This document shows positions 1-32,000 of a DNA stretch of 32,000 nt, piece after piece. The notes beneath the pieces are model-generated. The model had not been told where the DNA came from and ran no database searches. It saw nothing but the letters and a program-made list of their open reading frames with translations. Made by a program: the position numbers and the translations under genes. Positions within the stretch are counted from its first letter, which is position 1. Every line of letters begins with the position of its first letter. The DNA lies in assembly GCF_000017945.1 (NCBI RefSeq), contig NC_009776.1:150001-182000 (forward strand). Reading direction: 5' to 3'. Source of the stretch: Ignicoccus hospitalis KIN4/I (GTDB lineage Archaea; Thermoproteota; Thermoprotei_A; Sulfolobales; Ignicoccaceae).

Positions 1-108
1 GAGGAGGAGCGAGGTGGCCGAACTAATGAGGTCGGTCTGGGGCTTGAGGTAGAGGTTTCGAAAGGAAATTAATTTTGAGAAAGTTTGGCCTTAAGCGGAG
101 CAAGGACA

Positions 109-804
109 ATGGTGGAGACGTCTGTAGAGCTGAGCAAAGTGGCGTTTTACGTAATTACGTTGCTACTAGCATTGGCCTTCATACAGTACTCTTTGATCAA
201 TTACAACACTGGAGAACTGTGGTACCCCTTCGTCGCAGGTCCTCTCATGGGGATCTCTTTCCTCCTCTTAGTAGCTATAACGGCCTTCGGAGGAGACTAC
301 CAACTCGCCGCGTTACTGAACATACTGTTTATAGTGTTGACACTGACCGCCTACGCCGTAACCTTCGAAACGTCCTCAATAATCGATTACGAGTACGTAG
401 CGTTCATGCTATCCTTGAACTTGCTGTTGGTAGTATACATGGACAGGAAAGAGGGCAGCGTGGACCTTGCCCCTATGTTCTTGCGCCTCTCGCTCCTCGT
501 GACTTACGTGCCCTTCCTACTATTCGTGCTTTTGGCGTTCAAGTACGGTTACTATTATAGCTACCTAGCTATGATAATGGCATTGATATTATCGCTAAGC
601 AATTTCTTGCTCCTAATTCCAACCTTTACCCAGAGCCTCTTACAAACGCTCGTGTTGGAGTCGTTCGTGATGTTCGTGTTCCTAATTTACGTCCTCGCGT
701 CAAGTCCAATAGGGCCCGACGTGTGCGAGTGGATAATTCGGGCCACACTCCTTTCCAGCTATTTAACCCTATTATGGACCGCCTTTAGGAGCAGATGGGA
801 ATGA
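109..804 (+). CDS. multi-pass integral membrane protein, function unknown
   Basis: ORF 85..804 has about 7 helix-length hydrophobic segments (VAFYVITLLLALAFIQ, LMGISFLLLVAITAF, VPFLLFVLLAF and others). The AT-rich box aaattaatttt at 66-76 favours ATG 109 over TTG 85 as the start. The stop overlaps the start of the next gene. Confidence 0.6.
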   Translation: MVETSVELSKVAFYVITLLLALAFIQYSLINYNTGELWYPFVAGPLMGISFLLLVAITAFGGDYQLAALLNILFIVLTLTAYAVTFETSSIIDYEYVAFMLSLNLLLVVYMDRKEGSVDLAPMFLRLSLLVTYVPFLLFVLLAFKYGYYYSYLAMIMALILSLSNFLLLIPTFTQSLLQTLVLESFVMFVFLIYVLASSPIGPDVCEWIIRATLLSSYLTLLWTAFRSRWE

Positions 805-1592
805 TAACGCTAAGCTGGGGCTCTCTGGCGGCCTTGATTAGGAGGGCGGACGTAGTCGTAGAGACCGTAGACGCCCGGGTGCCGCTCAACACTCGGAGCA
901 GGAGGCTCGAGCGCCTAGTAGAAACCATGGGTAAGCCCGTAATTATAGCCCTGAACAAGGCCGACTTGGTCCCCCGCGAAGTGGCCGAAGAGTGGACGAG
1001 GATCTTTAGGGGGGAGGGTTACGAGGCGGTTTACCTAGCCGCCAGGGAGCACAAGGGAACCCGCGTGCTTAGGAAGAAGATAAACAGAGCGACGGATGTG
1101 AGGCCCGTCGTAGTGGCGGTGGTGGGCTACCCCAAGACCGGGAAGAGTACGGTGATAAACGCCTTAAGGGGGAGGGCCGGCGCGAGCACCTCTCCCGTAC
1201 CCGGCAGCCCAGGCTTCACCAAGAGGCCCGGCCTCTACAGGGGGCCCGGTCAGATATACTTCCTCGACACGCCCGGCGTAATACCGCCCGACGGGAACCC
1301 CCTCGAGAAGACCTTGAGGGGCGCGCCGCCCGAGAAGCTCAAGGACCCGGTTGGCGTCGCCGCGGAGCTCTACAAGTTCATCAAGAAGTACAACCCCGAA
1401 GCCTTCGAAGAGGCTTACGGCTTCGACACCGGAGAGCCCTACTCTTTCTTGGAGGAGCTGGCGAGGAGGAGGGGTTGGTTCTACAAGAGCGATCACGAGC
1501 CGCTGGTGGAGGAAGCGGCCAAAGCCCTTCTCTACGATTACCACAAGGGCAAAATACCGTTCTACGTGCCGCCCGGTGAGTATTGGAGATGA
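795..1592 (+). CDS. circularly permuted GTPase (YlqF/RbgA/YawG-like ribosome-biogenesis GTPase family)
   Basis: The G motifs occur in permuted order in the translation: NKADL (G4) precedes GYPKTGKST (G1/P-loop) and DTPG (G3). The N-terminal VVETVDARVP is typical of this family. Confidence 0.85.
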   Translation: MGMITLSWGSLAALIRRADVVVETVDARVPLNTRSRRLERLVETMGKPVIIALNKADLVPREVAEEWTRIFRGEGYEAVYLAAREHKGTRVLRKKINRATDVRPVVVAVVGYPKTGKSTVINALRGRAGASTSPVPGSPGFTKRPGLYRGPGQIYFLDTPGVIPPDGNPLEKTLRGAPPEKLKDPVGVAAELYKFIKKYNPEAFEEAYGFDTGEPYSFLEELARRRGWFYKSDHEPLVEEAAKALLYDYHKGKIPFYVPPGEYWR

Positions 1593-1678
1593 GGAGGGCT
1601 GGTATTGGTGAGCGCGGCGATGAACGCGGATGCCAGGGCCGAGTCCCCCGCTTGCTCGTACTCTATCCTCAGAGGAAG

Positions 1679-2470
1679 ATGCCTCGTTCGGTCCTCATCT
1701 TAGGAGCTTATTTGACCAAGCTAGGCGCGATAACTTCCTTGAAGTCCTACGAGGAGCTCAGTTGCCGCGACTTGGAACGCTTCGACCTGGTCGTCGCTAG
1801 GGGTTTGCCGTACTACTACGACTCCGTGAGGATGCTCTCCTTGATAGAGTGCTTAAGAACAGCGAGGAAGGTGATAAACGACCCGCAAGCCACGCTCGTA
1901 GCGCGCAACAAGTACGTTTCTATGAAAGTGCTCGAATCAAACGGCGTACCGGTACCGAAGACCTTTCTAGTGAGGACTAGGTTCGAATTGCTAGAAAAGG
2001 TAAAGGAGCTAGGCGAAGTCGTCGTAAAGCCTCTCTCCAACAGCCTCGGCTTGGGGGTCAACAGAGTTGACGAGAGGTCCATCCACTACCTAATCCCCCT
2101 GTTGCCTTATACCTTCGACTTGGTCATTCAAGAGTACGTGGAGAAGGTCCGAGACGTCCGGTCCTTCGTGATAGGGAACAGAGCAGTAGCTTCTATGTAT
2201 AGAATATCGCCTTTCAAGTTCGCCACTAACTACGCCCAAGGCTCTGACGTAGACCCGGCGCCTCTCGAAGAGTACTCGGAGATCTCGGTGAAGGCCGTAA
2301 GGGCGTTGGGGCTGAGCTACGGCGGCGTGGACTTGGTGGAGAGCCCCGAGGGCCCCAAGGTAATAGAAGTTAACCCGTCCCCCCTCTGGTTCGGGGTCTC
2401 GAGGGCTTGTAACGTCGACGTTGGGTTCGAGCTGGCGAAGTTCTTGTTTGAGGAGGCCTGTGAGGACTAG
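1679..2470 (+). CDS. ATP-grasp ligase, RimK/LysX family
   Basis: The central and C-terminal regions align by eye with RimK/LysX (VVKPLSNSLGLGV, IQEYVEK..DVRSFVIG, GGVDLVES..G..VIEVNPSP). The ORF track starts at 1583, but that N-terminal extension is Arg/Gly-rich. ATG 1679 (MPRSVLILGA) matches the usual family N-terminus. Confidence 0.75.
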   Translation: MPRSVLILGAYLTKLGAITSLKSYEELSCRDLERFDLVVARGLPYYYDSVRMLSLIECLRTARKVINDPQATLVARNKYVSMKVLESNGVPVPKTFLVRTRFELLEKVKELGEVVVKPLSNSLGLGVNRVDERSIHYLIPLLPYTFDLVIQEYVEKVRDVRSFVIGNRAVASMYRISPFKFATNYAQGSDVDPAPLEEYSEISVKAVRALGLSYGGVDLVESPEGPKVIEVNPSPLWFGVSRACNVDVGFELAKFLFEEACED

Positions 2471-2516
2471 ACGGGACCCGATCGGTGAGGAGCAGGCTAG
2501 GATCCGAGGCACAAAG

Positions 2517-2525
2517 TTTATTAAA
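2517..2525 (+). promoter_or_regulatory. TATA-like box for tRNA-Ser
   Basis: tttattaaa ends about 25 nt upstream of the mature tRNA 5' end (2550). Confidence 0.5.
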
Positions 2526-2549
2526 GGTTCGTGGCTCCCATGCCCCGGA

Positions 2550-2637
2550 GCCGGGGTCGCCTAGCCTGGCCAGGGCGCCGGCCTGCTAAGCCGGTGGGGG
2601 AAACCCCGCGCGGGTTCAAATCCCGCCCCCGGCGCCA
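2550..2637 (+). tRNA. tRNA-Ser (anticodon GCT), CCA encoded
   Basis: Folded by hand. Acceptor is GCCGGGG/CCCCGGC. Anticodon arm is CCGGC-CTGCTAA-GCCGG, with GCT at 2585-2587. There is a long variable arm (GGGGG-AAA-CCCC), T arm GCGGG-TTCAAAT-CCCGC, discriminator G, then CCA. Confidence 0.92.
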
Positions 2638-2730
2638 TCCTTCCCGCCGCTCACTCAAATCCTCGAAACCTACGAAAAAAGGAACTCACGCTAGGAGAGT
2701 ATTGAGGATCAACATTAATAAAAATGTCCT

Positions 2731-3093
2731 TTAGTGAAGGCTCTCCTCGACGGCCCTCAACGCCTCCTCTATAGTGGTCCTAGGCTTGACTCTCACTACC
2801 ACTTTTCCGTGTTTCTTCATGAAGTCTTCCCCTCCGGGGCCGAAGACGGTGTAAACGAATATGTCGCAGTCCTTGTTAAGTTCTAATATTTTCTGTCTCT
2901 TCTCCAAGGTGTTGTGTTCGTGCTCGTGTTCTTCGTCCTCCTTGTAAGGGTTCACTACCTCGCTAACCAAGGTCCACCCGTCTTCTCCTTTTACGTAATG
3001 CAAGTAATACTTAGCGTCGCCGAAGTGGCCGAGCTTTACGGTCTTCTTGTCGTCCGTGGGTATTACGACGCACACCATTTCCCGTCCCGGCAT
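2731..3093 (-). CDS. NifX/NifB-C-terminal-like (dinitrogenase FeMo-cofactor-binding fold, COG1433-type) small protein
   Basis: Family pattern seen: VKLGHFGDAKYY (HFG motif), NPY, FGPGGEDFMKKHGKVV, TIEEALRAV. There is an acidic His-rich insertion, EDEEHEHEHN. Confidence 0.6.
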   Translation of the reverse strand: MPGREMVCVVIPTDDKKTVKLGHFGDAKYYLHYVKGEDGWTLVSEVVNPYKEDEEHEHEHNTLEKRQKILELNKDCDIFVYTVFGPGGEDFMKKHGKVVVRVKPRTTIEEALRAVEESLH

Positions 3094-3124
3094 TCCGGGG
3101 ACGGACCGGTTAGATAAACCTAAT

Positions 3125-3502
3125 TCAGTCGAAGCCCGGCCCCCTGAGCCTTAGTATGTCCCACTCCTCCGCCGCTTCTACCAACCACCCGGCCAAGATT
3201 TTGGCCATCTCCCTCTTGGCTTCCTCTTCGTCTTCAATGGGGTAATCCGCATTCCGGAAAGCCTCCAAGGCCATTTCTGCATTTATCTTGTTTAAGAAGT
3301 GCTCTTCCAACTCCTTTAATAAGTCTATAAGCCTCATTTTGTCTTTAGCTACCTTCCTTAAGTAATTGAAATCGTCCTCGCTTAGGAAGGCCTTGTCGTA
3401 CCATTCAGTACCCTTGACCAGTTCCAAGTAGTGCTTCAGCGGTTCGTAGTTCCTCACTATCTTGCCGGAGCTCGCGAAAGGTCTCCACGGGAGCTCTACC
3501 AA
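3125..3502 (-). CDS. hypothetical protein (predicted helical, acidic)
   Basis: 125-aa ORF with a TTG start and protein-like composition, in tandem with the NifX-like gene on the same strand. No motif recognised. Confidence 0.5.
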   Translation of the reverse strand: MVELPWRPFASSGKIVRNYEPLKHYLELVKGTEWYDKAFLSEDDFNYLRKVAKDKMRLIDLLKELEEHFLNKINAEMALEAFRNADYPIEDEEEAKREMAKILAGWLVEAAEEWDILRLRGPGFD

Positions 3503-3563
3503 GGCTGGATCACGCTCAAGCGTAAGTTCGGCACTGGCTGTATATAAGATATAGAGGGAAGTG

Positions 3564-3641
3564 TGGCGCCGCGGCCGGGATTTGAACCCGGGTCACGGGC
3601 TTGACAGGCCCGCATACTGGGCCAGGCTATACTACCGCGGC
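3564..3641 (-). tRNA. tRNA-Asp (anticodon GTC), CCA encoded
   Basis: The reverse complement reads GCCGCGGTAGTATAGCCTGGCCCAGTATGCGGGCCTGTCAAGCCCGTGACCCGGGTTCAAATCCCGGCCGCGGCGCCA. Acceptor is GCCGCGG/CCGCGGC. The anticodon loop is CTGTCAA, with GTC as the complement of 3603-3605. T arm is CCGGG-TTCAAAT-CCCGG. The D stem needs two G-U pairs. Confidence 0.9.
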
Positions 3642-3670
3642 ACTTCCCGCGCGTTCGGGAGAGCATACCG

Positions 3671-3682
3671 TTTAAAAATTTT
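3671..3682. promoter_or_regulatory. palindromic TATA-like box between tRNA-Asp (minus) and glmS (plus)
   Basis: tttaaaaatttt lies about 30 nt upstream of the tRNA-Asp 5' end (3641) on the minus strand and about 57 nt upstream of the glmS start on the plus strand. Confidence 0.45.
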
Positions 3683-3738
3683 GTGCGACGGGAGAGCGCA
3701 AAAACTGAAGGAGGCGAAAGGCCCTAGGGCCCACTGAC

Positions 3739-5517
3739 TTGTGCGGCATTGCCGGCATAGCGGCTAGGGAAGAGTACTACGACGACGTCTTGAAGGAACT
3801 AATAAGGTTGCTCGAGTCCTTGGAGTACAGGGGTTACGACTCCGCCGGGATCGCAGTCTATGACGTAGATTCCAAGAAAATAAGGGTTTGGAAGAAGAAG
3901 GGTAAGGTAGCGGACCTAGTTAAGCTGCTAAGGTCCCAGCTGGGCGACTTCAAGCTCAAGGCCAGCGTGGGCATAGCTCACACCCGCTGGGCCACGCACG
4001 GCGAGCCGAAGGATGAGAACGCGCACCCCCATATTGATTGTGAGGGCAAAGTTGCGGTCGTCCACAACGGAATAATTTCAAACTACAAAGAGCTCAAGCG
4101 AGAGCTCGAGGCGAGGGGTCACTCGTTCAGAAGCGAGACGGACACGGAGGTCTTTGCACACCTATTCGAGGAAGAGCTAAAACGTAAGGAACCCTTTGAG
4201 GCCTTCAAGGCAGCCGTCGCACGTCTCGAGGGGTACTACGCAATAGTTGCGATAACTTCCCTCGAGCCGCACAAGGTGTTCTTCGCGCGTAAGGAGAGCC
4301 CCTTAGTGGTGGGAAGGGGGCCTAAAGGGAATTACGTCTCCAGCGACGTCGTCAGCTTGGTGGGCAACTGTTGGGAGGTATCGCCTTTATACGACGACGA
4401 CGTAGGGTGGATGAACGATAAGGAGATCTACGTTGAGAGGGGAGGCGTGCGGAGGCGTTTGAGTTTCATCAAGCCTACATGGAGCCCCGTCCAAGCCCAG
4501 AAGGGAAGCTACGAATACTTCATGCTCAAGGAAATACACGAGCAACCTCAGGTGGTCAAGGAGACTCTGATATCAATAGCTTCGGAGTGGGACAAGGTGG
4601 AGGAGGTCGTAAACCTTCTCGAAGGCTGGGCGGTGGTGGTCGCCGCCGGCACCTCCTACCACGCCGGCTTGATATTCTCGTATAACGTAATGAAAGAGAC
4701 CGGAAGATATATTCCAGTCATAGACGCCAGCGAGGCGCCCCACTTTTCTAAATTGCTCAAGGGAACGGTCGTAGCTATAAGTCAGAGCGGTGAAACGTAT
4801 GACACCCTCAAGGCCGTGAGGATTGCTAAGGAAAACGGGGCAAAGGTTGTAGGAGTGGTTAACGTGGTGGGCTCTACCCTAGACAGAGAGGCGGACGTGA
4901 GCCTTTACACTAGGGCCGGGCCGGAGATAGGCGTAGCCGCTACAAAGACCTTCTTAACGCAGTTGAGCGTCTTGAATGCGTTGGTCGCTAGGATGGTCGG
5001 GGAGGGCGCGAACAGGGTAAGGGAGATGGCGAACGAGCTCAGCAAGATAACTAAAGAGAGCATAGAGGTCAGCGCCGGCTACGCTAAGGGGCTTGCCGAT
5101 CAACTGTACACCAAGCGGGACATGTACGTCCTGGGGACGGGGATTTCTTACCCAGTTGCGATGGAAGGTGCATTGAAAATTAAAGAGATATCCTACGTCC
5201 ACGCGGAGGCCTACCCCGCCGGCGAGGCTAAGCACGGTCCCATAGCCTTGGCGGAGCCGGGTTTCCCCGTCCTCTTAGTCTGGACCCCGGAGGACGTCGA
5301 AAAGTTAGAGGTGGCCGAGAAAGAGTTCGAGAGCAGGGGAAGCGAGGTCTACTGGGTGGCCCCGAGAGGGGACGTCCCGATCCCCGAAGTCGATTGGAAG
5401 TACGTCCCCTTTGCCTTGACACCGCCCTTGCAGCTGTTGTCGTACTACATGGCAGTTAAGAAGGGCTTGGACCCCGACAAGCCTAGGAACTTGGCGAAGA
5501 GCGTCACAGTTCATTAA
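3739..5517 (+). CDS. glmS: glutamine--fructose-6-phosphate aminotransferase (isomerising)
   Basis: N-terminal MCGIAGI carries the catalytic Cys2 of class II amidotransferases. RGYDSAGIA, HTRWATHG and two SIS domains (SQSGETYDT) are present. The C-terminal KSVTVH is typical of GlmS. TTG start. Confidence 0.95.
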   Translation: MCGIAGIAAREEYYDDVLKELIRLLESLEYRGYDSAGIAVYDVDSKKIRVWKKKGKVADLVKLLRSQLGDFKLKASVGIAHTRWATHGEPKDENAHPHIDCEGKVAVVHNGIISNYKELKRELEARGHSFRSETDTEVFAHLFEEELKRKEPFEAFKAAVARLEGYYAIVAITSLEPHKVFFARKESPLVVGRGPKGNYVSSDVVSLVGNCWEVSPLYDDDVGWMNDKEIYVERGGVRRRLSFIKPTWSPVQAQKGSYEYFMLKEIHEQPQVVKETLISIASEWDKVEEVVNLLEGWAVVVAAGTSYHAGLIFSYNVMKETGRYIPVIDASEAPHFSKLLKGTVVAISQSGETYDTLKAVRIAKENGAKVVGVVNVVGSTLDREADVSLYTRAGPEIGVAATKTFLTQLSVLNALVARMVGEGANRVREMANELSKITKESIEVSAGYAKGLADQLYTKRDMYVLGTGISYPVAMEGALKIKEISYVHAEAYPAGEAKHGPIALAEPGFPVLLVWTPEDVEKLEVAEKEFESRGSEVYWVAPRGDVPIPEVDWKYVPFALTPPLQLLSYYMAVKKGLDPDKPRNLAKSVTVH

Positions 5518-5573
5518 GCTTACTCCAACCTTAATCAGCGCTCCTCCGTAAGTCTGGCGCGGGACTTCAAGGC

Positions 5574-6308
5574 TTGTTGGAAACAGCTGTCCTAACGTCT
5601 TCCAGCGGAGGCTGCGGGAAGACTCTGTTGGGCGCCGAACTGGCGAGGAGGGGTTACGTCGTGCTGACCGCCTCTCCTATAACTAACTACTTGAACTCTT
5701 ACAGAGTTATGGAAAGGTACGAGATCTACGACGCCCTCAAGGCTTACGTCGATGAGGGCGCTTGTGATAGGTGCGGGGAGTGTTTGGAAGCTTGCACGAA
5801 GGGGGCGATAACGGAGGACTTTAAGGTAATAGAAGGTTTGTGCGAGGGCTGCCCGGCTTGCGCCTACGCTTGCCCCAGGGGAGCGATCAAGTTCAAACAG
5901 ACCAAAGGCGCAGAGTACGAAATAATCAAGGTTGAAGAGGGCTTTGTCATAGAGGTACGCGTGGAGCCTGGCCTCAACGAGCTCAGCTACTTGCTCGGCT
6001 TAATGGGGGTCGCGCGGAGGTTGGCGGAGGACAACGGAATCGGAACAGTTCTAGTGGAGACGAGGGCTCGGTTGCCGGCGCAGAAGGGCTTGTTCTTTGT
6101 TAGGAAACACCCGGGGGCGGAGGACCAAGTGAAGGAGTTCGAGCTGCGCTCGACCGGCTACGAGAGGGACGCGGCGGTAGTCGTCAATGTGGGCCTCGGA
6201 GACTTCGATGTTAACACGTCTTTAAAGAAGTTCTACATGCCTCATAAAGAAGACCCAAGCTTCAGCACCTTTGTCGAGGAGGTGGTAGAATGGTTAGAGT
6301 CGCGGTAG
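5574..6308 (+). CDS. MinD/CooC-superfamily P-loop protein with inserted 2x[4Fe-4S] ferredoxin domain (COG1149-like), degenerate
   Basis: N-terminal SSSGGCGKT is a Walker A that lacks the signature Lys of the deviant KGGxGK[ST] motif. It is followed by CDRCGECLEAC and CEGCPACAYACP cluster motifs. No clear Walker B Asp (VLVETRA). Confidence 0.7.
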   Translation: MLETAVLTSSSGGCGKTLLGAELARRGYVVLTASPITNYLNSYRVMERYEIYDALKAYVDEGACDRCGECLEACTKGAITEDFKVIEGLCEGCPACAYACPRGAIKFKQTKGAEYEIIKVEEGFVIEVRVEPGLNELSYLLGLMGVARRLAEDNGIGTVLVETRARLPAQKGLFFVRKHPGAEDQVKEFELRSTGYERDAAVVVNVGLGDFDVNTSLKKFYMPHKEDPSFSTFVEEVVEWLESR

Positions 6309-6925
6309 TCGGCTTGGGAGGGGAGGGGAAGACTCTGCTCTCCCTCAAGCTCGCCGAGCTCCTAGGGGCTGTCCCGGTAGAAGCTAAGGAGGTATGCGAG
6401 CTCCACTACTTCATCCGCGCGCCGAGGGTCCTCATCAAGACCGTGGAATCGTTCTACCCGGCGGTCGTTAAGGACAAATGCTTGAGGTGTAACTTGTGCG
6501 CGGCGGCTTGTCCGGACAAGGCTATGTTGCGGGACGAGGAGGGCTATCCGAGCTCGGTACCCGACTTGTGCAGTTCGTGCACCTCATGCTTCTGGGCGTG
6601 TCCGCACGGGGCCTTAGAGAGGCGCTCGAAGGTCGTAGCGAAAATATATAAGGTAGGAAAGGCTCTACAGCTCGAAGGTAAGTTCTTGAAGGGTCTGCTG
6701 AAGGACCTCGACTCCCTAGCGGGCAGCTCGTGGGTCCTCGACGCAGAACGCCCGGAGTACGCGCTCTTCGCAGACGCCGCGCTGGTCGTCAGCAGAGATC
6801 CAAAGCGGCGCGCGAGAGCCTTGCAGCTGGCCAACTTCCTCGAGAAGAACGGCACGCGCGCGGTCGTGGTGAACCCCGAGGAGCAGGGCGCGGAGGAAGT
6901 ACTCGACTTTCTCAATCATTTATAA
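6290..6925 (+). CDS. second MinD-like P-loop / 2x[4Fe-4S] ferredoxin-domain protein (COG1149-like), degenerate
   Basis: GLGGEGKT P-loop, then CLRCNLCAAACP and CSSCTSCFWACP. It overlaps the upstream paralogue by 19 nt, which suggests translational coupling. Confidence 0.7.
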   Translation: MVRVAVVGLGGEGKTLLSLKLAELLGAVPVEAKEVCELHYFIRAPRVLIKTVESFYPAVVKDKCLRCNLCAAACPDKAMLRDEEGYPSSVPDLCSSCTSCFWACPHGALERRSKVVAKIYKVGKALQLEGKFLKGLLKDLDSLAGSSWVLDAERPEYALFADAALVVSRDPKRRARALQLANFLEKNGTRAVVVNPEEQGAEEVLDFLNHL

Positions 6926-6926
6926 T
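6918..6926 (+). promoter_or_regulatory. TATA-like box for Alba gene
   Basis: atttataat overlaps the stop codon of the upstream gene and lies about 35 nt upstream of GTG 6959. A GGTGA Shine-Dalgarno-like element sits at 6948-6952. Confidence 0.5.
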
Positions 6927-6958
6927 CCCCCTCGGACCGGCTAGCCCGGTGAAAGGTC

Positions 6959-7252
6959 GTGGCCGCTCAGATACCCCAAAGCAACGAGGTTAGGGTCGGT
7001 AAGAAGCCCGTCATGAACTACGTGCTGGCGACCCTGACCCTCCTGAACCAGGGTGTGGACAGGATAGAGATAAAGGCCAGGGGTAGGGCCATAAGCAAGG
7101 CGGTAGACACCGTGGAGATAGTGAGGAACAGGTTCCTGCCCGGCCAAGTGAGGGTCGCTGAGATAAGGATCGGCAGCCAGACCGTGACCAGCGCCGACGG
7201 CAGGCAGAGCAGGATAAGCACCATAGACATAGTCTTGGAGAGGGTCAAGTAA
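6959..7252 (+). CDS. albA: DNA/RNA-binding protein Alba (Sso10b family)
   Basis: [16 protein letters not shown]...[24 protein letters not shown] is the highly characteristic Alba sequence. 97 aa. Confidence 0.95.
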
Positions 7253-7310
7253 GTCCGAACGAACCAAGCTATTTTTAGGCGCAAACTCTAAGCCTTACTA
7301 CGGGGCTAGC

Positions 7311-7631
7311 TTGGAGGAAACGAAAAAGGTAACCGTGTTCGAGGGCGAGGCTCGAATAGGTCTCATGAAGGTACCTACGCTAACCATCACCCTGGAGCCG
7401 GAGGACTTCGAGTCTCCCCTGTCCTTCCAAATGGCGCTAAGTAAGCTTATGGATGAGTTGACGAAAGCCTTTGAGAACCCTCCTGAGAGCAAGTACTTTG
7501 CAGAAGTGAAGTTCAGAGATCACTTAAACAGACCGGTGTTCGTCGCTGTCGACTTAGGCAAGAGTATACCTCCCTTCAGCAAGAATAAGGTGAAGGCAAG
7601 AATTGTGGTGGAGATCTACGAGGAAGAGTGA
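7311..7631 (+). CDS. hypothetical protein
   Basis: 106-aa ORF with a TTG start. A TATA-like ctatttttag (7269-7278) lies about 35 nt upstream. No recognisable motif. Confidence 0.45.
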   Translation: MEETKKVTVFEGEARIGLMKVPTLTITLEPEDFESPLSFQMALSKLMDELTKAFENPPESKYFAEVKFRDHLNRPVFVAVDLGKSIPPFSKNKVKARIVVEIYEEE

Positions 7632-7888
7632 CGCCCCTTCCGGGCTTCCAAGTACTCCTCCGTCCTCTTGCCAAGCCACTCCTCGAGGTCTACTATGGCG
7701 TACTCGAAGTTCCCCCTCTTCTCCAACAGTCCAAGCTTCGTCAGCCTCTTTATTATGTTAAGGGCGACCTTCCTCGAGAAGTAGGGAGACAAGACCTCTA
7801 GGCCCTCTCCCAGGTTAAAGCGGTCCCCGAAGCGCTTCTTGAGCAAATAGTAAACGCTCATCTCCCTCTTGTTTGGCCAGAAGCCCAT
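7616..7888 (-). CDS. small winged-helix (wHTH)-like DNA-binding protein
   Basis: 90 aa. RKVALNIIKRLTKLGLLEKRG resembles a wHTH recognition helix plus wing. It starts 3 nt after the hisA-like stop on the same strand. Confidence 0.45.
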   Translation of the reverse strand: MGFWPNKREMSVYYLLKKRFGDRFNLGEGLEVLSPYFSRKVALNIIKRLTKLGLLEKRGNFEYAIVDLEEWLGKRTEEYLEARKGRHSSS

Positions 7889-7891
7889 TCC

Positions 7892-8599
7892 CTACACCAG
7901 ATCCTTGAGGCGCAGCTTGCCGGAATATAAAGCCATCCCCAAAACGACCACGTCCGCCCCGGCGCTCTCCAAGAGCTTCACGTGCTCCGGACTCCCCACG
8001 CCCCCGGCGTACTCTAGGAGCTTGTCCGGGTACTCCCTTCTAATGTACTTGACGCCGCTCACGTCGGGCCCTTCCATAGTTCCTTCAGTGTCCACGTAAG
8101 TGTAGAGGAAACCCCTAAAGGACCTTCCCTTAAACTTCTCGAGTGCCTCCTTCAGACCTACGGGTATCTCTTCCTTCCATCCTTCGACGCTTACCTTGCC
8201 TCCTTTCAAGTCTATTGCGACGATTACCTTGTCCGCCCCGACCGCTTCCGAGGCGACCTCTAGGAACTCCGGATCCTTGTGGGCCCTACTACCAATGACG
8301 AATGCGTCTGCTTTAGGGTAGCGCTCTAAGTGTTCTACTTCCCTTAAGCCCCCTGCGACTTGGACCCACAGCCCGTACTCCTTCGCCTTCTCTATTACTT
8401 TGTTTATCACCTCAACGTTTATCGGCTTTCCTGCCTCTGCGCCGTCCAAGTCTACTACGTGAAGCCCCTTGGCTCCCTCGAGCGCCCAGAATTCGGCCCA
8501 CTTGACCGGATCGCCCAGGTCCAAGCCGGTGCCCTTGACACCCCTTACCCTCTTTACTGCCCGCCCCTCCGACACGTCTATGCTAGGAAAAACCCTCAT
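7892..8599 (-). CDS. hisA: HisA-family (beta/alpha)8 barrel, ProFAR isomerase-like
   Basis: MRVFPSIDVSEGRAVKRVRG (catalytic Asp near the N-terminus), HVVDLDGA, AGGL, and GGVGS...VVLGMALY phosphate-binding motifs. No other his genes are in the window. Confidence 0.75.
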   Translation of the reverse strand: MRVFPSIDVSEGRAVKRVRGVKGTGLDLGDPVKWAEFWALEGAKGLHVVDLDGAEAGKPINVEVINKVIEKAKEYGLWVQVAGGLREVEHLERYPKADAFVIGSRAHKDPEFLEVASEAVGADKVIVAIDLKGGKVSVEGWKEEIPVGLKEALEKFKGRSFRGFLYTYVDTEGTMEGPDVSGVKYIRREYPDKLLEYAGGVGSPEHVKLLESAGADVVVLGMALYSGKLRLKDLV

Positions 8600-8650
8600 T
8601 TCCGTCCAGCCGGGGGGACCGGACGGCGGGTGAGGTAAATACTGGAGGTC

Positions 8651-9265
8651 TTGAACCTCCTGGCTAAGGGAGCCGAGGCGGAGGTTTACTTAGCGAAGTA
8701 CTGGGGTTGCAAGGCCGTTTACAAGGTTAGGAAGCCTAAGGCTTACAGACACCCAAAGCTGGACTTGAGGCTGAGGTACGAGAGGACCCGTAACGAGTTT
8801 AACAACATGCTTAGGGCATACAAAGAAGGTATGAACGTACCGACGCCTTACGACGTCGATTACAACGAGTATTCGATCGTTATGGAATATATCGAGGGAA
8901 CCCCTTTGAGCGAGAAGGTGGAGGCGTGGGCGATAGAGGAGGCCGGGAGACAGCTCGCGATCTTACACTCAGCGGACATAGCTCATTGGGACTACACCAC
9001 GGCAAACTTGATAATTAAGGGCAGAAAGCTGTTTATAATAGATTTCGGATTGTCGAGGAAGACGAAGTCGGACATAGAGAAAGCTATAGATGCACACTTG
9101 ATGATAAGGTCTTTCCTCAGCGCGCACCCGGGGAGGGAGGACTTGGTAGACCGCTTCTGGAAGGGCTATTCTGAGTTCGGCGAGGCGGAGAAGATGAGGG
9201 AGCTGACCAAACAAATAGAGCTCTTGGGCCGCTACGTAAAGGAGAGGAGGAAGACCGTATGGTAA
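8651..9265 (+). CDS. Bud32/PRPK-type atypical protein kinase (KEOPS subunit)
   Basis: LAKGAEAEVYL..KVRKPKAYRHPKLD, IVMEYIEG, HWDYTTANLI, IIDFGLS. About 200 aa, typical of archaeal Bud32. TTG start. Confidence 0.85.
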   Translation: MNLLAKGAEAEVYLAKYWGCKAVYKVRKPKAYRHPKLDLRLRYERTRNEFNNMLRAYKEGMNVPTPYDVDYNEYSIVMEYIEGTPLSEKVEAWAIEEAGRQLAILHSADIAHWDYTTANLIIKGRKLFIIDFGLSRKTKSDIEKAIDAHLMIRSFLSAHPGREDLVDRFWKGYSEFGEAEKMRELTKQIELLGRYVKERRKTVW

Positions 9266-9825
9266 GCAAGAAGGTTTACTTCCTAACCTCTAACCCTCAC
9301 AAGGCGAAGGAAGTTAGTGACGTGCTCAGCCAGTTCTCGATCGAGGTGGTCCCTCTGAAGGGCGAGAAGTTGGAGATACAAGCGGACTCCGTGGAGGAGG
9401 TGGCGAGGTTCGCGGCGGAGGAGGCCAAGAAGAGGTTCAAGGAGAGGCCGTTGCTCTTGGAGGACAGCGGGCTCTTCGTGGACGCTCTGAAGGGCTTCCC
9501 GGGGCCGTACAGCAACTACGTTTATCGAACTCTGGGGTTGGAGGGGCTGTTGAAGCTCATGGAAGGGGTTGAGGACAGGAGGGCGCGCTTCGTCTGCGCT
9601 GCTGCGTTAGTGAAGGAGGACGATAAGATCGTTATTGAGGTAGGAGAGGTTGAGGGCGAAATAGCTTACGAGCCGAGGGGGGATAAGGGCTTCGGCTTCG
9701 ACCCGATCTTCGTTCCCCTCGGCTACGAGAAGACCTTCGCCGAGCTGGGGGAGGAGGTGAAGAAGAGGATTTCCCACAGGGCGAGGGCGTTCATGAAGAT
9801 AGCTAAACACTTGTCCGGGGAATAA
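9259..9825 (+). CDS. non-canonical purine NTP pyrophosphatase (Ham1/RdgB/ITPase family)
   Basis: FLTSNPHKAKE, EDSGLFVDAL.GFPGPYS, GFGFDPIF and SHRARA motifs. The ATG overlaps the Bud32 stop by 7 nt. Confidence 0.9.
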   Translation: MVSKKVYFLTSNPHKAKEVSDVLSQFSIEVVPLKGEKLEIQADSVEEVARFAAEEAKKRFKERPLLLEDSGLFVDALKGFPGPYSNYVYRTLGLEGLLKLMEGVEDRRARFVCAAALVKEDDKIVIEVGEVEGEIAYEPRGDKGFGFDPIFVPLGYEKTFAELGEEVKKRISHRARAFMKIAKHLSGE

Positions 9826-10001
9826 CAGAGTGTCCCCGGCTCACCGCGGGCCCTCTGGCCCCCTTGCCGGGGAGCCGCCGGACTTAGGGACGGAGCCCTC
9901 TTGAAATGTTTTGAGGTCGCTCTGGTAGCCCGACCATCATTCCCTCAGGGGCGGTGGTTGCGCTCATCCCTCGTCTTTACGAAGCGCCCCCTTGGAACTA
10001 G

Positions 10002-10008
10002 TTTTAAG
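10002..10008 (+). promoter_or_regulatory. TATA-like box of the S13 ribosomal/RNAP operon
   Basis: ttttaag is centred about 27 nt upstream of GTG 10032. This is consistent with a leaderless first cistron. Confidence 0.5.
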
Positions 10009-10031
10009 CTCGCCAGCGACGGAGCGGCGGG

Positions 10032-10490
10032 GTGGCGAGACTGGTAGAGGAGTTCAAGTACATAGTGCGTATAGGCGATACTGACATCGACGGTTCTCTG
10101 CCCGCCGTTTACGGCCTAGCCAAAATAAAGGGTATTGGTTATACCACCGCGTTGGCCATCCTTAGGAAGCTGGGGATAGACCCCCATATGAGGTTGGGTT
10201 ACTTGAGCGAGACCCGGATAAGGGAGTTGGACGAGAAGGTGAGGGACATAACCCAGTTGGGCTTCCCCAGCTGGCTCTACAACAGGAGGAAAGACTATAC
10301 CACCGGTAAGGACTTGCACTTGATAGGCGCGGACTTGGTGTTCTACGCTAGACAAGACATCGAGAGGGAGAAGAGGATAAAGAGCTGGAGAGGCTTGAGG
10401 CACAGCCTAGGCTTGAAGGTTAGGGGCCAGAGGACCGCTACCACCGGTAGGCTTGGCATGACGGTAGGCGTCAGCAAGAAGTCCAGGTGA
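10032..10490 (+). CDS. rps13: 30S ribosomal protein S13 (uS13)
   Basis: FKYIVRIGDTDIDG...IKGIGYTTA and the basic C-terminus are typical of archaeal S13. It is first in the conserved operon order. Confidence 0.95.
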   Translation: MARLVEEFKYIVRIGDTDIDGSLPAVYGLAKIKGIGYTTALAILRKLGIDPHMRLGYLSETRIRELDEKVRDITQLGFPSWLYNRRKDYTTGKDLHLIGADLVFYARQDIEREKRIKSWRGLRHSLGLKVRGQRTATTGRLGMTVGVSKKSR

Positions 10491-10501
10491 GGTGAGAGGT
10501 A

Positions 10502-11002
10502 ATGGGAGACCCGCGCAAGCCTAGGAAGAAGTGGTCTCCTCCCGGTCACCCGTGGGTTAAGGAGAGGCTAATCGAAGAAATGAAACTAATGGGTGAGTAC
10601 GGACTGAGGAACAAGAGGGAGATTTGGATCGCCGCGGCGATGTTAAGGAGGTACCGCCACCGCGCGAGGGAGCTGCTAGCGTTGCCGGCCGAGGTGAGGG
10701 AAAAGGAGGAGAAGGCACTTCTGAAGAGGCTCTACGACTTGGGCTTGGTTGATGAGAACGCAACCCTCGACGATGTACTGTCCCTCACTGTTAGGGACTT
10801 ATTGGAGAGGAGGTTGCAGACGGTCGTCTACAAGAAGGGCTTGGCAAAGAGCATATACCACGCTCGCCAGCTCGTGACGCACGGCCACATAGCCATAAAC
10901 GGCAGGAGGGTCACCAGCCCGGGGTACATAGTGAGGAGGGACGAGGAGGAGTTGATAGGCTACGCCCCCACTAGCCCGTACTTCAAAAAGGCACAGCAGT
11001 AA
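10502..11002 (+). CDS. rps4: 30S ribosomal protein S4 (uS4)
   Basis: [19 protein letters not shown]-terminus and a C-terminal S4 RNA-binding domain ([17 protein letters not shown]). Confidence 0.95.
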
Positions 11003-11021
11003 CGGCGGGGGGTCGTGAGCC

Positions 11022-11414
11022 GTGCCAAAGGAAATAAGGTGGGGGGTCGCGCACATATTCAGTTCCCCCAACAACACTTTCGTCCACATAACTGACATCA
11101 CCGGCTCGGAGACGGCATCGAGAGTTACCGGCGGAATGGTGGTAAAGGCGGACCACGAGAAGCCGTCCCCTTACGCGGCCATGATTGCGGCCGCGAGGGC
11201 GGCCCAGCAAGCTATGGAGAGGGGCATAACTGCCATCCACATAAAGGTAAGGGCCCCCGGCGGTTACGGTCCCAAGACCCCGGGCCCCGGCGCCCAAGCT
11301 GCCATTAGGGCCTTAGCTAGGTCGGGATTCATCATAGGGAGGATAGAGGACGTGACGCCCTTGCCCCACGACACCATACGCAGGCCCGGCGGCAGAAGGG
11401 GCAGGAGGGTCTGA
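11022..11414 (+). CDS. rps11: 30S ribosomal protein S11 (uS11)
   Basis: [18 protein letters not shown]...[11 protein letters not shown]...I.DVTP.PHD are classic S11 motifs. Confidence 0.95.
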
Positions 11415-11417
11415 GTT

Positions 11418-12269
11418 TTGCCCATCGAGGTGCTGGAGGAGACACCAACCTCCATACGTTTGTTAGCCAAGGGGTACCCCCTGGCGGTCCTCAACGCGAT
11501 CAGGAGGGCGGCGCTGGAGCTCGCGCCTAAAATGGCGGTCGACTTCATTGCTGTAGATAGAAACGATAGTACGTTGTTCAACGAGGTGCTGGCGCACAGG
11601 CTCGCGATGATTCCGCTGAGGAGCGAGGAGGCGTTGGAGAGGTATGCCCCTCCGGAAGCTTGCATGGAGTGTACGCCGGAGGAGGCAGAGGCCGATAAGT
11701 GCGTCGTCGACGGGAAGCCTTGTTACGTGCGCTTGTACTTAGACGCCTCGGCAGAAGGAAAACAGATCATAGTCTATTCCAAGGACTTGAAGAGCGAGGA
11801 CGAGGACGTCAGGCCGGTATACGAGAACATTCCCGTGGTCCCCTTGATAGGCGACCAGAAGGTCAAGGTAATAGCTTACGCGAGGTTGGGTAGGGGGAGG
11901 GAACACGCCAAGTGGATGCCGGCCACCGTTTCCATAGTTAAACCCTTGCTGAAGGGGATATCCGTCAAAGAGGGCTTGTGTGACGCCGAATGCCAAAAGG
12001 AGTGTGCGGAGAAGTGCAAGGAAGCTTTCGTGATGAAGGATGGCAAGCTCACCTTAAAGGAGGGAACTACACTCTCTATGGTCATGTACTGTATAGAGTA
12101 CGTCTGCGAGGGCAAGGGGATACGCCCGGTGTTCGAGGAAGACACCTACTTGTTCGAGCTCGAGAGCGACGGCTCCTTGAGCGCGAGGAGGACTTTGGTT
12201 GAAGCGGCTAAGGCGGTGGTCGAGAAGCTGAGCGAATTAAAGAACCGCCTACAGTCTCGCGAGGGGTGA
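11418..12269 (+). CDS. rpoD: DNA-directed RNA polymerase subunit D (Rpo3) with Cys-rich Fe-S-type domain
   Basis: LAVLNAIRRA...LAHRLAMIPL matches the alpha/Rpb3-like dimerisation motifs. Cys clusters are CMEC..x10..C..x6..C and CDAECQKECAEKC. The position in the operon is conserved. Confidence 0.9.
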   Translation: MPIEVLEETPTSIRLLAKGYPLAVLNAIRRAALELAPKMAVDFIAVDRNDSTLFNEVLAHRLAMIPLRSEEALERYAPPEACMECTPEEAEADKCVVDGKPCYVRLYLDASAEGKQIIVYSKDLKSEDEDVRPVYENIPVVPLIGDQKVKVIAYARLGRGREHAKWMPATVSIVKPLLKGISVKEGLCDAECQKECAEKCKEAFVMKDGKLTLKEGTTLSMVMYCIEYVCEGKGIRPVFEEDTYLFELESDGSLSARRTLVEAAKAVVEKLSELKNRLQSREG

Positions 12270-12276
12270 GCGAGCG

Positions 12277-12633
12277 GTGCCCGCGAGGAGGAGGAAGATT
12301 ACAAACGTTTTGTTAAGGAAGACGCTGGACGAGCTCTGGAAGACCAAGTCTCCCGCGTGGAGGAGGGTCTACGAGCTGCTGAACAGGCCGGCGCGCCAGA
12401 GGATAGTGGTGAACGTGAGCAAGATAAATAGGTACGCCAATGACGGCGACGTCGTAGTGGTCCCCGGCAAGGTCTTGGGCTCCGGTGAGTTAGAGAAGAA
12501 GGTAACCGTGGCGGCTTTTTCGTTCTCCTATACCGCGTTAGAGAAGATAGAGACGGCGGGTGGCAAGGCGCTCCACATCTTGGAGCTAGTGAAGGAGAAC
12601 CCCAAGGGTAGCGGCATTAAGATTATTACGTGA
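12277..12633 (+). CDS. rpl18e: 50S ribosomal protein L18e (eL18)
   Basis: N-terminus rich in Arg/Lys, then VVVPGKVLG.G......V.A..FS..A..KI motif. Operon position is conserved. Confidence 0.9.
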   Translation: MPARRRKITNVLLRKTLDELWKTKSPAWRRVYELLNRPARQRIVVNVSKINRYANDGDVVVVPGKVLGSGELEKKVTVAAFSFSYTALEKIETAGGKALHILELVKENPKGSGIKIIT

Positions 12634-12643
12634 GGTGGTGGTC

Positions 12644-13090
12644 ATGAAGAGAGTGGTCGTGATCGATGCTACGAATCAAATAGTAGGTCGGATGGCCTCC
12701 CACATCGCTAAGATGTTGCTCGAGGGGTGGGAGGTCAACGTAATCAACGCGGAGAAAGCCGTGCTGTCCGGCGAACCCACTAGGGTGGTAAAGGGTTACC
12801 AAATACTGTTAAACGTCAAGACGCACACCAACCCGTACCGGAACAAGATAAAGAGGCCGAGGACGCCTATAGCGATAATAAAGGACGCGGTTAAGGGTAT
12901 GTTGCCCAAACACAACACGAGGGGACGGGAGGCCTTGAAGAGGCTAAAGGTCTATATCGGGGAGCCGGAGTACGTGCCCAAAGAGAACTTGATGAGGTTC
13001 CCCGACGCGGACGCGCTGAGGCTCTCCGGAAAGTACATAACTGTCGGGGAAGTGGCGCGCCGGATGGGATGGAAGGGAGGTGAGGCGTGA
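12644..13090 (+). CDS. rpl13: 50S ribosomal protein L13 (uL13)
   Basis: VIDATNQIVGRMAS.IAK.LL and MLPK...GR.AL.RLKVY motifs. ATG 12644 is preceded by GAGGTGGTG. The ORF track starts at the in-frame GTG 12635. Confidence 0.92.
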   Translation: MKRVVVIDATNQIVGRMASHIAKMLLEGWEVNVINAEKAVLSGEPTRVVKGYQILLNVKTHTNPYRNKIKRPRTPIAIIKDAVKGMLPKHNTRGREALKRLKVYIGEPEYVPKENLMRFPDADALRLSGKYITVGEVARRMGWKGGEA

Positions 13091-13536
13091 TGGTGGACGT
13101 GAAGTGGGCAAAGGAACAGCAAGGTAAGGGCGGCGTAAGGATAGTATTGGCCACTGGGAAGAGGAAAAGGGCCATAGCTAGGGCAATCATATACCCGGGC
13201 AAGGGAAGGGTCTGGATCAACGGCGTCCCGGTTGAGATAGTTAAGCCAGAAATCAAGAGGTGGAGGATACTAGAGCCCTTACTATTAGCCGGCGAGAAAG
13301 TGATGAAGAACATAGATATCAAGGTTTTCGTCAAAGGAGGAGGCTTCATGGCCCAAGCGGAGGCGGCGCGAATGGCCATAGCTAGGGGCTTGGTGAAGTA
13401 TACTGGAAGCGAGGAGTTGAAGGCGTTGTACGAGGAGCACGACCGACACATGCTGTCCGGCGACCCGAGGAGGACGGAGCCGGAGAAGTGGATGAGGTAC
13501 TCCGCCAGGAGGAGGAAGCAGAAGAGCTATAGGTGA
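13090..13536 (+). CDS. rps9: 30S ribosomal protein S9 (uS9)
   Basis: ATGKRKRAIARAII..GKG.V.ING and the C-terminal RRRKQKSYR. The ATG overlaps the L13 stop (TGATG); GTG 13087 is an alternative start. Confidence 0.93.
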   Translation: MVDVKWAKEQQGKGGVRIVLATGKRKRAIARAIIYPGKGRVWINGVPVEIVKPEIKRWRILEPLLLAGEKVMKNIDIKVFVKGGGFMAQAEAARMAIARGLVKYTGSEELKALYEEHDRHMLSGDPRRTEPEKWMRYSARRRKQKSYR

Positions 13537-13546
13537 GGCTCCCTTG

Positions 13547-13753
13547 ATGCTCCCAATTCGTTGTTACACTTGCGGGAGGCCTTTGTGGCCGGAGTACGAG
13601 GAGTTCTTGCGGAGGGTCGAGGCCGGCGAGGAGCCGGGCAAGGTATTGGACGACTTGGGGATAAAGAGGTACTGTTGTAGAAGGACTATGCTCTCAGCAG
13701 TCGACATATCGAAGGAGATTATTAAGTTCAGTACGCGTGTTCACAGGTGGTAG
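13547..13753 (+). CDS. rpoN: DNA-directed RNA polymerase subunit N (Rpo10)
   Basis: [13 protein letters not shown]...RYCCRRM-like zinc motif (CxxC...CC), about 68 aa. Confidence 0.93.
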
Positions 13754-14394
13754 CCGTGAGCGCGGAGACGGGCGAGAAGGTTGTAGAGTTACTAATACCC
13801 TTGGAGATGTACCTACAACACGGTGTGCATATAGGTACTAAAATGGTAACTAACTACATGAAGAGGTTCGTGTATAAGAGGAGAAACATAGACGGTCTCG
13901 CTATACTCGACGTAAGGAAGATAGATCAAAGGATCAGAGTGGCGGCCAAGTTCCTGTCCCGCTTCGAACCGGAGAAGATCATGGTGGTCTCCGTCCGGCA
14001 GTACGGTCACAAGCCCGTGACCATGTTCGCCCAGTTCACCGGCGCCAAACCGGTGATAGGGCGCTTCGTGCCGGGCACCTTGACTAACCCGGCCTTGGAA
14101 GTTTACTACGAGCCCGACGTCATATTAGTAACGGACACCAGGATGGACCAACAAGCGATAGTGGAGGCAGCCGAGATAGGGATCCCCGTAGTAGCGATAT
14201 GCGATACAGACAACAAGACCGAAAACGTGGACTTGATAATACCGGGCAACAACAAGGGGAGGAAGAGCTTGGCCCTCTTGTACTGGCTGTTAACGCGTCA
14301 AGTGTTGGTCGAGAGGGGCCAGCTGAGCCCGGACGCCCCCGAGGACCAGCCCGCCCCCGTCAGCGAGTTCGAAACTAAGGTGAAGATGGTCTAA
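13747..14394 (+). CDS. rps2: 30S ribosomal protein S2 (uS2)
   Basis: [25 protein letters not shown] and [28 protein letters not shown] motifs. The start overlaps the rpoN stop; GTG 13756 is an alternative start. Confidence 0.93.
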
Positions 14395-14522
14395 CCGCCT
14401 CCGAGGGCTCCTAGTCCACATCCTTTGTTTCGGTGTCCGCCACACTCTTCATCGGCTCCCGAAGGCCTCCTCGCCGCAAGTAAAATAAACCGTACGTGCA
14501 GCTCCCTTCCGGTGAAAAGGGG

Positions 14523-14762
14523 ATGGCCAAGTACAAGGTCTGGATAGAAAACGAGAAGTGCATATCTGACGCCGTGTGTGCTCACTTGTGCCCCGACGTA
14601 TTCGAGATGAACGAGGAGTACAAGGCCGTCATCGTGCCTCAGTACCGCACCGGCGACAACCCCGCCGAGGGCGTCATACCCGAGGAGCTGAAGGACTGCG
14701 CGGAGCAAGCGGCCGCCGCGTGCCCCGTCCAAATAATCCACGTCGAGCCGCTCCAAGAGTAA
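14523..14762 (+). CDS. single-cluster ferredoxin of the Pyrococcus furiosus type (Cys-x2-Asp-x2-Cys...Cys-Pro)
   Basis: MAKYKVWIENEKCISDAVCAHLCPDVFEMNEE....DCAEQAAAACP. This closely parallels the P. furiosus Fd pattern CIGDAICASLCPDVFEMN...NCAKEAMEACP. A TATA-like gtaaaataaa lies at 14480-14489. Confidence 0.8.
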   Translation: MAKYKVWIENEKCISDAVCAHLCPDVFEMNEEYKAVIVPQYRTGDNPAEGVIPEELKDCAEQAAAACPVQIIHVEPLQE

Positions 14763-14768
14763 AGCCCG

Positions 14769-15014
14769 CTAGAACTTTTTCTTACTGAGTTCTTCCTTCT
14801 TCCTTATTGCCTCTTCCAACTCCCTGGCCAGAGACTTGGCTGCGGGCAAGCTGACCTCCAGCGGGATCCTCTCCATAAGCCTCTTGAAGAACTCTAAGGC
14901 ACACTTCTTGCTGTGAAAGTAGAAAGTCTCTCCACCTATGTTTATCACTACTCCTTGCCCTTTGAAGAATGTCCTCCCACAGTACATACACCTCATCTTC
15001 TCCCTTTTCCCCAA
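14769..15014 (-). CDS. L24e-like / TRASH-fold zinc-ribbon protein
   Basis: MRCMYCGRTFFKGQGVV....FYFHSKKC parallels the L24e pattern C-x2-C...HFCSSKC, but the third Cys is replaced by His. The C-terminal tail is a charged coil unlike canonical L24e. TTG 15014 or ATG 14996 could be the start. Confidence 0.55.
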   Translation of the reverse strand: MGKREKMRCMYCGRTFFKGQGVVINIGGETFYFHSKKCALEFFKRLMERIPLEVSLPAAKSLARELEEAIRKKEELSKKKF

Positions 15015-15045
15015 GCTTTACGCCCTCGCAACGACTCCTTCAGCA

Positions 15046-15053
15046 TTTATATA
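15046..15053. promoter_or_regulatory. shared/bidirectional TATA-like box (L24e-like gene on minus, helicase on plus)
   Basis: tttatata (tatataaa on the minus strand) lies about 31 nt upstream of TTG 15014 on the minus strand. It lies about 50 nt upstream of ATG 15104 on the plus strand, which has a GGTGA Shine-Dalgarno-like element just upstream. Confidence 0.45.
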
Positions 15054-15103
15054 GGCATAACGGGGCAGTGACGAAGCGGTTAAGGTCACACGCCAGTGAG
15101 GTG

Positions 15104-17935
15104 ATGGGAGTGAGCGCGGTCGAGGCCGACTTGCTGCCGCCGCGTTTGGTGGAGCTGATAAAGGAGAGGGGTTGGAAGGATCTAACTGAAGTTCAGAAGA
15201 AGGCGTTCAAACCCATAACGGAAGGCAAGAACGTCCTGATCGTTGCACCCACGGGCTACGGGAAGACGGAGGCGGCTATGTTACCGATCTTCGCGAAGAT
15301 GATAGAGGAGAGACCGGAACCCCTGAGCGTACTCTATATCACTCCTCTTAAGTCCTTGATCAATGACTTAAAGAACAGGATAGAGTGGTGGGCCGAGAGG
15401 CTAGGTTTCGTAGTCGCCAGGAAGCACGGCGACGTGGGCGCGTCCGAGAGGAGCTTGAGGTTGAAGAGGACTCCGCACATACTGCTAACCACCCCGGAAG
15501 GGTTCAAGATAGACTTAGACTGGGCCTCCCAATTCCGAAAGTATTACAAGAACGTCCGATGGGTCGTGGTGGACGAGGCCCACGAACTGGTGGGAAGTAA
15601 GAGGGGAGTTCAGCTCAGCTTGCTCCTAGAGAGGCTGAAAGCTTACAGCGGTAGGGATTACCAGAGGATAGCGCTCAGCGCCACAGTCGGCGACCCCGAA
15701 GCGACTGCCAAGCTGCTCTTCGGCTCTTCGTCCCGAGAGAAGGAGATCGTGAAAGTAAACGTAAAGAGGAAAATAGAGCTGGTGGTGGACAGCATAGGGG
15801 AGGCGAGGGAGGAGGACAGCTTCTGGAAGGCCTCGGCTAAGAAAATACTCGAGCACGTGGAGCCCCCCACGCTAGTGTTCGTCAACACGCGATACGCCGC
15901 GGAGAGGTTGCACGAGGAGCTCTCCAAAATAGAGGGCCTTAAGGTAGAGGTCCACCACTCCTCCATATCTAAGGAAATAAGGCAAGAAATAGAGAAGAAT
16001 TTGAAAGACGGGAAGTTAGACGTAGTAATAGCTACAAAGACTTTGGAGCTAGGTATAGACATAAGTGACTTAAACAAGGTAATATTGTTCAAACCCCCGG
16101 GCAGCGTGGCCTCGTTGCTCCAGAGAGTCGGGAGGGCAGGTCACAAGCTTGGAGGGGTGTCCAGAGGAGTAATAATTACTACTGACGAGATAGAAGCGCT
16201 GGACGGCTACACGGAAGCAGTCTTGGCAGTAAAAGGCATAGTGGAGCCCCCCAAGGTCCCGGACGCCCCGCTGGACGTGCTCGCGCGCGAGATCATAGGC
16301 ATGACGCTGCAAGAGAAGAGGTTAGACCCCTCGTGGGCATACGAGGTGGTGAAGGGAGCGTACCCTTACAGAAACTTAACCAAAGAGACCTTCGATGAGT
16401 TGATAAACGTGTTAGTAAAGAACAAGATACTCGCATGGGACGGAGACAAGTTAAAGGTAAGTTACATGTTCTACAAGCTCTGGTCCTTCGACGGCGGCGA
16501 GAAGAAGAGGTGGAGCCGCTCCTTCGGCGAGTTCTTCTCGGTCATCTCCGAGAGGGACGTGTTCGTGGTCAAGTGGGGCAATAAGGTAGTTGGGGACTTG
16601 GACGCCTTCTACGTTTACAAGTACTTGCGGCCCGAGAGCAAGATAAGGCTAGGAGGGAAGACGTGGAAAGTCATAGGGATAGACGACGAGGGCATGAAAG
16701 TCTACGTAGAACCCGCTACCGACCAGATGGGCGAGATACCCCTCTGGAAGGGCGAGGAGTTCCACCGCTCCTCCCTAATCCCGGAGTACGCGAAGAGGGT
16801 GCTCGAGGAGGAAAAGCCTAAGGAGGTCAAGCTCCTCCCCGACGCAGAGAAGAAAGTGAGGAAGGTTTTTGAGAGCTACAAGAGGAAGAATATAGACCTC
16901 CCCGGGGGCGACGTTTACTATTTAGAGAAGGTGCCGGGAGGCTACGTGCTGACCGGCTTCATGGACCAGAGGCTAGCGGAGGCCTTAGCCCACTTGATAA
17001 TGTATAAGGTCTCCTCGGAGTATACAACGGCCGTGAGCGTCCGCTCCTCCTTTACCGGGATAGCCGTCACCGTCGACGGCGGCGAGGCCCCGAACCCCAT
17101 AAAGCTGCTCAAGGAAATAGACGACGTCGAGGATGCGATTAGAAAGGCTATGGAGAGGTCTCCTTACTTGGTGCAGACCGCTAAGGAGATCCAGCTCAGC
17201 TTCGGCAAGCTCGGGAAGGTAACTCCGGACGACGGCCTAGTCTTCGAGGAGGCGGTCAAACAAGCTATAGAGAAGTACATAGATGTTGAGAAGGCAAAGA
17301 AGTTCATAGAGATGTTGAAAGAAAAGAAGATTAAGGTCAAGCTAATCAAGGCCAAGAGCCTAACGCCGTTGGCAGCGCACGTAATGAGCTTGCCGGCCTT
17401 CAGGCCGTGGCTTAAGATAATAGAAGCGCGTATAGTGAGCTTGCTGAAGGGGGAGGCGTTCACGGCCGAAGAGCTCGCGACTATGCTCGACTTGAGTCCT
17501 ACTACGGTCGAGAACAAGTTAAAGGAGATGAGGAAGCCTACCTCCAAAGCGAGGGTAGTACACTTCATAGACGTGGAGTTCGGCGAGACTCGGTGGTGCT
17601 TGTTGGAGGACTTAGATGAAATAATGAAGAAGGACGAATACGCTACGTCGTTTAAACCCCTCGATCCCTACGAGAATTTCACCATGTTCTACCGGACCTC
17701 CCCGAAGGACGAATACAACATGAAATACTTCAAACCGTTGGACATAATTAACAATGCCGAAGAGTTCTTGAGGAGCATAAATGCCGACGAATTCTACGAG
17801 GTAAAGGTGATGTTCCAAGGAGATCCGCTGTTTAAGAACCTTGTGCCGAGATACTTTTACGTCCCCAAGAAGGCGCTGCCCGCGGTACTGCTTAATGCGG
17901 TCGCCTACATACAGAGGGTCCGAAGGTCTGCTTAA
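15104..17935 (+). CDS. lhr: Lhr-type large superfamily-2 DEAD/DEAH helicase
   Basis: Q-motif/motif I are TEVQKKAF...APTGYGKTE, then ITPLKSL, motif II VVVDEAHEL, SATVG, and motif VI QRVGRAGH. A long C-terminal extension is typical of Lhr. The ORF-track extension 14969-15103 is Ser/Thr/Pro-rich and overlaps the divergent gene, so ATG 15104 is preferred. Confidence 0.85.
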   Translation: MGVSAVEADLLPPRLVELIKERGWKDLTEVQKKAFKPITEGKNVLIVAPTGYGKTEAAMLPIFAKMIEERPEPLSVLYITPLKSLINDLKNRIEWWAERLGFVVARKHGDVGASERSLRLKRTPHILLTTPEGFKIDLDWASQFRKYYKNVRWVVVDEAHELVGSKRGVQLSLLLERLKAYSGRDYQRIALSATVGDPEATAKLLFGSSSREKEIVKVNVKRKIELVVDSIGEAREEDSFWKASAKKILEHVEPPTLVFVNTRYAAERLHEELSKIEGLKVEVHHSSISKEIRQEIEKNLKDGKLDVVIATKTLELGIDISDLNKVILFKPPGSVASLLQRVGRAGHKLGGVSRGVIITTDEIEALDGYTEAVLAVKGIVEPPKVPDAPLDVLAREIIGMTLQEKRLDPSWAYEVVKGAYPYRNLTKETFDELINVLVKNKILAWDGDKLKVSYMFYKLWSFDGGEKKRWSRSFGEFFSVISERDVFVVKWGNKVVGDLDAFYVYKYLRPESKIRLGGKTWKVIGIDDEGMKVYVEPATDQMGEIPLWKGEEFHRSSLIPEYAKRVLEEEKPKEVKLLPDAEKKVRKVFESYKRKNIDLPGGDVYYLEKVPGGYVLTGFMDQRLAEALAHLIMYKVSSEYTTAVSVRSSFTGIAVTVDGGEAPNPIKLLKEIDDVEDAIRKAMERSPYLVQTAKEIQLSFGKLGKVTPDDGLVFEEAVKQAIEKYIDVEKAKKFIEMLKEKKIKVKLIKAKSLTPLAAHVMSLPAFRPWLKIIEARIVSLLKGEAFTAEELATMLDLSPTTVENKLKEMRKPTSKARVVHFIDVEFGETRWCLLEDLDEIMKKDEYATSFKPLDPYENFTMFYRTSPKDEYNMKYFKPLDIINNAEEFLRSINADEFYEVKVMFQGDPLFKNLVPRYFYVPKKALPAVLLNAVAYIQRVRRSA

Positions 17936-19355
17936 GAGGTCGCCGACGCTCGCTTGGGGCCTTCTGTTGTCTTTGGTAGTGTCCTCTCTCGCGTTTTTCC
18001 TAGCTTCGCTGACCAGCTTGACATACCCTTACTTCGACGACTACGTGGCCTTGTCGTTCGTAATAGCGGCCGCTTACGCCTATGCTGCCTCCAGGCTTGT
18101 TAAGTATGCAATCGCCGTAACCAACCCGGCCATAATGATAAAGGCATTAGTCTTGTTCTGGTTCTTAACTCCTTTCCTCGTTGCGTTGCCCTTCTCTTAT
18201 ATTACCGGGCTCGGGCTGATAGACTCCTATTTCGAGATGGTGAGCGGATTCACGGGTACTGGGTTAACCGTCCTCAACCCGTCGGCGGAAACTCCTTTCG
18301 TGAACGCCCTTCGCGCCTCCAGCCAGTGGGCGGGCGAGGTCGGTGCACTCTTCTTAACCTTGATACTCGCCATAGTCTTCCACGTATCTCCGACCGGTAT
18401 AGTCTCGGCGCTCGGGAAGGGCGAGAGGGTAAGGCCTAGCATGTATAACACCCTAATAGATTTGATATTGATTTACCTAGTCCTGACAATCATTCCGATA
18501 GTTTACATGAAGTTGGTGGGGATGAGCTTATACGACGCGATAGTTTACACATTCGCCGCGCTGGCCACTGGAGGCTTCGCGCCCACTGCCGGCGGTACGG
18601 CGGACTTGCCGTTCGTCCAGCAGCTGGCCGTCATACTGACGTGCGTACTAGGCGCGGTCAACTTTTCCGTATACTTGAATTTGAGGTACAACAAAGTTAG
18701 GAACGCTCTCAAACACCCAGAGCTGAGGCTCTTAATCGCTTCGATACTCTTCTACGCACTGTTGTTGCTGTTCGTCTGGAAGAGGTTCGACGCGGAGCAC
18801 TTGTGGAGCGCCCTGTTCCACTCAGCTAGCGCAGTCACGACTTCGGGCTTCCAGATACAAGACGTCAGCAAGTTCGGCGAATCGTCGAAGTATATAATTA
18901 CAGTAGCGATGATTGTGGGGGCCTCGGCCTTCTCGACGGGGGGCGGTGTAAAGCTCTATAGAGCTTACGTGTTGGGCAAGTCTATAATGAAACAAATAAA
19001 ATCTTTAGGTACGCCGAGGGGATACGTGAGCACAGTAACTGTCATGGGAAAGGAGATAACCTCCGAGGAGCTAACAACTATGTTAACTGTTGTTGCGACC
19101 TACTTGTTTACAATGTTTGCGCTAGCTTTGGTGCTGACGGAACAGCTGAGCGCACACAAGGTGAAGGTTCCGAGCATAGACGTGATATTCGAGGTGGCCT
19201 CAGCGATGTCTGGAACGGGCTTGAGCTCCGGGCTAACGGCAATTGCGCCGCCCGACGTAAAAATAACCTTGTCCATAGCGATGATATTGGGGAAGCTCGA
19301 GGTACTACCGTTCCTCTTCTTCTTGTACGACAGTCTACGTTCGTTGAAGAAGTAG
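17895..19355 (+). CDS. trkH: TrkH/KtrB-family cation (K+) transporter membrane subunit
   Basis: Four pore-loop glycine motifs in MPM repeats: GFTGTGLTV, LATGGFAP, VTTSGFQ, MSGTGLSSG. Strongly hydrophobic throughout. The start is uncertain: TTG 17841 (ORF track), ATG 17895, or TTG/GTG at 17967-17979. No trkA is adjacent. Confidence 0.8.
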   Translation: MRSPTYRGSEGLLKRSPTLAWGLLLSLVVSSLAFFLASLTSLTYPYFDDYVALSFVIAAAYAYAASRLVKYAIAVTNPAIMIKALVLFWFLTPFLVALPFSYITGLGLIDSYFEMVSGFTGTGLTVLNPSAETPFVNALRASSQWAGEVGALFLTLILAIVFHVSPTGIVSALGKGERVRPSMYNTLIDLILIYLVLTIIPIVYMKLVGMSLYDAIVYTFAALATGGFAPTAGGTADLPFVQQLAVILTCVLGAVNFSVYLNLRYNKVRNALKHPELRLLIASILFYALLLLFVWKRFDAEHLWSALFHSASAVTTSGFQIQDVSKFGESSKYIITVAMIVGASAFSTGGGVKLYRAYVLGKSIMKQIKSLGTPRGYVSTVTVMGKEITSEELTTMLTVVATYLFTMFALALVLTEQLSAHKVKVPSIDVIFEVASAMSGTGLSSGLTAIAPPDVKITLSIAMILGKLEVLPFLFFLYDSLRSLKK

Positions 19356-19490
19356 GGATTCAACCTTCCTTACGGCCTCGTCTTCATTGTGGGCGGACAC
19401 GTTAAACTTTATGTTAGTACCCTTTAACCTTATCACGAACCTCTTCTCTGCAAAGAGCTCGTAGCTTTCGAGGACCTCGAGCTCCCACAA
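19335..19490 (-). CDS. candidate small protein (51 aa), unannotated by ORF track
   Basis: Hand translation from TTG 19490 gives MWELEVLESYELFAEKRFVIRLKGTNIKFNVSAHNEDEAVRKVESLLLQRT, ending at TAG 19335-19337. A TATA-like atatatta (19522-19529, minus strand) lies about 30 nt upstream. It fills an otherwise empty ~185-nt gap and overlaps the trkH 3' end by about 20 nt. Confidence 0.3.
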   Translation of the reverse strand: MWELEVLESYELFAEKRFVIRLKGTNIKFNVSAHNEDEAVRKVESLLLQRT

Positions 19491-19563
19491 AGCTCTCGTG
19501 GAGAGATACGACCTTTCACCTTAATATATGTTTGTAAGGCGTGGGTCGTGGTGGCCGGGGTTT

Positions 19564-19708
19564 TGGTCCCGCCGCGGGGATTCGAACCCCGGACCACCCG
19601 GTGTCTGGGCCGGCGCCCCCTCATCCCGCGGGCCTAAGGGCCCTTCGGGTCCGGGGGCGGGCCTGGAGGGCCCTACAGCCGGGCGCTCTTCCGCTGAGCT
19701 ACGGCGGG
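19564..19708 (-). tRNA. tRNA-Tyr (anticodon GTA) with ~70-nt intron at the canonical 37/38 position, CCA encoded
   Basis: Exon 1 is CCCGCCGTAGCTCAGCGGAAGAGCGCCCGGCTGTAG. Exon 2 is ACCGGGTGGTCCGGGGTTCGAATCCCCGCGGCGGGACCA. The C1-G72 pair is the archaeal/eukaryal Tyr identity element. After splicing the anticodon stem is CCCGG/CCGGG with loop CTGTAGA. T arm is CGGGG-TTCGAAT-CCCCG. Confidence 0.88.
19603..19672 (-). other. tRNA-Tyr intron (~70 nt, very GC-rich)
   Basis: Minus-strand sequence GGCCCTCCAGGCCCGCCCCCGGACCCGAAGGGCCCTTAGGCCCGCGGGATGAGGGGGCGCCGGCCCAGAC lies between G37 and A38. Boundaries are inferred from restoring a 7-nt anticodon loop and may be off by 1-2 nt. The bulge-helix-bulge is only partially canonical by hand. 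Confidence 0.7.
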
Positions 19709-19737
19709 CTGCCGCCGAGATGGCGTTGGTAAGCCGG

Positions 19738-19745
19738 TTAATAAG
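19738..19745 (-). promoter_or_regulatory. TATA-like box for tRNA-Tyr
   Basis: The minus strand reads cttattaa, ending about 29 nt upstream of the tRNA 5' end (19708). A separate plus-strand box gaattaaag (19760-19768) sits about 32 nt upstream of the S25e start. Confidence 0.5.
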
Positions 19746-19799
19746 TTTTTGGCACTGTAGAATTAAAGTTCTGCTGAAGCACCCCACGGGGAGCGCGAC

Positions 19800-20174
19800 G
19801 TGGGGAGGGTGAACAAGCCTCTCAGCGCCATAGAGAAGAGGCAGATGAAGCAACTGCTAAGGGAACTGCGCCAAAAGATGATTGAAGAGAGGAAGGAAAA
19901 GAGGGGCGTGACCCTTCGAGTGGTAGCGGAGGCCAATGTCGTTGACCAGGCTCAGAAGGCGATCAGAGGGATGAAGTACGTCACTCCCACTATACTCGCG
20001 GAGAAGATGGGCATCAGCGTAGGGCTGGCCAAGAGAGTGCTGAGGGACTTAGAGACCAGAGGCGTGCTCAAGCTCTACGCTAAGAACAGGAGGGTGCAAG
20101 TTTACGTCCCCAGCGACAAGTTCGAACAGCTGGTCAAGCCGGGCGCATACAGCTACACAGTAAAGGAGATGTGA
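19800..20174 (+). CDS. rps25e: 30S ribosomal protein S25e (eS25)
   Basis: Lys/Arg-rich N-terminus, then YVTPTILAEKMGISVGLAKRVLRDLETRGVLKL, the wHTH module typical of S25e. Confidence 0.8.
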   Translation: MGRVNKPLSAIEKRQMKQLLRELRQKMIEERKEKRGVTLRVVAEANVVDQAQKAIRGMKYVTPTILAEKMGISVGLAKRVLRDLETRGVLKLYAKNRRVQVYVPSDKFEQLVKPGAYSYTVKEM

Positions 20175-20986
20175 TCCCCACTCCGATGAGGTCCCTCGAT
20201 CCCCCTGATTTTTATGATGAAGATTACGCGTCCCGAGGTGTAACGAACATGATGGTTCCAGTGGACTTCTGGGAGACCTCGAGGCCCAAGCCGGGCTTCA
20301 AGACCGTAGTGGGTTTCGTGGACGTAGGCTTGGTGGGCCTTATAGCAACCAAACACATGATCGAAGAGCTGGGGTTAGAGCCGATAGGCGGCATAGACGC
20401 CCCATCGGAGCTTCCCCTAACCCCTATAAGGGACGGTGTCGTCCAGTACCCGATAGGCCTCTACTACAAGCACCCTTGGTTAGTCATATCGCCGGAAGTG
20501 CCCTTGCCCGCCACCTTGATTTATCCGATAGCGTCCGCAATACTGGACTACGTCGAGAGGAGGGGCACTTCAGAGATAATATCGCTAACTGGTTTGGCGA
20601 GCCTCCAAAGAATAAAGAAGGAGCCCAGCACCTTTTGGATAGTCAACGATCCGGACCTCTTCGAAGAGGAAACGATGAGGAAGATCGCTAGGGTGGGCGA
20701 GCCTCTGAAGGACGGCGTGCTCTACGGGCCGACCGCGGTCTTGTTGAAGCTGGCCAGGGGCAGGGGGATACCCGGGGTGACGGTACTGGCCGAAGCTTTC
20801 CCGGACTTCCCCGACCCCGGCGCGGCGGCGAAGGTGTTAGACGCGTTGTCCAAAATATACGACGTCGAGATAAACACTCAGAAACTGATCGAAGATTCGG
20901 AAAGGATAAAGGCACGGCTCCAAGAGATGGCCAACAGAGCTAAAGAGGTAATTCAAGAGCGTCCCCGTTCGATGATGTATGCTTGA
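20171..20986 (+). CDS. PAC2-family (proteasome-assembly-chaperone-2-like, COG1938) protein
   Basis: VGFVDVGLVGLIATKHMIEEL...PIGLYY and a charged helical C-terminal tail resemble archaeal PAC2/COG1938 proteins. The GTG start overlaps the S25e stop (GTGA), and AAGGAG lies upstream. Confidence 0.65.
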   Translation: MIPTPMRSLDPPDFYDEDYASRGVTNMMVPVDFWETSRPKPGFKTVVGFVDVGLVGLIATKHMIEELGLEPIGGIDAPSELPLTPIRDGVVQYPIGLYYKHPWLVISPEVPLPATLIYPIASAILDYVERRGTSEIISLTGLASLQRIKKEPSTFWIVNDPDLFEEETMRKIARVGEPLKDGVLYGPTAVLLKLARGRGIPGVTVLAEAFPDFPDPGAAAKVLDALSKIYDVEINTQKLIEDSERIKARLQEMANRAKEVIQERPRSMMYA

Positions 20987-21306
20987 GGGTGGGAGCTTTG
21001 GTGCGCGTATCCCCAAACGGCAAGGCGGAGCCCCTCCACACGGTCTTCGACCTCCCGGACAGGGTGGAGATACTAATAGATTTGCCCCTAGCCGACGAGA
21101 AGAGCCTAACCGTCAGTTTGTATCAAAAGACGTTGAAAGTTAGAGCCAAATTGAGGGAGAAGATCTTGATAGGCGGGTACGAGGTGGAGGAGTACGTTAA
21201 GATAATGAAGATACCGGAGGACGTGGACGAGGAGTACGAGCTGGAAATAGTTAACAGAGAGGGGCCCATAGTAGTAATAGTGTTTCCTAAGGCAGCCAGA
21301 CCGTGA
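20983..21306 (+). CDS. small alpha-crystallin-domain (Hsp20)-like protein
   Basis: VEILIDLPLADEKSLTVSLYQKTLKVRAKL....KIMKIPEDVDEE...VVIVFPK follows the ACD beta-sandwich pattern (DLPG..ke.i.v.v....L.i.g; LP..vd; l..PK). The 4-nt TTGA overlap with PAC2 suggests coupling. Confidence 0.45.
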   Translation: MRVGALVRVSPNGKAEPLHTVFDLPDRVEILIDLPLADEKSLTVSLYQKTLKVRAKLREKILIGGYEVEEYVKIMKIPEDVDEEYELEIVNREGPIVVIVFPKAARP

Positions 21307-21345
21307 AATACCCCCTTTCCAAAGCCCTACCACGGGTCCCAAGTT

Positions 21346-24051
21346 TTGGAAAACGAGTACCGACTGAGGTTCTTTGAAGAGGAGGGGCTAAAGAGGAAGA
21401 GGTGTAAGGTCTGCGGTTCTTACTTCTGGACCAAGGGCGAGCACGAGGTCTGCGGGGACTCCCCGTGTCAAGAGTACGAGTTCTTCGACGTGCCGACCAA
21501 GGTTAAGTTGAGCCTAAGGGACGCGAAGAGGGAATTCATAAAGTTCTTCGAGGAGAAGGGTCACGTCCCGGTGGAGCCCAGGCCGGTCGTGGCCCGGTGG
21601 AGGGACGACCTCTTCCTAACTATAGCTAGCATAGTGGTGTTCCAACCCCACGTGACCAAGGGCTTGGTCCCCCCTCCCGCCAACCCCCTAGTGATAGTCC
21701 AACCTTGTATTAGGTTGGAGGACATAGATAACGTCGGTTTGACCTTGGGTAGGCACATGACGGGCTTCCACATGGGAGGACACCACGCCTTCAACTACCC
21801 CGACAACTGGGTCTACTGGAAGGAGGAGACCGTCAAGCTCGCCTACGAGTTCTTCACCGAGAGGATAGGCATTCCCGAGGAGCTGCTGAACTTCAAGGAG
21901 AGCTGGTGGGAGGGAGGGGGCAACGCGGGCCCCTCCTTCGAGGTCACGGTCGCCGGCTTGGAGCTTGCAACGCTCGTCTTCATGCAGTATGACGTGGTAG
22001 AGGAGAACGGGCAGAAGAAGTACGTTCCTATGAAGCTTAAGGTGGTAGACACTGGCTATGGAATAGAGAGGATAGCGTGGTTCACCCAGAAGACTCCCAC
22101 GGCCTTCCACGCGGTTTACGGGGAGCTGCTGCACGAGTTCCACAAGAGGTTGGGCGTCGAGGAGCCGCCGGACGAGCTCCTGTACGAGCTAGTTAGGAGC
22201 GCGGGGCTCATGGACCCGGAAAGACCCGAGACCCTAGAACGGGTTTACAAGAGGGCCTCCGAGAAGTTAGGCATGAGAGTGGACGAAATAAGGGAGATTC
22301 ACTCGAGGGCCTCCTTAGTGTACCAAGTGTTGGACCACACGAGGACCCTCATGTGGATGCTCGCCGACGGCATAGTGCCCTCCAACGTCGGGGAGGGCTA
22401 CTTAGCTAGGTTGGTGATAAGGAGGACCTTAAGGGCTCTAAAGAAGCTCAAGGCCGACGTACCGCTCTCGGAGCTCCTCGAGTTGCAGATAAACTACTGG
22501 AAAGACGACTACCCGAGGGCTTGGAAGAACAAGGACTACATATTGGACGTCGTAGAGTTCGAACAGAAGAAGTTCGAAGAGACGTTGAAGAAAGGCAGAA
22601 ACATAGTAATAAGATTGATAAAGAAGAAGAAGCAGATCACTTTGGACGACTTGGTAGAACTCTACGACAGCCACGGCATACCTCCCGATATAGTATCTGA
22701 AATTGCCAAGGAAATGGGCGTAAGGGTTGAAGTACCCCACAACTTCTATTCGATAGTTGCCAGCCGCCACCAGAAGACGGTACACAAGGTGAAGGGCGCG
22801 GAGGAGAAGGGCAAGCTGCCTCCGGAAATAATCGAGTGGGCCAAGGGGTTCCCCCCTACGCGTCGGCTCTTCCACGAGGACCCCTACATGAAGGAGTTCG
22901 ACGCACAAGTGATAGGGTCTAATAGAAACTACGTCATCTTGGACAAGACTGCCTTCTACCCCGAAGGGGGAGGCCAAGCGGCGGACACCGGAGTCATCGC
23001 GAGCGGGGATGAGAGCTACAGAGTGGTGGACGTCCAGAAGGTCGGCGACGTGATAGTGCACGTGCTCGACAGAGATTACTCCGGAGGCAAGGTCGTGGTC
23101 GGGAGGATAGACTGGGAGAGGAGGTACAGGTTGATGAGGCACCACACCGGCACACACCTCCTCCTAGGGGCCTTGAGGAAGGTCTTGGGTGACCACGTCT
23201 GGCAAGCCGGCGCTGAGAAGACGCCGGAGAAGGCGAGGTTTGACTTCACTCACCACAAGCCCTTGACCCGCGAGGAGGTGCGGAAGATTGAGGAGGTGGC
23301 AAACAAGGTGATTGACGAAAGAAGGAAGATAAGGGCATTCACGCTTCCGAGGAACGAAGCCGAAGCAAGATATTGGTTCTCAATATATCAGGGAGGTGTC
23401 CCAATGAGTAAGGACATAAGGTTAGTAGAGATAGAAGGGTGGGACGTGGAGGCGTGCTTCGGCACCCACCTAAGCAACACGGGCGAGGTGGGTTCTCTGA
23501 AGATAATATCGACTAGGAAGATCCAAGACGGAGTGGTCAGGGTGGAGTTCGTCGCGGGGACCAGGGTAGCGGAGGAGGCGGCCAAGATGGAGGACCTAAT
23601 ACGCGAGGCCTCGGAGAAGCTCTCCACCAACCCGGAGATGTTGGTAAAGAGGATAGACGCGCTCCAAAAGGAGCTGGAGAACGTAAAGAAGACGGTAGCC
23701 GAGTACCGTAAGAGGCTGGTCTCCGAATACTTGAAGGCGGCGAAGGCGCTCGACGGCATCAAGTACGTCAAACTCGACTTGAGGGACCCGGAGCTAGTCC
23801 AAGAGGTCCTGCGGGCCCTAAGCTCCGACTCCCCGGCCGCGGTTATAGTCGACGGGAGGGTCGAGCTGGCGGCCCCCAAGGGGGTCGACGTCGGCAAGGC
23901 GGTCAGAGAGGTGGTTCGGGAAGTGGGCTGCAAGGGAGGGGGCAAGGGCAACAGGGCTACTGTGGTTTGTGAGAGCGAGGAGAAGGTAGTAGAGCTCTTG
24001 TCTAAGCTCGCGGCCAAGCTTACAAGTCAGCCCTCCGGGCGGAGGGGTTAA
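21346..24051 (+). CDS. alaS: alanine--tRNA ligase
   Basis: Archaeal AlaRS N-terminus (RFFEE.G..R..C..CG..FWT), class II core, editing-domain HxxxH motif (MRHHTGTHLL) and CxxxH (CFGTH), and a C-terminal DHHA1-like GGGKG. About 900 aa. TTG start. Confidence 0.95.
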   Translation: MENEYRLRFFEEEGLKRKRCKVCGSYFWTKGEHEVCGDSPCQEYEFFDVPTKVKLSLRDAKREFIKFFEEKGHVPVEPRPVVARWRDDLFLTIASIVVFQPHVTKGLVPPPANPLVIVQPCIRLEDIDNVGLTLGRHMTGFHMGGHHAFNYPDNWVYWKEETVKLAYEFFTERIGIPEELLNFKESWWEGGGNAGPSFEVTVAGLELATLVFMQYDVVEENGQKKYVPMKLKVVDTGYGIERIAWFTQKTPTAFHAVYGELLHEFHKRLGVEEPPDELLYELVRSAGLMDPERPETLERVYKRASEKLGMRVDEIREIHSRASLVYQVLDHTRTLMWMLADGIVPSNVGEGYLARLVIRRTLRALKKLKADVPLSELLELQINYWKDDYPRAWKNKDYILDVVEFEQKKFEETLKKGRNIVIRLIKKKKQITLDDLVELYDSHGIPPDIVSEIAKEMGVRVEVPHNFYSIVASRHQKTVHKVKGAEEKGKLPPEIIEWAKGFPPTRRLFHEDPYMKEFDAQVIGSNRNYVILDKTAFYPEGGGQAADTGVIASGDESYRVVDVQKVGDVIVHVLDRDYSGGKVVVGRIDWERRYRLMRHHTGTHLLLGALRKVLGDHVWQAGAEKTPEKARFDFTHHKPLTREEVRKIEEVANKVIDERRKIRAFTLPRNEAEARYWFSIYQGGVPMSKDIRLVEIEGWDVEACFGTHLSNTGEVGSLKIISTRKIQDGVVRVEFVAGTRVAEEAAKMEDLIREASEKLSTNPEMLVKRIDALQKELENVKKTVAEYRKRLVSEYLKAAKALDGIKYVKLDLRDPELVQEVLRALSSDSPAAVIVDGRVELAAPKGVDVGKAVREVVREVGCKGGGKGNRATVVCESEEKVVELLSKLAAKLTSQPSGRRG

Positions 24052-24394
24052 GCCCGGGCCCTCCCCGAGACCGGAGCCCCCGCGGCGCCCCCGCGGGGGT
24101 CAGCGCCGCCCGCGCTCCCCCCGTTCTCCCGCGAACGCGCCGCGGCCGGGGTTAGGCTGCTCCCTTCCGGGCCTGACCTGGTTCCCCCGGTTAAGGCGGT
24201 TGACCTCCGCCCTTCGGCGGAGGCTCCGCCACCGCGGGCCCCGCGGGGCGAGGGCCATTGCGCGGACGACGCCCCCCACGGGACCGCGGGGAGCCTCGGG
24301 GAGTTACTGGCCCCCGCCTTTCGCCCAATTCGGGCCCCTTACGGGGGGAGGGGGGCGAGCCCTCCGGCCCTACCCCGGTTGGCCCCCCTCCGCC
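24038..24394 (-). ncRNA. signal recognition particle RNA (7S / SRP RNA)
   Basis: The minus strand contains the universally conserved helix-8 motif CAGGTCAGGCCCGGAAGGGAGCAGCC (complement of 24155-24180), with a GGAA tetraloop inside the stem CCGGGG/CCCCGG. An Alu-domain-like 5' fold is present (GGGCC-GGAGGG..CCCTCC-CCCC-GTAA-GGGG-CCC). A perfect 10-bp terminal helix pairs GGCGGAGGGG (24394-24385) with CCCCTCCGCC (24047-24038). A TATA-like box lies 24 nt upstream. The region is extremely GC-rich. The ends are approximate. Confidence 0.85.
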
Positions 24395-24418
24395 TCGCGG
24401 AAGAGGAGCAGCATGGGG

Positions 24419-24426
24419 GTTTTATG
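24419..24426 (-). promoter_or_regulatory. TATA-like box for SRP RNA
   Basis: The minus strand reads cataaaac and overlaps the stop codon of the upstream 488-aa gene. Its 3' edge is 24 nt from the first base of the predicted terminal helix (24394). Confidence 0.55.
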
Positions 24427-25888
24427 AGCACGGGCTCCCGAGGGGGAGCTGTGGGACTTCCGAGGGCTTTAGGACTCCTGGGGGCTCTTGGGTGGATATG
24501 GTGTTCGCGAAGCTCGTGGGGCTCTGCGGGTCTAGCAACGACTTATAGGTATTTATTGTTATCCTCAACGCCTCCACTAGCGACACCGGGGGTACATAGC
24601 TGCAAGCGATGCCGTTTGCGGCCGCCCACGCCTCTACGTCTTGGCCGCTGATTTGCCTAAACTTGGACGCTAGTGCCTTTAAGTACGCCTTTTGTGACTT
24701 CTCTATCAGCGGCAAGTAATATTTCATACAGTTAATTGCCTTCGTGGTCCCGTCCAAGACGTTGTAGAAGGCGTTGACGACGTTTGATAAGAAGCTTCTA
24801 AGCTGGACGGGGTCCCTCAAGTCGTAGTTGTTCAAGTTTTGGGCTTGGCCCCCGGGGCTCGCGAGCTGAAGGCACGCTTGTAGGGTAGAGGGCACCCTTC
24901 CGGCGAACGCCCCCAGCAAGGGGGCCAGTAAGTCTTCACCCAAGGTGTTCAAGATACTGATCAAGACGTTTTTGGAGTTGATAAGTAAGGCTTCGTACCT
25001 CCACACGTTGTTTATGTAATAATTATAGACGTTTACGTAACCGTTCCAAGAGTTGAGCATCAAGCCGTGAATTTGGATACTGTTTATGGGGCAAGGGGCC
25101 CCCAATCCAAAAGAGTAGACGTTCGTGTAGAATGGGTCGTTAAAGCTTAAGTAGTACTTCCTAGCCACGGTGTAGTTCTGGGGGTTGCCTACAACTGCGC
25201 AGAGGATGAAGGTGTTGTTGGGGAAGTCTGTAGCACACGCGGTCAGGGAGAGCCAAGCCCTCTCGGGGGGAGGCTCTATGGCGGTAACGTTCACGTTGTT
25301 CCTGACGAATCCTAATAAGTTCCTCGAGGTGCCCACTTCCAAGTAGACGTCTACGCCCTTCGGGTGGAGGATCGAGGCCAGTTCAGACAGCAGCTGCATG
25401 GTCTCCAAAGCTTCGTACTTCTGCAAGTGAAGCCCGGCCTCCGTGACTAGGTTGTTTATCTGTTGGGAGTACGCGTTCAACAGCTTAGCCCTCGCCGAGC
25501 CCGGGTAGGTGGCCTCGACTAACGCGCCGGCGGCCCTCAGCGCCGAGCTCAGCCCCCGCGCCTGGATGAGTAAGTTGGTTACGTAGTTTCTGAAAGCAGA
25601 ATAATTGGTTACGTAGTTATCGCTCCACGAGACGATTTCTTCGTACAGCCTGCCCCCCGGCTTGAGTAAGGCCACCAACTCCTCGAAGTCGGGACTTATG
25701 TTTGTGATGGCAGACCCTATGTTGCTCACGGAGTAGCTCAAGGCCTCGAGGGCTATTTTGGACTTGCAGTAGGCTTGAGCAAGTCTAGTCAAGAGCGCTT
25801 GGGTGCTCCTCTCCTTGACCGACTCTACTATGGGGTTCTGTGCGACGAGAAGCGCGGAGAGGAGCAGCGCCACGAACGCGACTCTCAC
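24422..25888 (-). CDS. secreted protein of unknown function with N-terminal signal peptide and multiple N-glycosylation sequons
   Basis: MRVAFVALLLSALLVAQN is a signal peptide, and there is no other TM segment. The protein is rich in Asn/Tyr/Leu/Ala. Sequons seen are NIS, NYS, NVT, NNT and NYT. Eight Cys. GTG start preceded by GGAGTGA. No family recognised. Confidence 0.75.
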   Translation of the reverse strand: MRVAFVALLLSALLVAQNPIVESVKERSTQALLTRLAQAYCKSKIALEALSYSVSNIGSAITNISPDFEELVALLKPGGRLYEEIVSWSDNYVTNYSAFRNYVTNLLIQARGLSSALRAAGALVEATYPGSARAKLLNAYSQQINNLVTEAGLHLQKYEALETMQLLSELASILHPKGVDVYLEVGTSRNLLGFVRNNVNVTAIEPPPERAWLSLTACATDFPNNTFILCAVVGNPQNYTVARKYYLSFNDPFYTNVYSFGLGAPCPINSIQIHGLMLNSWNGYVNVYNYYINNVWRYEALLINSKNVLISILNTLGEDLLAPLLGAFAGRVPSTLQACLQLASPGGQAQNLNNYDLRDPVQLRSFLSNVVNAFYNVLDGTTKAINCMKYYLPLIEKSQKAYLKALASKFRQISGQDVEAWAAANGIACSYVPPVSLVEALRITINTYKSLLDPQSPTSFANTISTQEPPGVLKPSEVPQLPLGSPCS

Positions 25889-25915
25889 GTCTTAATCACT
25901 CCGCCGGAGCGTTCC

Positions 25916-26950
25916 TTGTGGGAGTTAATTGCCTTGAGGTTCGTAGAAAGGGTCCTCACTGAGGTTAGAGAGCCCATCCCCCTCGTCGGCAGCATAGCCT
26001 TCGGAATAATAGACAGAGGAACGAACGTCTTACAAGTGAGGATAACCACGGTTTGTTCTATGTGCTGTAAGTTCTGCAGCGTCGACGCGGGTCCTTGCTC
26101 GAAGAGCAGGTGGGCGGACTTCGTAGTGACGGACCTCGAGTGGTTAAGGGCTTGGGTTAACGACGTCGTCAAGTTCAAGGGGGTCCCGGTAGAGGTCTTG
26201 CTGGACGGCGTGGGCGACCCCCTCGAGCACCCGAACGTGGTTGGAGTGGTGAGGACCCTTAAGTCCATTGAAGGCGTGGCCAGCGTTGCCTTGGAGACCC
26301 ATGGCTTAAAGTTAAACGAAGACTTGGCTTTCTCCTTGGCCGAGGCCGGGCTCGATAGGATAAACTTGAGTATTGAAACTCTAGACGAAGCTAAGGCTAA
26401 GGAACTGGCAGGGAGGCCCGACTACGACGTTAGAAGGGTTAAGGAAGTAATCGAAAAGGTGTTCAGAGAAACTCAAGTAGACATTCACGTCACCCCGGTT
26501 CTCTTGCCCGGCATAAATGACGAAGATATAAAGGAAATAATAAAGTGGGTAAAGGAAGTGGGTTTTGGAAAGAGGTGGCCACCAATCACCATTCAAAAAT
26601 ACGTAAGACACAAAAGAGGGAGAAAAATGAAGGGGATTAAAGAGATGACGTGGGAGGAGTTCTGGAACTACGTATCGAAGCTAGAAAAGGAGACCGGTGC
26701 GAGGTTGAGGTGGACCATGGAGGAGTGGGGCATGATGAGGGCTAGGAAACTTCCAGAGCTCTACAAAAGGGGGGAAGTCGTCAAGGTAGAGATAGTGTCG
26801 AGGGGGCTGTTTAGGGACGAGTGGTTGGGCGTGCCGGTGGGGAGGAGGGACGTGGTCATGACTGTCGTCAACGCTGACGTAGACGTGGGGAGGAGGATCA
26901 AGGTAAAGGTGAGACAGAACAAGGACAACATCTATTTGGCCTCGCCGTAG
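25916..26950 (+). CDS. radical SAM protein (COG2100-like) with C-terminal OB/TRAM-like beta domain
   Basis: CSMCCKFC gives the CxxxCxxC radical-SAM cluster motif, followed by a TIM-like region (LLDGVGDPL, INLSIETLD). The C-terminal GEVVKVEIVSRG...RIKVKV is OB/TRAM-like. The start is uncertain: the ORF-track start 25775 would overlap the divergent gene by 114 nt, so TTG 25916 or TTG 25934 is preferred. Confidence 0.75.
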   Translation: MWELIALRFVERVLTEVREPIPLVGSIAFGIIDRGTNVLQVRITTVCSMCCKFCSVDAGPCSKSRWADFVVTDLEWLRAWVNDVVKFKGVPVEVLLDGVGDPLEHPNVVGVVRTLKSIEGVASVALETHGLKLNEDLAFSLAEAGLDRINLSIETLDEAKAKELAGRPDYDVRRVKEVIEKVFRETQVDIHVTPVLLPGINDEDIKEIIKWVKEVGFGKRWPPITIQKYVRHKRGRKMKGIKEMTWEEFWNYVSKLEKETGARLRWTMEEWGMMRARKLPELYKRGEVVKVEIVSRGLFRDEWLGVPVGRRDVVMTVVNADVDVGRRIKVKVRQNKDNIYLASP

Positions 26951-28317
26951 TACTGCATCATCTCCTCAACTATCTTCTCGTGTATTTTGCGCCCGATCTC
27001 CCTCGATGCCTTGTTTGTTGTAAGTACCGTTAAGCTCTGGTCGAGTGGCCCTTTGGAGACCATCAGAACGGGCTTGTTGTCGAAGAGCGAGAGCACGTTG
27101 CCCACGAAGTCTAACTCCTCGAGCCCCCTGCCCACAACTGACACAGCAGTCACGTTGTCTTTTATCTTAGTCTCTACGGATATCCCCTTCCCCTCGAGGG
27201 CGTTCCTGATGGCGTTGGAGACTAGGTCCGCCTTGCTGGACTTAACCGCAATAGATATGGAGATCTCGGAGACCGGCTGAGAGATCGCGTAAATGTTGGC
27301 TCCCACTTTGGTCACCGATTCCATTACCGTGGCCGCGACTCCCTTGGTTCCGACCATTCCAACGCCCTTCACAGTTATTATCGCTAACCCGTTCAGCAAT
27401 GCCACCGCCTTCAACATAGGTCCCCTGCGCCCGTGGGAGATTAGGGTGTTGTTGCCCTTGGGGTCGTAGAGGCTTAGCACCCTCACGTCCACGTGCCTTC
27501 TGAGGACAGGTTCGAACGTACGCGGGTGCAACCTCTTCGCCCCTAGGTGGGCCAACTCTATCGCCTCTTCTACGGAGAGCTCCCTAATGGTTACGGCGTC
27601 CGGGAACTCCTTCGGGTTCCCGGTCTTTATGCCGTCTATGTCAGTATACAGCCTTACCTCGTCCGCCTTTAGGGAGGAGCCCAGTATAGTAGCCGTTAGG
27701 TCGCTCCCCCCGCGCCCCAAGGTAGTTATGCTCCCTTCAAGCGTCGAGCCCAAGAAGCCGGTGACCACGGGCACTTTGTCCTCCTCTAGGAAGGGTTCCA
27801 ACCTCTTGGGAACTTCCCTCTCTATGACGTCGTACAGGGGTACCGCTTCGTTGTAGTTCTCGTCCGTGAATATCCCAGCCTTTTCGGGCGTCAGGGGGAT
27901 GGGGTTCAGTCCCTCCCTCTCCAGGGCGGCGGACATGAGTATCGTGGAGAGCCTCTCGCCGAATGATAAGACGAAGTCTCTCGTTCTGGGCGTATGTTCC
28001 CTGAGGATGTAAAGTGCCCAGAGCACGTTTTTGAGCTCTTCTACGTTCTTCTCTAACTCCTTGAACCACCTCTCCGACGAGCCCAGCTGTTGGAGGACCC
28101 TTTCGTGGCGCCTCTTGAGCGCTTCTACGTACTTCTTCCAGTCCTTGGGTAGGCTCCCGGAAACCTTGAGCAAGGAGTCGGTAACCCCCTTCATCGCCGA
28201 GACCACTACAACTACCTTGTAGCCTTCTCCGACGCACTCCTTGACCACTTTGGCCGACGCCGAGTAGCCCTCCGCGTCTCTTAGCACGGAACCGCCGAAC
28301 TTGGCGACTAACTTCAT
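26932..28317 (-). CDS. aspartate kinase
   Basis: MKLVAKFGGSVL, VVVVSAMKGVTDSL and GRGGSDLTATILG motifs, plus two C-terminal ACT-like repeats. It overlaps the convergent radical SAM gene by 19 nt. Confidence 0.92.
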   Translation of the reverse strand: MKLVAKFGGSVLRDAEGYSASAKVVKECVGEGYKVVVVVSAMKGVTDSLLKVSGSLPKDWKKYVEALKRRHERVLQQLGSSERWFKELEKNVEELKNVLWALYILREHTPRTRDFVLSFGERLSTILMSAALEREGLNPIPLTPEKAGIFTDENYNEAVPLYDVIEREVPKRLEPFLEEDKVPVVTGFLGSTLEGSITTLGRGGSDLTATILGSSLKADEVRLYTDIDGIKTGNPKEFPDAVTIRELSVEEAIELAHLGAKRLHPRTFEPVLRRHVDVRVLSLYDPKGNNTLISHGRRGPMLKAVALLNGLAIITVKGVGMVGTKGVAATVMESVTKVGANIYAISQPVSEISISIAVKSSKADLVSNAIRNALEGKGISVETKIKDNVTAVSVVGRGLEELDFVGNVLSLFDNKPVLMVSKGPLDQSLTVLTTNKASREIGRKIHEKIVEEMMQYYGEAK

Positions 28318-28347
28318 CTGGAGCCCGCGGGCGGAGGGCCGATGTCT

Positions 28348-28356
28348 TAAAAAATA
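28348..28356 (-). promoter_or_regulatory. TATA-like box for aspartate kinase (also a T-run just downstream of the small ORF stop)
   Basis: The minus strand reads tatttttta, centred about 35 nt upstream of ATG 28317 and 10-18 nt downstream of the small-ORF stop codon. Confidence 0.45.
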
Positions 28357-28365
28357 GCTTTTCCT

Positions 28366-28527
28366 TTATGCGCCTCCAAACATGGCGTTTAGGTTGGTTT
28401 GTAAGGTGTCGATCAAGGTAGTTATCTTGTACACCATGTATACCCAAGCCAACGTGGCTATTAGGGATAACAAGATTATGGATATCTCGAAGAGCGTGAG
28501 GCCCTTAAGGGCGGCGCTCCTCCTCAA
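28366..28527 (-). CDS. 53-aa small membrane protein with type IV prepilin-like (class III) signal peptide
   Basis: Hand translation gives MRRSAALKGLTLFEISIILLSLIATLAWVYMVYKITTLIDTLQTNLNAMFGGA. It has a basic N-terminus, then K-G followed by LTLFE and a ~22-residue hydrophobic helix. It has its own TATA-like box and a GGAGG 5-6 nt upstream of TTG 28527. It is below the ORF-track size cut-off. Confidence 0.55.
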   Translation of the reverse strand: MRRSAALKGLTLFEISIILLSLIATLAWVYMVYKITTLIDTLQTNLNAMFGGA

Positions 28528-28557
28528 CTCGTCCTCCCCTCGCCCCGAGGGGCATTC

Positions 28558-28566
28558 AAAAATAAA
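28558..28566 (-). promoter_or_regulatory. TATA-like box for the 53-aa ORF
   Basis: The minus strand reads tttattttt, about 30 nt upstream of TTG 28527. It is flanked upstream by the palindrome aagcttaagctt (28565-28576). Confidence 0.5.
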
Positions 28567-28662
28567 GCTTAAGCTTCACTTACCGCGGCCCCCTGGGGTC
28601 CCGAGGGCCGCCGATGGCGGGCGGTGAGGGACCCCGGCACCCCTGGGCACCTCCCCCCTCAC

Positions 28663-28672
28663 ATAAGATTAA
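28663..28672 (+). promoter_or_regulatory. TATA-like box for gatD
   Basis: ataagattaa lies about 35 nt upstream of the in-frame TTG 28708. It abuts ATG 28672, which argues that 28708 may be the real (leaderless) start. Confidence 0.4.
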
Positions 28673-30036
28673 TGCTCAACCTCGCCTCTTTCCGGGGCGC
28701 GCAGCAGTTGAGTTACCCGTCCGACTTGGCGGCCTCGCTTCTCCAGAAGGGCATAGAAGTAGGGGACGTGATTAAGGTAGTGAGGGATGACGGCTTAGTA
28801 GTCGAAGGCATACTCATGCCCAGGCCGAAGGGCGGAAGGTACATAGTCGTCAAGCTGAAGAACGGTTACAACGTCGGGATAGACGTAAGGAGGATAAAGG
28901 AATTAGAGCTCGTGGCTAAGAGGAAGCCCCAACGGAGGGAGAAGGGCGAGAAGCCCCCTAGGAGGCCGGGCTACCCTTTGGTAAAGGTGTTAGGCACGGG
29001 CGGTACCATAGCTTCTAGGATAGACTACGAAACGGGCGCCGTGAAGCCAGCCATGAGTACGGAAGAGCTCGTAGAGGAGGTACCGGAGTTGCTCGACTAC
29101 GCCGACGTGGAGGCTGAACAGATAATGGACGTCCTCTCGGAGAACATGACTCCGGAGATGTGGAGCCGCGTGGCGGAAGCGGTACACGCGGAGCTGCTGA
29201 GGGAGGAGGTTGCTGGAGTAGTGGTGGCCCACGGGACTGACACGATGGTTTACACCGCCTCCGCGGTAGCGTTCGCAATAAGAGAGATAAACAAACCCGT
29301 CGTGTTCGTGGGGGCGCAGAGGAGCTCCGACAGGCCTTCCAGCGACGCTACGCTGAACCTCATAGGGGCTACTATAGCGGCCGCGAGGTCTGACATAGCG
29401 GAGTCCATAATAGCGATGCACGGGGAAAGCAGCGACACCTTCGTGGTCTTGCACAGAGCCACGAGGACTAAGAAGTTCCACTCGACGCGCAGGGACGCGT
29501 TTCAGAGCATATGTGCCCAGCCCCTAGCTTACGTGTGGCCGTGGACCGGCGACGTCGAACCGAAGTCCCGGCCGCTGCGCACGAGGGGCGACTGGACCCC
29601 GAAGCTGATGAACTCCTTCGAGCCGCGGGTGCTCCAGCTAAGGGCTTACCCCGGGATGCCCCCGGACCTCCTATACTTGGCCAAGGATAAGGGCTTCAAA
29701 GGGGTGATAATAGAGGGCACCGGAATGGGCCACGTCCCGGAGTACTTGGTGGACGCCATAAAGGAGTTGACCGAGTCCGGAATATTCGTCGGCGTGACGA
29801 CCCAGTGCGTCCACGGCACCACAAACTTGAACGTCTACGCGACCGGGAGGAAGATGCTGGAGGCCGGGGCGACCCCCTTAGGGGACATGTTAACTGAAGT
29901 GGCAACGGTCAAGCTTATGTGGGCGTTGGCCAACTATCCCCCGGAGGAGGTACCCAAAGTCATGGTGACCCCTCTAGAGGGCGAGTTGAGGGAGCGCAGG
30001 TTGCTCAGAGATTATCGGCTCTCGTATAGGCGATGA
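28672..30036 (+). CDS. gatD: Glu-tRNA(Gln) amidotransferase subunit D
   Basis: N-terminal GD.I.V....EGILMPR....VVKL.NGYN.GI domain, then the asparaginase-like GTGGTIASRIDYETGAV and HGTDTM motifs. Alternative starts are TTG 28708 (gives the usual ~19 residues before the GD motif) and GTG 28624 (ORF track; Pro/Gly-rich and unlikely). Confidence 0.9.
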   Translation: MLNLASFRGAQQLSYPSDLAASLLQKGIEVGDVIKVVRDDGLVVEGILMPRPKGGRYIVVKLKNGYNVGIDVRRIKELELVAKRKPQRREKGEKPPRRPGYPLVKVLGTGGTIASRIDYETGAVKPAMSTEELVEEVPELLDYADVEAEQIMDVLSENMTPEMWSRVAEAVHAELLREEVAGVVVAHGTDTMVYTASAVAFAIREINKPVVFVGAQRSSDRPSSDATLNLIGATIAAARSDIAESIIAMHGESSDTFVVLHRATRTKKFHSTRRDAFQSICAQPLAYVWPWTGDVEPKSRPLRTRGDWTPKLMNSFEPRVLQLRAYPGMPPDLLYLAKDKGFKGVIIEGTGMGHVPEYLVDAIKELTESGIFVGVTTQCVHGTTNLNVYATGRKMLEAGATPLGDMLTEVATVKLMWALANYPPEEVPKVMVTPLEGELRERRLLRDYRLSYRR

Positions 30037-30733
30037 CCTTCCTTAACGAGGCCACGAAGCTCAAGGGGGCTACGAGGGGGTCGTAGGGCAAGCTCACTAG
30101 GCCGGCCCTCATCCTAACCGCCATCCCCCTCACCCAGTGCTCTTCGGACGACGTCGTCAAGATCACTATTTTCTTGTTGCGGAGCTCCGCGCCGAGCGCC
30201 TCTTGATAATACAAAGCGGGCGCCTTGGTTACGTAGCTTAAAGCTTGGGCGGCCATTTCCATGCTGTTTGTATATATAATCATATCGATATCCAGGTTTA
30301 AGGTGAGAGGGATCTCCAAGTCCTCCAAGTCCTCTTTAATTCTAGCCGCCCTCGGGTTGTCCGAGCCCTCGAGAGCCTCCCTTAGGACCGTCGACCCGAC
30401 CTCCACGAGGGCTTGCAACAAGTCCGGAGGGACCTCGCGGGCCGGGTAGGCGCTCAGCTTGCCCTCGAGCTCGTAGGGGAGCCCCTTCAGAGGGGGCCTG
30501 AAGAGCTCCACTTCGTATCCCGCGACCTTCAAGGCCTCCAAGACCCTCAAGGTGCTCGAGGGGTCCCCGAGGCCGAAGACCGTGGCTCGCCCTCCCCCCT
30601 CCGAAAAGGGCAAGTACCTTTGGGAAACCTCTTCGGGCCTCAACACCGGGGCAAACGTTCCCTTGAGCTCCATCAAGGCGTTTGAGTAAAGCCTCGCCAG
30701 GCCCGAGGCGGGGCCAGTATAGGTCAGTAACAT
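30005..30733 (-). CDS. hypothetical protein (242 aa)
   Basis: ATG 30733 (MLLTYTGPASG...) overlaps the stop of the upstream 90-aa ORF by 1 nt (TGATG). The ORF-track extension to 30832 lies inside that upstream ORF. No motif recognised. It overlaps convergent gatD by 32 nt. Confidence 0.55.
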   Translation of the reverse strand: MLLTYTGPASGLARLYSNALMELKGTFAPVLRPEEVSQRYLPFSEGGGRATVFGLGDPSSTLRVLEALKVAGYEVELFRPPLKGLPYELEGKLSAYPAREVPPDLLQALVEVGSTVLREALEGSDNPRAARIKEDLEDLEIPLTLNLDIDMIIYTNSMEMAAQALSYVTKAPALYYQEALGAELRNKKIVILTTSSEEHWVRGMAVRMRAGLVSLPYDPLVAPLSFVASLRKVIAYTRADNL

Positions 30734-31005
30734 CACTTCTTGACACCCTTCAAGCGGGCGTATATCTCTTCTTTCAAGTTCGCCTTCTCGTCGAGTCCGC
30801 CCACCTCTGGGAACCATATAGGCCTCTTGCACTCTTTCCCTCTGTAAGGACAGAGCAAGCAGAAGTGTGCGCTCACGAAAGCTAAAGGCCTGTCCTCAAC
30901 TCTGCCCAAGGTCGCCTCCTCTATTAAGGGACACCTCTCCCCGATCTGACCTTGGCCGTCGAGGGGCCTCCTCCAATATATAACCAACTCTCGAGTCCCA
31001 CCCAA
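30733..31005 (-). CDS. small Cys-rich protein (90 aa), unknown function
   Basis: Four Cys (ERCPL ... FCLLCPYRGKEC, i.e. C-x23-C-x2-C-x6-C). TTG start. Translationally coupled to the downstream 242-aa ORF. Confidence 0.5.
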   Translation of the reverse strand: MGGTRELVIYWRRPLDGQGQIGERCPLIEEATLGRVEDRPLAFVSAHFCLLCPYRGKECKRPIWFPEVGGLDEKANLKEEIYARLKGVKK

Positions 31006-31025
31006 GACGGCCCTTAGGGGTAAAA

Positions 31026-31334
31026 TTGTTGAGAAGGCTGGAGCTTCTGAAAGAATTGCTGCTCTTAATACCGTTAGGGAAGGTGACCACGTACTCTTCG
31101 TTGGCCTCTTTGTTGGGTACCCACCCCAGGGCGGTGGGCGCGATGCTCGCGCGAAACGAGGACTTGGTGGTTTACCCTTGCCACCGCGTAGTTATGTCAG
31201 ACGGTAGGCTGGGGGGTTACGCCTTGGGTAAGGAGTTCAAGAGGAGGCTGTTAGAGCTCGAAGGGGTGAAGTTCTGCGGTCCCGAGAGGGTGTGTAAGGA
31301 GAGCGTGGTCGACCTCAAAGAGCTGCTCTCTTAG
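31026..31334 (+). CDS. stand-alone MGMT/Ogt C-terminal (DNA-binding, alkyl-acceptor) domain protein
   Basis: IPLGKVTTYSSLA...HPRAVGAML..N....VYPCHRVV.SDG.LGGY matches the O6-alkylguanine-DNA alkyltransferase C-domain, including the PCHR active-site motif. It is only 102 aa, with no N-terminal domain. Confidence 0.8.
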   Translation: MLRRLELLKELLLLIPLGKVTTYSSLASLLGTHPRAVGAMLARNEDLVVYPCHRVVMSDGRLGGYALGKEFKRRLLELEGVKFCGPERVCKESVVDLKELLS

Positions 31335-31731
31335 ATAGCAACCCACGGATCAAGAGCAAAGCGGTGGGCGCGACCCATGGAGGAACGCTTAAACCTCTCG
31401 TACCTTCATTATCTTCCTTCATCAAGGTTATTGGGGTCGAGTTCCAGAAGAACACCTTGTTGTCTAGCAGAGTAAAGTTGTTAGCCAAGAGGGGTACGGT
31501 CAAGCACCCCTCTCCTATAACAACGTACTCTGGGAAACCGTTGAGATAAACGGTAACTGTGTCGTTGCAGACCTTTAAGAAGTCTTGGGCCGAGGTGGTC
31601 GCGTTGGTAACAATTGCTTCGCGCGTCTTTGACAAAACCAAGTAGAAGAGTAAGAGGGTGAAAACTTCCCCTCGCCCAACCAACGGGCCCTCCCCGGTGA
31701 AGGGCAGAGGCCCCTTGCCCTCCCGGCTCAA
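31315..31731 (-). CDS. putative secreted/membrane-anchored glycoprotein, unknown function
   Basis: Hydrophobic N-terminal segment VFTLLLFYLVL after RG. Sequons NAT, NDT, NFT and NST. Hydrophobic C-terminal segment WVAPTALLLIRGLL. Start is TTG 31731 or TTG 31683. Confidence 0.45.
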   Translation of the reverse strand: MSREGKGPLPFTGEGPLVGRGEVFTLLLFYLVLSKTREAIVTNATTSAQDFLKVCNDTVTVYLNGFPEYVVIGEGCLTVPLLANNFTLLDNKVFFWNSTPITLMKEDNEGTRGLSVPPWVAPTALLLIRGLLSKRAAL

Positions 31732-31848
31732 AGTAAATAACGCCGCGAGAGAGCTCCAAAACCGCGCGCCGACCCCCTGGACGGAGGCCGTAAGGCCTCA
31801 GAATGAAAGGGGGGACTGTTAGGCTCCCACACCAGGGGGCACGATCCC

Positions 31849-32000
31849 GTGGAGCCGAAGGAGTTGTACGAAAAGATACTAAACAACGTAACGCAGCATT
31901 TAGCCGGCGTCGAGAGGCCCGTGGAAGTCCTAACGATCTCCTTGCTGTCCCGAGGCCACGCCCTCTTGGAAGGGGTAGTGGGCGTGGCCAAGACTACGCT
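31849..32000 (+). CDS. MoxR-family AAA+ ATPase, 5' partial (runs off window)
   Basis: Hand translation from GTG 31849 gives MEPKELYEKILNNVTQHLAGVERPVEVLTISLLSRGHALLEGVVGVAKTT. This matches the MoxR N-terminus (..G.e..ve.l..alLa.GHvLLEGvPGvaKT), including the Walker A. It is absent from the ORF track because it is truncated by the window end. Confidence 0.7.
   Translation, partial: MEPKELYEKILNNVTQHLAGVERPVEVLTISLLSRGHALLEGVVGVAKTT

Follow-up and report, generated by a model that had tools for sequence, protein, structure and literature searches.

The sequence analyses of the short gene Igni_0200 of Ignicoccus hospitalis KIN4/I indicated that its product is best explained as a single-pass membrane microprotein, specific to this lineage, with a helix that is tightly conserved and packed on other helices, a reading to which we give slightly better than even chances. 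The gene lies in a stretch of 32,000 nucleotides (NC_009776.1, positions 150,001 to 182,000; hereafter the window, whose numbering is used throughout). An initial annotation, made from the letters of the window, had described it as a previously unannotated gene for a minimal type IV pilin-like protein, and had offered a generic single-pass small membrane protein as the conservative alternative. That alternative proved to be the better supported of the two, as no pilin profile matched the protein and the register of its N-terminal glutamate was not conserved in the family. Nothing beyond a pilin-like N-terminal motif marks Igni_0200 as a pilin and, judged from the database searches, the family is confined to Ignicoccus-like archaea.

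Reading the minus strand codon by codon from TTG 28527 to the TAA stop gave a translation, MRRSAALKGLTLFEISIILLSLIATLAWVYMVYKITTLIDTLQTNLNAMFGGA, identical to that in the initial annotation, and this TTG was the first possible start in the frame. An exact look-up of the product showed that the gene was not new, having already been recorded as a “hypothetical protein” at locus Igni_0200 (ABU81384.1, WP_011998236.1, UniProt A8A8Y2). A published proteomics table lists Iho_0200 with 53 aa, a transmembrane domain, no signal peptide and no arCOG, and our literature search found no paper that mentions Igni_0200. The TATA-like box, the GGAGG before the start and the T-run after the stop that had been ascribed to the gene were each present at their assigned places (Table 1).

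Table 1. Features of the Igni_0200 locus, in window coordinates.
Feature	Position	Strand	Details	Basis
CDS Igni_0200	28366..28527	(-)	53 codons/aa; TTG start 28527; TAA stop 28366-28368	ORF reading and exact database match
K8-G9-L10-T11-L12-F13-E14	28486..28506	(-)	Candidate prepilin-peptidase (class III) site K-G/L and invariant Phe-Glu	Family alignment
Codons 15-33	28429..28485	(-)	Uncharged transmembrane core, 19 residues, bounded by invariant E14 and K34	Alignment, model, published TMD
Codons 34-53	28369..28428	(-)	Invariant K34 and D40; mildly amphipathic C-terminal helix	Conservation, muH, model
Shine-Dalgarno-like GGAGG	28533..28537	(-)	5 nt 5' of TTG start	
A/T-rich TATA-like box	28556..28568	(-)	TTTATTTTT at 28558-28566; ~35 nt upstream of Igni_0200 start	
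Oligo-T TATTTTTTAA	28347..28356	(-)	T6 at 28349-28354; 3' of Igni_0200 stop; at TATA-box distance from aspartate kinase	

The view that this is a small gene with its own promoter-like box and Shine-Dalgarno-like sequence was borne out by the conservation of both across the genomes compared. A G-rich sequence (GGAGG or GGTGA) preceded the TTG or GTG start by 5–9 nt in all four genomes aligned (I. hospitalis and L001, L003 and L004), and an A/T box was located 35–38 nt 5' of the small-ORF start in six genomes. From its position, the box at 28556–28568 may be used by Igni_0200 and perhaps also by a plus-strand transcript. It lies ~25 nt upstream, on the plus strand, of a GC-rich block of ~65 nt in the spacer between Igni_0200 and gatD (28585–28655), and might therefore be a TATA box that is bidirectional or shared. 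The GC-rich block stood out from the remainder of the spacer by its far stronger conservation in the four genomes that have gatD beside the small ORF. It folds into a hairpin in which three pairs showed compensatory changes and a GA/UGA internal loop resembled a kink-turn. Its only Rfam match, to the Pyrobaculum H/ACA sRNA PyrR204, was sub-threshold (22.6 bits, gathering score 71), and the block might represent a regulatory element or a small RNA that has escaped annotation. The gatD ORF called mechanically from GTG 28624(+) has 470 aa and the published protein 442 aa, which fits translation from TTG 28708; the initial 28 codons of the mechanical ORF (28624–28708, +), which overlap the hairpin block, are probably non-coding. 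The longer ORF on the opposite strand of Igni_0200 (28382–28627(+), 81 aa) does exist, but stops interrupted its frame in two of the four genomes compared, in keeping with its having been dismissed as implausible.

The T-run downstream of Igni_0200 was present, but its role as a terminator was put in doubt by its distance from the next gene, as in all four aligned genomes it preceded the start codon of aspartate kinase (ATG 28317 in I. hospitalis) by 28–30 nt. This position suggests the TATA-box geometry of a near-leaderless aspartate kinase transcript, and because the distance is fixed we consider a role as terminator no more likely for the T-run than one as TATA box of aspartate kinase. A CC(N)CGGGC motif, perhaps an initiator region or the site of a regulator, was also observed 3' of the T-run, 5–13 nt upstream of the aspartate kinase start (28318–28330, -), in four of four genomes.

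The syntenic regions of relatives were fetched using aspartate kinase as an anchor, and an ORF of 53–57 aa was called at the same place in a metagenome-assembled genome (MAG) whose aspartate kinase is 75% identical, in I. pacificus and in I. islandicus. A profile search assembled the orthologues of Igni_0200 into 19 protein clusters, eighteen of them of 50–59 aa and one whose call, made from an earlier start, runs to 92 aa. All 19 clusters derived from Ignicoccus or from Ignicoccus-like assemblies labeled Thermoproteota or Crenarchaeota, and none contained a Pfam domain. An exhaustive phmmer search of 1.84 billion representatives returned four matches, comprising the query, two orthologues and a repetitive 410-aa protein that we took to be spurious. 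Paralogues of Igni_0200 were not found by phmmer, by the profile search or in the loci. Comparison with the closest relative gave a dN/dS of 0.22 at a dS of ~1.7 (0.13 for aspartate kinase), and in comparisons with I. pacificus and I. islandicus the synonymous sites were saturated and 36–47% of residues were kept. Conservation of the frame in relatives, a check that the initial annotation had proposed, was thus evident across the 19 clusters. Because the frame, length, start, Shine-Dalgarno-like sequence and A/T box were all kept and the dN/dS was 0.22, we conclude from these sequence comparisons that the ORF is a real, conserved gene under purifying selection.

The layout that had been described for the product, a short basic leader ending in K-G and followed by a hydrophobic helix, agreed with our translation and with our model. 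Nine residues were invariant in the family alignment (M1, F13, E14, I23, A24, W28, V32, K34 and D40), and the family signature comprised a variable basic tail of 5–9 aa, with three to four Lys/Arg, followed by L-[TS]-x-F-E, 19 uncharged residues, a Lys and ~19 residues with an invariant Asp. Conservation jumped at L10-T11, immediately after the variable leader, and was highest in the block of residues 20–34. The length of the uncharged core was exactly 19 residues in 19 of 19 members. One-face helical periodicity of this conservation was not significant (permutation p = 0.2). AlphaFold2, run on the family alignment, produced one continuous helix spanning residues 3–51 with a mean pLDDT of 86, rising to 93–98 in the membrane part, and the C-terminal part had a muH of 0.35. 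Based on the Lys/Arg residues of the tail and the positive-inside rule, we infer that Igni_0200 would adopt an N-in/C-out topology with its C-terminal helix outside the cytoplasmic membrane.

Substrates of archaeal prepilin peptidases have Gly, Ala or Ser at −1 and a charged residue at −2, and PibD-type enzymes are permissive at +1 and +3 (PMC4371748). Class III leaders are described as short, often 6–12 aa, with very short ones accepted and an uninterrupted hydrophobic H-domain directly after the site. Glu or Asp at +5 is found only in a subset of the archaeal substrates. The candidate site of Igni_0200 has G9 at −1, and a Gly or Ala preceded Leu or Gln in 19 of 19 family members. K8 occupies −2, where Lys or Arg was found in 17 of 19, the exceptions being P0127 (Gly) and P0139 (Leu), such that a [KR][GA]/[LQ] junction was present in 17 of the 19. 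The leader before this junction is 9 aa in I. hospitalis and 5–9 aa across the family, and the uncharged core begins 5–9 residues after it. The initial annotation had drawn attention to a Glu at +5 as in bacterial pilins, and this holds for Igni_0200 itself, but the register was kept in only seven of the 19 members. The other 12 carried a four-residue insertion, of the form K-A-LTI[EDA]-LTTFE, that places the Glu at +9 from the K[GA] site, and in seven of these 12 the residue before LTxFE was Asp or Glu, not Gly or Ala. An Asp or Glu was also present at +3 in four of the seven members without the insertion, and overall an acidic residue at +3 or +4 was found in 11 of the 19 orthologues.

A PilFind-type prediction had also been proposed, and we re-implemented the rule as [GAS]-x4-[DE] followed by at least 14 uncharged residues, with one N-terminal transmembrane segment and a length of at most 350 aa. 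Igni_0200 passed (GLTLFE followed by 19 uncharged residues), but only seven of the 19 family members did; the reported false-positive rate of PilFind is ~1 per 3,675 proteins. If the FlaFind expression has the form [KRDE][GA][ALIFQMVED][ILMVTAS]x3, the Phe at +4 would fail it. As for the prepilin peptidase that was to be sought elsewhere in the genome, the literature assigns I. hospitalis a single such enzyme, the PibD homologue Igni_1405, whose proven substrate Iho670 forms type IV pilin-like fibers. One clade-4 secretion ATPase (gi 156937799) is credited to the genome.

Profile searches of Pfam, NCBIfam, PDB sequences and Flp pilins revealed no relationship to a pilin family. Pfam and NCBIfam scans at E <= 10 detected no pilin, archaellin, class III, N-methyl or Flp model, the prepilin N-terminal models PF07963 and TIGR02532 included, and the sole match of the peptide in these collections was a sub-threshold apicomplexan microprotein. 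The profile search of PDB sequences returned no pilin and only a transmembrane helix of a muscarinic receptor (E > 3), and a Foldseek search of the single-helix model against the PDB gave 0 matches. When the family HMM was compared with three annotated Flp pilins with the HMMER filters off, the score was ~0 bits.

The small gene was located upstream of, and co-directional with, aspartate kinase in six distinct genomes, with a gap of 42–74 nt in the four that were measured. Its neighbor on the other side was gatD in the I. hospitalis clade and other genes in I. pacificus and I. islandicus. Across nine loci, representing two kinds of neighborhood, no pilus gene was found beside it. A published gene list for Iho_0160–0247, which covers the window, consists of housekeeping genes and has no entry for a pilus ATPase, platform protein or prepilin peptidase, so the gene was rightly described as an orphan with respect to pilus genes. 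Scans of genomes and metagenomes with the family alignment, using a single narrow pattern for each, added three further loci. In GCA_054017055 and GCA_054016895 (L006 and L007) the small gene is unlinked from aspartate kinase, which in GCA_054016895 is on another contig, and overlaps the end of a 174-aa gene of cytoplasmic type by 4 nt. Aspartate kinase occurred without the small gene in L011 and L012, and the small gene is absent from the classical hom-AK-asd cluster of a more distant relative. We treat the adjacency to aspartate kinase as a case of conserved, inherited gene order within core Ignicoccus, not of functional coupling.

Several other features of these neighborhoods were observed. 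In the two Ignicoccus-related MAGs (L006 4480–6221 and L007 4480–6200), the small gene is translationally coupled to the gene for the 174-aa protein, which is beta-rich, and after it come a convergent gene whose 109-aa product is a membrane protein and a gene for a degenerate ATPase of the KaiC-like type (PF06745, E = 1.3e-4, sub-threshold). Such ATPases frequently occur in the vicinity of archaeal pilus loci, but the link in L006 and L007 is thin. The 174-aa gene had no family match and no homologue in the window, and since it adjoins the GARS gene we suspect it to be the orthologue of Iho_0164. Within the window, the order aspartate kinase, radical SAM gene, Iho_0197 was kept in every fetched Ignicoccus locus that reached that far, Iho_0197 being 34–53% identical. 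The gene (24422–25888(-)) encodes a 488-aa hypothetical protein for which a signal peptide is predicted but which has neither a Pfam domain nor an arCOG. The region 19567–19708(-) had an Rfam tRNA match over 142 nt (36.9 bits) that ARAGORN did not report, and is probably an intron-containing tRNA gene. The archaeal SRP RNA at 24069–24380(-) (128.5 bits) is an ordinary feature.

That the ORF arose by chance in a divergent promoter region would suit its very short length, its non-ATG start and the lack of any Igni_0200 peptide in the published whole-cell proteomics, in which the spectral counts were 0 for Igni_0200, 241 for Iho670, 225 for the 85-aa Ihomp1 and 0 for the prepilin peptidase Igni_1405. 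The zero for Igni_0200 is weak evidence, because the peptidase also scored zero and the only soluble tryptic peptide of Igni_0200 is its C-terminal 19-mer (ITTLIDTLQTNLNAMFGGA). The frame, length, start position and Shine-Dalgarno-like sequence were nevertheless kept among genomes whose synonymous sites are saturated, the 19 clusters adhered to 50–59 aa apart from the one representative called at 92 aa, and the gene was retained after its move to a different neighborhood. These comparative data effectively refute the chance ORF, whose probability we place close to nil. A regulatory role, in which the ORF would be a uORF or leader peptide of aspartate kinase acting by translation-coupled attenuation and the peptide itself would be functionless, draws on the position of the small gene directly 5' of and co-directional with aspartate kinase, on the short gap, on the recurrence of the adjacency in six genomes, and on the T-run between the two genes. 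We rejected it because the linkage is not universal, the small gene persisting unlinked in two genomes and aspartate kinase lacking it in L011 and L012, and because the T-run at its fixed TATA distance suggests that aspartate kinase has an independent promoter. In addition, purifying selection acts on the amino-acid sequence, in which nine residues are invariant, and there is no conserved run of Thr, Lys, Met or Ile codons. We therefore consider a leader peptide highly improbable.

The explanation of Igni_0200 as a minimal type IV pilin-like protein requires more discussion, and we regard it as possible but doubtful. According to this explanation, Igni_1405 would remove the leader after [KR][GA] to leave a 44-aa, Flp-sized helix subunit; the single type IV pilus-type ATPase and platform would then assemble it, either as a minor or priming subunit of the Iho670 fibers or into a thin filament or pseudopilus of its own. 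The K8-G9/L10 site after a 9-aa basic leader, the near-constant junction with its universal Gly or Ala at −1, the sharp rise in conservation past the variable leader and the invariant acidic residue near the start of the H-domain are all consistent with such processing, as is the fit of Igni_0200 to the PilFind rule with its low reported rate of false positives. The single long helix resembles pilin alpha-1, and Flp pilins demonstrate that ~45 aa suffices for a filament. PibD-type enzymes tolerate varied +1 and +3 residues and very short leaders. The genome has Igni_1405, a proven substrate in Iho670 and one clade-4 secretion ATPase, and small stand-alone major pilins are common in archaea. 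Against these points, neither sequence nor profile comparison relates the proteins to a pilin family and they have no arCOG, the G/xxxxE register is lost in 12 of 19 members, the acidic +3 or +4 residue of 11 orthologues breaks the H-domain right after the putative site, and two members lack the charged residue at −2. The gene never adjoins pilus genes in the nine loci and has no paralogues, and its product was unseen in proteomics in which Iho670 was abundant, although the peptidase was unseen as well. The published Iho670 fiber structures are reported to contain only Iho670. A further proposal casts Igni_0200 and its orthologues as the first type IV pilins of Flp size (44 aa when mature) in Crenarchaeota, processed by the PibD homologue Igni_1405 and forming an undescribed thin filament or serving as a priming or minor subunit of Iho670 fibers. 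It is improbable in our estimation, and a filament-forming role for Igni_0200 as such we likewise judge to be a long shot. If true, Igni_0200 would represent an archaeal counterpart of the bacterial Tad/Flp pilins, of independent origin, in the double-membraned Ignicoccus cell.

The explanation that we prefer, a membrane microprotein, can be stated as the following model. The basic tail would remain in the cytoplasm, the 19-residue core would cross the cytoplasmic membrane, and the C-terminal helix would reach into the intermembrane compartment that is peculiar to Ignicoccus. The conservation of residues 20–34 on all faces, together with the fixed length of the core, suggests that the helix is packed tightly on other helices, and we infer, purely from this pattern, that it might form a homo-oligomer or be an accessory subunit of a membrane complex. 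Several observations sit less easily with a microprotein of this kind. The [KR][GA]/[LQ] junction kept in 17 of 19 members is not obviously needed by a plain signal anchor, Igni_0200 taken by itself passes the re-implemented PilFind rule, and the missing pilus neighbors are weak evidence, because stand-alone small archaeal pilin genes are common. The spectral counts for Igni_0200 were 0. Igni_0200 is a legitimate candidate substrate of Igni_1405, and to PibD-type cleavage we give less than even chances. Clipping at K-G/L, if it took place, would reduce the protein from 5,862 Da to 4,891 Da (4.9 kDa), an acidic helix that has lost its basic tail.

The consequences differ between these outcomes. 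As a membrane microprotein, Igni_0200 would be one more conserved lineage-specific small protein in an organism with an unusual two-membrane architecture, and the 19 orthologues, which have no arCOG and no Pfam family, are of use for annotation. If the prepilin peptidase does cleave Igni_0200, no shorter pilin-like protein would be known from archaea, Igni_1405 would have a simple test substrate, and the question would arise of which filament or complex Igni_0200 joins. The analysis also corrects the description of the gene: Igni_0200 had been annotated before, its “terminator” probably serves as promoter of aspartate kinase and the bacterial-style Glu at +5 is not in a conserved register in the family.

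A number of known systems provide points of comparison for Igni_0200. The class III proteins, such as Iho670 and the UpsA/B and AapA/B proteins of Sulfolobus, also have a short basic leader, a charged residue at −2, Gly or Ala at −1 and a hydrophobic helix, and they share with Igni_0200 the presence of the peptidase in the same organism. The crenarchaeal cleavage sites KA/IS and RA/LS (PMC4371748) are comparable to the K-G/L of Igni_0200, with its Leu at +1. The class III proteins differ from Igni_0200 in that the latter has no globular or Ig-like domain, a candidate mature part of only 44 aa, an acidic residue at +3 or +4 in most orthologues and no link to assembly genes. No similarity was detected between Igni_0200 and the Iho670 family (arCOG03871), nor with any pilin profile. 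The euryarchaeal DUF361/EpdE-type pilins (~70 aa, QxSxExxxL, cleaved by EppA) are likewise encoded by small stand-alone genes away from the machinery, and have Lys-Gly at −2/−1 and Glu at +5. They need Gln at +1 and the dedicated peptidase EppA, whereas Igni_0200 has Leu at +1 and I. hospitalis a single peptidase, and Igni_0200 had no match to PF04021.

With respect to size, the initial annotation had placed the 44-aa mature peptide below the Geobacter-type pilins. The truncated PilA of the Geobacter type is a 61-aa mature pilin that consists essentially of the alpha-1 helix. This bacterial protein is N-methylated, has its gene in a pil locus and carries N_methyl/TIGR02532 signatures that are absent from Igni_0200. 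The mature peptide of Igni_0200 would indeed be shorter, but its size is not unprecedented because Flp/Tad (type IVc) pilins are equally short. The Flp/Tad precursors have ~60 aa, and the three annotated Flp genes that we retrieved encode 55–59 aa, leaving 41–45 aa after G/ATAIEY, where Igni_0200 would leave 44 aa. The likeness extends to a total length of 53–59 aa, a mature length of ~41–45 aa, a G/ site with Glu at +5 and a single transmembrane helix with a short polar tail. The Igni_0200 family departs from the Flp/Tad pilins in having Ile, Leu, Val or Trp in place of Tyr at +6, no Flp motif and no match to PF04964, and Igni_0200 has no tad locus beside it and an unconserved Glu register in its family. 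Lastly, Ihomp1 (Igni_1266), the outer-membrane pore, had no detectable sequence similarity to Igni_0200 in the exhaustive phmmer search and, unlike Igni_0200, is abundant in the proteome. It is, however, a protein of the same organism with comparable attributes, being a very small helical membrane protein that is specific to Ignicoccus and is made as an 85-aa precursor with a transmembrane domain.
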